This document shows positions 1 through 64,000 of a DNA stretch of 64,000 nt, piece after piece (position 1 is the first letter of the stretch; each line of letters opens with the position of its first letter). The notes beneath the pieces were generated by a model that had not been told where the DNA came from, did no database searches, and worked only from the letters and a program-made list of their open reading frames with translations. The position numbers and the translations under genes were made by a program. Where the stretch lies: the NCBI GenBank assembly GCA_051251995.1, contig JBPOFF010000001.1, forward strand, positions 355,190 to 419,189, written 5' to 3'. The stretch is from Sulfitobacter sp. GTDB lineage: Bacteria > Pseudomonadota > Alphaproteobacteria > Rhodobacterales > Rhodobacteraceae.

Positions 1-276
1 TTTGGCAAACCGGATCAACACATCCTTGCGCGCTGATGGGTGTAGGCGTGACCAGTGCCCCTCCTCAAAGGCTTCGCGGGCCTTGGATACCGCAAAATCC
101 ACGTCTTGGGCTCCGCACGCGGCAATATCCGCCAGGTGATCACCCGTGGCAGGGTTTATCGTGGCAAATGTGTTGCCAGACATAGCAGGGCGGTACGATC
201 CGTCCACAAAGGCCGCTGTTGGAAAGTCCAGCCCGGCAGCAAGCGAAGCGTATTCTTCTTTTGTCAACAATCCCAT
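1..276 (-). CDS. Aldehyde dehydrogenase (PuuC-like), 5' part only, runs off the left edge
   Basis: Not in the ORF track; manual translation from ATG 276 gives MGLLTKEEYASLAAGLDFPTAAFVDGSYRPAMSGNTFATINPATGDHLADIAACGAQDVDFAVSKAREAFEEGHWSRLHPSARKDVLIRFAK, a typical ALDH N-terminus (NPATG, DVDxAV..AR.AF). Confidence 0.9.
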   Translation of the reverse strand, partial: MGLLTKEEYASLAAGLDFPTAAFVDGSYRPAMSGNTFATINPATGDHLADIAACGAQDVDFAVSKAREAFEEGHWSRLHPSARKDVLIRFAK

Positions 277-280
277 GATC

Positions 281-1198
281 TTAACCCTCTGCCTGAATAT
301 GTGCGATGGTGGTTTTCAACACGCGCACCACCTCATCAAGGCTGCGTTTGTCGTCTTTGTTCAGCGGTTTGAGCGGTGCCATCATACCGCCTGTATCAAC
401 CCCCGCCATTGTCGTGCCATGCTTAACACTGGCGACAAATTTCCCGCCCTGTTCAAGCACCCGCATCAGCGGCATCATTGCAGACATGATCCGGCGCCCC
501 TTGGCGAAATCGCCCTGCACGGCACAGGCCTCGTACAGTGCCACATGTTCGCGCGGCAGGAAATTTGACCCCGCACAGACCCAGGACCGCGCCCCCCATG
601 CAAAAAACTCTAGCGCCTGATCATCCATGCCACAGGACATTTGAATATGAGGATAATCCCGCGCCAACAGATGCACACGGTTGATATCACCGCTGCTTTC
701 TTTGATCGCACAAATGTTGCGACTGCGCCCAACCCGGTCCAGAAACTCTTCGCCCATGTTCACGCCCATCCGGCCGGGATAGTTATACAGCATCACCGGC
801 AGGTTCGCCGCGCGATCAATCGCCAATGCATTCAGCGCATTTTCTTGCTCAGTCGGGACCGAATAGGGCGGCGTGCCAAGCAGGATCGCATCTGCCCTCA
901 TCTCACGCGCACCAGTGGCTAAAACAATGGAATCGGGCGTCCGCATGGAGCCGGTCCCAACAATCAGCGGCACACGCCCTTTGATCTGGTCCTTGGTGAA
1001 CCGTGCAAGTGCCAGCCGTTCTTCGACAGTCTGCGCATAGTTTTCTCCGGTGGAGCCACCAGAAATGATGCCATGCACGCCTGCATCAATCAGATGTTCA
1101 ACCTGATCCACCAAACCATCTTGATTAAAGCTGCCATCGGCGTTCAATGGTGTGACAATCGGGGTATAAATCCCCTCAAACTTGAAAATCGGTGTCAT
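281..1198 (-). CDS. Dihydrodipicolinate synthase (DHDPS/NAL) family class I aldolase/deaminase
   Basis: GSTGE motif, LYNYPGR, Schiff-base Lys in AIKESSGD; start moved to ATG 1198 (MTPIFKF), which overlaps the GntR stop as ATGA. Confidence 0.9.
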   Translation of the reverse strand: MTPIFKFEGIYTPIVTPLNADGSFNQDGLVDQVEHLIDAGVHGIISGGSTGENYAQTVEERLALARFTKDQIKGRVPLIVGTGSMRTPDSIVLATGAREMRADAILLGTPPYSVPTEQENALNALAIDRAANLPVMLYNYPGRMGVNMGEEFLDRVGRSRNICAIKESSGDINRVHLLARDYPHIQMSCGMDDQALEFFAWGARSWVCAGSNFLPREHVALYEACAVQGDFAKGRRIMSAMMPLMRVLEQGGKFVASVKHGTTMAGVDTGGMMAPLKPLNKDDKRSLDEVVRVLKTTIAHIQAEG

Positions 1199-1908
1199 AG
1201 CGTCCTCATCTTTGGCGCAGCAACCGCACCCAGTTGCAAATCCAGCCCCGTGGGCATCACAAATTGTTCGATACGGCCCCGCGACAGGTTCCAATGGTCA
1301 ATCGCCAGCGCCGCGGCAGCATTTTCATCCCCCGATTCAATCGCGGCGATGATGGCGTCGTGTTGCTCGCTGGCGCGGGTCAGGTTTTCGGCCATTTCAG
1401 TATCTTGAGGTCTGAAAAACGTCATCGAGATACGGGCGTGATCAATCAACAGGCGCTGGAAACTGGGCAAGAGATAGATGTTTCCGGCCATCTGACCTGT
1501 CACCTCATGGAAATGATTGTTGGCCAAGGCGCGTGCAGCAATGTCACCTCCACGCAGCGCTTTTTTGAATGCAACCTGTGCGTCTTTCAGCTTGGCAATC
1601 TGCAAATCTTGAGCATTTTGCGCGGCCAACCGCAGCACGGCACCATAGATCATCGGTGCCGCAAGAAAGAAATCGCGTAGGGTGCGATGGCTCATTTCAG
1701 AGACGCGGGCACCCCGGTTGGCACGGATATCCAAGAAACCTTCGCCAGCCAGTTGCCGCAGCACGTCGCGCAACGGTGTGCGAGACAGACCCCATTGTTC
1801 TGACAATGTGGCCTCATCCAGATCAGCGCCGGGTGCTAATTCCTGAGTGAGGATCGCATGGCGTAGATGATACAATACGTCGGATTTGGTAAACTTCGTT
1901 GCTGCCAT
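1195..1908 (-). CDS. GntR (FadR-subfamily, FCD domain) transcriptional regulator
   Basis: wHTH LDEATLSEQWGLSRTPLRDVL; FCD features NNHFH and EQHDAIIAAIESGD. Confidence 0.92.
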   Translation of the reverse strand: MAATKFTKSDVLYHLRHAILTQELAPGADLDEATLSEQWGLSRTPLRDVLRQLAGEGFLDIRANRGARVSEMSHRTLRDFFLAAPMIYGAVLRLAAQNAQDLQIAKLKDAQVAFKKALRGGDIAARALANNHFHEVTGQMAGNIYLLPSFQRLLIDHARISMTFFRPQDTEMAENLTRASEQHDAIIAAIESGDENAAAALAIDHWNLSRGRIEQFVMPTGLDLQLGAVAAPKMRTL

Positions 1909-1961
1909 TATCCCCTGCCCTCAAATGACGACTCACTCGCTGAGTCGAGGCAGGCTTAACA

Positions 1962-1982
1962 TTGAATACAATTTGTGTACAA
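1962..1982. promoter_or_regulatory. Tandem GntR/FadR-type operator
   Basis: TTGAATACAA (1962-1971) and TTGTGTACAA (1973-1982), each one mismatch from the palindrome TTGTATACAA, just upstream of the GntR gene. Confidence 0.6.
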
Positions 1983-1987
1983 TATAA

Positions 1988-3022
1988 TTATTGATCGCCA
2001 ACACGCTGGCCGCGCCCCGGTGGCGGCACACCAGCATTTGCAGCCTCGCGCAATTCAGGGGTGTAAAACGTCTGTCGCGCGCGCCCGGCATGCTTTGACG
2101 CATAAAGAGCAATGTCAGCGTCCGACAACAGCGCTTCCATCGACGGATGTTCGCCCGATTGTATCCAAACTGTGCCGATGCTAGCAGATATCCGACATTC
2201 CTGCCCATTAAAGGGCACTGGCACCTCAAGGCGGTCTATTATGCGTCGACCAACACGGCGCAGGATGTCATCGCTGCTTACATCGGGCAAGATAACCGTG
2301 AATTCATCGCCGCCCACGCGGGCCACCACATCGGTTTCGCGGGTTTCCTCAACCATGATGCGGGCCACCGTTTGTAATACGTGGTCACCCGCCGCATGGC
2401 CTAACGTGTCATTAACCGCTTTGAAATAATCGAGATCAATGTGCATAACTGCAAAAGAAGAATTCCCCGCAACCAGCCGCGACAGGATCGTGTCCATCGC
2501 CCTGCGGTTCTTGAGGCCGGTCAATGTGTCGGTAAAGGCCTGCTCTTCTGCGGCAATCTTGGCGCCCTGCAAGCGCAGATTCAATCGGCGTGATGCCTCC
2601 ATCGCGGCGGTTTTTGCCTCAACCAGATAAAGCATTTCAATGGCAAGGTCGGTGGCCGCAAAATCTGCATTGGTCAGCGAATAATCCCGCACCCCGTCCA
2701 AGATAGAAATACCAAATGACAGGTTCACGATCACACTGCCATTGGTGGTTGGCACCATGATCCCTTTGAGTTCGGTGCGTGGCGCATCCCGAAGTTCGAG
2801 ATGAAGTTTCAGATCAGTTGCCCGCCGCAAATCGTCCATACAGGCAATGGACCGGGGCCGTTTGACGATAAACACTTCCAAAAACCGCTGCCCAATCATC
2901 GGCGCATCAGAGCGCATTTTTTGAATGGTTGGCCCCGCGTGGGTAATATGGCCCGTTTCATTTAGCGTCAGATGCATGGGGCACAGCACATCAAGGACAG
3001 CCTCAGATAATGTCGCGCTCAT
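1988..3022 (-). CDS. Diguanylate cyclase (HNOBA/PAS-like N-terminus plus GGDEF domain)
   Basis: TDTLTGLKNRR, IDLDYFKAVNDTLGHAAGD, RETD I-site and GGDEF; coupled to the H-NOX-like gene. Confidence 0.93.
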   Translation of the reverse strand: MSATLSEAVLDVLCPMHLTLNETGHITHAGPTIQKMRSDAPMIGQRFLEVFIVKRPRSIACMDDLRRATDLKLHLELRDAPRTELKGIMVPTTNGSVIVNLSFGISILDGVRDYSLTNADFAATDLAIEMLYLVEAKTAAMEASRRLNLRLQGAKIAAEEQAFTDTLTGLKNRRAMDTILSRLVAGNSSFAVMHIDLDYFKAVNDTLGHAAGDHVLQTVARIMVEETRETDVVARVGGDEFTVILPDVSSDDILRRVGRRIIDRLEVPVPFNGQECRISASIGTVWIQSGEHPSMEALLSDADIALYASKHAGRARQTFYTPELREAANAGVPPPGRGQRVGDQ

Positions 3023-3606
3023 CCGACCCGCGCCCCCAAATCAAATTGGCGTCCTTGAGAAAACTCGGCCTCAACCAGCATGATGGACACGGTTTCGATG
3101 CCCTGCCCGCCGCCTGTATGTTCCAATAGTGCAAGCGCCCCGTAATCATCCGCCATCACCCGCAGGATGCCCATCATCACATGCCCGTATCCCGAAACAG
3201 GCGCATCACAGATCAAGCTGAACTGACCATCCGCATGTTCGCGCAATTCAATGCGTGGCAAGTTCAGATCAGAAACAGCAAGCCGGGCGCGGTCCGGCAA
3301 ATCATCCAAGGAATGCAGGAAATCTTCAAAATTGACGCCGCCAAAGCGTAACAATCGGCGAACCGCTTCGAAACTGGGGTGTGACACAAGGTAGGTGCCA
3401 AAGTCTTCCATCACTTCATCGCGGGGACGGCCCAAAACCTGCGACATGGCATCAAGAATGCGCGGTGTCAGCGCATCATCATAGGTCAACATCGCCTCAA
3501 ATTCGACAAAGTCGAGATCAGCGCGTTGGGTCGTCTCAACCCATATGTCGGTCCCGTAACTGTCACAAACAAACGTCTGTATGCTGCGGTTGATAAGCCC
3601 GTGCAT
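3019..3606 (-). CDS. H-NOX (heme-NO/oxygen binding) family protein, degenerate
   Basis: MHGLIN...YG..IW N-terminus and FG.Y...FL.SLD pattern; canonical proximal His and YxSxR not evident. Confidence 0.85.
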   Translation of the reverse strand: MHGLINRSIQTFVCDSYGTDIWVETTQRADLDFVEFEAMLTYDDALTPRILDAMSQVLGRPRDEVMEDFGTYLVSHPSFEAVRRLLRFGGVNFEDFLHSLDDLPDRARLAVSDLNLPRIELREHADGQFSLICDAPVSGYGHVMMGILRVMADDYGALALLEHTGGGQGIETVSIMLVEAEFSQGRQFDLGARVG

Positions 3607-3923
3607 GGCTGCGTTACTCCCAATTAACCCGAGGGCAACATGGGGTGAAAGGGGTTAAGATATGACTGATATATGGGATTTTAGGTATTTTGAGTGGCTA
3701 AGGATTGATGTGATACGACACACAATGCTGATATCGCTTCACGCCTCGATATCATCCATTAAGATGTTTGGGGGCGGCACCCTACGGTGTCTTCGTCAAA
3801 CAGAGATCCTGTCATTGGCCACTGCCGGAGGAAAAGTCCTCTTAACCACAGCAGGCAAGAACGGATTTAACCCGAAGATATCTAAACTGTTCGGCAGGAT
3901 ATTCTAAGGGGCCACGCCAGACC

Positions 3924-5483
3924 TCAAAAATCCGTCGGAGCCCCGCCTTCTGCCTTACGCCGTGCCACGAAATCCGCTAGTTCATCACGGATGGCCACGT
4001 CCATCGGCGGCTCTTCAAAGCTGGCGACGATCTCTTTGAACATGTGGTGTGCGCGTTCTGCTGTCCAAATACCACCTGCGACTTCCCAGCCTTCAAAATT
4101 GCGCCAATCACTCAGAAACGGTTGGTAAAATGCCTTTTCATAGCGGTCTTGGGTGTGTTGAATGCCAAAGAAGTGGCCCTGATTGCCAACTGATTTGATT
4201 GCATCCAACGCGATCTCATCTGGCCCCGTCGCACAAATTTCGGGCTGCATGTACCGTTGAATTTGCTGCAAAACCTCGCAATCCATGATGAATTTTTCGG
4301 GTGAGGCAATCAGCCCACCCTCAAGCCAACCTGCCGCGTGATAGACCATGTTGGTGCCCGATTGCACCGCCGCCCAGAGCGAGTTTGAGGTTTCCCACAT
4401 CGCCTGCCCATCCGGCACGTTGGCCGCACACACACCCGAGGACCGCATCGGCAGATCATAAAACCGCGCCAATTGCCCGGTCATCTGGGTCGCGCGCATG
4501 TATTCGGGTGTCCCAAAGGCCGGCGCACCTGATTTCATATCGACGTTTGAGGTGAATGTGCCAATCGCGCAGGGGCAGCCGGGGCGCACAATCTGCGCCA
4601 AAACCACGGCACAAAGCGCCTCAGCCAACGATTGCGCCACGGCACCGGACATCGTCACCGGGGCCATTGCACCCGCCAGCGTAAAGGGCGTCACAACCAA
4701 CCCCTGCCCACGCTTTGCCATTCGGATCCAACCATCCATCATCGGCAGGTCGTGTTTCAGCGGCGAGGTGGAGTTGATGTTGGTATACATACAAGGTGTT
4801 GCATCAAATTCGTCATGGGTCATGCCGCCCGCGATGCGCACCATTTCCATGACGTCTTCGACACGTTCGCGGCCCAAAGAATAGGCGTGCATGACCTTGT
4901 CAGTGATCGTCAGCTTGTCAAACAGCACATCCAGATGCCGCACAGAAGCATGCACATCCACAGGTTCCACCGGATAGCCGCCGGCAAAATGGATACAGTT
5001 GAAATACTGGGTCAGGCGCAGCAGATTCTTACACATCTCGCGGGTGCCCGGAACCTTTTTGCCAATGGCCATGTCAAAATAGTTGGGCGGTGATGATACG
5101 TTGCCAAAGACAAGGTTCTTGCCGCCAATGGTGATCTTGCGGTCCTTATTGCGCGGGGTCAGGGTAAATTCGGACGGTGCTTTGCCGATCCACTCCATCA
5201 CGAAATCACGGCCCATGCGGACGTTTTCGCCATTTACGGTGCAACCCGCTTTTTTCAAGATGCCAAGCGCTTCGGGGTTCAGGAATTCAATCCCAATTTC
5301 TTCCAATATGCGCATCGCACCATCATGGATGGCCTCAACCCCCTCAGGGCCAAGAGGTTCTGTCGGACGGTCAATGTTTACCGGCGGATTCCACGGCATT
5401 TGTTCGATAACGGACGTGCCACGCCGATCTTGGGCGCCTGCGCGACCGCCGGTGCGTGATCTGCGTTTGGGTGCGTCTGCCAT
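3924..5483 (-). CDS. Trimethylamine methyltransferase MttB-superfamily protein (non-pyrrolysine)
   Basis: IH..AMRILEEIGI, INSTSPLKHD, GAMAPVT..GA..Q, VDMKSGAPAFGTPE, HAAGWLEGGL; no in-frame amber codon; start ATG 5483 after a GGAGG RBS. Confidence 0.92.
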   Translation of the reverse strand: MADAPKRRSRTGGRAGAQDRRGTSVIEQMPWNPPVNIDRPTEPLGPEGVEAIHDGAMRILEEIGIEFLNPEALGILKKAGCTVNGENVRMGRDFVMEWIGKAPSEFTLTPRNKDRKITIGGKNLVFGNVSSPPNYFDMAIGKKVPGTREMCKNLLRLTQYFNCIHFAGGYPVEPVDVHASVRHLDVLFDKLTITDKVMHAYSLGRERVEDVMEMVRIAGGMTHDEFDATPCMYTNINSTSPLKHDLPMMDGWIRMAKRGQGLVVTPFTLAGAMAPVTMSGAVAQSLAEALCAVVLAQIVRPGCPCAIGTFTSNVDMKSGAPAFGTPEYMRATQMTGQLARFYDLPMRSSGVCAANVPDGQAMWETSNSLWAAVQSGTNMVYHAAGWLEGGLIASPEKFIMDCEVLQQIQRYMQPEICATGPDEIALDAIKSVGNQGHFFGIQHTQDRYEKAFYQPFLSDWRNFEGWEVAGGIWTAERAHHMFKEIVASFEEPPMDVAIRDELADFVARRKAEGGAPTDF

Positions 5484-5601
5484 ATCCTGTCCTCCTGAAA
5501 CGTTACACCAGAAGGCCCGACACTCAGACCCCAAACATTTCTATTCGCGACGATAGATGTCGTTTTCTTCTCAGGAAGGTCGATTATTAGCGTATTGATT
5601 T

Positions 5602-6315
5602 TTAGGCGTCGTTGCCATCCAGCCATTCGGGAATATGGCCGATGTCAGGCAGCACAACATCGGCATGCGGGGCCAACTCATCGGTTAGTGCAAGACCTGT
5701 GAGGACCGCAATGCAGGTCATACCTGCCGCCCTGCCTGCGCGCATGTCATGGGTGCTGTCGCCCACCATCCCAACCGTTTCGGGGGCAAGGCCGCATTGG
5801 GCCGCAAAAGCCAGCAATTGCCCCGGTGCTGGCTTTCCCCCATGGCCGCTGTCAAACCCTGCGATGAAATCAAACATCCCTGTTACACCCGCCTGCGCCA
5901 GATGCGCGCGCGCCGGGGCTTCGGCATCGTTGGTGGCAACACCCAATTTCAGCCCGCGCGCTTTTAAGGACGTTAACAATTCTGTCAAAGGCACAGCTTC
6001 GCGTTGCGGGGCGTTCTCCGCCTCTTCATTCAGCATGTTGAGCAACTGGGTATCTGAAAGGTGTTTGAAATGCGGTTTGAGAGCCGCGGCAATTTCGCCC
6101 GCTGTCCCAGCGATGACCACACTGTCCTGCTGAAACTTCTGTGCCACAAAATCAAAGCCTATTTCTGCCCCAACGCGTGTCGCGTAAGCCGCGTCACCGC
6201 CTGTGGCGCGACTTAGAAACGCGACGGCCCAAGCCTCCCACGTGGCCGCGAAATCAAACAACGTGCCATCCTTATCAAAGATCAAGCCCTTGATATTACT
6301 TCTATTAAAACTCAT
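5602..6315 (-). CDS. HAD-superfamily hydrolase (phosphoglycolate phosphatase-like)
   Basis: FDKDGTL motif I, VATND, KP, VGDS..D; ATG 6315 overlaps the DUF3572 stop. Confidence 0.9.
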   Translation of the reverse strand: MSFNRSNIKGLIFDKDGTLFDFAATWEAWAVAFLSRATGGDAAYATRVGAEIGFDFVAQKFQQDSVVIAGTAGEIAAALKPHFKHLSDTQLLNMLNEEAENAPQREAVPLTELLTSLKARGLKLGVATNDAEAPARAHLAQAGVTGMFDFIAGFDSGHGGKPAPGQLLAFAAQCGLAPETVGMVGDSTHDMRAGRAAGMTCIAVLTGLALTDELAPHADVVLPDIGHIPEWLDGNDA

Positions 6316-6596
6316 GTCCAATTCACCTGTTCACCACCCGGCAATGCCGCGCGGGCTTGCATAATCCGTTCGTAGGGTAATGTCGCACAATCGCAAAATG
6401 CGATCACCCATGCATCATCCATCATCAAAAAGTCCAGCACCGCGCCCAAAAACAGCGGATCGGCGGCCTGTGTGCGCAGGTCACTTTCTGAGGCACCTGT
6501 GCTGGCCAGAAAGGTTGGCAGCAGGTCATCGTTGGACGCCAACCACCCCAGTACCTGCAATCCCAATGTCTCGGCGGAATCTCGCGTAAATGCCAT
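6312..6596 (-). CDS. DUF3572 family protein
   Basis: AETLGLQVLGWLA...FL..TG...LR...ADP.FLGAVLDFL; divergent from a pleD-like gene, a typical alphaproteobacterial arrangement. Confidence 0.8.
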   Translation of the reverse strand: MAFTRDSAETLGLQVLGWLASNDDLLPTFLASTGASESDLRTQAADPLFLGAVLDFLMMDDAWVIAFCDCATLPYERIMQARAALPGGEQVNWT

Positions 6597-6703
6597 AGGC
6601 CCTGTTCGTTTTGTCTGAATTGCTCAATATCGAAACGCTTTGTTAACCAATAAGCGCAATTACAGAAGCATGAAATGTATTTTTACAGCGGGAGGATAAC
6701 CTC

Positions 6704-8107
6704 GTGCAGGGTAAAATCCTCATCGTGGATGCCATTGCAACCAACCGGATTGTGTTAAAGGTAAAACTTACCTCTGCATTCTATCAGGTTGTTCAGGCGT
6801 CTTCGGTTGCTGAGGCAGCCCAGCTTGCGCGAAGCCACAATCCTCAACTGATTATCAGCGCCATATCATTGCCAGATGGTGATGCGGCCGAACTGTGTGC
6901 GTTGTTGCGGCAATCACCGCTCACGGAACATATTCCAATGATGGCAATTGGCTGCCGTCCAAATGCAGACACACGGATCGCCACACTAGAGGCTGGTGTA
7001 CATGACGTGATCCTGAAACCGGTTGACGATACATTGTTGTTGGGCCGAGTGCGCAGCTTAATCCGGGCGCATAATGCAGCAGCTGAATGGCAAATGCGCG
7101 AGGATACCAGCCGCGCGCTTGGGCTGGCCGAACCGTCAACCGACTTTGAACCCATTTGCCATTGCGTATTTGTCAGTTCCGGTCAGGCAAAAACCCATGG
7201 TTGGGCCGCGCAATTACGGCCCTTAATGCGGACGAAAATTGTTTGTGCGACCGCCAAGGACACCATGCAAACCATTGAAGGTCAGGCAGTTCCAGATGTC
7301 TTTGTTCTTGTCCTGCCAGAGGATCATCAAGAAGGGATTGCAGCACTGAACCTTATTTCAACCCTGCGGGCGAACGCCAGTACGTGCCATGCCGGGGTTT
7401 TGGTGCTGCAAACCACGCCAAATTCAGTACTTGCCACCAACGCGCTTGATCTGGGCGCAGATGATCTGATGACTGATGGTTTTGAACCAGCGGAAATGGC
7501 GCTCCGTCTCAAGGCGTTGTCACGGCGCAAGCGCATGGCCGAGCAGATGCGTGCAACTGTCCGCACCGGATTGCAGGCCGCTGTCGTTGATCCGCTGACC
7601 GGATTGTATAACCGCCGTTATGCCATGCCACATCTTTCACGCGCCGCCGATCATGCGCGCACGACCGGACGGCCCTTTGCGGTGATGGTGGCCGATCTGG
7701 ATCATTTCAAACGCATTAACGACCTTCATGGTCATGCCTCTGGTGATGCTGTCCTGACCGAAGTTGCGCAACGATTGCGCAGGTCAATGCGCTCCGTTGA
7801 TATGGTTGCCCGAATTGGTGGTGAAGAGTTTATGGTGGTGATGCCAGGCACCACCCTTGCAGATGCACGTCTGGCTGCGGTTCGTATATGTAATGATATC
7901 AGCCAAGCCCCATTTGATATTCCCGGTCACACGCACCCCATTCAGGTGACAATCAGCATCGGCATGGCCATTGGTGGCGTCCTGACAAGTGATGATTTTC
8001 AAGACCACGACGAAAGCGAAGTACTGCTGGACCGGGCGGATAAGGCACTTTATTCCGCCAAAATACGTGGACGCAATCGTGTCACGCTGAGCCGTCCTGC
8101 CGCATGA
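6704..8107 (+). CDS. pleD: PleD-like REC-REC-GGDEF diguanylate cyclase
   Basis: Two receiver-like domains; DPLTGLYNRRY, DLDHFKRINDLHGH, RSVD I-site, GGEEF; GTG start after GGAGG. Confidence 0.88.
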   Translation: MQGKILIVDAIATNRIVLKVKLTSAFYQVVQASSVAEAAQLARSHNPQLIISAISLPDGDAAELCALLRQSPLTEHIPMMAIGCRPNADTRIATLEAGVHDVILKPVDDTLLLGRVRSLIRAHNAAAEWQMREDTSRALGLAEPSTDFEPICHCVFVSSGQAKTHGWAAQLRPLMRTKIVCATAKDTMQTIEGQAVPDVFVLVLPEDHQEGIAALNLISTLRANASTCHAGVLVLQTTPNSVLATNALDLGADDLMTDGFEPAEMALRLKALSRRKRMAEQMRATVRTGLQAAVVDPLTGLYNRRYAMPHLSRAADHARTTGRPFAVMVADLDHFKRINDLHGHASGDAVLTEVAQRLRRSMRSVDMVARIGGEEFMVVMPGTTLADARLAAVRICNDISQAPFDIPGHTHPIQVTISIGMAIGGVLTSDDFQDHDESEVLLDRADKALYSAKIRGRNRVTLSRPAA

Positions 8108-8300
8108 AAAACCATACCAATGCCAGTACATACGGTTGATTTCTTTAACATCATCCTGTTGGGCCTTAGGGTGATAGATCGACATTTCCACGTCTGAAAT
8201 AAACGACACCCAAACTGGATCATTTCACTTACAGTGTCGTCAAAAAACCCTACCGCAACCAATGATTGCAAAGGTCCTCCCCCCGCTCTAGCTTGCACAA

Positions 8301-9224
8301 ATGACGCAAGACAAACCAATCCTAGGAATCGCCCTGATGTTGGGTTTTTGCATTGTAGCCCCCATTGGGGATGCCATTGCAAAAATCTTGGGTGAATCGG
8401 TTCCGTTGGCTCAGGTAGTTCTGGTTCGGTTTGCATTGCAGGCCGTGATCCTCGTTCCGCTTGTCTGGACCACAGGGCGGCTGTGGCGGATGCGGGGGCG
8501 GGTTCTTGCATTAACCTTTATTCGCACGGTGCTACACATATTTGGCATTATAGCTATGTTCACGGCGCTCAAATATCTACCACTCGCTGATGCGGTGGCC
8601 ATCGCATTTGTTATGCCCTTTTTCATGTTGATACTGGGTAAATATGTCCTGAAAGAAGAAGTCGGGGCCCGGCGGTTGCTGGCTTGTACAGTTGGATTTA
8701 TTGGCACGTTACTGGTCATCCAGCCTAGCTTTGCCACCGTTGGATGGCCTGCGCTCTTGCCGGTCTTTGTGGCTGCGAATTTCTCGGTCTTCATGCTGAT
8801 CACCCGGCAAATCGCCAAGCAAACAGATCCAGTTGGCCTTCAAGCAGTCAGTGGCATCATGGCCGTTGGCATCATGGTGCCGCTGATCTGGCTCGGCGGT
8901 CAATTAAACGTTCCTGTGTTGACGACCATCACACCCAATGCTCAGGAATGGGGACTTCTTGTCACTATTGGCGTCTTGGGCACCGTTGCGCATCTGCTGA
9001 TGACATGGTCGCTCAGGTTTGCGCCCTCAGCCACCTTGGCCCCGATGCAATACCTCGAAATCCCATTTGCAACCCTGCTTGGGTTTGTGATTTTTCATGA
9101 CCTGCCTGACCCCCTTGCTGGTCTTGGGATCATCATCACAATCGCGGCCGGCCTTTATGTCATCCTGCGCGAACGGGCCACGGCGCGGGCTGTTGAGACA
9201 GTTGTTCAACAACCAGCGTTATAA
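8301..9224 (+). CDS. DMT/EamA family transporter
   Basis: About 10 hydrophobic segments, LPLADAVAIAFVMP and ATLAPMQYL repeats. Confidence 0.9.
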   Translation: MTQDKPILGIALMLGFCIVAPIGDAIAKILGESVPLAQVVLVRFALQAVILVPLVWTTGRLWRMRGRVLALTFIRTVLHIFGIIAMFTALKYLPLADAVAIAFVMPFFMLILGKYVLKEEVGARRLLACTVGFIGTLLVIQPSFATVGWPALLPVFVAANFSVFMLITRQIAKQTDPVGLQAVSGIMAVGIMVPLIWLGGQLNVPVLTTITPNAQEWGLLVTIGVLGTVAHLLMTWSLRFAPSATLAPMQYLEIPFATLLGFVIFHDLPDPLAGLGIIITIAAGLYVILRERATARAVETVVQQPAL

Positions 9225-9870
9225 ACCGACGCGGCACAATCAGCAGCATTCCGGGGCCGTCCATTTGTATGCGTATCGGACCGGTGGCATGATTGGATGT
9301 GCCACTTTGATACCCCGGTCTGAATTCAATGCCGTCGATTGGCCAATGCAAGCCTGTGCTTTGCCCTGTCACTTTTGCTAATGGAAACAATGAAATTGTA
9401 TCCCCCGCCGCGCAGTCCAATGAAAAATCGGGGGGGGCCACAAAGATAAGCTCATCTTCGGCAAGCAGAATGCACGGTTGGTGCGCGAATTTGACGATGG
9501 AGTTGAACGCCGCCAGTTGGTGATCCACCCGGGCACCGCAAAACCCAACACCGATAATCAACGGCGCGTCGATCCGTTGCAGGGCTTTTTCAAAATCTGT
9601 GCTGTCTTGCTCTGCTATGTGGAACTGGCGTTTTGCAGGGATCTTTGCCAAAACTTCCGCAGGGACTGAATCGAAATCGCCGACCGCCGCCGCCAGCTCT
9701 ACCCCGGCCCTAACAGCCAGCGATGCGCCGCCGTCTACTGCCACACACATAGGGGCCAGCGTTAATGATTTGTGCAGATCATCTGGCGTAGCCTGCCCCC
9801 CACCCACAAGAGTGATTGGATACTGCGTTTGGACAATCGGTGCAAAAGTGTGAACAATGGGCTTTTTCAT
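9160..9870 (-). CDS. thiN: Thiamine diphosphokinase
   Basis: VAVDGGA, GDFDSV, EQDSTDFEKAL, GARVDH, GLHWP, GTSN. Confidence 0.9.
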   Translation of the reverse strand: MKKPIVHTFAPIVQTQYPITLVGGGQATPDDLHKSLTLAPMCVAVDGGASLAVRAGVELAAAVGDFDSVPAEVLAKIPAKRQFHIAEQDSTDFEKALQRIDAPLIIGVGFCGARVDHQLAAFNSIVKFAHQPCILLAEDELIFVAPPDFSLDCAAGDTISLFPLAKVTGQSTGLHWPIDGIEFRPGYQSGTSNHATGPIRIQMDGPGMLLIVPRRFITLVVEQLSQQPAPWPVRAG

Positions 9871-10008
9871 GGTCAATTACTGCCTTTTTCGGAAACAGGC
9901 CACAATGTCGCCATGAAATGATACGTTCAAGGGCACAGATTCGGGCCGCTTTGGTCTTGGACATCATGGTAAACGATAAGCTGCAAAACCGCAGAGGACG
10001 AGCATCCG

Positions 10009-12177
10009 ATGATGAGTAACAATAAAATTTTAACGGTCTCCTATGGCACATTCTCGTGCACCCTAGAGGGATTTGACGATTCCTTTGGCACGATGAAAGC
10101 CATCGCAGAGTATTTTCGTGGCTTGTCGTCTGACGCGCCCTATTTTGGGGCCGAACCCCCACAGCCTGATGCAGAAATGCTGGCGCGGATCGCCCAGAAA
10201 GAGATTTCACGCCGTGTAGAAGCACGCGAGCATGAAGGCAAGATACACCTGTCAGCGATTGAGGCGCAAAACGAGGGTACAGGTGACGCGCCGCAAGCCT
10301 TGTTGAGCGATACCGCTGGCACCACAACGCCGATTGCCGAAAGTGCAATGGCTGCTGCTGCTATAGCGGTAGGTGCCGCAGGTGCAGATGCGAAAGATCA
10401 AGACGATGCACCTGCTGCTGCACCAGTGGAAGACAAAGCTGAAGCGCGCGTTGAGGTCGAAACCCCAGTGGCTGAACATTCCGAAGCAAAAGCTGTTGAG
10501 CCTACGGTTGAAGCCATCGAAGAAGATACAAAAGCCGAAGCTGAACTTGAAGAATTTGTAGAAGACGAAAATGATATTGTGCCGGGTCAACCTGACGCAG
10601 ATGTCGAAGCGTTTTTTGCCAATTCCACAGAAGTGCGGCTGGCCGATGACGAAAACGAAGAATTCGAGGTCGATCAGGTTGCGGCAAAACCTGAGCCGGT
10701 TGTCGCCCAAAACGATAGCATTGCAGCCAAGTTACAGCGTATCCGGGCAGTTGTTGCCCAACATGACGAAATCCAAGACGAAGAAGATTTTGCCGAAGAC
10801 CAGCACGCTGATAATTCTGACGAACCAACAGCAGAGCCTGAGCATCTGGTCGCAGATGCCCGCCGTGACATCGAAGATGCGCTTACGGCGGACGATACTG
10901 CGGATATGGACGTTGCCGATCACGACGAGGATGACGACGATGATATCGCCGCCATTCTGGACCGTTTGGGTGCCGCAGATGATGTGGAGGTTGAGACAGT
11001 TGACGAAGATATCGTTGCGGTTTCACAGCCAACAGATGCAGCTGACGACGCGGTAAGCAATCTCTTTGGCGAAGACGGTTATGAGGACAATCTTGAAGCA
11101 GATGCCGACAACGACGTTGAAGCAGACACCGACGATGTTGCTGAAGTTGCCGCCGCTGAGGAAGCACCACGCACGCCACGTGCCCGGGTGATCAAAGTCA
11201 AACGCGCCGATCTTGAAGCCGCAATAGAAAACGGCGAGCTTGAAGAATACGACGAGGATATTCCAACACTGGATGAACTGGCCCCGGCCAAAACCAAGAC
11301 ATCATCGCTGTCCAAAGAAGACGAGGCTGAGTTAGCCCGCGAATTAGCCGATTTGGAAGCGGATATGTCCCCAAAGAAAGCGAGATTGTCCGACGATTTG
11401 GATGATGCTTTAGACCACGAAGACGCAATCCTTGACGATGAAGACGATGTTGATGAGGAAGCGCAAACCGTTGCCCCCGCACCACGCCGCGTGTTGCCAT
11501 CCATTGATGACGCCAAAAGCGACGACATGGACCGGCTGTTGGCCGAAACCGATCATCAGATGGATGAACCGGAAAGCGCCACACGTCGCAATGCGTTTTC
11601 GCATCTGCGTGCGGCGGTTGCTGCGAAAAAAGCAGATGTTGCCATGGGTGCATCTGAAAAAGCAGACGAAAATGACGGTGCATATCGCAATGATCTGGCC
11701 GATGTTGTACGTCCACGTCGCCCTGTCAGCACATTAGCACGCACCGAACGCCCCGGCGAAGGCCGCCCTGCCCCGCTGAAACTGGTTGCAGAACAACGCA
11801 TTGATGTTGAACGCGCACGTCCCGCTGGCCCTGTTCGCCCGCGCCGGGTTGCAGCCGTGTCCGACGTCGCAGCACCAGCAGCAGAGGGCGAAAGCTTTGC
11901 CGATTATGCCGCTGAAATGGGTGCAACTAAGCTGCCGCAACTGCTTGAAGCGGCAGCCGCCTATATGTCATTTGTCGAAGGTCGCGAGCAATTTTCGCGC
12001 CCTCAACTGATGACAAAAGTGCGTCAGGTGGGCCCAGAAGATGGCTTTAGCCGTGAAGACGGATTGCGGTCCTTTGGACAATTGCTGCGTGCCGGCAAAA
12101 TCGAAAAAATCAAAGGTGGTCGGTTTACCGTGTCAGACGACATCGGATACCGCCCGGATCATCGCGCAGCCGGTTAA
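10009..12177 (+). CDS. Large acidic protein: conserved-looking N- and C-terminal domains around a D/E-rich low-complexity middle
   Basis: 722 aa ORF; KILTVSYGTFSCTLEGFDD N-terminus; very D/E/A-rich about aa 85-600; helical C-terminus FSRPQLM...FSREDGLRSFGQLLR.GKI. Confidence 0.85.
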   Translation: MMSNNKILTVSYGTFSCTLEGFDDSFGTMKAIAEYFRGLSSDAPYFGAEPPQPDAEMLARIAQKEISRRVEAREHEGKIHLSAIEAQNEGTGDAPQALLSDTAGTTTPIAESAMAAAAIAVGAAGADAKDQDDAPAAAPVEDKAEARVEVETPVAEHSEAKAVEPTVEAIEEDTKAEAELEEFVEDENDIVPGQPDADVEAFFANSTEVRLADDENEEFEVDQVAAKPEPVVAQNDSIAAKLQRIRAVVAQHDEIQDEEDFAEDQHADNSDEPTAEPEHLVADARRDIEDALTADDTADMDVADHDEDDDDDIAAILDRLGAADDVEVETVDEDIVAVSQPTDAADDAVSNLFGEDGYEDNLEADADNDVEADTDDVAEVAAAEEAPRTPRARVIKVKRADLEAAIENGELEEYDEDIPTLDELAPAKTKTSSLSKEDEAELARELADLEADMSPKKARLSDDLDDALDHEDAILDDEDDVDEEAQTVAPAPRRVLPSIDDAKSDDMDRLLAETDHQMDEPESATRRNAFSHLRAAVAAKKADVAMGASEKADENDGAYRNDLADVVRPRRPVSTLARTERPGEGRPAPLKLVAEQRIDVERARPAGPVRPRRVAAVSDVAAPAAEGESFADYAAEMGATKLPQLLEAAAAYMSFVEGREQFSRPQLMTKVRQVGPEDGFSREDGLRSFGQLLRAGKIEKIKGGRFTVSDDIGYRPDHRAAG

Positions 12178-12196
12178 GACGGATCAAATCCAACAC

Positions 12197-12226
12197 AAAA
12201 GGCGGTGCAGTTGCGCCGCCTTTTTT
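12197..12226. terminator. Bidirectional intrinsic terminator
   Basis: AAAAGGCGGTGCA-GT-TGCGCCGCCTTTTTT between convergent genes. Confidence 0.8.
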
Positions 12227-12245
12227 CATTTGAACATCAGGATGC

Positions 12246-12608
12246 TCAGAACTCGTTTGGCGTACAAAAGATCAATTTGTTACCGCTGGGATCAGTGATC
12301 GACATATCATCCCAGCCCCAGGGCTGGCATTGAACACCGGGCCGGGCGTTACGGTCGTTTTTCGCGTTCAATTGTTTTGCATAGGCATGCACATCGGCCA
12401 CCTCAATCCGCAAGGCAGCCCCCGGCGTTGCATCGCCAAAGTGTTCGGACAGATGCAGTTCACAATCGCCTTTCTTCACACCGAAATAAAGTGGCGTGCC
12501 TGGTTCAAAGCGATGTTCAAACACCACTTTAAAGCCGAGAAATTCAATATAAAAAGCCCGGGTTGCCGCCTCGTCAAAGCTGCGCAGGATCGGAATCGGC
12601 GCTTTCAC
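12246..12608 (-). CDS. VOC/glyoxalase-bleomycin resistance family protein
   Basis: PILRSFDE...FY..FLGF, LHLSEH, PWG.....I.DP.GN.L.F. Confidence 0.88.
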   Translation of the reverse strand: MKAPIPILRSFDEAATRAFYIEFLGFKVVFEHRFEPGTPLYFGVKKGDCELHLSEHFGDATPGAALRIEVADVHAYAKQLNAKNDRNARPGVQCQPWGWDDMSITDPSGNKLIFCTPNEF

Positions 12609-12826
12609 TTTTCCGCATCCGGGTCTGCTTGGCCAATCCCTTTAAAAACGAATTTAAGTGGAATCGCCCAAACAATGCCCAAACAGACGAAGATCAAAAG
12701 TTGCAGAAACTTTGATATCTCTCCGAACAGGTCCACCACATTTACGGCAACCACAATATAAAGCGGCAGACCGATCAGCAGGATGACCAGCGCCCAGCGT
12801 CTGCGAGATTTATAGCTGAGTGCCAT
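12605..12826 (-). CDS. DUF2842 family small membrane protein
   Basis: RRRWALVILLIGLPLYIVVAV...GIVWAIP; downstream of purA. Confidence 0.75.
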   Translation of the reverse strand: MALSYKSRRRWALVILLIGLPLYIVVAVNVVDLFGEISKFLQLLIFVCLGIVWAIPLKFVFKGIGQADPDAEK

Positions 12827-12838
12827 GTCGATCCTTGC

Positions 12839-14131
12839 TTAATCAGCGAACGGGTCAGTTACCAAAATTGTGTCTTCGCGTTCCGGTGAGGTTGAAAGTA
12901 GTGCGACCGGGCATTCAATCAATTCTTCAACGCGGCGCACATATTTGATCGCCTCAGCGGGCAGATCAGCCCAAGATCGCGCGCCTTCGGTCGATTCTGA
13001 CCACCCCGGCATTTCTTCGTAAATCGGGGTGCACCGGGCCTGTTGATCAGCCGCTGTTGGCAGATATTCAAGCCGCTTGCCGTCCAAGTCATAGCCAACG
13101 CAGATTTTTAATGTCTCAAATCCGTCAAGCACGTCAAGTTTTGTGAAGGCAATGCCGTTCACGCCACTGGTCGCACAGGTCTGGCGCACCAGCACCGCAT
13201 CGAACCAGCCGCATCGGCGCTTGCGCCCGGTGACAGTGCCAAATTCATGGCCGCGCTCACCAAGCCGTTGACCATCCGCATCGTTCAGTTCCGCAGGGAA
13301 CGGGCCTTCGCCAACACGGGTGGTATACGCCTTCACGATCCCCAACACAAAGTCGATGGAACCCGGGCCGATGCCCGTACCTGTTGCCGCTTGGCCTGCG
13401 ATTACGTTGGATGAGGTCACAAACGGATAGGTGCCAAAGTCGATGTCCAGCAGCGCCCCCTGCGCCCCTTCGAACAAGATGCGTTTACCTGCCTTGCGCT
13501 GTTCATTGAGCAGCTTCCAAACCGGGGCTGCATATTCCAGCACCGATGGGGCAATCTCGCGCAATTGCGCCAGCAAAGCATCGCGGTCTACCGGATCAAG
13601 GCCCAGACCCCGGCGCAGCGCGTCATGGTGGACCAAGGCGCGATCTACCCGCAATTCCAGCGTTGCATCATCCGCCAGATCAGCAACCCGAACCGAACGA
13701 CGGCCAACTTTATCTTCATAGGCGGGCCCAATGCCGCGACCCGTTGTGCCAATCTTGGCAACTGAATTCTGCGCTTCGCGGGCGCGGTCCAATTCACCGT
13801 GGATTGGCAGAATCAGCGGCGTATTTTCTGCAATCATCAATGTTTCAGGGGTAATCGTCACGCCTTGACTGCGCAGACCTTCGATTTCTTTTCCCAAATG
13901 CCAAGGGTCCAGCACCACACCGTTGCCGATCACGCTCAACTTACCACCGCGCACAATCCCCGAAGGCAGCAAGCTCAGTTTAAACACTTCGCCATCAATC
14001 ACCAGCGTATGGCCTGCGTTATGCCCGCCCTGAAAACGCGCGATGACATCCGCGCGCTCAGACAGCCAATCCACAATCTTGCCTTTTCCTTCGTCGCCCC
14101 ATTGAGCGCCGACAACTACGACATTGGCCAT
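12839..14131 (-). CDS. purA: Adenylosuccinate synthetase
   Basis: [42 protein letters not shown]; true start MANVVVV at 14131. Confidence 0.99.
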
Positions 14132-14291
14132 TGATGGTATTCCTTTTTGAGACAACCCGCGCCCGTATAGCTGGCCTCGGCCATGGGCGAAACTGTAAAA
14201 AGTCCGCTCGGACCATTTGTTGGGCAAAGGCCATAGACTTTATGGTTCAGGCGGGGATATTTTCGGCCAAAAAGAAACAAAGGAAACCTTG

Positions 14292-14687
14292 ATGGGCTTT
14301 ATCTTGCGGTGGTTGTGCGCGTTTTTGCTGCTAGCGGCGACGTTTAACCCGACCGAATACAACTATGTGAATTGGGTGCGGGATTATGGTGGTATGAACC
14401 TGTCAATTGCTGTGTTGCTGGGGCTGCTGTTGGCGATTGGCTATATCATCTATCTACGCGCCACGCTGCGGTCGATCGGTGGGTTTGGCATGTTGTTGGT
14501 GCTGGCCTTGGTCGCTGCCGCGCTTTGGGTGCTTTATGATCTGGGTGTGCTGCGACTGGACAATTCAAGTATGAATGTCTGGCTTGCCTTGGCCGCCCTT
14601 AGTTTTGTTTTAGGCATCGGGTTGAGCTGGAGCCATGTGCGCCGCGCCTTGTCGGGTCAGGCTGATATGGATGATGTGGACGAGTAA
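14292..14687 (+). CDS. Conserved membrane protein (DUF6524-like)
   Basis: MGFILRW...ATFNPT..NYV.W; four hydrophobic segments; RBS AGGA before ATG 14292. Confidence 0.75.
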   Translation: MGFILRWLCAFLLLAATFNPTEYNYVNWVRDYGGMNLSIAVLLGLLLAIGYIIYLRATLRSIGGFGMLLVLALVAAALWVLYDLGVLRLDNSSMNVWLALAALSFVLGIGLSWSHVRRALSGQADMDDVDE

Positions 14688-14999
14688 TCAGCCTAAAGTG
14701 ACCGGCGCGCCATGTGGGGTCCGCAAATAGGCGGCCTCCCATTGGTCGCGTAGGGCGTTGACCAGATCGGGTTGGGCCATGCCAAGCTCGGATAGGTAGG
14801 ATTCGAGCGTTTCGAGCCATGCGGCAAAGTAATCGTCGCCACCGTTCAAGTCACGTGCAACGCCATGCCGCGCAAGGGTTGCGCCAAAGCGTCTGGCCCA
14901 GTCTGACCAGACAAAATGGCCCGCCTCGTTCAAATACACTGTTAAGGCAAAGACCTGCGCGTGCCAAGGCGCCTCAAATGCGGGTTCCGGGGCGGTCAT
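14688..14999 (-). CDS. Nitrile hydratase accessory/activator protein (beta-like)
   Basis: FEAPWHAQVFAL...F.W..W..F...YF.AWL..LE; ATG overlaps the beta-subunit stop. Confidence 0.9.
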   Translation of the reverse strand: MTAPEPAFEAPWHAQVFALTVYLNEAGHFVWSDWARRFGATLARHGVARDLNGGDDYFAAWLETLESYLSELGMAQPDLVNALRDQWEAAYLRTPHGAPVTLG

Positions 15000-15670
15000 G
15001 GCGTGGACAGGTAGGATTGCCAAAGATCCAGTACCACTTCATCATCTGGATGTTCGGGGTGCGCCCAAAGCACGGATGCCGAAAAAGCCACGGCGTACAG
15101 GGGTTCAGGCGCTTCGCCGTGTGCGTGTGCATTGCTGTCAGGCAGAACATGCGTGCCGTGCAGGCGCAAAATACGACCCATGGCACCTGCGGCATAGCCG
15201 GGCAGACGGGTGTGACCGCCAGAAACCAACGTATTTTGGGCGATCTTGCGGGTGATGACCACGTCACCAACAGCAAAAATCGGTGCCACATCGCTTGGCC
15301 GATCCGCAGGTCCGCCTTTGGCCAACACGCTCGCGACCTGATCGGCGTGAAGTGTCTTTTCACGCAAATGGCTGGGTGTTGGGGCAGAATATCCAGCCAG
15401 TTCATCGCGGCTGACAACACCTTTGTGAACCAACATATCAGCAAGCCCGGCCATCCACTTTTCGTAGTATGAGAACCGCGCGTAATCCATCGGGGCCAAG
15501 GATTCGCGTGCATGTCGCGACACGTCGATATTCCATTTTCCCAAGCTGCCCGCGGCCAATGTGACGGCCAAGGCGCGCGGATGCCAGTCTGCGTGAAATT
15601 TCACGTCTTCGGGCTCAGGGATAACAGGGCCATCGCCAAAACGTCCGCCCATGTCGTGTACGCGGCTCAC
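14996..15670 (-). CDS. nthB: Nitrile hydratase beta subunit
   Basis: [43 protein letters not shown]; GTG start. Confidence 0.96.
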   Translation of the reverse strand: MSRVHDMGGRFGDGPVIPEPEDVKFHADWHPRALAVTLAAGSLGKWNIDVSRHARESLAPMDYARFSYYEKWMAGLADMLVHKGVVSRDELAGYSAPTPSHLREKTLHADQVASVLAKGGPADRPSDVAPIFAVGDVVITRKIAQNTLVSGGHTRLPGYAAGAMGRILRLHGTHVLPDSNAHAHGEAPEPLYAVAFSASVLWAHPEHPDDEVVLDLWQSYLSTP

Positions 15671-15704
15671 GTGTATGCGCCAGTATGTGTGTGTACGCGG
15701 CTCA
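15656..15704. repeat. 14-bp direct repeat of the nthB start region, 35 bp apart
   Basis: GTGTACGCGGCTCA at 15656-15669 and 15691-15704. Confidence 0.9.
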
Positions 15705-15705
15705 T
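15667..15705 (-). CDS. 12-codon mini-[15 protein letters not shown] between nthA and nthB
   Basis: ATG 15705 overlaps the nthA TGA (ATGA); its own TGA overlaps the nthB GTG (GTGA); translation not proven. Confidence 0.45.
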
Positions 15706-16319
15706 GGTGTGATCGCCAATCCGGTGCCGATCATGCTGTCACGTGTGACCAACGCCATCAGTGCCTCTTCGTCCATGCCATTGGTGCCAGCGGGGCGCTC
15801 CGGGATCACCAGATATCGCACCTCAGCCGTCGAATCCCACACCCGCACGGCAGTTTCTTGCGGCAGTTCAACGCCAAAATCTGACAAAACCTTGCGCGGT
15901 TCGCGCACCACACGGGCGCGGTAGGCATCTGATTTGTACCACCCCGGCGGAATACCCAACAGCGGCCATGGGTAACATGAACACAAAGTACACACGACGA
16001 TGTTGTGAACTTCGGCAGTATTTTCGACCGCAACCATATGTTCGCCCTGACGGCCATAAAACCCCATGCCATCAATCACTGCGGTCGCGTCCGCCAAAAG
16101 GGCCGCCTTGAAATCAGGGTCAGCCCAAGCACGTGCAACCACCTGCGCCCCATTGCGCGGGCCGATTTTGTTTTCATAGGTGTCGATGATCACGTCCAAG
16201 GCGGCTGGATCAATCAGCCCCTTTTCAGTCAACAGCGTTTCAATTGCCTTGATCCGCAGCGCCGGGTCCGGCGGCAGCAAGGTATGGGGGTGATCGTGGT
16301 CTGAATGATCATGGGGCAT
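15702..16319 (-). CDS. nthA: Nitrile hydratase alpha subunit, cobalt type
   Basis: Metal-binding VCTLCSCY (CTLCSC = Co type), [24 protein letters not shown]; His-rich start [10 protein letters not shown] at 16319. Confidence 0.97.
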
Positions 16320-16394
16320 AATGCGATGCTGCCCCAGACATTTGGGCTTGTCCATGGCTGGAGCGCGCAAGTGCTTAAAAAACCCCATGATTTT

Positions 16395-16422
16395 TTGTGT
16401 GAAATTCGGCGCAAAATATGAT
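16395..16422 (+). promoter_or_regulatory. Putative sigma70-type promoter for the intergenic transcript
   Basis: TTGTGT-N16-TATGAT. Confidence 0.4.
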
Positions 16423-16428
16423 ACACTT

Positions 16429-16533
16429 ATAGCGTGAAACGAGTCTGATCCACCTCAAATCCAGGATAGCCCTTCTATAAGACGTGGAAGTACCGTTTCA
16501 AGAAGACCGCCGCCCCCATGCGGCGGTCTTTCG
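16429..16533 (+). ncRNA. Candidate small RNA of about 105 nt between divergent nthA and secG
   Basis: Promoter-like element upstream, perfect 11-bp terminator hairpin at its end, no credible ORF, separate secG promoter downstream. Confidence 0.4.
16503..16533 (+). terminator. Intrinsic terminator-like hairpin
   Basis: AAGACCGCCGC-CCCCAT-GCGGCGGTCTT(T). Confidence 0.7.
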
Positions 16534-16579
16534 TATGGCAAAATCAGCCCCGGATGGGCAGCGTCCGGTCAATCCTCCC

Positions 16580-16608
16580 TTGCCCCCAATGTCAAAGATG
16601 ACTAAATA
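16580..16608 (+). promoter_or_regulatory. Putative secG promoter
   Basis: TTGCCC-N17-TAAATA, about 30 nt before the secG ATG. Confidence 0.4.
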
Positions 16609-16639
16609 CCCGCAAACAAATTCGAAAGCGCACGCCCAC

Positions 16640-17002
16640 ATGGAAAATGTCGTCCTGATCATCCACCTCATTCTGGCACTGTGCCTGATTGCGGTTGTCC
16701 TTTTGCAACGCTCCGAAGGGGGTGGTCTGGGCATGGGTGGTGGTGGTGGCGGCGGTGCTGTTGCAGGTCGGTCTGCGGCGACTGCATTGGGCAAATTGAC
16801 TTGGCTCTTTGGCGTTGGTTTTCTGATCACGTCGATCACCTTGACCATCATTGTAGCTGAAAAATCAGCGGGTTCTTCAGTTATTGATCGGTTGAGCGCG
16901 ACGCCCCCTGCCCTGAACGAAACGCCTGCACTGCCAGAAGGGGGCGCGTTGCTGCCGCCAACTGCTGATGATGCAACGCCGCTTGTTCCTACGGCTGATT
17001 GA
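16640..17002 (+). CDS. secG: Preprotein translocase subunit SecG
   Basis: HLILALCLIAVVLLQRSEGGGLG...L.KLTW; upstream of pyrG; start ATG 16640. Confidence 0.96.
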   Translation: MENVVLIIHLILALCLIAVVLLQRSEGGGLGMGGGGGGGAVAGRSAATALGKLTWLFGVGFLITSITLTIIVAEKSAGSSVIDRLSATPPALNETPALPEGGALLPPTADDATPLVPTAD

Positions 17003-17182
17003 TTTAACCACCACAACAGCTTGAGGTTCTGCTGATTTTCGCAACATCATGTTGCGTTACAGCCTTGCCTTGATCCGCCGAATCCTGCTAAGCTTAAACC
17101 CCGTGGTGTTGCGGTTTTCCGCAACGCATTTGGCTGGTTTTTGTCACACACCAATTGAAACGCACGGGAGACCCACACGCAC

Positions 17183-18826
17183 ATGGCACGCTATATTTTT
17201 ATCACCGGTGGTGTGGTTTCCTCTTTGGGCAAAGGTCTGGCATCGGCAGCATTGGGCGCCCTGTTGCAGGCCCGTGGGTTTTCGGTGCGCCTGCGCAAGC
17301 TGGACCCTTATTTGAACGTCGATCCCGGCACCATGTCACCGTTTGAACATGGCGAAGTGTTTGTGACCGACGATGGTGCAGAAACCGATCTGGATTTGGG
17401 CCATTACGAACGTTTCACCGGGGTGGCCGCGCGCAAAACCGATTCCATCTCATCCGGCCGGGTTTATTCCACCGTCTTGGAAAAAGAACGGCGTGGCGAT
17501 TATCTGGGCAAAACCATCCAAGTGATCCCGCATGTGACCAATGAAATCAAAGACTTCATCGGTATTGGCGATGACGAAGTTGATTTCATGTTGTGTGAAA
17601 TCGGCGGCACCGTCGGCGATATTGAAGGTTTGCCGTTCTTTGAAGCGATCCGGCAATTCAGCCACGACAAACCACGCGGCCAGTGCATTTTTATGCATCT
17701 GACCCTGCTGCCCTATCTGGCGGCATCTGGGGAATTGAAAACCAAACCGACCCAACACAGCGTTAAGGAATTGCAAAGTATCGGCATCGCGCCCGACATT
17801 TTGGTCTGTCGGTCCGAACATCCGATCCCGGAAAAAGAGCGTGAGAAAATCGCACTGTTCTGTAACGTTCGTAAAGAATCTGTTGTCGCCGCTTACGATT
17901 TGAAATCGATTTACGAAGCCCCCTTGGCCTACCACGCGCAAGGCCTCGATCAGGCGGTTCTGGACGCCTTTGATATTTCCCCTGCCCCGCGTCCAGATTT
18001 GACCGTATGGCATGACGTGTTTGACCGCATTCACAATCCCGAGGGCGAAGTGCGGGTGGCGATTGTCGGCAAATACACACAGCTTGAAGATGCCTATAAA
18101 TCCATCGCTGAGGCGCTGACCCATGGCGGGATGGCCAATCGCGTCAAGGTTAAGATCGAATGGGTCGATGCCGAGGTTTTTGACACCGAAGATGCCGCAC
18201 CACACCTTGAAGGCTTTCATGCAATTCTGGTGCCGGGTGGATTTGGCGAACGCGGCACCGAGGGTAAAATCAAAGCCGCCCAATATGCACGCGAACACAA
18301 GGTGCCCTATCTGGGCATCTGTCTGGGCATGCAGATGGCCGTGATCGAAGCTGCGCGCAATGTGGCCGGGCTAAGCACCGCCGGATCCGAAGAATTTGAC
18401 CATGAAGCAGGAAAAAAGCGTTTTGAACCAGTGGTGTATCACCTCAAGGAATGGGTGCAGGGCAATCACAAGGTTGAACGCAAAGTGGGCGACGACAAAG
18501 GTGGCACCATGCGATTGGGGGCCTATGATGCGACGCTAAAAGAAGGGTCGCGGGTGGCACACGCCTATGGCACCACAACAATAGATGAACGCCACCGCCA
18601 TCGCTATGAGGTTGATATTGCGTATAAAGATCAGCTTGAAAAGGCTGGCTTGACGTTTTCCGGCATGTCACCAGACGGCAAACTACCCGAGATTGTCGAG
18701 TGGTCGGATCATCCGTGGTTTATCGGGGTGCAGTTTCACCCTGAATTGAAGTCGAAACCCTTTGCGCCACATCCGTTGTTCAAGGATTTTGTGCGGGCGG
18801 CCAAAGAAATGTCACGGCTGGTCTAA
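17183..18826 (+). CDS. pyrG: CTP synthase
   Basis: [42 protein letters not shown]. Confidence 0.99.
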
Positions 18827-18846
18827 TCATTTAATGAGGAACGCCC

Positions 18847-19704
18847 ATGAAAGAGCTTGATTTCGAAGTCTGGGATGTCTTTACCGATATGCCATTTGCA
18901 GGAAATCCATTGGCGATTGTCACAGGTGCTGACGGGCTTAGCACCGAACAGATGCAGGTCATGGCGCGTGAGTTTAACCTGAGCGAGACGATTTTCCTGA
19001 TGGCCCCGCGTGATCCAAACAACACGGTGCGGGCACGCATATTCTTTCCCGCCGCTGAAATACCCTTTGCCGGGCACCCCACAGTTGGTGCCGCGTTGAT
19101 GTTGGCGGGCAAATACGACTTGGCCGATGTCACGCTTGAGGAAGAAGCAGGGCTGGTTCCGGTCACAGTTTCCAATGGCATTGCTCAATTTCAGGCACCT
19201 GTCATCCCATTCCCACACTCCGTCACGATTGAGACAAAGCTTGCGGCACAGGCGCTTGATATCGACGTCGCGGATATTGGCGCCCACAGCATCGGTGTGC
19301 ATGAAGGCGGGCCAAAGTTTCTTTATGTACCAGTCAAGACGCGGGATACTTTGCGCCGCGCCCGCCCGATTGAGCCGTTCTGGTCCGAACTGATGACGGC
19401 TGCTGGCGTCGATTCAGCTTACCTGTATACGCCTGAATTCAGTGTCCGGATGTTTTCGCCCACAGCAGGCATACCAGAGGACCCGGCGACAGGCTCTGCC
19501 TCTGCACTGCTGGCCTCACAGTTGCTAGCCAATGGCGCGATCAACGACGGCGAAAACCGCTTTGCGTTAATACAAGGCGAGGACATGGGCCGACCAAGCC
19601 AAATCAGCCTGACCGTCACCGCCCAAAATGGGGCTATTGAAGCGGTTCACGTCGCTGGCCGGGCTGTGCCAATTTCAAGCGGGCGCATCCGCGTCCCGGT
19701 ATGA
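18847..19704 (+). CDS. PhzF family isomerase/epimerase
   Basis: DVFT..PFAGNPLA, EFNLSETIF, EIPFAGHPTVG, EDPATGSA, QGEDMGRPS. Confidence 0.93.
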   Translation: MKELDFEVWDVFTDMPFAGNPLAIVTGADGLSTEQMQVMAREFNLSETIFLMAPRDPNNTVRARIFFPAAEIPFAGHPTVGAALMLAGKYDLADVTLEEEAGLVPVTVSNGIAQFQAPVIPFPHSVTIETKLAAQALDIDVADIGAHSIGVHEGGPKFLYVPVKTRDTLRRARPIEPFWSELMTAAGVDSAYLYTPEFSVRMFSPTAGIPEDPATGSASALLASQLLANGAINDGENRFALIQGEDMGRPSQISLTVTAQNGAIEAVHVAGRAVPISSGRIRVPV

Positions 19705-19705
19705 T

Positions 19706-19885
19706 CTACCCGACTGTAATGTTCAACAAAAACGCCTGAAGCGCGGCTGTCAGACCCGATACACCACCATCAATGCCTGCAAAGGCGGCAACAGCTAAGC
19801 CGACAACAAGGGCGGTCAGAACCACCCAATCCACGGTGACGGCACCCTCATCGTTTTTGCAAAAACGCTGTAAAAAATTGATCAT
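19706..19885 (-). CDS. Flp/type IVb pilin-like prepilin
   Basis: MINFLQRFCKNDEG|AVTVDWVVLTALVVGLAVAA: prepilin Gly, acidic +5 residue, hydrophobic helix; start ATG 19885. Confidence 0.8.
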   Translation of the reverse strand: MINFLQRFCKNDEGAVTVDWVVLTALVVGLAVAAFAGIDGGVSGLTAALQAFLLNITVG

Positions 19886-20071
19886 TTTTAGTCCTCTGAA
19901 AATGTCTTTAACCGGGCGTTCTGATCCTGCGATACGCAAAGCAAAGCGCCTTACTCATCCCAATTCGCCCATCCCTTAAACACCTTGTGGTTGAATATTG
20001 CGGCGCTTTTATGGCCCAACCCAACTGCTTTGCCCATTGCGCCCGCACCCCAACACGCTACACCGCTGAAC

Positions 20072-20854
20072 ATGCTCAGTTACCAACACATATACCACGC
20101 CGGAAACCTTGCGGATGTCCATAAACACAGCTTGCTGGCGTGGATGCTGGCCTATTTGACCCGTAAGGAAAAACCGCTGACCTACATGGAAACCCATGCC
20201 GGGCGCGCGCTTTATGACCTGACCGATGTGGCGGCGATCAAAACGGGTGAAGCAAAGCAAGGTATCACACGCGTCGCCAAGTGGTTTGGGCCTGACCACC
20301 CCTATTCACAGGTTTTGGACCAGACACGTGCTATCCATGGGCCAGATGCCTATCCCGGATCGCCGCTGTTGGCCGCAAGCCTTTTACGCCCGACCGACCA
20401 TATCCATCTGGGCGAATTGCACCCGCGTGAACATGCCGCCCTTGATCTGGCGATGTCGCCCTATCCGGTCAAATGCCACCTGCGTGACGGATTTGAAATG
20501 GCCTTTGCTTTAACGCCACCCACCCCACGCCGCGGGTTGATGTTGATTGACCCCAGCTATGAAATCAAAACCGATTACGTCGATATTCCACGCCATATTG
20601 GTAAGCTTGCCAAGGCTTGGAATGTTGGCATTATCGCGCTGTGGTATCCGATCCTGACCAACAAGGCGCATGAGCCGATGTTGACCGCCCTATGCGGTGC
20701 CCATCAAGACGCCTTGCGTCACGAGGTGCGTTTCCCCCCTGCACGTCCCGGGCATGGTATGGTTGGGTCAGGCATGTTTGTGATCAATCCACCCTATGGG
20801 CTGGCTGAAACCACCAAGGGGCTCACCAATAAGTATAACACGCTGAAAACGTAA
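20072..20854 (+). CDS. rlmJ: 23S rRNA (adenine2030-N6)-methyltransferase
   Basis: MLSYQHIYHAGNLADVHKH, ETHAGRALYDL, YPGSP, LIDPSYE, LWYPIL. Confidence 0.95.
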   Translation: MLSYQHIYHAGNLADVHKHSLLAWMLAYLTRKEKPLTYMETHAGRALYDLTDVAAIKTGEAKQGITRVAKWFGPDHPYSQVLDQTRAIHGPDAYPGSPLLAASLLRPTDHIHLGELHPREHAALDLAMSPYPVKCHLRDGFEMAFALTPPTPRRGLMLIDPSYEIKTDYVDIPRHIGKLAKAWNVGIIALWYPILTNKAHEPMLTALCGAHQDALRHEVRFPPARPGHGMVGSGMFVINPPYGLAETTKGLTNKYNTLKT

Positions 20855-20863
20855 GGGAATAAG

Positions 20864-21157
20864 ATGGCCAAAGGGTATTGGATTGCAAATATGGATGTGC
20901 GCGATGCACAGGCTTATGACCGTTACCGCGCTGCCAATGCAAAACCGTTTCAGGGTTTTGGAGCCAAGTTTCTGGTACGCGGCGGCACCCAGACCACCCC
21001 GGAAGGTCAGGCGCATCCAAGAACGGTCATTGTTGAATTTCCCAGCTATGCTGATGCTTTGGCCTGTTACGAAAGCGCCGACTATCAAGCCGCCAAGGAT
21101 ATCCGTCTGAACGCCGCCGACGGCACCTTGATGATCGTAGAGGGATACGAAGGCTAA
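20864..21157 (+). CDS. DUF1330 family protein
   Basis: GAKFLVRGG...EG...R.VIVEFPS...A..CY.S..YQ.A..IR. Confidence 0.9.
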   Translation: MAKGYWIANMDVRDAQAYDRYRAANAKPFQGFGAKFLVRGGTQTTPEGQAHPRTVIVEFPSYADALACYESADYQAAKDIRLNAADGTLMIVEGYEG

Positions 21158-21179
21158 AAAATATGCTAGGGTTGGCATT

Positions 21180-21830
21180 ATGTCGATCCTGCGCGCCCTT
21201 ATGCTTGCCTGTTTGCCAACTGCGGCGATGGCCTGCGGTGCGCCTGTGTGTCTGGTTGATCCTGACCATCTGCTGCTGCCTCAGATTATTACCTTTGACG
21301 ACATCCAAAGTGGCGGTGGCCCGGGTTTTCTGGTGGATGACGTCTTGCCGCTGCCCGGTGCCACCTTTGGTGAACGTTTTGCCGGCCAGATCGTGACGCA
21401 GGCCGGGTCCCATGATCAAATCGAAGGCGCGGCCTTTTCCCCGTTGACCATGATGCCGGGGGCCGCCGGGCAAAACCTGTCGGTTGTGCGTTTTAGCGGC
21501 ACGACGGTGTTGAACGGATATGGCGCGGCCGGATTTCCCAAACGCGAGGCGCAGGGCGAAGGCGCTATTGCGGTGTTGTTTGACCAGAACCAATCAGCAC
21601 TGGCGTTCGATTTGCGCGGTGGAGAGGCGGGCGTTGCGTTGGTCAGCTTTATGCGGCGCGACGGCACGCTGATTGGGGTCGTTCCGATTGATCCAACCGG
21701 CGAAATGACCGTCGGATTTTCCCGTGATCGTGGAATTGACGACATTGCTGGCATAATAGTGACAAATACAGACCCTCAGGGACTGGCAATCGACACTTTA
21801 CGCTTTGGAAAACCGCCAGAGGTGAGTTAA
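21180..21830 (+). CDS. Hypothetical exported beta-rich protein
   Basis: Signal peptide ending TAAMA; mature part starts CGAPVC; Gly-rich beta-strand pattern. Confidence 0.7.
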   Translation: MSILRALMLACLPTAAMACGAPVCLVDPDHLLLPQIITFDDIQSGGGPGFLVDDVLPLPGATFGERFAGQIVTQAGSHDQIEGAAFSPLTMMPGAAGQNLSVVRFSGTTVLNGYGAAGFPKREAQGEGAIAVLFDQNQSALAFDLRGGEAGVALVSFMRRDGTLIGVVPIDPTGEMTVGFSRDRGIDDIAGIIVTNTDPQGLAIDTLRFGKPPEVS

Positions 21831-21840
21831 AGCTGCTTTC

Positions 21841-22284
21841 ATGTTTGATCGTCTTTTCCCCCGCCGCGCCCCGGAACCGAAACCTTTGCCGCAGCCCAAT
21901 GCGCAGCTTGCGCTTGGGGCATTGCTGGTGCGCGTGGCACTCGCCGATCAGACCTACGATGCCGCCGAAATAGGCCAGATTGACCGAATTTTGTCTCAGA
22001 CTTTCAATCTGGGTCCCATCGAGGCCGCAAAATTGCGCGCCACCTGCGAAGCGCTGGAACTTGATGCGCCCGGCACCCCAGAGTTTGCGGAAATTCTGCG
22101 CGAAGAAATCGACTATGCTGACAGAAAAGCCTTGGGTGATGCGATGTGGTCAGTGGCCTTGGCGGACGGGCACCGCGATGAGGCGGAAGAAATTCAATTG
22201 CTGGCGATTGAAACAGCCCTTGGATTAACCGAGGTGGACATGGAAGCGGCCCGCGCAAACGCCCTGCGCATCGTCCCAGAATAG
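21841..22284 (+). CDS. TerB family protein
   Basis: LALGALLVRVALAD..Y...E...I..IL...W.VALADG.RD..E. Confidence 0.85.
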   Translation: MFDRLFPRRAPEPKPLPQPNAQLALGALLVRVALADQTYDAAEIGQIDRILSQTFNLGPIEAAKLRATCEALELDAPGTPEFAEILREEIDYADRKALGDAMWSVALADGHRDEAEEIQLLAIETALGLTEVDMEAARANALRIVPE

Positions 22285-22327
22285 CAATGGCTTGGCCTTT
22301 CGCCGAAGGCAGCCTATATCAGATTTC

Positions 22328-22771
22328 ATGTTTGGTGATTTTATAAAACGGCTGACACAGCCTGACCCCGCCCCGCTTCCTGACGCTGATGCGCGCCTGG
22401 CGTTGACGGCGCTGTTGGTACGTATCGCACGATCCGATAATGACTATGCACCACGCGAACGCGATTTGATCGACCAGATCGCCCAAGAACGTTATGGCCT
22501 TGATCCGGCCGCGGCCAAAAAACTGCGCGCTGATGCCGAATCTGTCGAATCGGAGGCCCCCGACACGGTGCGTTTTACCCGCGCGATCAAGGACGCCGTT
22601 CCCTATGATGACCGTGTAGAAGTGATCGAAGCACTCTGGCAGGTTGTATTGGCCGATGGCACCCGCGCTGACGAAGAGGACGCCCTTTTGCGACTTGTGG
22701 CCCACCTGCTTGGGGTTTCGGACACGGACAGCGCCATGGCACGCCGCCGGATTGATGCCGTTGGTGATTAG
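22328..22771 (+). CDS. TerB family protein (tandem paralog)
   Basis: LALTALLVRIARSD..Y...E...DTVRFTRAIK...LW.VVLADG.R..EED.LLR; start MFGDF at 22328. Confidence 0.85.
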   Translation: MFGDFIKRLTQPDPAPLPDADARLALTALLVRIARSDNDYAPRERDLIDQIAQERYGLDPAAAKKLRADAESVESEAPDTVRFTRAIKDAVPYDDRVEVIEALWQVVLADGTRADEEDALLRLVAHLLGVSDTDSAMARRRIDAVGD

Positions 22772-22884
22772 ACGCTCGCCCAAGATAAAGGCTTGCAATC
22801 AAATCAGACAAAAACTCTGCGTTGCAATCAGATGGGAATTATTCCTTTATACCGCATTGAAACGAGAAAAGTGATCCGACACCC

Positions 22885-23661
22885 GTGACAACAGACACCC
22901 CAGTTATCCAGATTAACAATCTGCACAAAGCATACGGTGCATTGGAAGTTCTCAAAGGGGTCAGCCTCAACGCCCCCCGCGGCCATGTCATTTCGCTGAT
23001 CGGATCGTCCGGATCAGGCAAATCAACATTACTGCGGTGCTGCAATTTGTTGGAAGACAGCCAGCAGGGTGATGTGATTTTCAAAGGTGAACCGGTGCAG
23101 TGGAAAGGCGCAGGCCACAACCGCCGCCCTGCGGACGCCAAACAGGTCCTGCGCATTCGCACAAACTTGTCTATGGTGTTTCAGCAATTTAACCTTTGGG
23201 CGCATATGTCGATCTTGCAAAACGTCATGGAAGCACCACTGACCGTATTGCGCCGGGACCGTGATGAAGTCGAAGCAGCCGCACGTGGCTATCTCGATAA
23301 GGTTGGCATCGGCGACAAATGTGACGTCTATCCAGCGCAATTGTCAGGCGGCCAGCAACAACGTGCTGCCATCGCGCGGGGCCTGTGCATGGAGCCAGAG
23401 GCGCTGCTGTTTGATGAGCCGACCTCAGCGCTTGACCCAGAGTTGGAACAGGAAGTTGTCAAAGTGATCAAGGACTTGGCCGCCGAAGGGCGCACCATGA
23501 TGATCGTGACACATGACATGCGATTGGCCGCAGATGTATCGGACCACGTTGTGTTCCTGCATCAAGGCTTGATCGAAGAACAAGGGCCGCCCGAGACGCT
23601 GTTCGGCGCACCCAAATCAGAACGACTGCAAGGGTTCCTATCGGCAACCCTGCCCTCGTAA
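22885..23661 (+). CDS. Polar amino-acid ABC transporter ATP-binding protein (HisP/AotP-like)
   Basis: GSSGSGKST, LSGGQQQR, LLFDEPTSALDPE. Confidence 0.95.
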   Translation: MTTDTPVIQINNLHKAYGALEVLKGVSLNAPRGHVISLIGSSGSGKSTLLRCCNLLEDSQQGDVIFKGEPVQWKGAGHNRRPADAKQVLRIRTNLSMVFQQFNLWAHMSILQNVMEAPLTVLRRDRDEVEAAARGYLDKVGIGDKCDVYPAQLSGGQQQRAAIARGLCMEPEALLFDEPTSALDPELEQEVVKVIKDLAAEGRTMMIVTHDMRLAADVSDHVVFLHQGLIEEQGPPETLFGAPKSERLQGFLSATLPS

Positions 23662-23688
23662 ATAAAAACCAAAACGGGAGACGACAAC

Positions 23689-24426
23689 ATGAAAAAGATC
23701 TTACTTGCATCCGCAGCACTGGTGATGACCGCTGGTCTGGCTATGGCTGATGGCCACGGCAAAACCATCCGCATGGGCACAGAAGGTGCCTACCCCCCCT
23801 ATAACTTCATCAACGACGCTGGCGAAGTGGATGGGTTTGAGCGCGAATTGGGCGACGAGTTGTGCAAACGCGCTGAACTGACCTGTGAATGGGTCAAAAA
23901 CGACTGGGACAGCATCATCCCGAACCTCGTGTCCGGCAACTATGACACCATCATGGCTGGCATGAGTATCACTGATGAACGTGATGAAGTAATTGATTTT
24001 ACACAGAACTATTACCCACCAACCGCGTCTGCCTATGCTGCGGCCTCGGCTGATGTTGATCTGAAAGGCGGCGTTGTCGCTGGTCAGACAGCAACCATTC
24101 AGGCGGGATTTGTTGCTGAAAGCGGTGCCACACTGGTTGAATTCGCAACGCCAGAAGAAACCGTTGCTGCCGTGCGCAATGGCGAAGCGGATGCGGTATT
24201 TGCGGACAAAGACTATTTGGTGCCAATCGTTGAGGAATCAGCCGGCGCATTGATGTTTGTTGGCGAAGATGTGCCATTGGGTGGCGGCATCGGCCTTGGC
24301 CTGCGTGAAAGCGACACCGAGCTGAAAGAAAAGTTCGACGCGGCAATCACTTCGATGAAGGCTGACGGCACGTTGAACACTATGCTGAAAAAGTGGTTCG
24401 GCGAAGAAACCACCACTTACGAATAA
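23689..24426 (+). CDS. Polar amino-acid ABC transporter substrate-binding protein
   Basis: Signal peptide; EGAYPPYN, WDSIIP.L..G.YD.IMAGMSITDER. Confidence 0.94.
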   Translation: MKKILLASAALVMTAGLAMADGHGKTIRMGTEGAYPPYNFINDAGEVDGFERELGDELCKRAELTCEWVKNDWDSIIPNLVSGNYDTIMAGMSITDERDEVIDFTQNYYPPTASAYAAASADVDLKGGVVAGQTATIQAGFVAESGATLVEFATPEETVAAVRNGEADAVFADKDYLVPIVEESAGALMFVGEDVPLGGGIGLGLRESDTELKEKFDAAITSMKADGTLNTMLKKWFGEETTTYE

Positions 24427-24435
24427 ACCAACTTT

Positions 24436-24467
24436 CAGGCGCGCCCCGGCGGCGCGCCTGTCCTTTT
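24436..24467 (+). terminator. Hairpin/partial terminator after the binding-protein gene
   Basis: CAGGCGCGCC-CCGGC-GGCGCGCCTG followed by TCCTTTT. Confidence 0.65.
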
Positions 24468-24506
24468 ACGTCACGGGTGATGACCCTGACGATCTGACAG
24501 GGCCAT

Positions 24507-25388
24507 ATGTTTTCATTCTGCGCCGACCCTTCCACACTTGATCGCCTGCCATGGCTCGCCTGTTATCTGACCACAGGCGTCCACATGTCGTTCTACGCCT
24601 CTTTCTTTAAGGTGCTGTTATTGCTGGCAATCACCGCCCCTGTGGCGCTGGCGTTTGGGTTTGCCGGGGCCATGGCCGCACGTGCGCATTTCTTTTTGGT
24701 CCGTTGGATCGGCAAAACCTATATCGCGCTGGTCCGCGGCGTGCCGGACATTGCGTTTTTTCTGTTTTTTGTCATTGCCTTAGACCAAGCTATCGAATTT
24801 ATCCGCCACAAAGCACTTTGCCGCGATTGGGACATGCCGATCCGCCAAGGCAACGATTTTGTGGTCTGCCAAGCGGCCAAAATGCCATTGGGAAACTCCC
24901 CGCAATGGGTTCACGAAAGCTATGGTTTATCATTGGCTGTGATCACTTTTGCTATCGTGTTTGGCGCCTTTGCCGCAAACGTTTTATTCGGGGCAATGCG
25001 CGCCGTACCGCATGCTCAGCTTGAAACCGCCGAAGCTTACGGCATGTCGCGGCGTCAGACATTCTGGCGGGTGATGGTGCCACAGATGTGGGTTTATGCG
25101 TTGCCGGGGTTAAGCAACCTTTGGATGGTGCTGATCAAGGCGACGCCATTGCTGTTCTTGCTGGGGGTCGAAGACATTGTGTATTGGGCGCGCGAATTGG
25201 GTGGCACAAAAACCCCGCGCTTTACCGATTATCCGCACGGCGATTGGCGGATGTGGTATTTCTTTGTGCTGCTGGTGTTTTACCTATGCTTCACGCGGGT
25301 CTCTGAAATTGCGCTGGATCGGTTGATGAAACGCCTAACCCGCGGTCAAGCCACCACTGGCGGCGAAGCGCAAAGGAAAATGGCGTGA
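24507..25388 (+). CDS. Amino-acid ABC transporter permease
   Basis: YIALVRGVPD, EAA-like motif QLETAEAYGMS. Confidence 0.92.
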   Translation: MFSFCADPSTLDRLPWLACYLTTGVHMSFYASFFKVLLLLAITAPVALAFGFAGAMAARAHFFLVRWIGKTYIALVRGVPDIAFFLFFVIALDQAIEFIRHKALCRDWDMPIRQGNDFVVCQAAKMPLGNSPQWVHESYGLSLAVITFAIVFGAFAANVLFGAMRAVPHAQLETAEAYGMSRRQTFWRVMVPQMWVYALPGLSNLWMVLIKATPLLFLLGVEDIVYWARELGGTKTPRFTDYPHGDWRMWYFFVLLVFYLCFTRVSEIALDRLMKRLTRGQATTGGEAQRKMA

Positions 25389-26191
25389 GTTGCCTGCAAA
25401 CCATTCAGGACTACGGCCTGCGCTCCATTGGTATTGGCGAACGCCTGCTACCGCGCGAGAATTTTACCCTGTGCGAACAGTTCACGCTGATCGGATCGGG
25501 CATGATCTGGAACATCTATTTCGGCATTGTCGCCCTTTTGACCGGGTTCTTTCTGGCCACCGCCCTTGGGGTTGCCAAGGCGCAGCCAAACCCGTTGTTG
25601 CGCAAACCGGCTGAATGGTTCATTTTTATCTTCCGTGGCTCGCCGCTGTTTATCCAATTCTTCTTTGGCTATTTCCTGTTCCTAAGCCTGAAATCCGTGC
25701 ATCCGTTCTTTGATGCCTTCACCGCCGCATGGTTGGGCGCATTGATTGTCTTGTTTCTGAACACCGCCGCCTACACGGGTGAAATTTTCTATGGCGCGCT
25801 GCAATCGATTCCAAAAGGCGATGTTGAGGCCGCTGATGCTTACGGGCTGACAGGATGGACCCGCTTTCGCCGGGTGATCTGGCCCACATCCCTACGCCTT
25901 GCTTGGCCTGCTTATACCAATGAGGCGATTTTCCTGTTTCATGCCACCACACTGGTGTTCTTCAGCGGGTTTCCGGCGTGGCAACAACGCGGTGATGCGC
26001 TTTATTACGCGAGCTACTTTGCCGACAAAACCTTCAACCCGTTTGTCCCCTATCCGATCCTTGCGGGCTATTTCATCCTTTTGACGATCTGTGTGATTTC
26101 AGTATTCGGCTTTATCAACGCCCGGTTGAACCGTCACTTACCACAGGCACAGCGCCGAAAAATTCGCTTGCGTCCTAATCTGATACGGTAG
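25385..26191 (+). CDS. Amino-acid ABC transporter permease
   Basis: IFRGSPLFIQ, EAADAYGL. Confidence 0.92.
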   Translation: MSCLQTIQDYGLRSIGIGERLLPRENFTLCEQFTLIGSGMIWNIYFGIVALLTGFFLATALGVAKAQPNPLLRKPAEWFIFIFRGSPLFIQFFFGYFLFLSLKSVHPFFDAFTAAWLGALIVLFLNTAAYTGEIFYGALQSIPKGDVEAADAYGLTGWTRFRRVIWPTSLRLAWPAYTNEAIFLFHATTLVFFSGFPAWQQRGDALYYASYFADKTFNPFVPYPILAGYFILLTICVISVFGFINARLNRHLPQAQRRKIRLRPNLIR

Positions 26192-26298
26192 TATCCAACA
26201 TTTGATCAAATTATCCGGCGCGTGGGCGGCGGATGCATATTGACCCCGGTTCGGGGTCAATCAGCCATCTTCATGCCCACCGCCAAATCAGGTGAGTT

Positions 26299-27633
26299 AT
26301 GAATAATTGGCTACGCAAAAATCCTCAGGTCCGCACCATTCGTGTGGCCGCCGCTGATTTAAATGGTCAGGCACGGGGCAAACGCATTCCGACCCGTTTT
26401 GCCGACAAGGTCACCACCGAAGGCACACGGTTCCCGGTGTCCGTACTGAACCTTGATATCTGGGGCGAAGATATTGACGACAGCCCGCTGGTGTTTGAAA
26501 GCGGCGATGCCGACGGTGTTCTAAAGCCAACCGAACGCGGTTTCATGCCAATGCCGTGGCTGGATGCGCCCTCTGCCCTGCTACCCATCTGGATGTTTCA
26601 CGAAGACGGCCGCCCCTATGCAGGTGACCCGCGCCACGCACTGCGCGCGGTTCTGGACCGTTTCAAAGCACGCGGGCTAACACCTGTTTGCGCGGTCGAA
26701 CTTGAGTTCTTTTTGATCGACGATTCTGGTCGCAAGCTTCAGGTGCCGATTTCACCACGGCAAAACAAGCGCCGCAAGGCCGCTGAAACCCTGTCGATCC
26801 GGGCCTTGGATCAATTCGACGAATTCTTCACCGATCTGTATGACGCCTGCGAAGAAATGGACATTCCCGCTGATACCGCGATTTCCGAAGCTGGTCTGGG
26901 CCAGTTCGAGATTAACCTCATGCATTGTGATGACGCCCTGCGCGCGGCGGATGATGCGTGGCTCTTTAAGATGTTGGTTAAGGGCCTTGCCCGACGCCAC
27001 GGATTTGCGGCCTCCTTCATGGCGAAACCTTATGAGGATTATCCCGGTTCCGGCCTCCACACGCATTTTTCGGTTCTGGATAAGGATGGCAACAACGTAT
27101 TTGACGATGGCGGCCCAGATGGCACCGATGTGATGCGTCACGCCGTTGCCGGGTGTCTGAATGCAATGGCCGGGTCTGCGCTGGTCTTTTGCCCCCATGC
27201 CAACAGCTTTGACCGGATGGTGCCGGGTGCCCATGCACCAACCGGTGTATCTTGGGCCTATGAAAACCGCACCTCGTCGATCCGCATTCCATCGGGCAAC
27301 CACAAGGCGCGGCGCATTGAACATCGCGTTTCAGGCGGTGATGTGAACCCGTACCTGATGCTGGCCGCTGTTTTGGGGGCTGCAATCAACGGGATTGAAG
27401 ATGGCGCAGAACCACCAGCCGCCATCACCGGCAACGCCTATGCCGCTGATCTACCGCAAATCCCAACCGACTGGGCAAGTGCGATTGATTTGTTTGAAAC
27501 CGACCCACATGTCGCGCGCATTTATGCGCCCGAACTGATCCGCAACTTTGTCCTGACCAAGCGGCAAGAACTGCACTACATGCAGGAATTGACCCCGCAA
27601 GAACAGGTCGAAATCTACTTAGACACGGTGTGA
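26299..27633 (+). CDS. Glutamine synthetase-like protein (gamma-glutamyl ligase, PuuA-like)
   Basis: DLNGQARGKR, ELEFFL, EAGLGQFE, GSGLHTH, ENR...RIP, IEHR. Confidence 0.9.
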   Translation: MNNWLRKNPQVRTIRVAAADLNGQARGKRIPTRFADKVTTEGTRFPVSVLNLDIWGEDIDDSPLVFESGDADGVLKPTERGFMPMPWLDAPSALLPIWMFHEDGRPYAGDPRHALRAVLDRFKARGLTPVCAVELEFFLIDDSGRKLQVPISPRQNKRRKAAETLSIRALDQFDEFFTDLYDACEEMDIPADTAISEAGLGQFEINLMHCDDALRAADDAWLFKMLVKGLARRHGFAASFMAKPYEDYPGSGLHTHFSVLDKDGNNVFDDGGPDGTDVMRHAVAGCLNAMAGSALVFCPHANSFDRMVPGAHAPTGVSWAYENRTSSIRIPSGNHKARRIEHRVSGGDVNPYLMLAAVLGAAINGIEDGAEPPAAITGNAYAADLPQIPTDWASAIDLFETDPHVARIYAPELIRNFVLTKRQELHYMQELTPQEQVEIYLDTV

Positions 27634-27636
27634 CAT

Positions 27637-28317
27637 ATGAAAATTGGTATCCTGATCACCGGCCATCCGCCTGAAAACATGATGGATGGCGGACCTTATG
27701 ACAAATATTTTGCGCGTCTGTTGGGTGAAGACGATTTCACCTATGAGGCGTGGACTGTTGTTGACGGTGAATTGCCCAAAAGCGTGAATGATGCTGAGGG
27801 CTGGTTGATCACCGGGTCAAAGCACGGTGCCTATGAACCGCACGACTGGATACCGCCACTGGAACAGTTCGTTCGCGACAGTTACGCGGCCCACGTTCCG
27901 ATGATTGGTGTTTGCTTTGGTCATCAGGTGATTGCCCAAGCGATGGGCGGTAAGGTTGAGAAATTCAAAGACGGCTGGTCGGTCGGACGTACTGAATACG
28001 ATATCAATGGCCAAAAATACGCCTTGAACGCATGGCACCAAGACCAAGTTGTTGAACGCCCTGACAGTGCCCAAGTCATCGGATCAACGGATTTTTGCGA
28101 AAACGCGGCATTGTTGTACGATGACCGGATGTGGACCATCCAGCCACACCCCGAATACGGTCATGATTTCATTGAAGGTCTGATCACCACACGTGGCAAA
28201 GGCGTGGTGCCCGATGCCCAGTTGGAAGCCGCAACCGAAACACTTGGTGCGCCTTTGAACAACACGGATATCGCTGCTGAAATGGCGGCATTCTTTAAGA
28301 AGAAGAATAAAAAGTAG
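27637..28317 (+). CDS. Class I glutamine amidotransferase-like (gamma-glutamyl hydrolase candidate)
   Basis: GVCFGHQ nucleophile elbow and QPHPE triad. Confidence 0.88.
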   Translation: MKIGILITGHPPENMMDGGPYDKYFARLLGEDDFTYEAWTVVDGELPKSVNDAEGWLITGSKHGAYEPHDWIPPLEQFVRDSYAAHVPMIGVCFGHQVIAQAMGGKVEKFKDGWSVGRTEYDINGQKYALNAWHQDQVVERPDSAQVIGSTDFCENAALLYDDRMWTIQPHPEYGHDFIEGLITTRGKGVVPDAQLEAATETLGAPLNNTDIAAEMAAFFKKKNKK

Positions 28318-28331
28318 AAAGAGAGGGCCAC

Positions 28332-29690
28332 ATGGCCGACTGGATCGCAAACCTACCTGCCCCGGCACGCGAATACCTTGAGGGAAAACGGCTGGACGAA
28401 GTCGAATGCATCATCCCTGACCTGCCCGGCATTGCACGTGGCAAGGCCGTTCCTGCAAAAAAGTTTGAACGTCAGGAATATTTCCACCTGCCCGACAGCA
28501 TTTTTTACCAGACCATTACCGGTGAATGGGGCGAGGCCGCGGGTGAGGAAGGCTTTACCGAACGCGACATGATTCTGCGCCCTGATATGTCCACCGCAAC
28601 AGCAGCGCCCTGGACAGGTGACTGGACCTTGCAGGTCATCCACGATGCCTATGGCACCAATGGCGAACCTGTCCCCTTTTCACCGCGCAATGTGCTGAAA
28701 CGGGTGGTCGATCTTTATACCGCCAAGGGCTGGCAGCCGGTTGTCGCACCCGAAATGGAATTTTTCCTAGTCGCCCGCAACCTTGATCCCGCTCAGGAAA
28801 TTAAGCCGATGATTGGCCGATCTGGCCGCCCCGCTGCGGCGCGCCAAGCCTATTCGATGACCGCCGTTGACGAATTTGGCCCAGTGATTGACGACATCTA
28901 TGACTTTGCCGAGGCGCAAGGGTTTGAGATTGATGGCATTACTCAAGAAGGCGGTGCAGGTCAGTTGGAAATCAACCTGATCCACGGTGACCCGGTGAAA
29001 TTGGCCGACGAAGTGTTCTATTTCAAACGTCTTATCCGCGAGGCGGCGCTGCGCCACGATTGTTATGCAACATTTATGGCCAAACCGATTGCGGATGAGC
29101 CAGGGTCAGCAATGCATATCCACCATTCGGTGCTGGATACAAAGACTGGCAAAAACATATTCTCAAACGCCGATGGCACCGAAACGGACGCCTTCATGCA
29201 TTTTATCGCTGGATTGCAAAACCACATGCCTGATTCACTGGCCGTGATTGCGCCCTATGTGAACAGCTATCGTCGATACGTAAAGGATCATGCTGCGCCG
29301 ATTAACCTCGAATGGGGCCGCGACAACCGCACCACCGGTATCCGTGTTCCACTTTCCAGTCCCAATGCGCGGCGGGTCGAAAACCGGCTGGCGGGGATGG
29401 ATTGCAATCCCTACCTTGCCATCGCGGCATCGCTGGCTTGCGGGTATTTGGGTCTTGTTGAAGCCAAAACCCCTAAAGCGGAATTCAAGGGCGATGCCTA
29501 TGATGGCGATGGCGATATCCCGCAAGTTCTGGGCGAAGCGCTGGACCTGTTTGAAGAGGCCAAAGCCTTGCATGACGTTTTAGGCCCGGAATTCGCCCGC
29601 GTTTACGCGATTGTGAAACGCGCGGAATATGACGAGTTTTTGCAGGTCATTTCTCCTTGGGAACGTGAACACCTTTTGATGAACGTCTGA
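28332..29690 (+). CDS. Glutamine synthetase-like protein (second PuuA-like paralog)
   Basis: DLPGIARGK, EMEFFL, EGGAGQLE, GSAMHIH, DNRT..IRVP, VENR. Confidence 0.9.
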   Translation: MADWIANLPAPAREYLEGKRLDEVECIIPDLPGIARGKAVPAKKFERQEYFHLPDSIFYQTITGEWGEAAGEEGFTERDMILRPDMSTATAAPWTGDWTLQVIHDAYGTNGEPVPFSPRNVLKRVVDLYTAKGWQPVVAPEMEFFLVARNLDPAQEIKPMIGRSGRPAAARQAYSMTAVDEFGPVIDDIYDFAEAQGFEIDGITQEGGAGQLEINLIHGDPVKLADEVFYFKRLIREAALRHDCYATFMAKPIADEPGSAMHIHHSVLDTKTGKNIFSNADGTETDAFMHFIAGLQNHMPDSLAVIAPYVNSYRRYVKDHAAPINLEWGRDNRTTGIRVPLSSPNARRVENRLAGMDCNPYLAIAASLACGYLGLVEAKTPKAEFKGDAYDGDGDIPQVLGEALDLFEEAKALHDVLGPEFARVYAIVKRAEYDEFLQVISPWEREHLLMNV

Positions 29691-29753
29691 TTTGGTGAAT
29701 GTCTGATCGGGCGGCACCGGTGGTGCAAAGGTATTTGAAAAAGGGTGAAACCC

Positions 29754-31058
29754 ATGAACCTGCTTTATGCAAATGATCGGCGCGGCCAGTATCCTGACAG
29801 TTGGTATGCGGCGACGGCCACGCCGGGCGAACGGTTTCCCACGCTGAAAGGCGTCGTTAAGGCGGACGTTTGTGTGGTGGGCGGTGGCTATACCGGGCTG
29901 TCAGCCGCCCTGCATTTGGCCGAAGCAGGCCGTGACGTGGTGCTGATTGATGCGCAGCGGATTGGCTTTGGCGCATCTGGCCGCAATGGCGGGCAGTTGG
30001 GCAGTGGTCAACGGGTTGAACAAGACGGGTTGGAAAAGATGCTGGGCGCGGATCACGCCAAACATCTGTGGCAAATGGGCGAAGATGCCAAAGATTTGGT
30101 GAAATCGCTGATACAGCGTCATAAGATTGAATGCCATTTGAAACCCGGCGTGGCCCATACCGCGTCAAATGCAAGCGATTTGGCCCATTTGCACAGCTAC
30201 GCGGAGCATTTGCGCAGCCATTACGGTTATGATCAGATTGAAGATTTGGATCACGCGGCGCTGCAATCGGTCTGCCCCTCGCCTGATTATGTGGGCGGCA
30301 CTTTGGATATGGGTGCGGCACATCTGCATCCGTTGAATTATGCGCTGGGTCTGGTACGCGCGGCCAAAGCCGCTGGTGTACGTATTTTTGAAACCAGCCC
30401 CGCACATCATATTGAAGCCCGCACCAAGGCCGTGGTCCAAACCGATGCCGGGCGCATCGAGGCGGACCATGTGATCCTTGCCTGTAACGGTTATCTGGGT
30501 GGGTTGAATCGAAAGGTCGCCGCGCGGGTCATGCCGATCAACAATTTCATTGCGGCAACCGAACCTTTGGGCGACCGGATCAAAGATGTGTTGCCCCGCG
30601 ACGTTGCTGTGGCGGATAGTCGCTTTGTGGTGAACTATTTCCGCCTCTCACATGATGGCCGACTGCTGTTTGGCGGCGGCGAAAGCTATGGCTACAAATT
30701 CCCCTCTGACATCGCGGCCAAGGTGCGCAAACCGATGTCGGTGATCTTTCCACAATTGCGAGACGTCAAGATCGACTATGCGTGGGGTGGTACACTTGGC
30801 ATCACCATGAAACGCCTGCCCTATGTCACACGCGTTGCGCCGAACGTCCTGTCCGCCTCTGGCTATTCTGGTCACGGTGTCGGCACGGCAACCCATGCCG
30901 GACAGCTGATGGCACAGGCGATTCAGGGCGAGACCGACGGTTTTGACACGATGTCACGCATTCCCACTTTACCGTTTCCGGGCGGTGCTGCTTTGCGTAA
31001 TCCGCTGCTGGTCCTTGCAATGACATGGTATTCCCTCCGGGACCGACTTGGCGTTTAA
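29754..31058 (+). CDS. FAD-dependent oxidoreductase (PuuB-like)
   Basis: VVGGGYTGLSAALHLAE, GASGRNGGQ, DYAWGG, GYSGHGV. Confidence 0.9.
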   Translation: MNLLYANDRRGQYPDSWYAATATPGERFPTLKGVVKADVCVVGGGYTGLSAALHLAEAGRDVVLIDAQRIGFGASGRNGGQLGSGQRVEQDGLEKMLGADHAKHLWQMGEDAKDLVKSLIQRHKIECHLKPGVAHTASNASDLAHLHSYAEHLRSHYGYDQIEDLDHAALQSVCPSPDYVGGTLDMGAAHLHPLNYALGLVRAAKAAGVRIFETSPAHHIEARTKAVVQTDAGRIEADHVILACNGYLGGLNRKVAARVMPINNFIAATEPLGDRIKDVLPRDVAVADSRFVVNYFRLSHDGRLLFGGGESYGYKFPSDIAAKVRKPMSVIFPQLRDVKIDYAWGGTLGITMKRLPYVTRVAPNVLSASGYSGHGVGTATHAGQLMAQAIQGETDGFDTMSRIPTLPFPGGAALRNPLLVLAMTWYSLRDRLGV

Positions 31059-31151
31059 CCGCTAACGCTGCAACATCACAATCTGCAAAAGCCCTTGGTT
31101 TGCGCGGCTACATGGCTTAAAAATCAACAAGAAAATAGCCGGAATTGTGAA

Positions 31152-32330
31152 ATGAATATGCCAAACCTGCACCAAGCGGAATCCATCCCCGCCGAGGCAC
31201 GCGATGCGATTGATAACTTGCTGCGGTCGGGCGATCTATTCCGCTACACGGCGGGCTCTGATGCGCCTGTTTCCCTGCTTGAGGGTGAGTTTGCCGAAAT
31301 GATGGGCAGCAAATATGCGCTTGCCGTCTCATCATGCTCGGCCGCACTTTTCCTGTCGTTGTTGGCGCTCGATCTTCCCAAAGGCGCTCAGGTATTGATC
31401 CCCGGGTTTACCTTTGCGGCAGTCCCATCTGCGGTGATCCACGCCGGATATCATCCCGTTCTGTGTGAAGTCGGCGACAACTACCGCATTGATTTGACGG
31501 ATTTTGCCGCGAAATTGCCAAAGATTGATGCGGTGATTGTCAGCCACATGCGGGGCCACACCTCTGACATGAATGCGATCATGGCGCTTTGTAATGGTGC
31601 AGATATTCCAGTGATCGAGGACGCTGCGCATTCGCTTGGCACGCTTTGGCATGGCCGCAAGATCGGTACCATTGGGCGCATTGGTTGTTTTTCCTTCCAA
31701 TCGTACAAAATGATCAACGCTGGCGAAGGCGGGGTCATGATCACTGATGACGCTGATCTGGTGGCGCGCGCAATCATTATGTCAGGAGCCTATGAGCATA
31801 ACTGGAAAAAGCACCCCGTATTACAGGACACATTCGCCCGTTGGCAGAACCAATTACCGCTTTATAACCTACGACTGTCAAACCTTGCTGCTGCGGTGAT
31901 CCGTCCGCAATTGTCACATCTTGCGCGCCGTGTCGCAGATGGACTGTGCAACCATGATTACGTGGCCGCAAGGCTGTCAACATCGCCATTTATCGTTGTC
32001 CCGTCACCACTAAAAGGCGAGGTCCGCGCCCCTGATTCAATCCAATTCAATCTGCAAGATATGGACAGTGCAGCAGTTCAGGCATTCGCTGCCGCCGCCG
32101 ATAAGGGGGGTGTAAAAGTACAGATATTCGGCCAAAGCACTGACAATGCGCGTGCTTTTTGGAACTGGAAATTCATCCCCGACTTGCCGGACCTACCACA
32201 GACCCGTGCCATGTTAATGCGCGCTTGCGATGTGCGCCTGCCCGTTCAATTGACCCAGGCCGATCTGGATTGTGTCTGCGAAGTAATCCTAACCGCACTT
32301 GAAGCCAGCGCCGATGCTCAAGCCGCTTAG
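31152..32330 (+). CDS. DegT/DnrJ/EryC1/StrS family PLP aminotransferase
   Basis: AVSSCSAAL, IEDAAHSLG, FSFQSYK (PLP Lys), GEGG. Confidence 0.9.
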   Translation: MNMPNLHQAESIPAEARDAIDNLLRSGDLFRYTAGSDAPVSLLEGEFAEMMGSKYALAVSSCSAALFLSLLALDLPKGAQVLIPGFTFAAVPSAVIHAGYHPVLCEVGDNYRIDLTDFAAKLPKIDAVIVSHMRGHTSDMNAIMALCNGADIPVIEDAAHSLGTLWHGRKIGTIGRIGCFSFQSYKMINAGEGGVMITDDADLVARAIIMSGAYEHNWKKHPVLQDTFARWQNQLPLYNLRLSNLAAAVIRPQLSHLARRVADGLCNHDYVAARLSTSPFIVVPSPLKGEVRAPDSIQFNLQDMDSAAVQAFAAAADKGGVKVQIFGQSTDNARAFWNWKFIPDLPDLPQTRAMLMRACDVRLPVQLTQADLDCVCEVILTALEASADAQAA

Positions 32331-32331
32331 A

Positions 32332-32892
32332 TCACTTGAGCTTTGACAGTTTGTCCTGCAATTCAGCCAACTGCTTTTTGATCGCGTCCAGATCTTCGCT
32401 TTGATCAGGTTCTGCTTGTCGCTCAGCAGCGGACGTGGTGGTTTTGCCACCAGCGCCCCAACCGCCTGTCATCGCTTTCATGAACGCTTCTTGCTGCGCC
32501 TGCATCACACCCAAACCTGGCATCTTGGCCATTGGGTTCATCGACGTCATGTTTTCCATGACCCGTGCTTGCCCATCCCGCAGCATATCAAAAGAGGATT
32601 GCAAGAACTGCGGCACCACCGACACGTCACCTGACATATAGCTGCGCACCAGATCATTCAGCACAGCGACAGGCAAAACAGATTCGCCACGGCTTTCGTG
32701 CTCTGCAATAATTTGCAGCAGATATTGCCGGGTCAGATCATCGCCAGATTTTAGGTCTACAATCTGCACCTCGCGGCCATCGCGGATAAATCCGGAGATA
32801 TCCTCAAGCGTGACATAATCGCTGGTTTCAGTGTTATAGAGCCGCCGCGATGCATAGCGCTTGATCAGCAATGGTTTGACTGTGTCCGCCAC
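32332..32892 (-). CDS. phaR: Polyhydroxyalkanoate synthesis repressor
   Basis: IKRYASRRLYNTETSDYVTL, DLTRQYLLQII; GTG start after an AGGGAGG RBS. Confidence 0.97.
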   Translation of the reverse strand: MADTVKPLLIKRYASRRLYNTETSDYVTLEDISGFIRDGREVQIVDLKSGDDLTRQYLLQIIAEHESRGESVLPVAVLNDLVRSYMSGDVSVVPQFLQSSFDMLRDGQARVMENMTSMNPMAKMPGLGVMQAQQEAFMKAMTGGWGAGGKTTTSAAERQAEPDQSEDLDAIKKQLAELQDKLSKLK

Positions 32893-32915
32893 GGTTTTCC
32901 TCCCTCAGGTCTACG

Positions 32916-32928
32916 TGCTGCAGTGCAG
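32916..32928. promoter_or_regulatory. Putative PhaR box upstream of phaR
   Basis: TGCTGCAGTGCAG, whose reverse complement CTGCACTGCAGCA is identical to the box at 33558-33570. Confidence 0.65.
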
Positions 32929-32946
32929 CTTATGGCAGGCCCGCAC

Positions 32947-32979
32947 AAAAAGAAAGGGCAGGCTCAATGAGCCCGCCCT
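32947..32979 (-). terminator. Intrinsic terminator of phaP / the 3' UTR RNA
   Basis: AGGGCGGGCTC-ATT-GAGCCTGCCCT then TTCTTTTT on the minus strand. Confidence 0.85.
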
Positions 32980-33023
32980 GCCCTCACATCCAACAGGGAG
33001 GAAACGATGTGAGATCGGTCAAC
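32947..33023 (-). ncRNA. MmgR/suhB (alpha-r8)-like anti-SD sRNA in the phaP 3' UTR
   Basis: Minus strand: stem CTCACATC / GATGTGAG with loop GTTTCCTCCCTGTTG, followed directly by a terminator stem and U tract. Confidence 0.7.
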
Positions 33024-33467
33024 TTACTTGGATGTTGCTTTTTTCGCAGCAGCCGTAACGTCGTCTGTAGCTTTTTTAACAGCAGCTGTTGCGTCTGACT
33101 GCATGTCTTTGCCAGCAGACATCATCAATTCAACTGTGTCCATCTGAACTTTTTTCGCGATTTCAGCGAAAGCAGCCATATTTTCAACAGCAACTTCAGC
33201 AGAGGCAGATGCGAAATCTGTCATTGCTTTTGCGTAGTCAGCTGGCTCTGCCTTGGCTTTGGACATGTCGGCCAATTTCGCCAATGTGTCTTTGGTCCAT
33301 TTGCTAGAGACTTCAGCAGACTTTTCAGCAGCTGTCAGGGCAACGCCGGACAGTTTTTCGTTCAGTGCTGATGCTGTCTTGAAAGAACCTTCCATTGCGG
33401 AAGTGTCTACTGGGAAAGAGCCCATAACGTCTTTAAACATTGCGGCCATATCTGGTGTCTTTGTCAT
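33024..33467 (-). CDS. phaP: Phasin
   Basis: Ala/Lys-rich helical protein between phaC and phaR; start MTKTPD at 33467. Confidence 0.9.
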   Translation of the reverse strand: MTKTPDMAAMFKDVMGSFPVDTSAMEGSFKTASALNEKLSGVALTAAEKSAEVSSKWTKDTLAKLADMSKAKAEPADYAKAMTDFASASAEVAVENMAAFAEIAKKVQMDTVELMMSAGKDMQSDATAAVKKATDDVTAAAKKATSK

Positions 33468-33531
33468 CTTATCAATCCTTGATGCTTGGTGGAACATTCC
33501 ACCGTTCTGCTTCTGCAAAAGGATATAGATG

Positions 33532-33570
33532 CTGCACTGCGGCATTTCAAGTTTTTTCTGCACTGCAGCA
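33532..33570. promoter_or_regulatory. Two putative PhaR boxes upstream of phaP
   Basis: CTGCACTGCGGCA (33532-33544) and CTGCACTGCAGCA (33558-33570). Confidence 0.7.
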
Positions 33571-33603
33571 TAAAAATTTTTAGCGGTCAAAAAACAAATA
33601 AAA

Positions 33604-35409
33604 TCAAAGCCTTGCTTTCTTTGACACGTATTCGCCGGGCGCATCAGAGATTATTGTCCGTCCCTTATCACCAGGGAATCGGGCATTTATCTGGGTTCCA
33701 GACAGCTTTTTCAGCCAGCTTTCCCAACGCGGCCACCATGATCCTTCATGGAATTTAGCACCTTCCAGCCAATCGACGTGATCCAAATCCAGCGCCGTAT
33801 TGGTGTAGTGGCCATATTTGTTCTTGCTTGGCGGATTGACGATGCCCGCGATATGACCCGATTGGGTCATGATGAAGGTCTTGTTCTTGGATCCCATCTG
33901 CTGAACGCCTCGATAGCTATCTTTCCACGGCGCGATATGATCGGTTTCGCAGGCAATTGCACAGAGCGGCACGTCAATGTCGCCCAGTTCCAGATGATGC
34001 CCCATCAGGTCAAAACCGCCCTCGGCCAGTTCGTTGCGTTGGCACAACCCGCGCAAATACTGCATCGCCATCTTGGCAGGCAGGTTGGCCCCGTCACCAT
34101 TCCAATAGAGCAGATCAAAGGCGGGGGGGGTTTCCCCCATCATATAGCTTTTGACCGCAGGACCATAGACAAGGTCATTGGCACGCAAGAACGAAAAGGT
34201 CCGCGCCATGATCACTGAGGGCAGCACGCCCTTGTCCACGGTTTCCGCTTCAATCCCGTCGATGAAATCATCGGTCAGGAAAGGCTGAAATTCGCCTTGG
34301 TCAGAGAAATCAGTAAGCGCGGTAAAGAATGTTGCGGATTTGACCGACGTGTCGCCGCGTTGTTTAAGAAGGGACAGCGTCAACGACAGCGTTGTGCCCG
34401 CAATGCAATAGCCCACGGCGTTGACTTGTTTTTCGCCGGTGATCTCTTTGACCTCGTGGATCGCAGCTAGATATCCGTCTTCAACATAGTCTTCCATGCC
34501 GACATCGCGGTAGGTCGGATCGGGGTTCACCCAAGAGACCATGAACAAGGTATATCCCTGATCGACAACCCATTTCACATAGCTGTTCTGCGCTTTAAGA
34601 TCGAGAATGTAGTATTTGTTAATCCACGGCGGGAACACGATCAGCGGTGTCTTGTGCACTTTTTCCGTGGTCGGAGTATATTGGATCAGTTCGAACATCC
34701 GGTTGCGAAACACAACCTTGCCCGGCGTAGTGGCGATGTTGCGGCCCAATTCAAACGCGGTTTCATCAGCCAGTTTAACCACCATCTCGCCGTTGTTGGC
34801 CTCAAGATCAGAAATTAGGTTTTCAAGGCCCTTAACCAGACTTTCGCCTTCGGTCGCGACGGCACGCTCCAACGCGTCTGGGTTGGTGGCCAGAAAATTG
34901 GTCGGGCTCATCATGTCGATGATCTGCTGGCTGAAATGTCCCAACCGCTTCTTTTCGCGCGGACTCATGTCTGTGACATCTTCAACCGCCTGTTTCAGCG
35001 CATCAGCATTGATCAGATACTGCTGTTTGACGAAGTTAAAATAGGGATGAGACTGCCAAAGTGGGTTGGCAAAGCGACGGTCGCTGGCGGTCTTGTCTTC
35101 GGGGGCCTTCAACTCGCCTTTGGACAGTGCCTGCTGGGCTTCCATGAAATGAGTGACGGTGCGGGTCCAATACCCCATTTGATGCTCCATCAACTTGGCC
35201 GGGTTCTGCATCGCCTCGGCCATATAAGACTGCGTGGCCTTGGTGAACAACTCTTGATTAGGACCATCCAATGCCTGCTGATGTGTCTGGCGGTTGGTCA
35301 TCACCTGGGTCAGACGCTCCGTCAGTGCCTCTACTTTCTTCAAATTTTCGGCCATGCGGGTCAGGGCTGCCTCAGGAGTTACATCGCCTTGGGTGGTTTT
35401 AGTTGTCAT
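33604..35409 (-). CDS. phaC: Class I PHA synthase
   Basis: PPWINKYYILDL, GYCIAGT catalytic Cys, DHIAPW, SGHIAG, SWWP.W. Confidence 0.98.
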   Translation of the reverse strand: MTTKTTQGDVTPEAALTRMAENLKKVEALTERLTQVMTNRQTHQQALDGPNQELFTKATQSYMAEAMQNPAKLMEHQMGYWTRTVTHFMEAQQALSKGELKAPEDKTASDRRFANPLWQSHPYFNFVKQQYLINADALKQAVEDVTDMSPREKKRLGHFSQQIIDMMSPTNFLATNPDALERAVATEGESLVKGLENLISDLEANNGEMVVKLADETAFELGRNIATTPGKVVFRNRMFELIQYTPTTEKVHKTPLIVFPPWINKYYILDLKAQNSYVKWVVDQGYTLFMVSWVNPDPTYRDVGMEDYVEDGYLAAIHEVKEITGEKQVNAVGYCIAGTTLSLTLSLLKQRGDTSVKSATFFTALTDFSDQGEFQPFLTDDFIDGIEAETVDKGVLPSVIMARTFSFLRANDLVYGPAVKSYMMGETPPAFDLLYWNGDGANLPAKMAMQYLRGLCQRNELAEGGFDLMGHHLELGDIDVPLCAIACETDHIAPWKDSYRGVQQMGSKNKTFIMTQSGHIAGIVNPPSKNKYGHYTNTALDLDHVDWLEGAKFHEGSWWPRWESWLKKLSGTQINARFPGDKGRTIISDAPGEYVSKKARL

Positions 35410-35431
35410 CTTAACTTTTAACTCCTATCTT

Positions 35432-35444
35432 CGCACTTGCAGCA
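35432..35444. promoter_or_regulatory. Degenerate PhaR-like box between phaC and phaZ
   Basis: CGCACTTGCAGCA, similar to the three boxes above. Confidence 0.4.
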
Positions 35445-35519
35445 TAACGTCGCCGACCCTGGGGAGGAAGAAGCGACGATGTGCCCAAGCTTTGGGCCTA
35501 TAAACAAGGAGACCCTATC

Positions 35520-36800
35520 GTGCGCTATATGGCAACTTACGATTTGATGGAAACCATTCGGAATACAAATCAGTGGCTCGGCGCTTCTGCGCTTGCGATG
35601 GCATCCTACCCCGCTTTGTCGATGTTTCCAAATCCTGGTCTGGAGTGGATGGCCGCATGGGGTGAAGTCACCGAACGCACGTTCTCTCGTATGGTGACAA
35701 AACCCGATTGGAAAATCCCCCCTTTTGTGGGTGCCAACGGCCAAGACCGCCTTGTCACCATTGAAAAAGAGATCAGCCGCGATTTTGGCGACCTGATCCA
35801 TTTCCGTGTCCAAGGCCGCACCGACAAGAAACGCAAAGTATTGTTGGTCGCACCGATGTCGGGCCATTATGCAACATTGCTGCGCTCAACTGTGATCAGC
35901 CTACTGCCCGATTGCGACGTCTATATTACAGATTGGCACAACGCCCGCGATATCCCTGTCAGCGCTGGCAAATTCGATGTTGAGGATTACACGCTCTATC
36001 TGGTCGACTTCATGCGCCACCTTGGTCCTGACACCCATGTGATCGCTGTGTGCCAGCCTGCCCCACTGACCTTGGCGGCAACGGCCTATCTTGCCGAAGA
36101 AGACCCCGATGCGCAGCCCCGCTCATTGACCTTGATTGGGGGGCCGATTGACCCCGATGCGACGCCAACCGATGTCACCGATTTTGGCCGCCGCGTCACC
36201 ATGGGCCAGCTTGAGCAGTTCATGATCCAACGGGTTGGTTTCAAATACGCCGGTGTGGGCCGCAAGGTCTATCCGGGTCTGTTGCAACTGTCCTCGTTTA
36301 TCTCGATGAACAAGGAAACTCATGAAAAAGCCTTTGTTGATCAGATCAACCGCGCCGCCAAAGGCGAGGCACATGAAAATGACAAACACAACAAATTCTA
36401 TGATGAATATCTGGCCGTCATGGACATGCCTGCGGAATTTTACCTGTCCACTGTCGACCGCATTTTTAAAAAAGGCGAAATCGCCAAGAATGAATTCATG
36501 GTGGCAGGTAAGAAAGTCGATATCGGCAAGATCACAACCGTTGCTGTAAAAACCGTCGAAGGCACCAAGGACGATATTTCGGCCCCCGGCCAGTGTATTG
36601 CAGCACTTGCCCTGTGCACTGGTCTGCCCGACAGTAAAAAGGCCAGCCATGTCGAAGAAGGTGCCGGCCACTACGGTATTTTTGCGGGCAAAAGCTGGCG
36701 TCAGAATATCCGGCCACTGGTGCTGGCCTTTATCGACGCAAATGAAGCCCCTGCTCCGGCTAAAGCAAAGAAAACCGCCAACAAGAACGCGGCTGCTTAA
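35520..36800 (+). CDS. phaZ: Intracellular PHB depolymerase
   Basis: VAPMSGHYATLLR, VIAVCQP, GGPIDP, EG..DDIS..GQ, GHYGIF; GTG start. Confidence 0.95.
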   Translation: MRYMATYDLMETIRNTNQWLGASALAMASYPALSMFPNPGLEWMAAWGEVTERTFSRMVTKPDWKIPPFVGANGQDRLVTIEKEISRDFGDLIHFRVQGRTDKKRKVLLVAPMSGHYATLLRSTVISLLPDCDVYITDWHNARDIPVSAGKFDVEDYTLYLVDFMRHLGPDTHVIAVCQPAPLTLAATAYLAEEDPDAQPRSLTLIGGPIDPDATPTDVTDFGRRVTMGQLEQFMIQRVGFKYAGVGRKVYPGLLQLSSFISMNKETHEKAFVDQINRAAKGEAHENDKHNKFYDEYLAVMDMPAEFYLSTVDRIFKKGEIAKNEFMVAGKKVDIGKITTVAVKTVEGTKDDISAPGQCIAALALCTGLPDSKKASHVEEGAGHYGIFAGKSWRQNIRPLVLAFIDANEAPAPAKAKKTANKNAAA

Positions 36801-36806
36801 ACCGAT

Positions 36807-37394
36807 ATGCCAAAAATGCCCGACATCACGTTCAGCTGTAAATGCGGAACGCTCAAAGGGACGCTGTGCAGTGCAAATGCGCGCAGCGATACCCATGCAG
36901 AGTGTTTTTGCGCGGATTGCCGTGCCGCCGAAATACATCTGGGTCAGCCCGATCCGGCACCGGGTCCCGTGCGCATCTACCAAACGTCACCGGACCGGAT
37001 TGTCTTTGACCAAGGACAGGATCAGCTTGCGGTCTTTTCATTTGGTGAAAAGAACCTGCTGCGTTGGTATGCCGCGTGTTGCAATGTACCACTGTTTAAC
37101 ACGATGCGCAGCCCTAAGGCGTCATTTGTTGGCATCCGCACAAATCGGTTGGCTGATACCACCACGCTTGGCCCGATCGTCGGGCGTGGCTTCATCCCCG
37201 TCGCAGGAGGTAAGCCAAAACATGAAGGATTGCCGCGTTTAATCTGGGGCATGGTCGCACGTGTTATCGGTGGGCGGCTATCAGGGCGTTGGAAACAAAC
37301 ACCCTTCTTTGACGTTGCCACACTTGAAACCAACAGCCCTGTTACCGTGCTTCCCAAAGGAACGCGCGCCGGTTTGTTGCAGACAAATAACTGA
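36807..37394 (+). CDS. DUF6151 / GFA-like Cys-rich protein
   Basis: CxCG, CxCxDC, RWYAACC..P. Confidence 0.75.
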   Translation: MPKMPDITFSCKCGTLKGTLCSANARSDTHAECFCADCRAAEIHLGQPDPAPGPVRIYQTSPDRIVFDQGQDQLAVFSFGEKNLLRWYAACCNVPLFNTMRSPKASFVGIRTNRLADTTTLGPIVGRGFIPVAGGKPKHEGLPRLIWGMVARVIGGRLSGRWKQTPFFDVATLETNSPVTVLPKGTRAGLLQTNN

Positions 37395-37419
37395 TATTTA
37401 CAGCGTTTCGCGAGACGCT

Positions 37420-38130
37420 TTAACGTAAAACCAAAGGCTGCCGCATCCATGCGCGCAGCGCCGCCGTGGTTTCAGCGGGCTGTTCCAATGTCGGCAGGTG
37501 CCCGGAATCTTCCAGCACAACCAACTCAGCATAGGGGATCAGTTCAGCCATAAACGTATGCCGCTTGACCGGACAAAGCGCATCATGCGCCCCGCATAAC
37601 ACAAGCGTTGGCACCTTACATTTGCGCAGGGTCGCCTGCTGATCCTTGCGGCGCTGCAAAGCACGCGACTGGCGAATGAACACCTCTGGCCCCAATGCCT
37701 CTGCCATATCCATCACCAGATCAAGCACTTCTCCTCGGTACGGGCCGGGGGCCAGATAATTCGGTTTCATCTCGTCGCGCATCACCTCAAGCATCCGGCC
37801 AGAGCGTACTTTGACGATCTGCGGTTCACGGTTTGCAGCGATCACCGGGGTTTCCGCCAGCGGGTTGGTGTCCATCAGTGCGATACGGGTGATCCGATCT
37901 GGTGCACGGCGCAAAAGCTCCATTGCGACAATGCCGCCCATGCTCAGCCCCGCCAATGCAAACCGCTTGGGCAATTGGTCCAGCAGGCTTGATGCGATCT
38001 CTTCAATCCGTTCGCCTTGGGTAATGGGCGCGACCATCACTGCCGTATCAGCAGACAATTCAGCGATCTGCGGGCCAAACAGCCGCGCATCGCACATCAT
38101 GCCGGGCAATAGCACCAAAGGTTCAGCCAC
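37420..38130 (-). CDS. Alpha/beta hydrolase
   Basis: LVLLPGMMCD, GLSMGG, G.HD.LCP, SGHLPTLE; probable GTG start 38130. Confidence 0.9.
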   Translation of the reverse strand: MAEPLVLLPGMMCDARLFGPQIAELSADTAVMVAPITQGERIEEIASSLLDQLPKRFALAGLSMGGIVAMELLRRAPDRITRIALMDTNPLAETPVIAANREPQIVKVRSGRMLEVMRDEMKPNYLAPGPYRGEVLDLVMDMAEALGPEVFIRQSRALQRRKDQQATLRKCKVPTLVLCGAHDALCPVKRHTFMAELIPYAELVVLEDSGHLPTLEQPAETTAALRAWMRQPLVLR

Positions 38131-38205
38131 GATTGCGTACCTTGTTGAATTCAAAGGATTTCATCGCTGCCCTATTTGCCATACCCGCTCTCTCTATATC
38201 ACGCA

Positions 38206-38865
38206 TCAGGCAGGTCGCAATATCGGCTGCGGCAAACGGGGCGCAATTCCGCGAAAGGCTGGAAAATCGGCATATCTATGTGCCCTTTCAGCCTTGGTTT
38301 CACTCGGTTCCGCACCTGCGCGCAGCAACATGCCACGTGGCGCGATATAGCTTGAAATCGTGCGCAGTGGCTTGGGCCGCCAGACCAGATTAAGGGCTGC
38401 GAGTTTGGGAAAAAACCAAATATCTGAATAGGGCAGATGATCGTGCAACCACCATGCCAGATCACGCCAATCGCGGCCCTGATCATACTGATCGGCAAAC
38501 CAGGGGATCACAATGGATGCCCCCGCAATGGCAGCATCGCCATCGCCACGATCCCAGATGTGACATTCGAGGGGGTGATCATTGTGCGCACAATTGAGTT
38601 TGTTTTCATTGCCATAGCGGTTCAGATCAGGTGACCTGTACCCAGATCGCACCGCCACCCGGCCAAAGGTTTCCTCCAACGGGTCCATCAAGGCCTCACA
38701 AAACGCCCTGCCATTTGAGATGGCCAAATCAGGATTCTCCGGCACATTGGGCCGCCCGTGAAACCCCGAAATCTCCGAATACATAAAATCGCGCATGTAG
38801 AAATACTGCGACAACCGCACCCGGCCAAAAGTCTCAAGGCTCCACATGCTGGCCGGTTTGCGCAT
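38206..38865 (-). CDS. Peptidase M15A-like hypothetical protein
   Basis: RVRLSQYF..RDF..S, V.SGYRS..LN, H..D; metal ligands only partly recognisable. Confidence 0.6.
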   Translation of the reverse strand: MRKPASMWSLETFGRVRLSQYFYMRDFMYSEISGFHGRPNVPENPDLAISNGRAFCEALMDPLEETFGRVAVRSGYRSPDLNRYGNENKLNCAHNDHPLECHIWDRGDGDAAIAGASIVIPWFADQYDQGRDWRDLAWWLHDHLPYSDIWFFPKLAALNLVWRPKPLRTISSYIAPRGMLLRAGAEPSETKAERAHRYADFPAFRGIAPRLPQPILRPA

Positions 38866-39293
38866 CAGCTATAGCCATTCCAGCGGAATGCGCCGTCAGG
38901 GCCAAGCGGTGAAAACGGGTTATGCGCCACTTCCCAGATGTGTCCCTCTGGGTCAGAAAAATACCCAATATGCCCCCCCCAAAATACATCAGACGCAGGC
39001 CGCAACACCTTGCCGCCCGCCGCTTCAGCCTTGGCCAACAACGGGGCGACCTGATCTTTTTCAGGTACGTTATAGCCATAAGTCGCGGCACCGTGGCCAA
39101 GTGTGCCAACATCCACGCCGATATCCTCTGCTAGTTTTTCAAGCGGATAGATCCCCAAAGTCTGGCCAATCAGATCATAGGCAATAACCCCATCTGGGCT
39201 TTCTTCACGAGTCCAGCCAAGGGCATCATAAAAAGCAGCCAGTTTAATCGGATCGCGCGCGCCCAGCGTGATCAATGAAATACGTTGTTGCAT
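38865..39293 (-). CDS. VOC family protein
   Basis: ISLITLG..D......FY.ALGW, FWGG..GYF.DPEGH.WEVAHNP. Confidence 0.92.
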   Translation of the reverse strand: MQQRISLITLGARDPIKLAAFYDALGWTREESPDGVIAYDLIGQTLGIYPLEKLAEDIGVDVGTLGHGAATYGYNVPEKDQVAPLLAKAEAAGGKVLRPASDVFWGGHIGYFSDPEGHIWEVAHNPFSPLGPDGAFRWNGYS

Positions 39294-39306
39294 TTATTCA
39301 CTTTCT

Positions 39307-40059
39307 TCAATGTGTTACGCTACTAACTTCAACCACTGCATTAAGAATGAGATCAAGACATGGACCATCCGAAAACCGATGATCCGCATCTTTCACCAGT
39401 TGCAATTGCATGTCTGGCCCGCTTGCGTGCTCCAACAGCCGAACTGCCGTTGCCACGCTGACCGCCGTGTCCGCTGTGCCTTGCAAGAACCGTACTGGGA
39501 AGGACAACTGTAACGGATCGCGCAGCACCGATTGCTGGCGACCATCCTCAATCATCCGGCGGGTGATGATATAGGGTTCCATATAATCCGATGGCAATTC
39601 GACCTGCCCTGCGTCTGCCAAGGTCTGCTTTTGCGCTTCGGTGAAATTCGCCCAATAGCCATCCTCTGTGAAATCCGGGGCCGCCGCGATGGTGACCAAT
39701 CCGGCAATCCGTTCCGGCTGTGCCCGTGCCAATAACAAGGCCTGCCAGCCCCCCATCGACGACCCCACAGGCACAATCGGCCCGTCCGTCAATGCGGCAA
39801 CCGCCGCCGCCGTATCTTCGGCCCAATCGCCAATGCAGCCATCGGTGAACACCCCTGAGGATTCCCCATGCCCGGAATAATCAAACCGCAAGAACGCCCG
39901 GCCCTCGCGCCGCGCCCAGTCTTCCAAAAACACCGCCTTGGTGCCCATCATGTCGGACTTTAGCCCGCCCAGAAAAACGATCCACGGACCATGCCCCGGC
40001 GTACGATGATAGGCGATCCGCCTGCCCGACGCTGTTTCTAGAAATTCGGTATCGCTCAT
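39307..40059 (-). CDS. Alpha/beta hydrolase
   Basis: FLGGLKSDM.GTKA, GSSMGG, GTAD, DHRFS. Confidence 0.92.
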   Translation of the reverse strand: MSDTEFLETASGRRIAYHRTPGHGPWIVFLGGLKSDMMGTKAVFLEDWARREGRAFLRFDYSGHGESSGVFTDGCIGDWAEDTAAAVAALTDGPIVPVGSSMGGWQALLLARAQPERIAGLVTIAAAPDFTEDGYWANFTEAQKQTLADAGQVELPSDYMEPYIITRRMIEDGRQQSVLRDPLQLSFPVRFLQGTADTAVSVATAVRLLEHASGPDMQLQLVKDADHRFSDGPCLDLILNAVVEVSSVTH

Positions 40060-40124
40060 CTCTGCTCCCTTACGCTTGGCCAGATCATGCGCGGGGTCTG
40101 ACCCAAGGGCAACCAGATGATTTT

Positions 40125-40160
40125 AGGTGACCCTATTGTCACGTGACTATTTAATCACCT
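40125..40160. promoter_or_regulatory. Tandem palindromic operator upstream of the ArsR-SRPBCC gene
   Basis: GTGAC-N6-GTCAC (40127-40142) immediately followed by GTGAC-N6-ATCAC (40143-40158), framed by AGGTGA...TCACCT. Confidence 0.7.
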
Positions 40161-40172
40161 ATAAGCGATTCT

Positions 40173-40919
40173 ATGGATAGCATTTTCAAAGCTCTTGCCG
40201 ATCCGGCCCGCCGCACCCTGTTGGACGCCTTGCGCCAACGTGACGGGCAGACCTTGCAAGACCTGACAGAGCTGCTGGAAATGACCCGCTTTGGCGTGAT
40301 GAAGCACTTAGGCGTGCTTGAGAACGCCGGGCTGGTGGTGACCAAGAAACAGGGGCGGTTCAAATTTCATTACCTGAACGCCGTCCCCCTGCAACAAACC
40401 ATAGATCGCTGGATTGAGCCGATGCTTAGTAAACCAGCGGCGCGAGCGGTGTTGACCCTAAAAGCAACCCTCGAAAGGAACGACGATATGACCAAACCTG
40501 ATTTCATCATGCAGACATTCATCCGCTGCACCCAAGACGCACTTTGGGATGCGCTGAGCAATCCTGACAGCATGGCCGCCTATCATTTCATGTGCGAACG
40601 CGTCGAAGGTGACGCAAAAGTTGGCGGCGAATTGACCTGGATTTTACCCGATGGCAACAAGATGCTGTCGCAACGCCCGACCAAAGTGACCCCAAAGACC
40701 CGGATAGAAGCAACATTTGAGCCCCATTTTTTCGGGCCAGACGCGCCCGGATCGCACATGGCGTTTATCATTGAGCCCCAAGGCCCGAACTGCAAACTCA
40801 CCATCGAACATTACGACATCCCCGCAGGTCAAGAAGGCGTCTCGGAAGGATGGGCACGGCTTGCGGCATCGCTCAAGTCTTGGCTTGAGACCGGAACAGC
40901 CATGAAAACGGCGATGTAA
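40173..40919 (+). CDS. ArsR/SmtB regulator fused to an SRPBCC (START/AHSA1) domain
   Basis: FKALADP.RR.LLD.L, TRFGVMKHL.VLE.AGLV; C-terminal TFIR.T...LW.AL..P...GW.R....LKS.LETG. Confidence 0.9.
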   Translation: MDSIFKALADPARRTLLDALRQRDGQTLQDLTELLEMTRFGVMKHLGVLENAGLVVTKKQGRFKFHYLNAVPLQQTIDRWIEPMLSKPAARAVLTLKATLERNDDMTKPDFIMQTFIRCTQDALWDALSNPDSMAAYHFMCERVEGDAKVGGELTWILPDGNKMLSQRPTKVTPKTRIEATFEPHFFGPDAPGSHMAFIIEPQGPNCKLTIEHYDIPAGQEGVSEGWARLAASLKSWLETGTAMKTAM

Positions 40920-40940
40920 GCAAATAGAAAGAACAGATTG

Positions 40941-41351
40941 ATGACACCTGAACTCACAACCGAACTGGGCATTTTAACCTGCCTATGCGTGCTCGCGGCA
41001 TCGCTTTGGATTCCCTACATTATTGGGGTCTCAAAAGAGCCATCCGCCGCCGATAACTTCACCCGGCCCAGCGATTTATCCAAAGTACGGCCTTGGGTGC
41101 ACCGCGCCCACCGTGCGCATCTGAACCTGCTAGAGCAACTTTTGCCCTTCGCCATTCTGGTGCTGATCATGGACCGGGTTGATGGCTATTCCGCGCTGAC
41201 CTTCTGGACCGCAATCACGTTCTTTTGGATACGTGTCGCCCACGCCATTGGCATGATCAGCGGATTTGCCAAGATGCCGCTGCGTCCGATCCTGTTCAAT
41301 GCGGGCTGGCTGTGCTGCCTGATCATGGCCTATGCGGTTTGGTCGGCCTGA
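40941..41351 (+). CDS. MAPEG family membrane protein
   Basis: W..RA.RAH.NLLE.L.PFA, R..HA. Confidence 0.88.
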   Translation: MTPELTTELGILTCLCVLAASLWIPYIIGVSKEPSAADNFTRPSDLSKVRPWVHRAHRAHLNLLEQLLPFAILVLIMDRVDGYSALTFWTAITFFWIRVAHAIGMISGFAKMPLRPILFNAGWLCCLIMAYAVWSA

Positions 41352-41488
41352 AAACCACTTTTGTCGAACAATGGCGCGGCGCTCCTTGCTGCGCCATTGA
41401 CAACATCATCCCTCGCGGCCAAATACCCCAAACACATAACCCGCAACCGGGCGTCTCGTAGGCGCCAAACCGACGAGGAGTGCCGCAC

Positions 41489-43435
41489 ATGGCCCAAGTC
41501 TCCCTTACCCTTCCCGATGGCAATATACGGTCTTATGAGGCCGGGATCACCGCTGGTGAAGTTGCCAATGACATCTCCAAATCTTTGGGCAAAAAGGCAA
41601 TCAGCGCCACCGTAAACGGCGCGCACTTTGATCTGGCTTGGCCGATTGAAGGTGATGCCGACATCGCCATTCACACCATGGCGGATGAAGACCAAGCCAA
41701 TGAACTGGTGCGTCACGATCTGGCGCATATCATGGCCCGCGCAGTGCAAGAAATTTGGCCTGACACACGCGTTACCATCGGCCCGGTGATCAAAGACGGC
41801 TGGTATTATGACTTTGACCGCGCTGAATCCTTCACCCCCGAAGACCTTGGGCTGATCGAGAAAAAGATGAAGGAAATCATCAACAAACGTGATGCCGTGC
41901 GTACCGAGGTTTGGGACCGCGCCCGCGCGATCAAGCATTACGAGGACTTGGGCGAGGCCTATAAAGTTGAATTGATCGACGCGATCCCCGGGGATGAACC
42001 CCTGCGCATGTATTGGCATGGTGACTGGCAGGATCTGTGCCGTGGTCCGCACTTGCAACACACCGGGCAAGTACCTGGTGACGCGTTCAAATTGATGTCG
42101 ATTGCCGGTGCCTATTGGCGCGGCGACAGCGACCGCGCCATGTTGCAACGCATCTACGGCGTGGCCTTTACCGGCAAGGAAAAGTTGCGCGCGCATTTGA
42201 ACATGCTTGAAGAAGCCGCCAAACGCGACCACCGCAAGCTGGGCCGCGAGATGGACCTGTTCCACATGCAAGAAGAAGCGCCCGGTCAAGTTTTTTGGCA
42301 TGCAAACGGCTGGTCAATCTACACCACTTTGCAAGATTACATGCGCCGCAAACAACGCGCTGCGGGGTATGTTGAAGTGAACACACCTCAGGTTGTGGAC
42401 CGCAAACTGTGGGAAGCATCCGGTCATTGGGACAAGTACCAAGAACATATGTTCATCGTTGAGGTTGACGAAGACCACGCCCGTGAAAAATCAATCAACG
42501 CCCTGAAACCAATGAACTGCCCCTGCCATGTGCAGATTTTCAACCAAGGTATGAAATCTTACCGTGATCTGCCGTTGCGCATGGCCGAATTTGGATCGTG
42601 CAACCGCTATGAACCATCGGGCGCGTTGCACGGCATCATGCGGGTGCGTGGCTTTACGCAAGATGATGGGCATATTTTCTGCCGTGAAAATCAGATCGAA
42701 GCGGAATGTGCTGCATTCATCGACTATCTTTCCTCCGTTTACAAAGATCTCGGGTTTGAAAAGTTTGAGATCATGTTCGCCACCCGTCCCGACAAGCGTG
42801 TGGGGTCGGAAGAAAGCTGGGATCATGTCGAAAATGCGCTCGAAAGTGCGATCAAGTCAGCGGGTCATCCCTATACTTTGGACGCAGGCGAAGGTGCGTT
42901 CTATGGGCCAAAGCTCGATTTCAAACTGACCGACGCGATTGGCCGCGAATGGCAATGTGGCACGTTTCAAGTTGACCCCAACCTGCCAGAGCGGTTGGGC
43001 GCGCAATTTGTAGGCGAGGATGGGGCCAAACATCGCCCCTATATGTTGCATCGTGCCTGTCTGGGCTCTTTTGAGCGGTTCATCGGTATCCTGATCGAAA
43101 ACTCGGCAGGTAAACTGCCGTTCTGGCTGGCCCCGCGTCAGGTTGTTGTGGCCTCTATCACCTCTGAGGCCGACGATTACGTCTCGGAAGTGGTTGAAAC
43201 CCTGCGCGCAGCTGGTGTGCGGGTCGAGGCCGACATCCGCAACGAAAAGATCAATTATAAGGTGCGCGAACATTCTGTTGGCAAGGTGCCAGTGATCTTA
43301 GCCGTCGGCGCGCGGGAGGTTGAGGAAAAAACCGTCTCTGTCCGTCGTTTGGGTGAAAAACAAACCTCCGTTCAGGCGCTGGCTGATGTGGTCACCGCAT
43401 TGAAACTTGAGGCGACCCCACCTGATCTGCGCTGA
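41489..43435 (+). CDS. thrS: Threonine-tRNA ligase
   Basis: TGS domain, [45 protein letters not shown]. Confidence 0.99.
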
Positions 43436-43459
43436 TTGGGTTTGTAACAATTCTCACGG

Positions 43460-43485
43460 GGGCGGCCAATGTGCCGCCCTTTTTT
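43460..43485 (+). terminator. thrS intrinsic terminator
   Basis: GGGCGGC-CAATGT-GCCGCCC-TTTTTT. Confidence 0.85.
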
Positions 43486-43658
43486 GTGCATTGTAACAAT
43501 AGATCACGGATTTCGCCGTCTATATTTCGAGATTCAGCGCTAAAACGCTCAATTTCTGACGGGATCGTGAAACACCTGCTCGTGAATGGTGTTAACGGAC
43601 CTGTAATGCTTTATATATCTCATCAGACTTGATGCAGACCAACCAAAGGATATGAAAT

Positions 43659-43964
43659 ATGTCTACCACTCTTAAATCTTTTGCAATCGCTGGTGCAGTG
43701 GCCGCAGCCATGACAGCGCAGACCACCACAACCGCCGAAGCAGCCTCAAAAGAGAAGTGCTATGGCGTGTCTCTTGCAGGCGCAAACGATTGCGCCGCGG
43801 GTCCCGGCACCACATGTGCAGGTACGTCTGTGACTGACTATCAGGGCAACGCATGGACACTGGTTGATGCAGGCACTTGCGCCGAAATCGACCTGCCAAA
43901 AATGGCGGACGGTACTGAGCGTACTGGTTCGCTGGAAGCGCTGGACCGTGATCTGCCGGCATAA
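43659..43964 (+). CDS. bufA: Bufferin-type RiPP precursor (DUF2282, BufA1-like)
   Basis: Sec signal, then EKCYGV..AG.NDC....[18 protein letters not shown] with four Cys. Confidence 0.9.
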
Positions 43965-43987
43965 ACGCAAGCACAGAAACATCAGCT

Positions 43988-44007
43988 TTGGGCGGTGCGC
44001 TGCCCAA
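43988..44007 (+). other. Stem-loop after the precursor gene (possible differential mRNA stability element)
   Basis: TTGGGCGG-TGCG-CTGCCCAA. Confidence 0.5.
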
Positions 44008-44045
44008 GGCCAAATCCTAAGCTCGCAAAGACCGGAGGGCATCCG

Positions 44046-44894
44046 ATGCGCGACAATCCCCCCCGCTTTGACACCCTGCCAAACACCCCCGGCGTTGGCT
44101 ATAAACCTCAACATTTCACCCAATTGCTTGCCGACCCCGGACCCGTTGAGTGGATCGAGGTGCATGCGGAAAACTATATGGGCGACGGTGGACGCCCCTT
44201 GGCGCAACTGCGCGCCCTGTCGGAACGATTGGCCATATCCGTACATGGTGTAGGCCTGTCCATTGGCGGCGAAACCCCTCTTGACCGTGACCATCTTGCC
44301 CGCCTCAAACGCTTGTGCGATTGGATCAACCCCGCCAGTTTCTCCGAACATTTAGCATGGTCTACCCATGGCTCCGAGTTTCTGAACGACCTGCTGCCCC
44401 TGCCCTATACCGAACAGACCCTATCGCGGGTTGCAGACCATATTGACCAAGTCCAGCAGACGCTGGGACGGCAAATGTTGCTTGAAAATCCGTCAAGCTA
44501 TCTTGTTTTTGCTGAATCTACCTTGTCTGAAACCGACTTTTTGCAACAGCTTATCCACCGAACAGGCTGCGCACTCTTGCTGGATGTCAATAATGTGTTT
44601 ATTTCATCCACAAATCTGGGCCTCAGCCCGCAGGATTACATCGACGCCTACCCAATAGACGACGTCCGCGAAATACACGTCGGCGGTCACGACACTGACC
44701 AAGACGATGCAGGCGCACCTTTGTTAATCGACAGCCATGGCAAACCTGTGGTCGATCCGGTTTGGGACTTGCTTGACTATACATTGGCCCAAACAGGCCC
44801 ACAGCCTGTTTTGGTTGAATGGGACAATGATGTCCCCGATTGGCCAGTTCTACGTGCAGAGGCGGACCGTGCGGCGGTGGCCTTAGCGCTATGA
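44046..44894 (+). CDS. bufB: DUF692 multinuclear non-heme iron oxidase (MNIO, BufB-like)
   Basis: [60 protein letters not shown]; start MRDNPP at 44046. Confidence 0.95.
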
Positions 44895-45652
44895 CCACGC
44901 AATCTGAATTTCGTGCCGCCCTTTTAGACGCTGGCCAACCTGTTCCCGAGGGATTGTTGGACGGGGGAAATGCCCCCGCTGGACGGCGCTATGCGGTTTA
45001 TCGCAACAACGTGACCGTGTCATTGATTGAAGCGATGAAAACTGCCTTTCCCTTGGTCCGCAAACTGATTGGGACCGCAAATTTCGACGCACTTGTGCCG
45101 ATGTACATCCGTGCCCATCCCCCCTCATCACCACTGATGATGTTCTATGGTGCTGAATTCCCCGAATTTATTGCAGGCTTTGGGCCGCTCTCCCACATCG
45201 GCTATCTGGCTGATGCTGCGCGTTTCGATTTGGCCATGCGCAGGTCCTACCACGCCGCGGACGCCGCCCCGTTTGACCCATCCCGTTTGCAAGCAATGGA
45301 CGAAGACGCGTTGATGCAGGTCACTTTCTCTCTTGCACCTGCAACGCAGATCATCCGATCAAGCTGGCCGCTATATGATATCTGGCGTTTCAACTTCGTA
45401 AAAGGTGCACCCAAGCCAAGCGCAACAGCCCAAGATGTCTTGATCACCCGGCCCGAGTTTGACCCAGAACCACATCTACTGCCCAAGGGTGCCGCCGAAT
45501 GGCTGGAGCAACTGAATAACGGTCAGACGTTTGCAACCGCAATAGACGCGGCCACAACAAGCGCGCCAAATTTTGATCTCAGTGCCAGCCTGACCCTTGC
45601 CCTAACCACGAACACATTTTCGGATTTGATCCCCTTGAAGGAAAATACATGA
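44891..45652 (+). CDS. bufC: DUF2063 partner protein (BufC-like)
   Basis: [13 protein letters not shown]....FP...KLIG...F; ATGA overlap with the DUF692 gene. Confidence 0.9.
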
Positions 45653-46200
45653 CTGCCCTCATATCGCTTTACTCGACCCTAGCTCATCGTTTGGCCGCTG
45701 CGGACTGGTTGATCCCAACCTTGGCGCGCTTTGTGTTTGCAGCCGTGTTGCTGGTCTATTTCCTGAATTCCGGTATGACCAAACTGGGCGACGGCATTTC
45801 CGGCCTCTGGACCCCATCCGCTGGCGCATATGCACAAATTTTCCCAAAGGCGTTTGAGGCCGTTGGTTATGACAGCGACGCGTTGTCGATCTTTCACCGT
45901 TTGGTTGTTGTGGCCGGCACGTTGGCTGAATTCATTCTGCCCACATTGATTGTGCTTGGGTTCCTCACCCGTCTTGCCGCATTGGGCATGGTCGGGTTTG
46001 TCATTGTGCAATCGCTGACAGATATTTACGGCCACGGCCAGGCAAGCGCGTTGGGGGCTTGGTTTGATAGGTTCGCAGATGCACCCATTTTAGATCAACG
46101 CGCTTTTTGGGTGTTTGTGCTTGCTGTCTTAGTGATCAAGGGGGCCGGACCACTCTCCTTTGATCGGGCTCTTCAGCCGCGAGTTGCTGCGTCTAGATAA
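45649..46200 (+). CDS. bufD: DoxX family membrane protein (BufD-like)
   Basis: LAR......YF..SG..K, E.ILP.L...G..TRLAALG, GAG.LS.D. Confidence 0.88.
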
Positions 46201-46217
46201 AATTGGGAAACAAGCTT

Positions 46218-46250
46218 AGCTGAAGTTAAAGCAATGCATTAACTTCAGCT
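46218..46250. terminator. Long inverted repeat between convergent doxX and arsC-like genes
   Basis: AGCTGAAGTTAA (46218-46229) / TTAACTTCAGCT (46239-46250), overlapping the arsC-like stop. Confidence 0.65.
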
Positions 46251-46546
46251 TCTATCTCTTTACTCCAAGACAGAAAAAGGTGATTATCTACCGCAATAAG
46301 TGGACGTTTCATCAATGCTGGATACTCCAGAATAAGCGCCCGTGGATCTCGTTGCCGATCCGCCTCGTCTAGCCCGCGCCATGTGGTTGATCGGGTGTTT
46401 AGCAATGCCGCCCCAAACTGGGTTAATGCGCGATCCAATATATCTTCAGGCAAACCAGTCTCGCGCACGTCAATCAACTGTGCAGACGACAAAGCCTTGA
46501 GCGCCTTGCGGCAGGTGTCGCAATTTTTCAAACCATAAATCTTCAT
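46226..46546 (-). CDS. ArsC/Spx (YffB-like) family protein
   Basis: MKIYGLKNCDTCRKA, LLN.RSTTWR, P.LMKRP; start 46546. Confidence 0.9.
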   Translation of the reverse strand: MKIYGLKNCDTCRKALKALSSAQLIDVRETGLPEDILDRALTQFGAALLNTRSTTWRGLDEADRQRDPRALILEYPALMKRPLIAVDNHLFLSWSKEIEAEVNALL

Positions 46547-46732
46547 AAATTCTGCCTCATTTTTCATCGCCACCAGTCGAGAACCCTACTGTTCTCAAAC
46601 GACTTTGACGCTTTCCCTTGATTTTTCAACCAACCGAACAATCTTTTCTCTTATGGTCTGTTAACCATTTTACGATGGTGCGGGCCACCCTGCATATGCA
46701 GGCAAGTGAAAGACAACGGAAAGGGCAAAAGC

Positions 46733-46939
46733 ATGCCAACAGGTACCGTAAAGTGGTTCAACACAACAAAGGGATACGGCTTTATCGCGCCAGAGGGTGG
46801 CGGCAAGGACGTGTTTGTCCATATTTCAGCCGTAGAAAGGTCTGGCTTGACCGGTCTGGCAGACGATCAAAAAGTCAGTTTTGAAATGATAGAGGGGCGC
46901 GATGGACGCGACATGGCCTCGGACATTGCTCTGCTCTGA
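46733..46939 (+). CDS. Cold-shock domain protein
   Basis: GTVKWFN..KGYGFI, DVFVHISA; start MPTG at 46733. Confidence 0.97.
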   Translation: MPTGTVKWFNTTKGYGFIAPEGGGKDVFVHISAVERSGLTGLADDQKVSFEMIEGRDGRDMASDIALL

Positions 46940-46979
46940 TGCCATAGCCCCACTGTGGACGAGTCGCAAATGGGCCGGA

Positions 46980-47279
46980 TCAATCGTAGTTGCAGCCCTT
47001 GGTCCCAACCGGACAATGCGCCCGCGCTGACCGCACATAGCGCCTCTTCACCACCCGGTGACGTTTGACCGGGGCTGCCTTGGCCTGCTGATAGCTGACG
47101 GATTGGTTCGGTGTACCACAGCAGATCACCCCGGAAATTGAGATCGGCTGCATACCAGCAGGGCAGTAATTTGAACTGGCCTGATAGGGGTAAATGTTCA
47201 CCTCGGCGGCGACCTGACCCGGCAACACTACCGCCATCATCAGGCTGGCCCCGGTCAATATTGCTGTTGGTAGACGCAT
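46980..47279 (-). CDS. Small exported Cys-rich hypothetical protein
   Basis: Signal peptide ending VAA|E; YCPAG, VICCG, basic linker, C-terminal CPVGTKGC. Confidence 0.75.
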   Translation of the reverse strand: MRLPTAILTGASLMMAVVLPGQVAAEVNIYPYQASSNYCPAGMQPISISGVICCGTPNQSVSYQQAKAAPVKRHRVVKRRYVRSARAHCPVGTKGCNYD

Positions 47280-47368
47280 ATGATCCCTCGTTCACTATTT
47301 GAGTTTACCGTTTCTTAGTCGCAACTGTGCAGGGTGGTCAGGATCAAGTCCAGTGGTTTTTGGCGCTT

Positions 47369-48553
47369 TTACAACAGCCGCGCGGGCAGTTGGCTTGGGC
47401 CGTGAAACCGGATGCGCCCGCCGCCTTTGCGGCCGGGCAGGATTTCGTAACCGGGATAGCGCTGCAAAAATCGCTGCAAGGCAATGCGTCCCTCCATTCG
47501 GGCCAGAGTCAGACCAACACAGACATGAGGACCGCCAGCAAAGGCAAGGTGGCGGTTGGGATGGCGGGTGATGTCAAATTCCGCTGGGTTATCAAAAACA
47601 TCCGGGTCACGGTTGGCGGCACCAATGCACAGGTGCAGGTTGGTGCCTTTGGGGATATGAACGCCGCCAATTGTGACATCCGCTGTGGTTTCGCGATTGC
47701 CAAACTGGTTTGGAGACCGAAAGCGCAGGACCTCTTCAACGGCTTTGTCGACCAGGGTCGGATCGTTAATAAGCAGTTGTTTCTGCTTTGGATAGTCATG
47801 CAACAGGGCAAGGCCAGAACCAATCAGATTGGTCGTGGTTTCATGGCCAGCGTTAAGGATGAAAATGCAGTTCTGTATCAGCTCAATTTCACTCAACCGC
47901 CCGGTGTCGTCGCCATTGATCAGCCGGGTCAGCACGTCGGTTTCCGGGTCGCCGGGGTGCGCTTTGCGCCGGGCGATCAGGTCTTGCAGGTAGGTTTTGA
48001 ATTCAGTGACAGCGGTGTGGCCACGGGTGAGTTGCGCGTCACTCAAGGTCGGTTCCAACGCGCCGAGGATGGCGAGGCTCCAATCGCGCAGCGGACCGCG
48101 TTCATCCAAGGGGACGTCGAGCAGGTTGCCGATGATCTGGATCGGGATGGTGCTGGCAAAGTTGCCGATTAAGTCAGCATTTTCAGGCATTTGATCAAGA
48201 AGATGATCAACAACGGCAATCAATCCCGGTTCCATCCGCGCCAGCGCCTTGGGGGTCAAAGCGCTGGTCATAATGCGCCGGACGCGGGTGTGCAGAGGCG
48301 GATCGTTGAAGACGAGGCTGGTGGTGTGATGCTCAAAAAGCGGGGTGCCTTGCCCAAATTTCGGGGCAAAGGCGGCGCGTTTGTCGGAGATATAGAGGCT
48401 GGTATCCCGGTAGATCGCGTTCAGATCGGCGTGCTTGCAGATCAGGACAGAACCATCGGGCTGCGGCAACACGGGGGTGTCGCGCAGCAGGCGGTCGTAG
48501 TGCGGGAACGGGTCATCGGTGAAGCCGTCGGGGGGATTTGCGAGGGTGAACAT
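47369..48553 (-). CDS. Cytochrome P450
   Basis: DPP.HTR.R, AGHETT (I helix), EEVLR (ExxR), FAGGPHVCVG heme-thiolate; start MFTLANP at 48553. Confidence 0.96.
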   Translation of the reverse strand: MFTLANPPDGFTDDPFPHYDRLLRDTPVLPQPDGSVLICKHADLNAIYRDTSLYISDKRAAFAPKFGQGTPLFEHHTTSLVFNDPPLHTRVRRIMTSALTPKALARMEPGLIAVVDHLLDQMPENADLIGNFASTIPIQIIGNLLDVPLDERGPLRDWSLAILGALEPTLSDAQLTRGHTAVTEFKTYLQDLIARRKAHPGDPETDVLTRLINGDDTGRLSEIELIQNCIFILNAGHETTTNLIGSGLALLHDYPKQKQLLINDPTLVDKAVEEVLRFRSPNQFGNRETTADVTIGGVHIPKGTNLHLCIGAANRDPDVFDNPAEFDITRHPNRHLAFAGGPHVCVGLTLARMEGRIALQRFLQRYPGYEILPGRKGGGRIRFHGPSQLPARLL

Positions 48554-48616
48554 TCGGCGAATGTTTGGGCGGATTTGGCGGGGAGTCAAATGGGATGTGG
48601 TTTTAGGTGCATGACT

Positions 48617-48697
48617 GGGCAGCGCTTGGACCTTGGGGCTGGTGCGAAGCGCCCTCCCCATGGGGGAGGTCTGGGCGCTGCCCGGCGGTGCCGGGCG
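48617..48697. repeat. GC-rich multi-hairpin REP/MITE-like element
   Basis: GGGCAGCGC(48617)/GCGCTGCCC(48675), CCTCCCC/GGGGAGG, GCCCGGC-GGT-GCCGGGC; only one copy seen in this window. Confidence 0.45.
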
Positions 48698-48709
48698 AAC
48701 AGATTGTTG

Positions 48710-49666
48710 CTAAAATAGATACTCAATCGGAGAATTGATTGACATCAATTCATATTGACCACCGTTTTGCTTCTTAGCTCGCCGATATAAGTGCCCCACG
48801 TCCCAATCCGGAAAGGATGTAATTTCTAAATCAATCGCAAATGAGTGGGCAGAATCTAAAATCTCGTTCCATCCGTAACTCGCGACAAGAAGCACAAAAC
48901 ACCCGGTAATGGCATCTATCGCATTTGCAAGATTTGCTTCCGAAAACTTTGCGTACCGATCATGTTTGGTAGCATTGTACGCTTTGTACCAATCAAGATT
49001 TGAGTTCTCTCCCCAATCAGCAAAGGGTCTGATCGGATTAATCTCAGGAAAGTCACGCAAACGCACTTTGTAACCCGATAGTTGCATCGCCTTTTCAAGT
49101 TTTTGATAGTCGAATATTGCAGTCTCTTTCTTTTTGTATTTGTTCTTCCGTAAAACACCTTTTGCGGTCGCCTCGAACTCAGTTGCAGCGAGGATCATCA
49201 AGTTTCTCGTTTTAGGTCCATAGGCATTAAGGTTATCTGGAGAAGGGTGAATAGACTGAGTTACCACGTCAAACTGACTTAAGATCGATTTGAAGCTGCC
49301 CAAGGCCTGTTTGCATTCTATTTTATCTTCTTCACTGAGGCCATATGCTGTTGGTGGATCCTTAATGTGGTCGGTAGAAGGTCTTGCTATTCGCGGGAAA
49401 TAACAACCTGCGGGAACGTGCGCCTGCACCACTCTTACGTCTCTCCATCTAACTCCACCATTATCGGCACCAAAATCGTTTATCGTTTTTTGAAGCGAAT
49501 CTTTGTTCCACTTCGATGACGTGGGAAAGCTAACGCCTGAGGCTAAAATTAGTCTGAGCGGAACCCTAAATTCGACATCGCCGCTTGAGGATACACTTAC
49601 CCCTCCTACGACTTCATCCTTGTCGCTCAATACAAGATATTCCAGCCTAATTTTCCTTCTACCCAC
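48710..49666 (-). CDS. Orphan AT-richer hypothetical protein with a HEPN-like W..YNxxKHxR motif
   Basis: 318 aa, GTG start after AAGGA; visibly lower GC than neighbours; LDWYKAYNATKHDR...ANL.NAIDA. Confidence 0.8.
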   Translation of the reverse strand: MGRRKIRLEYLVLSDKDEVVGGVSVSSSGDVEFRVPLRLILASGVSFPTSSKWNKDSLQKTINDFGADNGGVRWRDVRVVQAHVPAGCYFPRIARPSTDHIKDPPTAYGLSEEDKIECKQALGSFKSILSQFDVVTQSIHPSPDNLNAYGPKTRNLMILAATEFEATAKGVLRKNKYKKKETAIFDYQKLEKAMQLSGYKVRLRDFPEINPIRPFADWGENSNLDWYKAYNATKHDRYAKFSEANLANAIDAITGCFVLLVASYGWNEILDSAHSFAIDLEITSFPDWDVGHLYRRAKKQNGGQYELMSINSPIEYLF

Positions 49667-49701
49667 ATTCCTTGCTTTTTGGCAAAAGCCTTTTGCCCCC
49701 G

Positions 49702-50631
49702 CTAAGCGGGGTTGTTCAAAACCCCCTCAAACTCCCGCCATTCCCCTTTACTCATCCCGCTATTCTCCTGCGTCACCTCCTCCCCCTTCAACATCCGACG
49801 CACACAGTCCAGCGCGCGTCCGGACATCGTCGCACCGCCCAACCGGTAATCCTCAAACGCGCCATAGGCCGCAGGCACCCAATCGGCGACGACCTTACAA
49901 ATCGCATCGGCATAAACGCGAATTTCATACTGGGCATGGGCATCGGCGCGCAGGCGCAGGAAGTGGAATAGGTTGTGCAGGTCCACTTTCCAGTACCATT
50001 GGGTGTAGATGTTGGAGGGCAGGTTCATGCGGGCGAGTTCCCGGGCCAAACCGTCTTGCGGCTCGCCATCCGGGCCTTGAGTGCCGATCATCGCCTCATA
50101 GTTGTCATAGGCGCGATTGGAATCGGATTTCAGGATTTCTAGCACCCGCGCGGCCTCGGCCCCTTCCAGCACACCACCGCGGCCCTGATTGTTCACCACC
50201 GATTGCGCGTTCACATGTTCGGGTGTGGGGATATAGAATTCGCGATCCAGAATCGAATAGCGGGCGGAGTATTCGTTGACGTTGGCGGTGCGGTGGCGAA
50301 TCCACTGGCGGGCCACGAACACCGGCAGCTTGACGTGCAGCTTTATCTCGCACATCTCAAACGGGGTCGAATGCCAGTGGCGCATCAGATAGCGGATCAA
50401 CCCTTCGTCGTTTTGCACCGACTTTGTGCCTTTGCCATAAGACACCCGCGCCGCCTGACAGATCGCGGCATCGTCGCCCATATAATCAATGACACGCACA
50501 AATCCGTGGTCAAGCACGGGGAGCGCTTTGTACAGATGCTGTTCCATCCCGTCACTGACCGCGCGCAGGGTCTGGCGCGGCTCTGCGCGCTGCGCGTCGA
50601 TTTCGGCTTGTTGGTCAGAAGAAAGAGGCAT
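49702..50631 (-). CDS. thyX: FAD-dependent thymidylate synthase
   Basis: [49 protein letters not shown]; start MPLSS at 50631. Confidence 0.98.
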
Positions 50632-50842
50632 GTGCGGCGTCCTTGGTTGTGTTTTTTGGGGTCGGGATTCGCATTTCACTATATCTGCGCAAAATCGCCT
50701 GAGGAACCGCGATATGCGGTATTGCGTTTGGGATGCACTTTTTAGGTTAGTTTCCGGCACTCCGCATGGATCGTTGACAACCTACGGGTCCGTTTGTGAC
50801 TGTGGGCAAAACAGAACAAACGACAATTGAGGGCAGATTATC

Positions 50843-51784
50843 ATGACACGTCTTTGGATGGGCCTTGCGCTTGGGATCAGCCTTTCGGCTTGCGGCAGCG
50901 GCACGGCACCTTTTGGTGGTACGACAACCCAAACCGATGGATCGGGCGGCGGCACGGCGGGTGCCATTCCCGCAGCCTTGGCCGGAACCGTGGACAGTTT
51001 CACCTATAACCCAAACAGCCAGACGCTTTCGATCCAAGGGGTTGAGGGCGATAACAATGCTTTGAATGGCGCGTATCGCCGCCGTCCCGGCCTCGACCGT
51101 GTGGGGTATCAGGCTTATACGGCACAGGATGCGTCCAATGGTCGGCACAGCACGGTATATGTGCGTGATATTGATGGCACCCGTGCAGCCGTAGTGGCAA
51201 CCGGTGTGCAATATCAAAACCTGTATGCTGGCGGTGCCTATTCCAACACCTCCTACACCCCGCGCGTCCAACCGGGGAGCAATGAACCAGACAGCGGTTT
51301 GGTCTATTATACCGGGCATTATGTTGGCCTCCTGAATGGGCCGGGCTCAAGTGAGGATTTGACACCACCAAATAACGGCGAGTCGCCTTCTGTAACCACA
51401 GTTCAGGCCGCTGAAATCACCGGTGACATGCAGATGACCGCGGATTTTGCCACGCTGAATGTGGATGGTATTATTTATAACCGTCGGTTGGTCGATTTTG
51501 CGGATCCCGCGACCCCGACTGTGCCTGCAGCCCTTGCCGACATTGCGTTGCAAGGCACCACAATTGCGGCTGATGGCACATTCTTGGGCGTTGCGGAACA
51601 GCAAAACCAAGCCCGTGGAGAGTATGGCGGCATCTTTGGTGGCACCGGTGCCACGGCAGTTGCTGGTATCGTGCACGTCGAGGACCATATCGACAACCTG
51701 ACAAACGAAGAGGAATACGGCGTCTTTGTTTTGGGAGAATGCGTGCCACCGCTGTCAGGGCCCGACTGTAACTTGACACCGTAA
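50843..51784 (+). CDS. Lipoprotein with a TbpB-like C-terminal barrel (putative Slam/T11SS cargo)
   Basis: Lipobox LSAC17, Gly/Ser/Thr tether, C-terminal ADF...G.I and YGG.FGG.GA..VAG barrel pattern. Confidence 0.75.
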   Translation: MTRLWMGLALGISLSACGSGTAPFGGTTTQTDGSGGGTAGAIPAALAGTVDSFTYNPNSQTLSIQGVEGDNNALNGAYRRRPGLDRVGYQAYTAQDASNGRHSTVYVRDIDGTRAAVVATGVQYQNLYAGGAYSNTSYTPRVQPGSNEPDSGLVYYTGHYVGLLNGPGSSEDLTPPNNGESPSVTTVQAAEITGDMQMTADFATLNVDGIIYNRRLVDFADPATPTVPAALADIALQGTTIAADGTFLGVAEQQNQARGEYGGIFGGTGATAVAGIVHVEDHIDNLTNEEEYGVFVLGECVPPLSGPDCNLTP

Positions 51785-51795
51785 GGATCTGGCGC

Positions 51796-53214
51796 GTGCA
51801 ATTTGCGCGAGATATCCCAAAAGTCGCTTATGCTGCTGTTTGTGCGGTCGTTTGCTTGGTCCCGGTTATCGCCGGGGGCCAACAAATTGCACCTTCTAAC
51901 CCTGCTGAGCGCACGGAAATCACCCTGCCCGAAGCCCGCCAAATTGCCACACATGCACTGGCCTCGCGGCAACCGGAGCTGGCGTATCAACTGGCCAAGG
52001 GGTTGTTGCAGGCCGATCCAAAATCATCTTTTGCCCATTTTGTTCTGGCACGGGCGCAAGGCCAGCTCGGCCAAACAAACGAGGCGCGCAAATCAGCGGC
52101 ACGGGCGTACCGCTTTGCCGACACCAAGCTGCACAAGTTTGAAGCCGCTGAACTGGCCGCGCGACTGTCCTATGCGGACAACCGCCCGACCCTGACACAA
52201 CTCTGGCTGCGCCGTGCGGTACAAAATGCACCTGACAAAAAGGTCGAGGCACAACTGGGGCGTGATTTTGGCCGGGTGCGGGCAGAAAATCCGTTTTCGT
52301 TTTCGTTGCGCGGCGGTGTGCGCCCCTCAACCAACGTTAACAATGGCGCGGACACGGCGGTGCAAACCATCGACGGGTCCCCCATTGTTGGTACCTTAAG
52401 CGGCAGCGCGCAGGCGCTCAGCGGGATGATCGGCCATGTCGATGCCAGCATGCGATACCGCTTGCGCGGCACCAAACGCAGCAGGACGGACATCAGCGCA
52501 CGGCTTTATGTACAGCGTGTGGCGCTTTCCAGTGGTGCACGACGGTTGGCCACAACCACGTCAAATGGTGACTTTGGCAGCACATTTGCTGAGGTCAGCG
52601 CAAATCACACTTTTGCAATTGGCGACAGCGGCAACAGCGGCGATCTGGACGTGGCGATTGGGCAATATTGGTCCGGTGGCGATCCTTATTACAGTTTTGC
52701 GCGGCTAGAGGCGGGACGCAATTGGCGGTTGGGCGATCGGACCCGGTTTTCTTTGCGCGGCACCTTTGAAGTCCGAAATTCGGATCAGTCGTCGTTTTTC
52801 GACAGCACTGTGACTGGCCTGAGCGCAGGTGTGCAACACAAGCTTGAAGGTGGTGACCAGATCAACCTGTCGCTGAGCCTGCGTCAAACGGACAGCGATT
52901 TTTCCAATGCGCGCAATCTGTCCACTACCCTTGCGGCAAACTACTCTTTTGCTGATCAAATTGGTCCTGCCAAAGTATCTGCTGGTGTGGTCTTGGGGCT
53001 GGCTGACTATGCTGATTTTCGCGCCTTGTTTCACCCCAGCGTGGGGCGCGAGGACAAATCAGTCTATGCGGATGTGAATTTCTTCTTTCCTGATGTTGAT
53101 TACGCCGGATTTGCCCCCACAGTGCGGGTGCGCGCAGGCCGGAAATATTCAAACATCAGCCGCTATGACACCCGCGAACTGTCTGTCTCCTTGGGCATAC
53201 AATCAAAATTCTGA
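51796..53214 (+). CDS. Slam/DUF560-like outer-membrane protein (TPR plus beta-barrel)
   Basis: Signal peptide, TPR-like helical N-half, SxNVNNG barrel entry, alternating strands, ends SNI.RYD...GIQSKF with terminal Phe. Confidence 0.8.
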   Translation: MQFARDIPKVAYAAVCAVVCLVPVIAGGQQIAPSNPAERTEITLPEARQIATHALASRQPELAYQLAKGLLQADPKSSFAHFVLARAQGQLGQTNEARKSAARAYRFADTKLHKFEAAELAARLSYADNRPTLTQLWLRRAVQNAPDKKVEAQLGRDFGRVRAENPFSFSLRGGVRPSTNVNNGADTAVQTIDGSPIVGTLSGSAQALSGMIGHVDASMRYRLRGTKRSRTDISARLYVQRVALSSGARRLATTTSNGDFGSTFAEVSANHTFAIGDSGNSGDLDVAIGQYWSGGDPYYSFARLEAGRNWRLGDRTRFSLRGTFEVRNSDQSSFFDSTVTGLSAGVQHKLEGGDQINLSLSLRQTDSDFSNARNLSTTLAANYSFADQIGPAKVSAGVVLGLADYADFRALFHPSVGREDKSVYADVNFFFPDVDYAGFAPTVRVRAGRKYSNISRYDTRELSVSLGIQSKF

Positions 53215-53280
53215 GAGCCGCTGGCATCGCCGCTCCTTCATGCTAGTTTGCTGTCAGCAGAATGCAAAAAGGAAACCAGC

Positions 53281-53715
53281 ATGCCAACAAAATATTTGCA
53301 CACTATGGTCCGTGTCAAAGACCTTGAGAAATCTATTAAATTCTACGAGATGCTCGGCCTAAAGGAACGCCGCCGCATGGAAAATGAGGGCGGCCGGTTC
53401 ACACTGGTATTTCTATGCCCCCCCGATCAAGACGACGGCCATGCCGATGTTGAACTGACCTATAACTGGGACGGTGACGATGGGCTGCCCAGCGATGGCC
53501 GCCATTTTGGCCATCTCGCCTACACGGTCGAAAACATCTATAAGATGTGCCAAAAGTTGCAGGACAATGGCGTGACCATCAACCGTCCCCCCCGCGACGG
53601 GCATATGGCGTTTGTGCGTTCGCCCGACAATATCTCTATCGAATTGCTACAAGAAGGTGACCGGCTTGCCCCGGCTGAGCCATGGGCAAGCATGGAAAAC
53701 ACCGGACATTGGTGA
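53281..53715 (+). CDS. gloA: Lactoylglutathione lyase (glyoxalase I)
   Basis: YLHTMVRV.DL, ELTYNWD, FGHLAY.V, AFVRSPD.ISIEL. Confidence 0.9.
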   Translation: MPTKYLHTMVRVKDLEKSIKFYEMLGLKERRRMENEGGRFTLVFLCPPDQDDGHADVELTYNWDGDDGLPSDGRHFGHLAYTVENIYKMCQKLQDNGVTINRPPRDGHMAFVRSPDNISIELLQEGDRLAPAEPWASMENTGHW

Positions 53716-54425
53716 TGCGATATGCCTGTGCCGCGACGCTGGCCCTTGGGCTGGTGCCCGCAGCGGGACAGGCAAATTGCAGATTGGCCTTGGTGCTGGC
53801 CATTGATGTGTCCAGTTCCGTTGACGCGGTTGAGGATCAATTGCAACGGGGCGGCATTGTTGCCGCCCTGATTTCACCCAAAGTTGAAGCAGCGTTTTTT
53901 GCAGCGGATCAATCTGTTGCACTGGCGGTTTATGAATGGTCAGGGCGTTACAACCAGCAAATACTGCTGGATTGGACATTGATCGACAACCGCCGCACCT
54001 TGGTTGAAGTGGCGGAAAAGATCGCACAAAGCACCCGTGGCCATAGCAATTACCCAACCGCAATGGGTTATGCGCTTGGCTTTGGGGCCAATCTGTTGGA
54101 ACGCGCGCCCACCTGTTTGAAACAAACCATCGACATCGCGGGAGATGGCCAAAACAACGAGGGATTTGAACCTGTCGTTGCCTACCGCGAGTTTCCATTT
54201 TCCGAGGTGACAGTGAATGGATTGGTGGTGAATGCCGCTGACTTCGAAGGTGAGGTTGGTCTTATTGCCTATTATCAAAGTCAGCTTCTGCATGGGCCTG
54301 GTGCCTTTATGGTGATTGCGAACGGGTTTGAGGATTATGAACGTGCCATGCGGATCAAACTGGAACGTGAATTGACGCCGCCCACCATCGGCATCCTCAC
54401 CCCACATTCGCAAGACGCAGGATGA
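53712..54425 (+). CDS. DUF1194 (vWA-like) exported protein
   Basis: Signal peptide; C.LALVLAIDVSSSVD (MIDAS-like DxSxS), IDIAGDG.NN, VNGL. Confidence 0.85.
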   Translation: MMRYACAATLALGLVPAAGQANCRLALVLAIDVSSSVDAVEDQLQRGGIVAALISPKVEAAFFAADQSVALAVYEWSGRYNQQILLDWTLIDNRRTLVEVAEKIAQSTRGHSNYPTAMGYALGFGANLLERAPTCLKQTIDIAGDGQNNEGFEPVVAYREFPFSEVTVNGLVVNAADFEGEVGLIAYYQSQLLHGPGAFMVIANGFEDYERAMRIKLERELTPPTIGILTPHSQDAG

Positions 54426-55138
54426 TCCGAGCGGCAACAGTGGTCTTGGCTTTGATTTTGCCAGCCCCCCTTTTCGCTCAGGATTGCAGGCAGGCTTTGG
54501 CTTTGGGATTAGATGTCTCGGGGTCGGTCGACGCCCGCGAATACCGTTTGCAAATGGGCGGTGTGGCGACAGCACTGGACGCGCCGGATGTGCGCGCAAA
54601 ACTGCTCTCCCTACCTGAGGCCCCGGTCATGTTGATGATATATGAATGGAGTGGCCCCAACGATCAGGCGGTGATCCTACCCTGGACCCGGATTGAAACG
54701 GATGTCAGCATCGACAGTGTCATCGAAACCCTGCGCCAGACCCAGCGACGCGATGCAACGCCGGGTACAGCACTGGGTGTTGCGATGCGCGTGGGTCAGA
54801 TATTTTTGGCCCAGCAACCTGATTGCTGGAAACACACGCTGGATATTTCCGGTGATGGCAAATCTAACCTTGGCCCCCGCCCCCGCGACCTGCGCACCCG
54901 GATCGAGGCCAGCGGCATCACCATCAATGGACTGGTGATCGGCGTTGATGACCCCAACATCGGTGACATTCGCCAAGCGGAAATTGGCGAACTGTCCTCT
55001 TATTATCGGTCCGAAGTCATTGTCGGCCCGGACGCCTTTGTGATGACAGCCATCGGGTTTAACGATTACGCACGCGCAATGACCCAAAAACTGCTGAGAG
55101 AACTGGAAACCTTGGTTTTTTCGGAACTACGTCCTTAG
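54422..55138 (+). CDS. DUF1194 (vWA-like) exported protein, tandem paralog
   Basis: C.QALALGLDVSGSVD, LDISGDG.SN, INGL. Confidence 0.85.
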   Translation: MIRAATVVLALILPAPLFAQDCRQALALGLDVSGSVDAREYRLQMGGVATALDAPDVRAKLLSLPEAPVMLMIYEWSGPNDQAVILPWTRIETDVSIDSVIETLRQTQRRDATPGTALGVAMRVGQIFLAQQPDCWKHTLDISGDGKSNLGPRPRDLRTRIEASGITINGLVIGVDDPNIGDIRQAEIGELSSYYRSEVIVGPDAFVMTAIGFNDYARAMTQKLLRELETLVFSELRP

Positions 55139-55148
55139 GGTCAGGACC

Positions 55149-55649
55149 CTAATAGATGTAACGAATTTGGTCAGTCCAATACCGTTCCATCCGTTTGAGC
55201 GAGGATGTAATATCCGCAATCCCCTCATGCCCCAACACGCCCTTGTTTTCCAACCCTTCGGCGTGGCGGGCAAAAAGCTCTGAAACAACATCACGAACAT
55301 GCCGGCCTTTTTCGGTCAGACGCACCCGCACCGATCTGCGGTCAATTTCGCAGCGTTGGTGATGCATATAGCCCATTTCGACCAATTTTTTCAGATTATA
55401 GCTGACGTTGCTCCCCTGATAGTATCCCCGGCTTTTCAATTCGCCAGCGGTCACTTCGTTATCCCCGATGTTGAACAAAAGCAGCGCCTGTACTGCGTTG
55501 ATCTCTAACACGTTGACTCGTTCAAATTCATCCTTGATCACGTCCAACAACAATCGGTGCAGGCGTTCGACCAGCGACAGCGCCTCCAGATATCCGACCA
55601 TAAAACCCTTGTCGTTCAGGGTTGGGACAAAGGGTTCTTGTATGCTCAT
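55149..55649 (-). CDS. MarR family regulator, LdtR-like
   Basis: ERLHRLLLDVIKDEF, INAVQALLLFNIG, RGYY.GSNVSYNLKKL, DRRSVR..LT.KG. Confidence 0.88.
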   Translation of the reverse strand: MSIQEPFVPTLNDKGFMVGYLEALSLVERLHRLLLDVIKDEFERVNVLEINAVQALLLFNIGDNEVTAGELKSRGYYQGSNVSYNLKKLVEMGYMHHQRCEIDRRSVRVRLTEKGRHVRDVVSELFARHAEGLENKGVLGHEGIADITSSLKRMERYWTDQIRYIY

Positions 55650-55723
55650 TCTATACTCTCCGACTCGTTTGATTGAGAAGGAAAGTGACGAATAAAACAG
55701 AATATTTCGTTAAACCTGAAACA

Positions 55724-55982
55724 TCAGTCCGCAGTGTTAGCAATATGGTTCTGAATATCGGCAATCAGCGCGCCATAAGGGTCGGGCGTTTCGACCTGCC
55801 GCGTGATCCATTGATACAGGTCATGATCATTCTCGCTGAGCATGGCATCATAAAGCGTCAGCGTCGTGTCATCCATCTGATCCAACCGATCCGAGGCATA
55901 AACCGTCAGGATCAAATCCATTTCTTTAATGCCGCGCCGGATCGACCGCATATAAAGCCGTTTGACCCGATGCTCTGGTGTT

Positions 55983-55990
<8 letters not shown>
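55724..55990 (-). CDS. sdhE: Succinate dehydrogenase flavinylation factor
   Basis: KRL..RS.RRG.KEMDLIL, L.E.D.DLY.W. Confidence 0.92.
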
Positions 55991-57677
<1,687 letters not shown>

Positions 57678-57690
57678 CAAGGGTTGGTGT

Positions 57691-58092
57691 ATGGCAGGTG
57701 AGTTACCGGAATATTATTTTAGGGTCCGTGAAAACGGCGCTGCTGTGTTCCGCGTGGATACCGAAAACCGCCAGCGTCGGATCGAGATGGACCAGATCGC
57801 CGTGGTCAACATCCGTAACGGAGAGATCAAGCCGCAAGGTGACCGCACCCTGTCCGAAGAAGACCGCGCCACCATTGACACTTGGATGCAAGAGCGGCTT
57901 CAGGTGCTTGCCCACCGCGACATCGACGATATTTACCGCGCCGTTGATTACATGAATCTGACCACACAATGGGTGCAGTCAAAGGCAACTGATGAACAAC
58001 TTGATGCGGTCACCGATGCCCTTTTGTTGGCCATGCACGATCTGCGCAGCACCTTGGTGCGTAAAAAGGCGGATCGGCTGCTTAAAGGGTGA
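57691..58092 (+). CDS. Conserved hypothetical protein
   Basis: 133 aa ORF with host-like codon use directly after the aminotransferase; YYFRVRENGA.VFRVD.ENRQRR. Confidence 0.8.
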   Translation: MAGELPEYYFRVRENGAAVFRVDTENRQRRIEMDQIAVVNIRNGEIKPQGDRTLSEEDRATIDTWMQERLQVLAHRDIDDIYRAVDYMNLTTQWVQSKATDEQLDAVTDALLLAMHDLRSTLVRKKADRLLKG

Positions 58093-58129
58093 GTTTTGCC
58101 GCCACATGCGTTGACGGTGTGAGGCAGCT

Positions 58130-58663
58130 ATGCTGTTAAAACGTCGCAATCTGCCCTTTACTGCGGTCATTGCCGTGTTGATCTATGTCATTGTCGCCCC
58201 CAAGGAACAGCAGATGGATGTGTTTCTGACCGGCTATAGCTATTGGGATAACACGCCGCGTGCCTCTGCGGCGATTGCCCGCCCGGTGGTACATACTCAG
58301 GCGGCAGGCACGGGCACCTATGACGACCCCGTCACCCTTGCCGTGGGCCATTCGATCTACTTTGATCACTCGTTCATGGATTTCCCAACCGGCACCCGGT
58401 TTTACATCCCAAGGCTGCGGAAATACGCCATCGTTGAAGACCTCTGTGGCGATGGCAAAAAACCGCAACACGGCCCCTGTCATAGCGGCTGGGAAGGCTA
58501 TCCTTGGCTTGATATCTACGTTGATGGCAGTGAGGCGGGCAATCAGGTCGCCAATGATTGCATGGCCAAGATCACCGGTGTGCAGCCTGTCATTGTGCGC
58601 CCAAAAGCCAAATACCGGGTGATTGCCGGCCCCATCACCGAAGGCGGTTGCGAGGTCTTTTAA
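58130..58663 (+). CDS. Membrane-anchored 3D/double-psi-barrel-like protein
   Basis: N-terminal hydrophobic anchor; TGY, P.GTRFYIP, IVEDLC, WLDIYV resemble the 3D-domain pattern; four Cys. Confidence 0.65.
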   Translation: MLLKRRNLPFTAVIAVLIYVIVAPKEQQMDVFLTGYSYWDNTPRASAAIARPVVHTQAAGTGTYDDPVTLAVGHSIYFDHSFMDFPTGTRFYIPRLRKYAIVEDLCGDGKKPQHGPCHSGWEGYPWLDIYVDGSEAGNQVANDCMAKITGVQPVIVRPKAKYRVIAGPITEGGCEVF

Positions 58664-60039
58664 GGTACTTTGGACTTTGGGTTGCCCAATTCAAGCGCCT
58701 TGATCGTCACGCCCCAGAACCGCGCGTTCAGCAACACAGCGGCCACACCAAGCCCGATCACCAGCCCGGTCCAAACACCAACCCCGCCAAACCCATAGAT
58801 AAAGCCCAGCACATAAGAACAGGGCACACCAATCATCCAATAGCTGATCGCGGCCAGCACCATAGGTACTTTGGTGTCTTGCACCCCGCGCAACAGGCCC
58901 AGCGCGATCACCTGCGCCCCGTCAACCAATTGAAACAAGGCGGCCATCGCCAACAGACCCACACCAACGGCCATGATATCAACACGCGCCGGTTCATCGC
59001 GCTGCATGAACTGGGAAATCAACGGTTCAGGCCAGCCGACAAAAACGATGATCGTAAACGCAGCAAACCCCAGCGACAGGGCCAGCGCAATAACCGCACC
59101 CCGCGCCATATGCGGGCGGTCACGACGGCCATAGGCATTGCCCGCACGAATGGTGGCAACATTGCTGATCCCCAGATGCACCATAAAGGTGATCGAGGCG
59201 AGCTGCATCACGATGCCATGTGCCGCCAGTGGGATGGTGCCCAGCCACCCCATCATCACAGCAGAGGCCGCAAAAAGACCAACTTCGCTCAGGATCGTCA
59301 CACCAATTGGCAGGCCCAGTTTGAACACTTTGATCAACATCTGGGAATCGCCGCGCCACATGCGGACAAACAAACTGTGATGTGGCATTACCCACAACAC
59401 ATAGATCACCACCCCCGCCAGTGATACAAATTGCGTGGTGACCGATGCCAGCGCCGCCCCGACAACCCCCAGTTCAGGCGCGCCCCAATTACCAAAAATC
59501 AGGGCATAGTTGGCCAAGCCATTGATCAGCGCCGCCAGCAAGGTGATCCAGAGCACAACTTGTGTCCGTTCCAACGCTGCCAGATAGGATTTTAACACCA
59601 TCACAAAAAGTGCAGGTATCATGCCCCAACCTGCCACAGCCAGATACCGCCCCGCCGTCGCCGAAACCGCATCGCTTTGCCCCAAAAGCTGCATGATTGG
59701 TTCTGCAAAGATCATGGCGGGCATGGCGATCACGCCAAATGCCAATGACAGCCAAAGCGCCATCCGGGTGGAGCGGCGAATACCAACCTCGTCGCCCTCA
59801 GCCACATAAGATGCCACCATCGGCATTACCGCCAAGGCAAAGCCGGAGCCAAAGATGAACAATACAAAGAAATACGTGCTGGCCAGTGTCACCGCCGCCA
59901 AGGCCTCAACCGAATACCACCCCAGCATCACAGTATCCGTGACGCCAATGGCCATCTGCCCCAAGTGGCCGCCCACCAGTGGCAGCCCCAATGTAAGGAT
60001 CGCGCGGACGTGGCCACCATATGTCATCTGCTGTGTCAT
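58660..60039 (-). CDS. MATE family efflux transporter
   Basis: D.VMLGW, LG.P, QL.DG.Q....G.LRG..DT..P. Confidence 0.95.
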   Translation of the reverse strand: MTQQMTYGGHVRAILTLGLPLVGGHLGQMAIGVTDTVMLGWYSVEALAAVTLASTYFFVLFIFGSGFALAVMPMVASYVAEGDEVGIRRSTRMALWLSLAFGVIAMPAMIFAEPIMQLLGQSDAVSATAGRYLAVAGWGMIPALFVMVLKSYLAALERTQVVLWITLLAALINGLANYALIFGNWGAPELGVVGAALASVTTQFVSLAGVVIYVLWVMPHHSLFVRMWRGDSQMLIKVFKLGLPIGVTILSEVGLFAASAVMMGWLGTIPLAAHGIVMQLASITFMVHLGISNVATIRAGNAYGRRDRPHMARGAVIALALSLGFAAFTIIVFVGWPEPLISQFMQRDEPARVDIMAVGVGLLAMAALFQLVDGAQVIALGLLRGVQDTKVPMVLAAISYWMIGVPCSYVLGFIYGFGGVGVWTGLVIGLGVAAVLLNARFWGVTIKALELGNPKSKVP

Positions 60040-60181
60040 CCCCCAGCCTTACGCCTGCATGCGGATAAGGGAAAGGGTGGCGGGGTGACTTTTCACTGCC
60101 GCAGTACGGTCAGCATTTTCGCGCTTGCCCAATGAAATTGTTGCCCGCACAATCGACGCACCAGAAGCCTTTGGAGGAACT

Positions 60182-61324
60182 ATGACGCACCCCAACCGCA
60201 TCGACCTGATCCGCCCCGACGCGCCATTTCTGGCACAGGCTGGACCGCATCCTATCGGCGTCCAATCCCATAGCTTTGATTTGATGCCTTTCTCAGGCTT
60301 GCCAGCACGTCAGCTAAAGGTTGAAATCTGGTATCCTGCCGCATCCGGCACCCTGCCCGGCACCACCTATCAGGCCCTTGGGCGTGATGGTGTTACACCT
60401 GTACAATATACCGGTGGCGCTTGCCGGGACGCGGAAACCGCCAATGGGGTGCAGGCACCACTTGTTGTGTTATCACATGGCTATCCGGGTGATCGTTTCT
60501 TGATGTCACATCTCGCAGAAAGCCTTGCTGCCAAAGGTTATATCGTCGCGGCACCGGATCATCCGGGCAGCACCTATGATGACCAACAGGCCTTTGGCCA
60601 GACGCTGCTGCACCGCCCATTAGATCAGCGCGCGCTTATTGACGCCATGGCCAGTATAGGTGGGGCTTTGGGTCAGTTGATGGATACATCCAATGTGGGC
60701 GTCATCGGCTATTCCATGGGCGGCTATGGTGCGTTGGTGCTGGCGGGTGCGGGCCTAAGCGAGGCCGCACTGAAGTATGAAAACGCTCCACAAGATGGCA
60801 GCCTCGCCCGACACCGCGCAGGCAGCAAGACGCACCAAGCATTATCTGACCCTCGCATCAAAGCGATCGTACCGATTGGGCCATGGGGCGGCGGCGTTGG
60901 CATGTGGGACGCCCAAGGTTTGGCGGGCCTAAGTGTGCCGATGCTGCTGATGGCTGGCACTGCGGACGAAGTATCAAACTATGACGCAATGCGCGGTATC
61001 TTTGCGGGTGCCACAAGCGTGAACCGGTATTTACTGAGTTTCGCGCATGCGGGACACAACGCCGCCGCCCCAGTACCCGCCCCCCATAACAGCTGGACGG
61101 TTTCACAAACGCTCGGCTGGGCCCCCTTTGCCCATCACGCTGACCCGGTGTGGGACACAAGCCGGATGAACAACATCGCGCAACATTTTGTCGCGGCCTT
61201 CTTTGGGCGCCATCTCAAAGCGGATCAGACAATGGCAGAGTTTATGGACGGCAGCAGCTGGCGCGGGTTTCCCGACCAAACTGCACGCGGTTTGACGCTG
61301 GAGCATCTACCCGCAGGGGCGTGA
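60182..61324 (+). CDS. Alpha/beta hydrolase (PAF-acetylhydrolase/dienelactone hydrolase-like)
   Basis: LVVLSHGYPG.R, GYSMGG, G.AD, A.HN; start MTHPN at 60182. Confidence 0.88.
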   Translation: MTHPNRIDLIRPDAPFLAQAGPHPIGVQSHSFDLMPFSGLPARQLKVEIWYPAASGTLPGTTYQALGRDGVTPVQYTGGACRDAETANGVQAPLVVLSHGYPGDRFLMSHLAESLAAKGYIVAAPDHPGSTYDDQQAFGQTLLHRPLDQRALIDAMASIGGALGQLMDTSNVGVIGYSMGGYGALVLAGAGLSEAALKYENAPQDGSLARHRAGSKTHQALSDPRIKAIVPIGPWGGGVGMWDAQGLAGLSVPMLLMAGTADEVSNYDAMRGIFAGATSVNRYLLSFAHAGHNAAAPVPAPHNSWTVSQTLGWAPFAHHADPVWDTSRMNNIAQHFVAAFFGRHLKADQTMAEFMDGSSWRGFPDQTARGLTLEHLPAGA

Positions 61325-61390
61325 GGAACACTGACCGCGCACATCTGGACCTGCTGGTGCAAGGTATTTAGAAAAGGGTGAATGGGAACA

Positions 61391-61421
61391 GGTTGCGCAA
61401 CCGTAAACGGGTTGCGCAATC
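61391..61421. terminator. Hairpin/tandem palindrome between convergent genes
   Basis: GGTTGCGCAACC and GGTTGCGCAATC 19 bp apart, also foldable as one stem. Confidence 0.5.
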
Positions 61422-61427
61422 GAGATG

Positions 61428-62036
61428 CTATTTATGACCCCAATCATCCGGATCGTCAGAATTGCCGGGGCTGAGCCCAATAACATCGCCTTTGGTGGAA
61501 CATCCCAACCCCAACACCGTGCGGTTTGCATAGGCGAAATAAGCAACGACCTGATTGATCTCGAGGATCTCTCCGTCATCCCACCCCGCGTCACGCAGGG
61601 CACCCACATCGGCCTCTTTCATGTCTGACGGCTTTACGGTCAGCTTATGGGCATAGATCATTGCCGCCTGTTGCGGTCCATTCAGCGGTGCCGCATCAAC
61701 ATCGTTTGCCGCAATCGCCGCCCGAATGGCGTCAGCTTTTTCGTCATCTCGCAACAATCGCTTCATCCCTGCAAAATGATGCTCAAAACAATAGTCGCAG
61801 GAATTCAGCGCAGACACCCAAACGCCCAACACCTCCAAAAACCACTTAGGAATTTCATTGTCCCGGTGGTGCAGCACATATTTATAGATCGCCATGTGCC
61901 CCTCCATCGTATGGGGGCGCAAGGAATGCATCATCATGATATTATCGACATTGTCCCCCGGCCCGGTCACCCGCGCGTAAAGCTGTTTCAGTTTGCCGGT
62001 GGCGGCGTCGAAAGGGATGGTTTTGATCCAAGCCAT
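61428..62036 (-). CDS. AhpD/carboxymuconolactone decarboxylase-like peroxidase-related protein
   Basis: VSALNSCDYCFEHH (CxxC), EI.QVVAYF.YANR. Confidence 0.88.
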   Translation of the reverse strand: MAWIKTIPFDAATGKLKQLYARVTGPGDNVDNIMMMHSLRPHTMEGHMAIYKYVLHHRDNEIPKWFLEVLGVWVSALNSCDYCFEHHFAGMKRLLRDDEKADAIRAAIAANDVDAAPLNGPQQAAMIYAHKLTVKPSDMKEADVGALRDAGWDDGEILEINQVVAYFAYANRTVLGLGCSTKGDVIGLSPGNSDDPDDWGHK

Positions 62037-62202
62037 GGGGGTCTCCTTTGGTTTTGCTGAGTTTGAGCGGATTGCGTGGCAATCACAAGATGGCTTGAAC
62101 GACCAATACCCGCGAAAACCTGTGGATTAACCGATCAATGCGATTGCCCCGACGGCCCCGCCCTGTCAAAATACCGCCAACAATAAGAAAGAGCAGCACC
62201 TC

Positions 62203-64000
62203 ATGTCCGATCTTCTCTCCGGGTCCAAACCCAGCGAATACGATGCCTCCTCCATCCAAGTGTTGGAGGATATGGAGCACGTGCGCCTGCGCCCCGGCAT
62301 GTATATCGGCGGCAAGGATGACCGCGCGCTGCATCATATGGTGGCGGAAATCATCGACAACTCGATGGACGAAGCCGTCGCAGGGCATGCGACGTGGATT
62401 GAGCTGGAACTACACGAGAATGGCCATGTCACGGTGCGCGACAACGGGCGCGGTATTCCGACCGACCCGCACCCCAAGGACCCCAGTAAATCGGCGCTAG
62501 AGATTATTTTCTGTACCCTGAATGCGGGTGGTAAATTCTCTGGCGATTCATACGAGACATCCGGTGGCCTGCATGGCGTGGGGTCATCGGTGGTCAACGC
62601 ACTGTCGGACCACCTGCGGGTCGAGGTGGCGCGCAACCGTGAGCTTTACGCGATGGAGTTTTCCCGCGGCATTCCGCAAGGCAAGCTGGAGAAAATCGGC
62701 GCTGCGCCAAACCGCCGTGGCACGGCAGTCACGTTTCACCCGGATGCCGATATCTTTGGCTCACTCAAGCTCAAACCAGCGCGTTTGTTCGCCATGGCCC
62801 GATCCAAGGCCTATCTGTTTTCCGGCGTCGAAATCCGTTGGAAAACGGCGCAGACCGATGGTGACACCCCGCAAGAGGCAACCTTCCATTTCCCCGGCGG
62901 TCTGTCCGACTACCTGAATGAAACGCTGGGGGGATCAACAACCTATGCCGAAACGCCTTTTGGCGGCATGGTGGATTTCAAAGAGAAATTCAACACGCCG
63001 GGCAAAGTCGAATGGGCGATCAACTGGACACCGTCGCGCGATGGCTTCATCCAGTCCTATTGTAACACCATCCCCACCCCCGAAGGCGGCACCCATGAGG
63101 CCGGGTTTTGGGCGGCGATCCTCAAAGGCATCAAGGCTTATGGCGAATTGGTCGGCAACCGCAAGGCCCCGACCATTACGCGTGAAGACCTAATCACTGG
63201 AGGCTGCGCGCTGGTGTCCTGTTTTATTCGCGAACCAGAATTTGTGGGGCAAACCAAAGACCGACTGGCCACTGTCGATGCCCAGCGCATGGTCGAAAAT
63301 GCGGTGCGCGACCACTTTGACAACTGGCTGGCGTCCGATACTAAATCCGCCGGTGCGATCCTTGATTTTCTGGTGCTGCGCGCCGAAGAACGCCTGCGCC
63401 GCCGTCAGGAAAAGGAAACCGCCCGCAAGACGGCGACCAAGAAACTGCGCCTGCCCGGGAAACTGACCGATTGTACCAGCAAAACCCGTGAGGGAACGGA
63501 GCTGTTCATCGTCGAGGGCGATAGTGCGGGCGGTTCCGGCAAGGGTGCGCGCAACCGGGTCAATCAGGCGCTGTTGCCGCTGAAAGGCAAGATTTTGAAC
63601 GTGCTGGGGGCCGCGTCGAACAAGCTGACCACCAATGCTGAAATCAGTGATCTGTGCGAGGCCTTGGGCGTTGGCATGGGGTCTAAGTTCATGCTGGATG
63701 ACCTGCGCTATGACAAGATCATCATCATGACCGACGCGGATGTCGACGGCGCGCATATCGCGTCGCTGCTGATGACGTTCTTTTTCACCCAAATGCGCCC
63801 GATGATTGATGCAGGCCACCTGTATCTGGCATGCCCGCCGCTGTTCCGCCTGACCCAAGGGCCAAAGCGGATCTATTGTCTGGACGAGGCCGAGAAAAAC
63901 GCATGGCTTGAAAAAGGCCTCGGTGGACGTGGCAAGATTGACGTGTCACGGTTCAAAGGTCTGGGTGAGATGGACGCGAAGGACCTCAAAGAAACCACGA
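62203..64000 (+). CDS. parE: DNA topoisomerase IV subunit B, truncated at the right edge
   Basis: Not in the ORF track; from ATG 62203 MSDLLSG...YDASSIQVLE..EHVRLRPGMYIGG, EIIDNSMDE, DNGRGIP, GGLHGVG, IVEGDSAGG, PLKGKILNV, IMTDADVDG. Confidence 0.96.
   Translation, partial: MSDLLSGSKPSEYDASSIQVLEDMEHVRLRPGMYIGGKDDRALHHMVAEIIDNSMDEAVAGHATWIELELHENGHVTVRDNGRGIPTDPHPKDPSKSALEIIFCTLNAGGKFSGDSYETSGGLHGVGSSVVNALSDHLRVEVARNRELYAMEFSRGIPQGKLEKIGAAPNRRGTAVTFHPDADIFGSLKLKPARLFAMARSKAYLFSGVEIRWKTAQTDGDTPQEATFHFPGGLSDYLNETLGGSTTYAETPFGGMVDFKEKFNTPGKVEWAINWTPSRDGFIQSYCNTIPTPEGGTHEAGFWAAILKGIKAYGELVGNRKAPTITREDLITGGCALVSCFIREPEFVGQTKDRLATVDAQRMVENAVRDHFDNWLASDTKSAGAILDFLVLRAEERLRRRQEKETARKTATKKLRLPGKLTDCTSKTREGTELFIVEGDSAGGSGKGARNRVNQALLPLKGKILNVLGAASNKLTTNAEISDLCEALGVGMGSKFMLDDLRYDKIIIMTDADVDGAHIASLLMTFFFTQMRPMIDAGHLYLACPPLFRLTQGPKRIYCLDEAEKNAWLEKGLGGRGKIDVSRFKGLGEMDAKDLKETT

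Follow-up and report, generated by a model that had tools for sequence, protein, structure and literature searches.

A covarying hairpin with an anti-Shine-Dalgarno loop in the 3' untranslated region of phasin mRNAs of Rhodobacteraceae

Across many Rhodobacteraceae genera, the 3' end of the phasin gene phaP is tied to a hairpin followed by a terminator, and the two form a real, covarying, single-copy module. We analysed this module in a 64-kb window (the whole stretch of DNA under study), where it lies between phaP and the repressor gene phaR, and in the genomes of related bacteria.

PHB granule control centres on phasin and PhaR. The link from PhaR to phasin levels is made in rhizobia by MmgR, a free-standing sRNA for which no direct target is known. 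Many marine Rhodobacteraceae genera have an RNA with an MmgR-like seed as a physical part of the phasin mRNA itself, and production of the RNA would be automatically coupled to the release of PhaR. The outcome of our analysis is a defined RNA family, with 49 aligned members and a covariance model, and a clear evolutionary contrast, with a stand-alone gene on one side and a module embedded in a 3' untranslated region (3'UTR) on the other. It leads to the hypothesis that carbon storage may be linked to how transporter genes, and possibly phaR too, are translated. Since the Roseobacter group is important in marine carbon cycling, a readout of PHB status that acts after transcription would matter for ecology as well as for mechanism.

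The phaP-phaR locus and its hairpin

The genes of the locus are the following.

35481, divergent: phaZ (ORF listing)
35409..33604, minus strand: phaC (window gene layout)
33024..33467, minus strand: phaP (phasin), 147 aa, with the stop codon TAA at 33026-33024 (ORF listing)
32332..32892, minus strand: phaR (PHB-responsive repressor), 186 aa, with a GTG start at 32892 (ORF listing)

Searches with Pfam identified the phaP product as Phasin_2 (27.1 bits for a cut-off of 24.9) and found PHB_acc_N (95.3 bits) and PHB_acc (29.8 bits) in the phaR product. Homologues of phaP in related loci are 60-92% identical (tblastn), and the position of the phaR GTG start is kept in close relatives. The spacer between the two genes is 131 nt long and holds the hairpin element. 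From the phaP TAA onward, the RNA runs through GUUGACCGAU, CUCACAUC, GUUUCCUCCCUGUUG and GAUGUGAG in this order, with the hairpin starting about 10 nt past the stop. The spacer contains the following features.

32942..33021, minus strand: whole conserved element, match to our covariance model R1 (73.8 bits, E=1.8e-16)
32983..33013, minus strand: hairpin H1, with an 8-bp stem (sequence and single-sequence fold)
33013..33006, minus strand: 5' arm of H1, CUCACAUC (sequence)
33005..32991, minus strand: loop of H1, GUUUCCUCCCUGUUG, 15 nt (sequence)
32995..33004, minus strand: anti-Shine-Dalgarno (anti-SD) decamer UUUCCUCCCU within the H1 loop, with the core CCUCCC (sequence)
32990..32983, minus strand: 3' arm of H1, GAUGUGAG (sequence)
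32946..32979, minus strand: intrinsic terminator of phaP, with an 11-pair G+C-rich stem, the loop AUU and the tail UUUCUUUUU (terminator scan)
32896..32905, minus strand: Shine-Dalgarno (SD) region of phaR, AGGGAGGAAA, at -13 to -4 of the gene (sequence)

When the sequence is folded on its own, the 8-bp stem of H1 forms and the loop is wholly unpaired. The terminator lies directly 3' of the hairpin, with its stem at 32979..32955 followed by UUCUUUUUGU (terminator scan). The decamer UUUCCUCCCU of the loop is the exact reverse complement of AGGGAGGAAA in the SD region of phaR. The direct reading of the window thus bears out what an earlier note on this DNA had described: an 8-bp hairpin, an anti-SD loop, a terminator and a match of 10 nt to the ribosome-binding site (RBS) of phaR. 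The same note had made the RNA a part of the phasin transcript, and this agrees with its closeness to the stop codon, with the lack of a promoter-like site, and with the sampled genome-wide matches, all of which follow phaP. Indeed, a promoter scan found no sigma-70-like promoter ahead of the hairpin on the minus strand, so that an own promoter for the hairpin is unsupported. The hairpin sits in the phaP 3'UTR, between the stop codon and the terminator of the mRNA itself, and it is conserved with its host gene.

Conservation and distribution in Rhodobacteraceae

We collected 80 phaR loci of Rhodobacteraceae and located phaP in 71 of them. The motif CCUCC occurs at most 70 nt past the phaP stop in 59 of 72 phaP loci (window included), and most of these sites are placed by single-sequence folds at the tip of a hairpin that is followed by a terminator. 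Nine loci have 1.2-2.1 kb between phaP and phaR, and in these it is phaP that the hairpin accompanies. A MAFFT alignment of 56 elements analysed with RNAalifold recovered the terminator alone, the arms of the hairpin being out of register. The covariance model R1 was built from 23 in-register sequences with a structure given by hand, and the remaining sequences were re-aligned to it. R1 matches 49 loci, with scores from 36.9 to 82.9 bits.

Pairing in the R1 alignment (n=49) is much above the shuffled expectation: 94.1% of the cells are paired, against 77.3% in shuffles, and none of 500 shuffles reaches the observed value. When the partners are slid along the alignment, the fraction of paired cells falls to 34-52%. 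Among the 49 homologues, the H1 helix is 89% paired with compensatory changes at seven of its eight pairs, and the terminator helix (helix 2) is 99% paired with compensatory changes at 8/8 pairs; these counts come from an alignment fitted to R1 and are hence biased toward the R1 structure. The independent single-sequence folds, as well as stems that differ visibly between loci, agree with the covariation figures.

Of the 49 aligned elements, 48 have the loop core CCUCCC while the stems differ, and the loop sequence 3' of it varies among relatives. The earlier note had presented the decamer as a conserved seed. The decamer is present in the window, but the full UUUCCUCCCU occurs in only about 7 of the 49 elements. 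A minority of loops carry instead the motif of the cuckoo RNAs, CCUCCUCCC (e.g. in L014, L032, L050 and L064).

We then searched whole genomes with R1. The genome of the window has a single strong match (73.8 bits; the runner-up has 23.6). In a survey of the family with one genome per genus and a cut-off of E<=1e-5, 89 of 201 genomes have a match (about 44% of the sampled genera), nearly always one per genome. All of 20 sampled matches lie directly behind a phaP homologue. The next gene is phaR in 14 of these, and the other six have no phaR within about 900 bp. Outside the family, a class-wide search returned matches of at most 40 bits that are plain terminators with no CCUCCC and no phaP nearby, which rules out a spread beyond the family. 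In two loci with tandem phaP paralogues, L103 (G122:C3:482600-484400) and L108 (G188:C3:408800-410600), the R1 match lies behind the first (upstream) copy.

Within its own genus, the element is kept in only 21 of 81 species and is therefore dispensable. Ten loci (L010, L012, L016, L017, L020, L021, L023, L027, L030 and L033), from species labelled Sulfitobacter or Roseobacter, have the same terminator, but the hairpin that precedes it after the phaP stop is a different one and lacks CCUCCC. These hairpins, together with the retention in 21 of 81 species, indicate that the element was lost or replaced repeatedly.

Alternatively, the hairpin might be a structural 3' end without pairing targets. 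It would then protect the mRNA from exonucleases or aid termination, and its C-rich loop would be a protein site or an accident of composition. The hairpin immediately precedes the terminator of phaP, for which high expression is expected, and this position fits the explanation, as do the other hairpins found at the same place (L010, L012, L016, L017, L020, L030): since many species of the genus have a hairpin without CCUCCC, a hairpin alone is tolerated there. However, stability alone leaves unexplained why CCUCCC is invariant (48/49) in elements whose stems are free to change, and why it is identical to the seed motif of known anti-SD sRNAs. We thus regard a purely structural role as very unlikely.

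Relation to known anti-SD RNAs

Neither the window nor any of 20 related loci gave an Rfam match at the gathering level. With permissive settings, a 1-kb search gave suhB/MmgR with 17.5 bits (E=0.83; threshold 41), and SorX and SorY were retrieved with 19.2 bits (threshold 46.6) and 20.3 bits (threshold 111), respectively; the L20 leader also gave a sub-threshold match. The Rfam suhB/MmgR model, proposed earlier as a check on the identity of the RNA, hence leaves the phaP element well below its threshold. When the suhB model is run against the genome of the window, the element ranks 12th and eleven places score higher, the best with 27.9 bits. Because the phaP element fails every Rfam threshold, its homology to known anti-SD sRNAs is unproven. 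The best-scoring place of that genome, which is also below the threshold of 41 bits, lies outside the window (G000:C23:25111-25201, plus strand); with the sequence ACUUCCUCCCUGUCAGAC ahead of a terminator, it may be a stand-alone sRNA of the alpha-r8 kind.

The closest comparison is with the alpha-r8 family (Rfam RF00519), which includes MmgR/SuhB of Sinorhizobium meliloti and RNAs of Sphingopyxis as well as SisA-D of Caulobacter. This family is defined by UUUCCUCCCU and a Rho-independent terminator (PMC12559287), and the same source supports the earlier note in assigning the decamer to alpha-r8/MmgR, whose defining core it is. The phaP element resembles these RNAs in that an unpaired UUUCCUCCCU is followed by a terminator, in that the window shares the 12-mer CGUUUCCUCCCU with the consensus of the Rfam suhB alignment, and in its link to PHB and phasin biology with predicted control by PhaR. 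It differs from them in several ways. A strong 8-bp stem closes the loop that holds its motif, whereas the alpha-r8 motif is single-stranded after a weak hairpin (PMC12559287). It is embedded in a 3'UTR with no own promoter found, whereas MmgR is a free-standing trans-encoded gene. Finally, unlike alpha-r8, the phaP element keeps only the core CCUCCC among relatives, and not the decamer. A further hallmark of alpha-r8/MmgR is Hfq-dependent base pairing that limits the accumulation of PHB.

SorX (RF02784), like SorY an RNA of Rhodobacter sphaeroides, is cut from the 3'UTR of an mRNA. It shares with the phaP element the 13-mer CCUCCCUGUUGGA followed by a terminator. Yet the motif of SorX and SorY is not enclosed in a hairpin as that of phaP is, the host gene is another one, SorX responds to oxidative stress whereas control by PhaR is predicted here, and the loop sequence after CCUCCC varies among the relatives of the phaP element. 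The genome of the window also has two true SorX-family genes, both above the Rfam threshold (75.5 and 55.6 bits) and both outside the window.

G000:C24:193012-193087, plus strand: SorX-family gene (Rfam)
G000:C1:72100-72162, plus strand: SorX-family gene (Rfam)

Both carry CCUCCCUGUUGGAC directly before their terminator, and have the 13-mer CCUCCCUGUUGGA in common with the phaP loop.

The cuckoo RNAs, here CcsR1-4/RSs0680 and NfeR1/alpha-r14, are hairpins in which the stems undergo compensatory changes and the anti-SD motif of the loop is kept (PMC4615179). The phaP element evolves in the same manner, with varying stems and a constant loop, and several relatives hold the exact CCUCCUCCC. Moreover, the CcsR RNAs are co-transcribed with an upstream ORF, as the phaP element would be. 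By definition, however, a cuckoo RNA has two to four hairpins side by side, all with CCUCCUCCC in the loop (PMC4615179), whereas the phaP element is a single hairpin, mostly with CCUCCC, and the gene that it follows is phaP, not a DUF1127 gene.

OppZ and CarZ of Vibrio are sRNAs that derive from a 3'UTR and exert feedback within their own regulon (PMC7398697). As in these cases, the RNA described here shares the terminator of the mRNA, which would make it co-regulated with the upstream gene, and it may act within the same pathway. The candidate feedback target differs, being a neighbouring repressor gene and not the host operon, and both processing and targets are predictions in the case of phaP. 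In the literature that we searched, which did not cover the 2016 phylogenetic survey of alpha-r8, we found no description of a phaP 3'UTR RNA. The element represents an unannotated RNA family that escapes every Rfam model at threshold, and it falls outside the definitions of alpha-r8, SorX and the cuckoo RNAs.

Candidate functions of the loop

The regulation of the locus bears on what the loop may do. PhaR palindromes of the CTGC-N3-GCAG type have been described, and mmgR of S. meliloti is repressed by PhaR/AniA via a palindrome in its promoter (PMC12542648). The window has three operator-like palindromes of this type.

32917..32929: predicted PhaR box GCTGCAGTGCAGC (CTGC-N3-GCAG), between the terminator and the phaR RBS, exact pattern match
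33531-33543: predicted PhaR box GCTGCACTGCGGC, upstream of phaP, one mismatch
33557-33569: predicted PhaR box TCTGCACTGCAGC, upstream of phaP, one mismatch

These are the only matches with at most one mismatch in the 64 kb of the window; when two mismatches are allowed, matches are not above chance. The palindrome GCTGCAGTGCAGC overlaps a candidate -10 element, TAAGCT (32932..32927), and most relatives have it, as CTAAGCTGCAnTGCAGC, ahead of phaR. The repression of phaP by PhaR, as supposed in the earlier note, is consistent with the candidate boxes ahead of phaP, and phaR has one as well. The two boxes upstream of phaP would place phaP, together with its 3'UTR RNA, under PhaR control.

We consider it fairly probable that the element is a PhaR-controlled anti-SD riboregulator in the 3'UTR of the phasin mRNA, with a mode of action like that of MmgR/alpha-r8, SorX/SorY and the cuckoo (CcsR) RNAs. 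PHB granules would titrate PhaR away, the phaP promoter with its two candidate boxes would fire, and the module would be made. The exposed loop would then pair with strong RBSs of the GGGAGG type and lower their translation. The active form may be the loop within the abundant phasin mRNA, or a 3'-end fragment of about 70 nt freed by processing.

Several genes of the genome have RBSs that match the loop as well as, or better than, that of phaR, with the caveat that any anti-SD sequence matches any strong SD. They include a SoxA-type cytochrome gene (12 nt), three genes for periplasmic solute-binding proteins (DctP, SBP_bac_1 and Peripla_BP_6) and a gene for a biotin-lipoyl (biotin-carrier-like) protein. 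The longest of these matches lies outside the window.

G000:C3:125242, minus strand: RBS of a SoxA/TsdA-type cytochrome c gene, CAGGGAGGAAAC, a perfect complement of the loop over 12 nt

The predicted target set is of the kind known for anti-SD sRNAs. We also considered phaP as a target of its own 3'UTR and rejected it: the conserved SD of phaP, AAAGGA, pairs over about 4.5 nt (-7 kcal/mol) and shows no cognate excess.

The neighbouring phaR is the candidate put forward by the earlier note. In the window, the duplex between the loop and the phaR SD spans 10 nt and has an energy of -17.6 kcal/mol. The decamer or its complement occurs eight times in the 4.24-Mb genome. Seven of these occurrences are RBSs reading AGGGAGGAAA, which is why phaR is among the seven best sites of the genome by contiguous match; the phaP loop is the sole occurrence in the anti-SD sense. 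If phaR is a target in this lineage, which is plausible, the RNA would damp the synthesis of PhaR while phasin is made.

One may go further and suppose that the phaP 3'UTR RNA is a dedicated trans repressor of the phaR mRNA made from its own promoter and that, with PhaR repressing phaP, the two genes form a double-negative switch for granule formation. The perfect match of 10 nt over the phaR SD, one of only seven such RBSs in the genome, is in line with this proposal, and the SD of phaP is not complementary to the loop, so that the RNA would spare phaP. The closest relatives give further hints. In G111, of the same genus, the match extends to 12 nt (UUCCUCCCAGAU to AUCUGGGAGGAA), and the pair adjoining the core, U:A in the window, is A:U there, a change on both sides. 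The match is 9 nt long in L009, but only 5 nt long in the next relative, L011, and extended pairing is thus found only in the three closest genomes (10 nt in the window, 12 in G111 and 9 in L009). Within the genus, cognate pairs have a mean match of 7.06 nt and swapped pairs one of 6.71 nt (p=0.051), and 2 of 17 cognate pairs reach a match of at least 10 nt, compared with 1.5% of the swapped pairs (P=0.025). This signal is suggestive only, because the genomes with long matches are close relatives and thus non-independent.

These hints vanish at the level of the family. Using corrected start sites, we compared the longest complement between the loop and the phaR TIR in cognate and in swapped pairs, and found 5.88 nt in both (p=0.56), with no cognate excess in energy either (p=0.86). 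The family-wide complementarity between the loop and phaR is a generic match of anti-SD to SD, and the co-conservation of loop and phaR RBS expected under the earlier proposal is absent at this level, which had been set beforehand as a refuting outcome. Three other observations point the same way. Loci that carry the element and loci that lack it show no significant difference in the type of their phaR SD (Fisher p 0.1-0.65). The element also persists in loci whose phaR lies at a distance of 1.2-2.1 kb, and in others that have none within about 900 bp. Finally, about 212 sites of the genome pair with the loop as well as phaR does, or better, in terms of duplex energy.

What stands of the double-negative switch is hence the extended pairing in the three closest genomes, and what falls is its generality, given the lack of a family-wide signal and the retention of the element without a nearby phaR. 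A switch specific to phaR is weakly supported, and is a possibility limited to a lineage rather than a conserved function; phaR is not the conserved reason for the existence of the element. We judge the dedicated trans repression of phaR to be unlikely. We are similarly doubtful that, in the Sulfitobacter-like lineage, the phasin 3'UTR was recruited as a dedicated feedback arm on PhaR, with the seed and the phaR RBS co-evolving and mutual repression acting as a toggle that commits the cell to granules.

The loop might also act on phaR in cis. Upon read-through of the terminator, it would pair with the phaR SD about 90 nt downstream and work as an insulator against the strong phaP promoter, leaving phaR to be translated only from transcripts of its own autoregulated promoter. 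Such pairing requires just a generic match of 5-8 nt, which nearly all loci have, and in the minimum-energy fold of the whole intergenic region (-61.6 kcal/mol, z=-2.85) UUUCCUCCCU and AGGGAGGAAA do pair, enclosing the terminator. The same long-range pairing is predicted in 13 of the 32 loci where phaR is adjacent, but not in the other 19, and the terminator that would have to be read through is strong and conserved. Because the element persists behind phaP when no phaR lies downstream, insulation in cis is not its general function, and we hold this explanation to be highly improbable. The riboregulator that acts on strong RBSs in trans is the reading that we retain.

The region between the terminator and phaR has a second conserved signal. 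The U-tract of the terminator overlaps the motif CTTTCTTTTT, which is conserved upstream of phaR even in loci without the terminator. On the minus strand, positions 32940-32958 read CCCUUUCUUUUUGUGCGGG and include CTTTCTTTTT(G). In loci that have no terminator stem ahead of phaR (e.g. L015, L019, L029, L048, L052 and L054), CTTTCTTTTT(G) lies about 15-17 nt upstream of CTAAGCTGCAnTGCAGC. The motif probably also serves as the -35 or upstream element of an autoregulated phaR promoter, whose -10 the PhaR palindrome would cover. An upstream region of phaR of the Rhodobacteraceae type is also found in L082 (RFIO01000130.1), a 1.3-kb contig labelled 'Deltaproteobacteria bacterium' whose PhaR is 73% identical to the protein of the window; this label is probably a binning error in that MAG.

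Follow-up and report, generated by a model that had tools for sequence, protein, structure and literature searches.

The bufferin operon of a Sulfitobacter sp., located at positions 43659–46200 on the (+) strand of the 64,000-nt stretch of DNA analyzed here (the window), is preceded by a conserved double-palindrome element in place of SigF/NrsF control, and this element is both new and the only unusual side of the cluster. In itself, the cluster contributes little: bufferins belong to an already described, very large family of RiPPs, and public annotation already names such proteins, with close BufA homologs carrying the NCBI/UniRef label "BufA1 family periplasmic bufferin-type metallophore." A preliminary description had proposed a complete bufA/B/C/D operon of a marine roseobacter, and Pfam and NCBIfam models indeed recovered the full set exactly where it had been placed, with DUF2282, DUF692, DUF2063, and DoxX all matched above the curated cut-offs. 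Judged from its sequence, the locus, which comes from a Sulfitobacter-like marine bacterium, is an ordinary and complete bufferin cluster of the Buf1 type. We establish here the gene content and family membership of the locus together with the distribution of the DNA element, and we consider it very probable that they reflect a working Buf1-type cluster with Caulobacter-like biosynthesis and its own, palindrome-controlled promoter.

The gene order thrS-bufABCD-arsC-csp is vertically conserved, with synteny extending over Sulfitobacter, Tateyamaria, Roseobacter, and others, and occurs in ~75 of 80 related loci, with BufA identities ranging from 73% to 94%. Outlier loci lack thrS upstream (L017, L050, L060, L062, and L067), and none of the GGDEF-EAL, histidine kinase, TetR, or YHS-like genes inserted at such loci proved consistent as a regulator candidate. 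DUF2282 was present in 111 of the 151 family genomes sampled (150 genera), i.e., approximately three quarters, and missing from the other 40; a literature search for DUF2282 in roseobacters returned one genome-mining mention and nothing more. In the window, the thrS stop codon lies 223 nt before bufA, while a convergent ArsC-family gene lies 25 nt downstream of bufD. Since the intrinsic terminator of thrS (43458..43481, (+) strand; 9 base pairs, including 7 G-C pairs, then TTTTGTG), a GC hairpin with a T run, precedes bufA, the latter needs its own promoter. An Rfam scan of positions 43300–46400 gave no match at E-values up to 1.

Approximately 90 nt before bufA, we found a conserved 35-bp element that consists of two T[G/C]AC-N6-GT[G/C]A palindromes in tandem. 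Palindrome 1 (TGAC-N6-GTGA; 43557..43570, (+) strand), a candidate operator half defined by a 66-locus alignment and a profile match, is followed 15 bp later by palindrome 2 (ACAC-N6-GTGA; 43572..43585, (+) strand). In the 66-locus alignment (A1), columns T5, A7, and C8 and columns G15, T16, and A18 were invariant and mirror-symmetric. Palindrome 2 is followed by a conserved T..G (43587 and 43589) and then by GTTAAC (43591–43596), which occupies the position of the SigF −35 box GTAAC of relatives. The element in the window matched the profile with 35.1 bits (E-value of 5.5e-8) and was the sole strong match in the genome; by PWM, it scored 47.8 versus 14.4 for the runner-up, which lies within an isocitrate dehydrogenase gene. 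Single palindromes, in comparison, were not enriched in this genome (285 found versus ~259 expected). A coding element was rejected because the conservation lacks 3-periodicity.

In 61–66 of the 75 syntenic loci, the element is kept at a constant position, ~93 nt before the ATG, and 61 of the loci match the exact pattern, GTGANNCACNNNNNNGTGANTRG. Across the 151 family genomes, the exact pattern occurred once each in 23, directly before bufA in 18 of them, and a reversed control pattern occurred in none. A profile search placed the element before bufA in 52 of the 93 genomes lacking NrsF versus 0 of the 18 NrsF-bearing genomes (Fisher p = 3e-6); at the sensitivity used, it was not detected upstream of bufA in the other 41 NrsF-less genomes and is, therefore, not universal. 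Off-site matches among the 151 genomes were mostly intragenic (TldD-like, LuxR-type, amidohydrolase, transposase, multicopper oxidase, and ChrR genes) and were dismissed as chance, and three intergenic cases alone looked meaningful. In other genera, two intergenic off-site copies lie before a gene for a DsbD_N protein and before an operon whose last gene encodes the copper chaperone SCO1/SenC, respectively.

The preliminary description had noted the lack of an adjacent sigF/nrsF pair, and this absence turned out to be real and genome-wide. Genome-wide searches for a distant ECF16/NrsF pair in the 100%-complete genome yielded no NrsF and no SigF ortholog, the best match to SigF sharing 25% identity (42 bits) versus 43%–49% identity (129–159 bits) among true SigF orthologs. 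The missing pair had been treated as unusual; in fact, 93 of the 111 DUF2282-bearing Rhodobacteraceae genomes are without NrsF, which makes this the majority state, and a published survey likewise found sigma/NrsF genes in only part of the Buf1 clusters, with bufABCD as the core (PMC12452194). In Caulobacter, the SigF site is GTAACC-N16-CGAA (PMC3511200). A matching motif, GTAAC-N15–17-CG(A/T)(A/C), is present in all 10 NrsF-bearing relatives examined, with one palindrome 5–6 nt upstream of GTAAC in 8 of these 10. The SigF-type motif was found in only 1 of the 75 syntenic loci and is absent from the window, where a conserved double palindrome and an AT-rich −10-like region have replaced it, in line with the different regulation that had been suspected. 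Within one bacterial family, this operon is found with two control regions that exclude each other: the SigF/NrsF promoter and the double palindrome.

Both types of control are tied together by a common palindrome. In relatives, TCAC-N6-GTGA is found 4–7 nt upstream of GTAAC-N16–18-CGAA, and the combination of a palindrome with a SigF-type promoter extends to rhizobia and their relatives, including Rhizobium, Bradyrhizobium, Mesorhizobium, Bosea, Brucella, and others. In other Alphaproteobacteria, the palindrome accompanies the SigF-type promoters of genes for Met-rich MXKDX-repeat and BufA2-like proteins. A description of this palindrome was not found in the SigF paper searched (PMC3511200).

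Further sequence features of the upstream region bear on where transcription may start. Two TGTAACA boxes lie on the (+) strand, one (43443..43449) after the thrS stop codon and before the thrS terminator, where it is conserved in related loci, and the other (43492..43498) ~58 nt upstream of the palindromes; TGTWACA pairs 20–90 bp apart have just two occurrences in the genome. NrsF-bearing relatives carry a TGTTACA box at the same relative position as the second box, where it would provide the −35 for a divergent sigF promoter, and the box in the window may be either a relic or a still working site. The boxes were rejected as a SigF promoter on two counts: a CGAA at N16 is not conserved, and the box is seen in either orientation. 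A sigma-70 consensus search upstream of bufA gave no match. The alignment revealed a semi-conserved candidate extended −10 (TG-C-TTTATATATC; 43607..43619, (+) strand), from which the transcription start of bufA is inferred.

The element could instead be the site of an alternative sigma factor (ECF-type or other) replacing SigF, or what is left of a gradually eroding ancestral SigF promoter region, which we regard as unlikely. The element does sit where the promoter must be, and GTTAAC stands in the SigF −35 place, 5 nt after GTGA, but this −35-like sequence is conserved in the window's own subgroup only, and the spacing does not fit: the two blocks lie 15 bp apart (center to center) and T.AC lies 20 nt from CGT, leaving the 16–17-nt ECF/sigma-70 spacing unmet. 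Although the SigF −35-like TGTAACA boxes are conserved further upstream, a relic would not remain invariant over dozens of genera, and the mirror symmetry of the invariant columns is what would be expected where a dimeric protein binds DNA. Three further ECF-like sigma genes exist in the genome (RpoE-ChrR, a sigma with a vWA anti-sigma, and an EF-hand protein with a sigma and a periplasmic sensor), yet the two loci inspected for the motif have no similar upstream sequence.

We return to the palindromes as the site of a regulator. In this proposal, the operon would be transcribed from a dedicated promoter located after the thrS terminator, the SigF promoter having gone, with the two palindromes centered ~45 and 60 bp upstream of the AT-rich −10-like box. 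A putative dimeric transcription factor would bind the palindromes, controlling an otherwise weak promoter of the housekeeping-sigma type, and, in relatives, the same putative factor would co-regulate promoters that depend on SigF. We put forward tentatively, as a real possibility that falls just short of likely, the wider claim that an undescribed transcription factor uses the double palindrome as its operator, took over bufferin control in the many roseobacter lineages that lost SigF/NrsF, and, via the single palindrome 4–7 bp upstream of the −35, also co-regulates hitherto unnoticed SigF (ECF16) metal-stress promoters across Alphaproteobacteria (Rhizobium, Bradyrhizobium, Mesorhizobium, Brucella, and Rhodobacterales). 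This regulatory picture may matter more than the cluster itself, as it yields a concrete 40-bp bait for finding the regulator and offers a route to the signal (copper, thiol, or redox stress) that triggers a periplasmic metallophore in abundant marine bacteria.

The half-site layout of the element resembles that of the CusR/CopR copper box. Control by CusRS/CopRS, as suggested by the TGAC-N6-GT(C/G)A layout, was rejected, with a CusS/CopS-type kinase over the TIGR01386 cut-off in 0 of the 151 genomes. Separately, the 15-bp spacing would place the two palindromes on different faces of the helix, an arrangement that is unusual for cooperative dimers and counts against the dimer proposal.

The first gene, bufA (43659–43964, (+) strand), is preceded by the RBS AAGGA (43646–43650) and encodes a 101-aa precursor that matched PF10048 (DUF2282) with 81.7 bits over residues 31–79 (cut-off of 22.4). 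According to a genome-wide search, this is the single DUF2282 locus in the genome; DUF2282 Pfam family members range from 80 to 120 aa in length, and a PDB search with BufA gave no match. As described previously for a secreted four-Cys precursor, BufA has Cys residues at positions 34, 45, 53, and 74 in the motifs EKCYGV, NDC, TCAGTS, and GTC, and this core pattern is common to 97 of 150 Rhodobacteraceae representatives. Its N-terminus displays Lys6, a 14-residue hydrophobic stretch, and an AEA|AS motif at residue 28, suggesting that residues 1–28 form a Sec signal peptide cleaved at this motif, which would leave a 73-aa core (versus 68 aa in the Caulobacter bufferin; PMC11626156). By analogy, a disulfide is expected between Cys34 and Cys74, and thiooxazoles are expected at Cys45 and Cys53. 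The 27 residues after Cys-IV had been taken as a hint of different processing; however, this tail is normal, the median among the 97 representatives that match the four-Cys core pattern being 22 residues (quartiles, 17 and 31), and the ending GSLxxLxRDxPA recurs in many of them.

The stem-loop reported after the precursor gene is a GC-rich hairpin in the bufA-bufB spacer (43985–44010, (+) strand; 11 bp with two G-U pairs, no U tract, and −18.1 kcal/mol). Taken alone, it is unremarkable (14% of shuffled spacers reach −18), but a spacer hairpin of −12 kcal/mol or better was found in 78 of 80 related loci (median of −21.9 versus −13.1 kcal/mol in shuffles), with sequences that vary from locus to locus. 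It is likely a partial terminator or RNA stabilizer that raises the precursor-to-enzyme ratio.

The true start of bufB (44046–44894, (+) strand) is the ATG at 44046, preceded by GGAGG, and its product is a 282-aa MNIO (DUF692) bufferin maturase, matching PF05114 with 346 bits and NCBIfam NF050167, "MNIO family bufferin maturase," with 371 bits (equivalog cut-off of 310). The nine iron ligands of MbnB (His54, His90, Glu133, Asp163, Asn166, His192, Asp208, His210, and Glu239; PMC9060507) align with H67, H102, E147, D180, N183, H211, D229, H231, and E258 of BufB, so that the metal-ligand motifs said to be intact are kept at 9 of 9 positions. The nearest solved structure is 3BWW, a close HvfB relative (E-value of 6e-44). 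Downstream, bufC (44891–45652, (+) strand) encodes a DUF2063 partner protein (PF09836; 88 bits, cut-off of 27.2) with a putative role in BufB substrate recognition, and bufD (45649–46200, (+) strand) encodes a DoxX-family membrane protein (PF07681; 30.6 bits, cut-off of 23.6). ATGA overlaps, read directly from the sequence at 44891–44894 (bufB/bufC) and 45649–45652 (bufC/bufD), translationally couple bufC to bufB and bufD to bufC, which agrees with the coupling proposed earlier.

The mechanism that we propose for these products follows the one published for Caulobacter (PMC11626156), from which bufferin chemistry, copper binding and protection, and metal specificity would carry over to this locus by analogy. 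BufA would be made as a 101-aa precursor, whose Cys45 and Cys53 would be turned into 5-thiooxazoles by BufB, an iron enzyme acting in the cytoplasm with its DUF2063 partner BufC. The Sec machinery would then export modified BufA, removing the 28-residue signal peptide, a disulfide would form between Cys34 and Cys74, and the resulting 73-residue periplasmic mini-protein would chelate excess copper. BufD would be an accessory membrane protein of a type that is common among Buf1 core genes but not essential (DoxX is dispensable for modification in Caulobacter; PMC11626156), and the hairpin 3′ of bufA would most likely hold precursor mRNA above enzyme mRNA.

It is improbable, in our view, that the peptide is made as predicted but serves in roseobacters against another metal or redox or sulfur stress rather than in copper buffering, in which case copper-responsive SigF/NrsF control would have been dropped because the role is not copper. 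The regulation clearly differs, and the conserved convergent neighbor is a thiol-redox-type ArsC/Spx-family gene with a CxxC, but the off-site copies of the element before DsbD_N and the SCO1/SenC operon fit periplasmic copper/thiol handling, and elsewhere in Alphaproteobacteria, the palindrome accompanies the SigF-type promoters of MXKDX-repeat and BufA2-like genes. While the published survey notes MerC fusions, suggesting other metals, and links doxX to other stresses (PMC12452194), the only characterized bufferins respond to copper and protect against it (PMC11626156). Very improbable is the installation by BufB of oxazolone-thioamide pairs, which are isomeric with 5-thiooxazoles, as in methanobactin and in the first proposal for HvfA/oxazolin (2024; PMC11252979): BufB also matches the HvfB and MbnB models, but with 238 bits (cut-off of 360) and 58.6 bits (cut-off of 325), respectively, it passes the equivalog cut-off of the bufferin-maturase model only, and later preprints, in the parts accessible to us, favor 5-thiooxazole for both bufferins and HvfA. 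The thiooxazole rather than oxazolone-thioamide assignment is adopted here from the literature, not from the window sequence.

Among known systems, methanobactin pairs MbnB/MbnC with a short MbnA, whereas the window has a 101-aa DUF2282 precursor and a BufB scoring 58.6 versus 325 against the MbnB model. The HvfABCX/oxazolin system of non-typeable Haemophilus influenzae resembles the window in having an MNIO, a DUF2063-type partner, a DoxX-like protein, and a secreted Cys precursor; however, that precursor carries repeated EGKCG motifs and is not DUF2282, BufA is without EGKCG repeats, and BufB, BufC, and BufD score well short of the equivalog cut-offs for HvfB, HvfC, and HvfX (35 bits versus 142 for BufC and 23 versus 80 for BufD). 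By description, the gig operons (gold-induced genes) of Cupriavidus metallidurans and Legionella pneumophila are of the same four-gene kind, according to the bufferin paper (PMC11626156), and are set apart by other regulators and by gold/copper induction. The SigF (ECF16) promoters of Alphaproteobacteria share the palindrome; in the window, it occurs twice, and the SigF −35/−10 is absent. The buf1 operon of Caulobacter vibrioides (bufA1B1C1D1, CCNA_03363–03366; Leprevost et al. 2024, PMC11626156) has the same four genes in the same order, i.e., a DUF2282 precursor with a Sec signal and four Cys, an MNIO with its DUF2063 partner, and DoxX. Unlike Caulobacter, the Sulfitobacter genome has one DUF2282 locus and no second (buf2) cluster. 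Caulobacter buf1 adjoins sigF-nrsF, and its expression under copper stress depends on the promoter GTAACC-N16-CGAA; in the window, the double palindrome and an AT-rich −10-like region stand in place of sigF, nrsF, and the SigF promoter.

The ORF listing and the raw sequence revealed four genes on the same (+) strand, flanked by thrS (threonyl-tRNA synthetase; 41480-43435) and, in convergent orientation, by an ArsC-family gene (46226-46573, minus strand): bufA (43659-43964; Pfam DUF2282, 81.7 bits), bufB (44046-44894; MbnB_TglH_ChrH, 346 bits), bufC (44891-45652; DUF2063, 88 bits) and bufD (45649-46200; DoxX, 30.6 bits), so that the profile check proposed in the preliminary description assigned all four. 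The ORF listing starts bufB at GTG 43995; homologs fit ATG 44046, located behind GGAGG. ATGA overlaps join bufB to bufC and bufC to bufD, as read from the sequence. BufA carries Lys6, a hydrophobic stretch and AEA|AS at residue 28, and its cysteines at 34, 45, 53 and 74 lie in the motifs EKCYGV, NDC, TCAGTS and GTC. Alignments showed that BufB keeps all nine MbnB iron-ligand positions (H67, H102, E147, D180, N183, H211, D229, H231 and E258; reference positions from PMC9060507). A hairpin 3′ of bufA (43985-44010; 11 bp, lacking a U tract, -18.1 kcal/mol) would, taken alone, be weak evidence; an equivalent hairpin, differing in sequence, was found in 78/80 related loci (median -21.9 versus -13.1 kcal/mol for shuffled spacers). 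The gene content, motifs, metal ligands, overlaps and stem-loop initially described were thus borne out in every detail by Pfam, NCBIfam and sequence.

The identification as a bufferin-type operon was likewise correct: BufB scored 371 bits against NCBIfam NF050167 ("MNIO family bufferin maturase"), above the equivalog cut-off of 310, and several BufA relatives carry the NCBI/UniRef name "BufA1 family periplasmic bufferin-type metallophore". Relatives of the precursor number in the thousands, the closest (≤98% identity) coming from Sulfitobacter and related MAGs. DUF2282 occurs in 111 of 151 genomes sampling 150 genera of the bacterial family, and a 2026 genome-mining paper reported that one member of the same order has a bufferin-like cluster (PMC13706104). 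The window's cluster is therefore a standard bufferin cluster of an already known type. Since the order thrS-bufABCD-arsC(convergent)-csp is common to ~75 of the 80 related loci examined (from Sulfitobacter, Tateyamaria, Roseobacter, Marivita, Cognatishimia and others), it represents an old, vertically inherited chromosomal locus.

Some neighboring genes recur as well. The ArsC/Spx-family protein (46226-46573, minus strand) that converges on bufD has a CDTC (CxxC) motif, and its gene keeps its position in ~72/80 loci, including L064, a locus that lost the upstream thrS; a functional link to the bufferin system, e.g., as a thiol reductase, is possible. Upstream of thrS (40173-41351) lie the genes for an ArsR-HTH/AHSA1 (SRPBCC) fusion regulator and, after it, a MAPEG-family membrane protein, a pair kept in roughly one third of related loci. 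In two loci that do not adjoin thrS, the gene immediately before bufA (L017, 3612-4121; L050, 5398-5898) encodes a small secreted protein bearing GYD.VSY...YGGYC motifs and resembling YHS/TRASH by eye, with a histidine kinase or TetR gene nearby.

Two features had been singled out as suggesting different regulation or processing. The first, the 27-residue tail after the last Cys, proved normal: the four-Cys pattern located the core in 97 of 150 DUF2282 representatives (50% identity clusters), and in these the median length beyond Cys-IV is 22 residues (quartiles 17 and 31); many end in G-S-L-x-x-L-x-R-D-x-P-A, exactly as in the window's BufA. A tail of this kind belongs to the protein family and does not point to special processing. 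The second, the absence of sigF/nrsF, is real: NrsF was not found in the window's genome (100% complete), and the best match there to a relative's SigF ortholog reached 25% identity and 42 bits, compared with 43-49% identity (129-159 bits) among SigF orthologs taken from three genera of the bacterial family, so the suggested search for a distant ECF16/NrsF pair yielded none. It is not unusual, however. NrsF exceeded the cut-off in only 23/151 genomes, 18 of which also have DUF2282, and adjoins DUF2282 in ~15 of the 151; a published survey likewise treats sigma/NrsF genes as something that not all Buf1 clusters have (PMC12452194). Their absence is the norm for the bacterial family.

A clear intrinsic terminator (43458-43481) ends thrS, and bufA therefore needs its own promoter within 43482-43658. 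Alignment of 75 syntenic loci revealed a single strongly conserved block in this spacer, at 43553-43592. Among 66 copies aligned without gaps (A1), the invariant or near-invariant columns read T.AC-N6-GTGA..CAC-N6-GTGA.T.G, comprising two 14-bp inverted repeats of the form T[G/C]AC-N6-GT[G/C]A (43557-43570 and 43572-43585). The mirror symmetry of their conserved positions is as would be expected for a dimeric DNA-binding protein. The element starts ~93 nt upstream of the bufA ATG in nearly all loci and occurs only once in the window's genome. Its exact 23-nt pattern is present once each in 23/151 family genomes, directly upstream of DUF2282 in 18 of them, and the reversed control pattern had no occurrences in the same 151. 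When the hits of sequence profile R1 were combined with the tables for DUF2282 and NrsF, the element preceded bufA in 52/93 NrsF-less genomes versus 0/18 NrsF-bearing ones (Fisher p = 3e-6).

In one genus (L103; G084:C9:4500-8000), a ATTGTTACA box plus the double palindrome (1705-1753) lies between bufA and bufB, not upstream of bufA; there, the promoter would drive bufBCD only, or bufA was moved. Conserved TGTAACA boxes (43443-43449 and 43492-43498) flank the variable thrS terminator hairpin. The second is TGTTACA in some relatives, fully complementary to the first; in relatives that carry NrsF, a TGTTACA box occupies the equivalent position and would serve as the -35 of the divergent sigF promoter. 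The TGTAACA box could be either a relic or a functional site.

As for a regulator, the layout of the element is reminiscent of the CusR/CopR copper box, but a CusS/CopS-type kinase scored above the cut-off in 0/151 genomes, and we rejected control of this type. No related motif was seen upstream of the genome's three ECF-like sigma loci. Off-site copies of the element are mostly located inside genes and look like chance. Three in other genera are intergenic, preceding a DsbD_N protein, a Cys-rich/SCO1/SenC operon and one unknown secreted protein; these would fit a role in handling periplasmic copper and thiols but are too few to define a regulon. Exact 23-nt core copies occur in L087 (G040:C28, ~2969) and L090 (G138:C5, ~3030): one lies ~70 nt upstream of the DsbD_N-domain periplasmic protein gene, and the other stands before an operon encoding two Cys-rich secreted proteins (unknown family) and then SCO1/SenC, in a genome with no DUF2282 at all.

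In ten NrsF-bearing relatives, GTAAC-N15-17-CG(A/T)(A/C) precedes bufA, which matches the Caulobacter SigF site, GTAACC-N16-CGAA (PMC3511200), and in 8/10 a single palindrome copy lies 5-6 nt upstream of GTAAC. The corresponding place in the window holds GTTAAC (43591-43596), after palindrome 2, and an AT-rich, TG-preceded stretch (43607-43619) replaces the CGAA -10. We then scanned one genome per species for TCAC-N6-GTGA-N4-7-GTAAC-N16-18-CGAA; with several hundred chance matches expected overall, the result is qualitative, and the matches listed are mostly from Alphaproteobacteria (~68/80) and sit 45-90 nt before the following genes. Read by eye from their translations, these genes encode DUF1223 proteins, a peroxiredoxin-like protein, secreted hydrolases, Met-rich MXKDX-repeat proteins, BufA1-like and BufA2-like precursors and an ECF sigma factor. 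Among the matches listed (L116-L195), the small secreted Met/Lys/Asp-rich MXKDX-repeat cases come from Rhizobium, Brucella, Agrobacterium, Phyllobacterium and Paracoccus, and the BufA2-like six-Cys precursors from several MAGs. A search of the Caulobacter SigF paper found no mention of the palindrome (PMC3511200). Because it is found beside SigF-type promoters both in relatives and in scan matches, the palindrome looks like an old companion of such promoters, one that the window's lineage would have kept and doubled while losing the sigma factor.

The contribution of our analysis is to define the alternative control region and to link it evolutionarily to SigF promoters; as a lead this is modest, though testable. 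For the mechanism, the Caulobacter bufferin system serves as the model (PMC11626156), and by homology with it we infer every step for the window's cluster: BufB/BufC would convert Cys45 and Cys53 to 5-thiooxazoles, Sec would export and cleave the BufA precursor, a Cys34-Cys74 disulfide would form, and the 73-aa periplasmic peptide would bind copper, with DoxX (BufD) as a probable accessory. DUF2282 proteins are reported to span 80-120 aa, and the BufA core of 73 residues compares with 68 in Caulobacter (PMC11626156).
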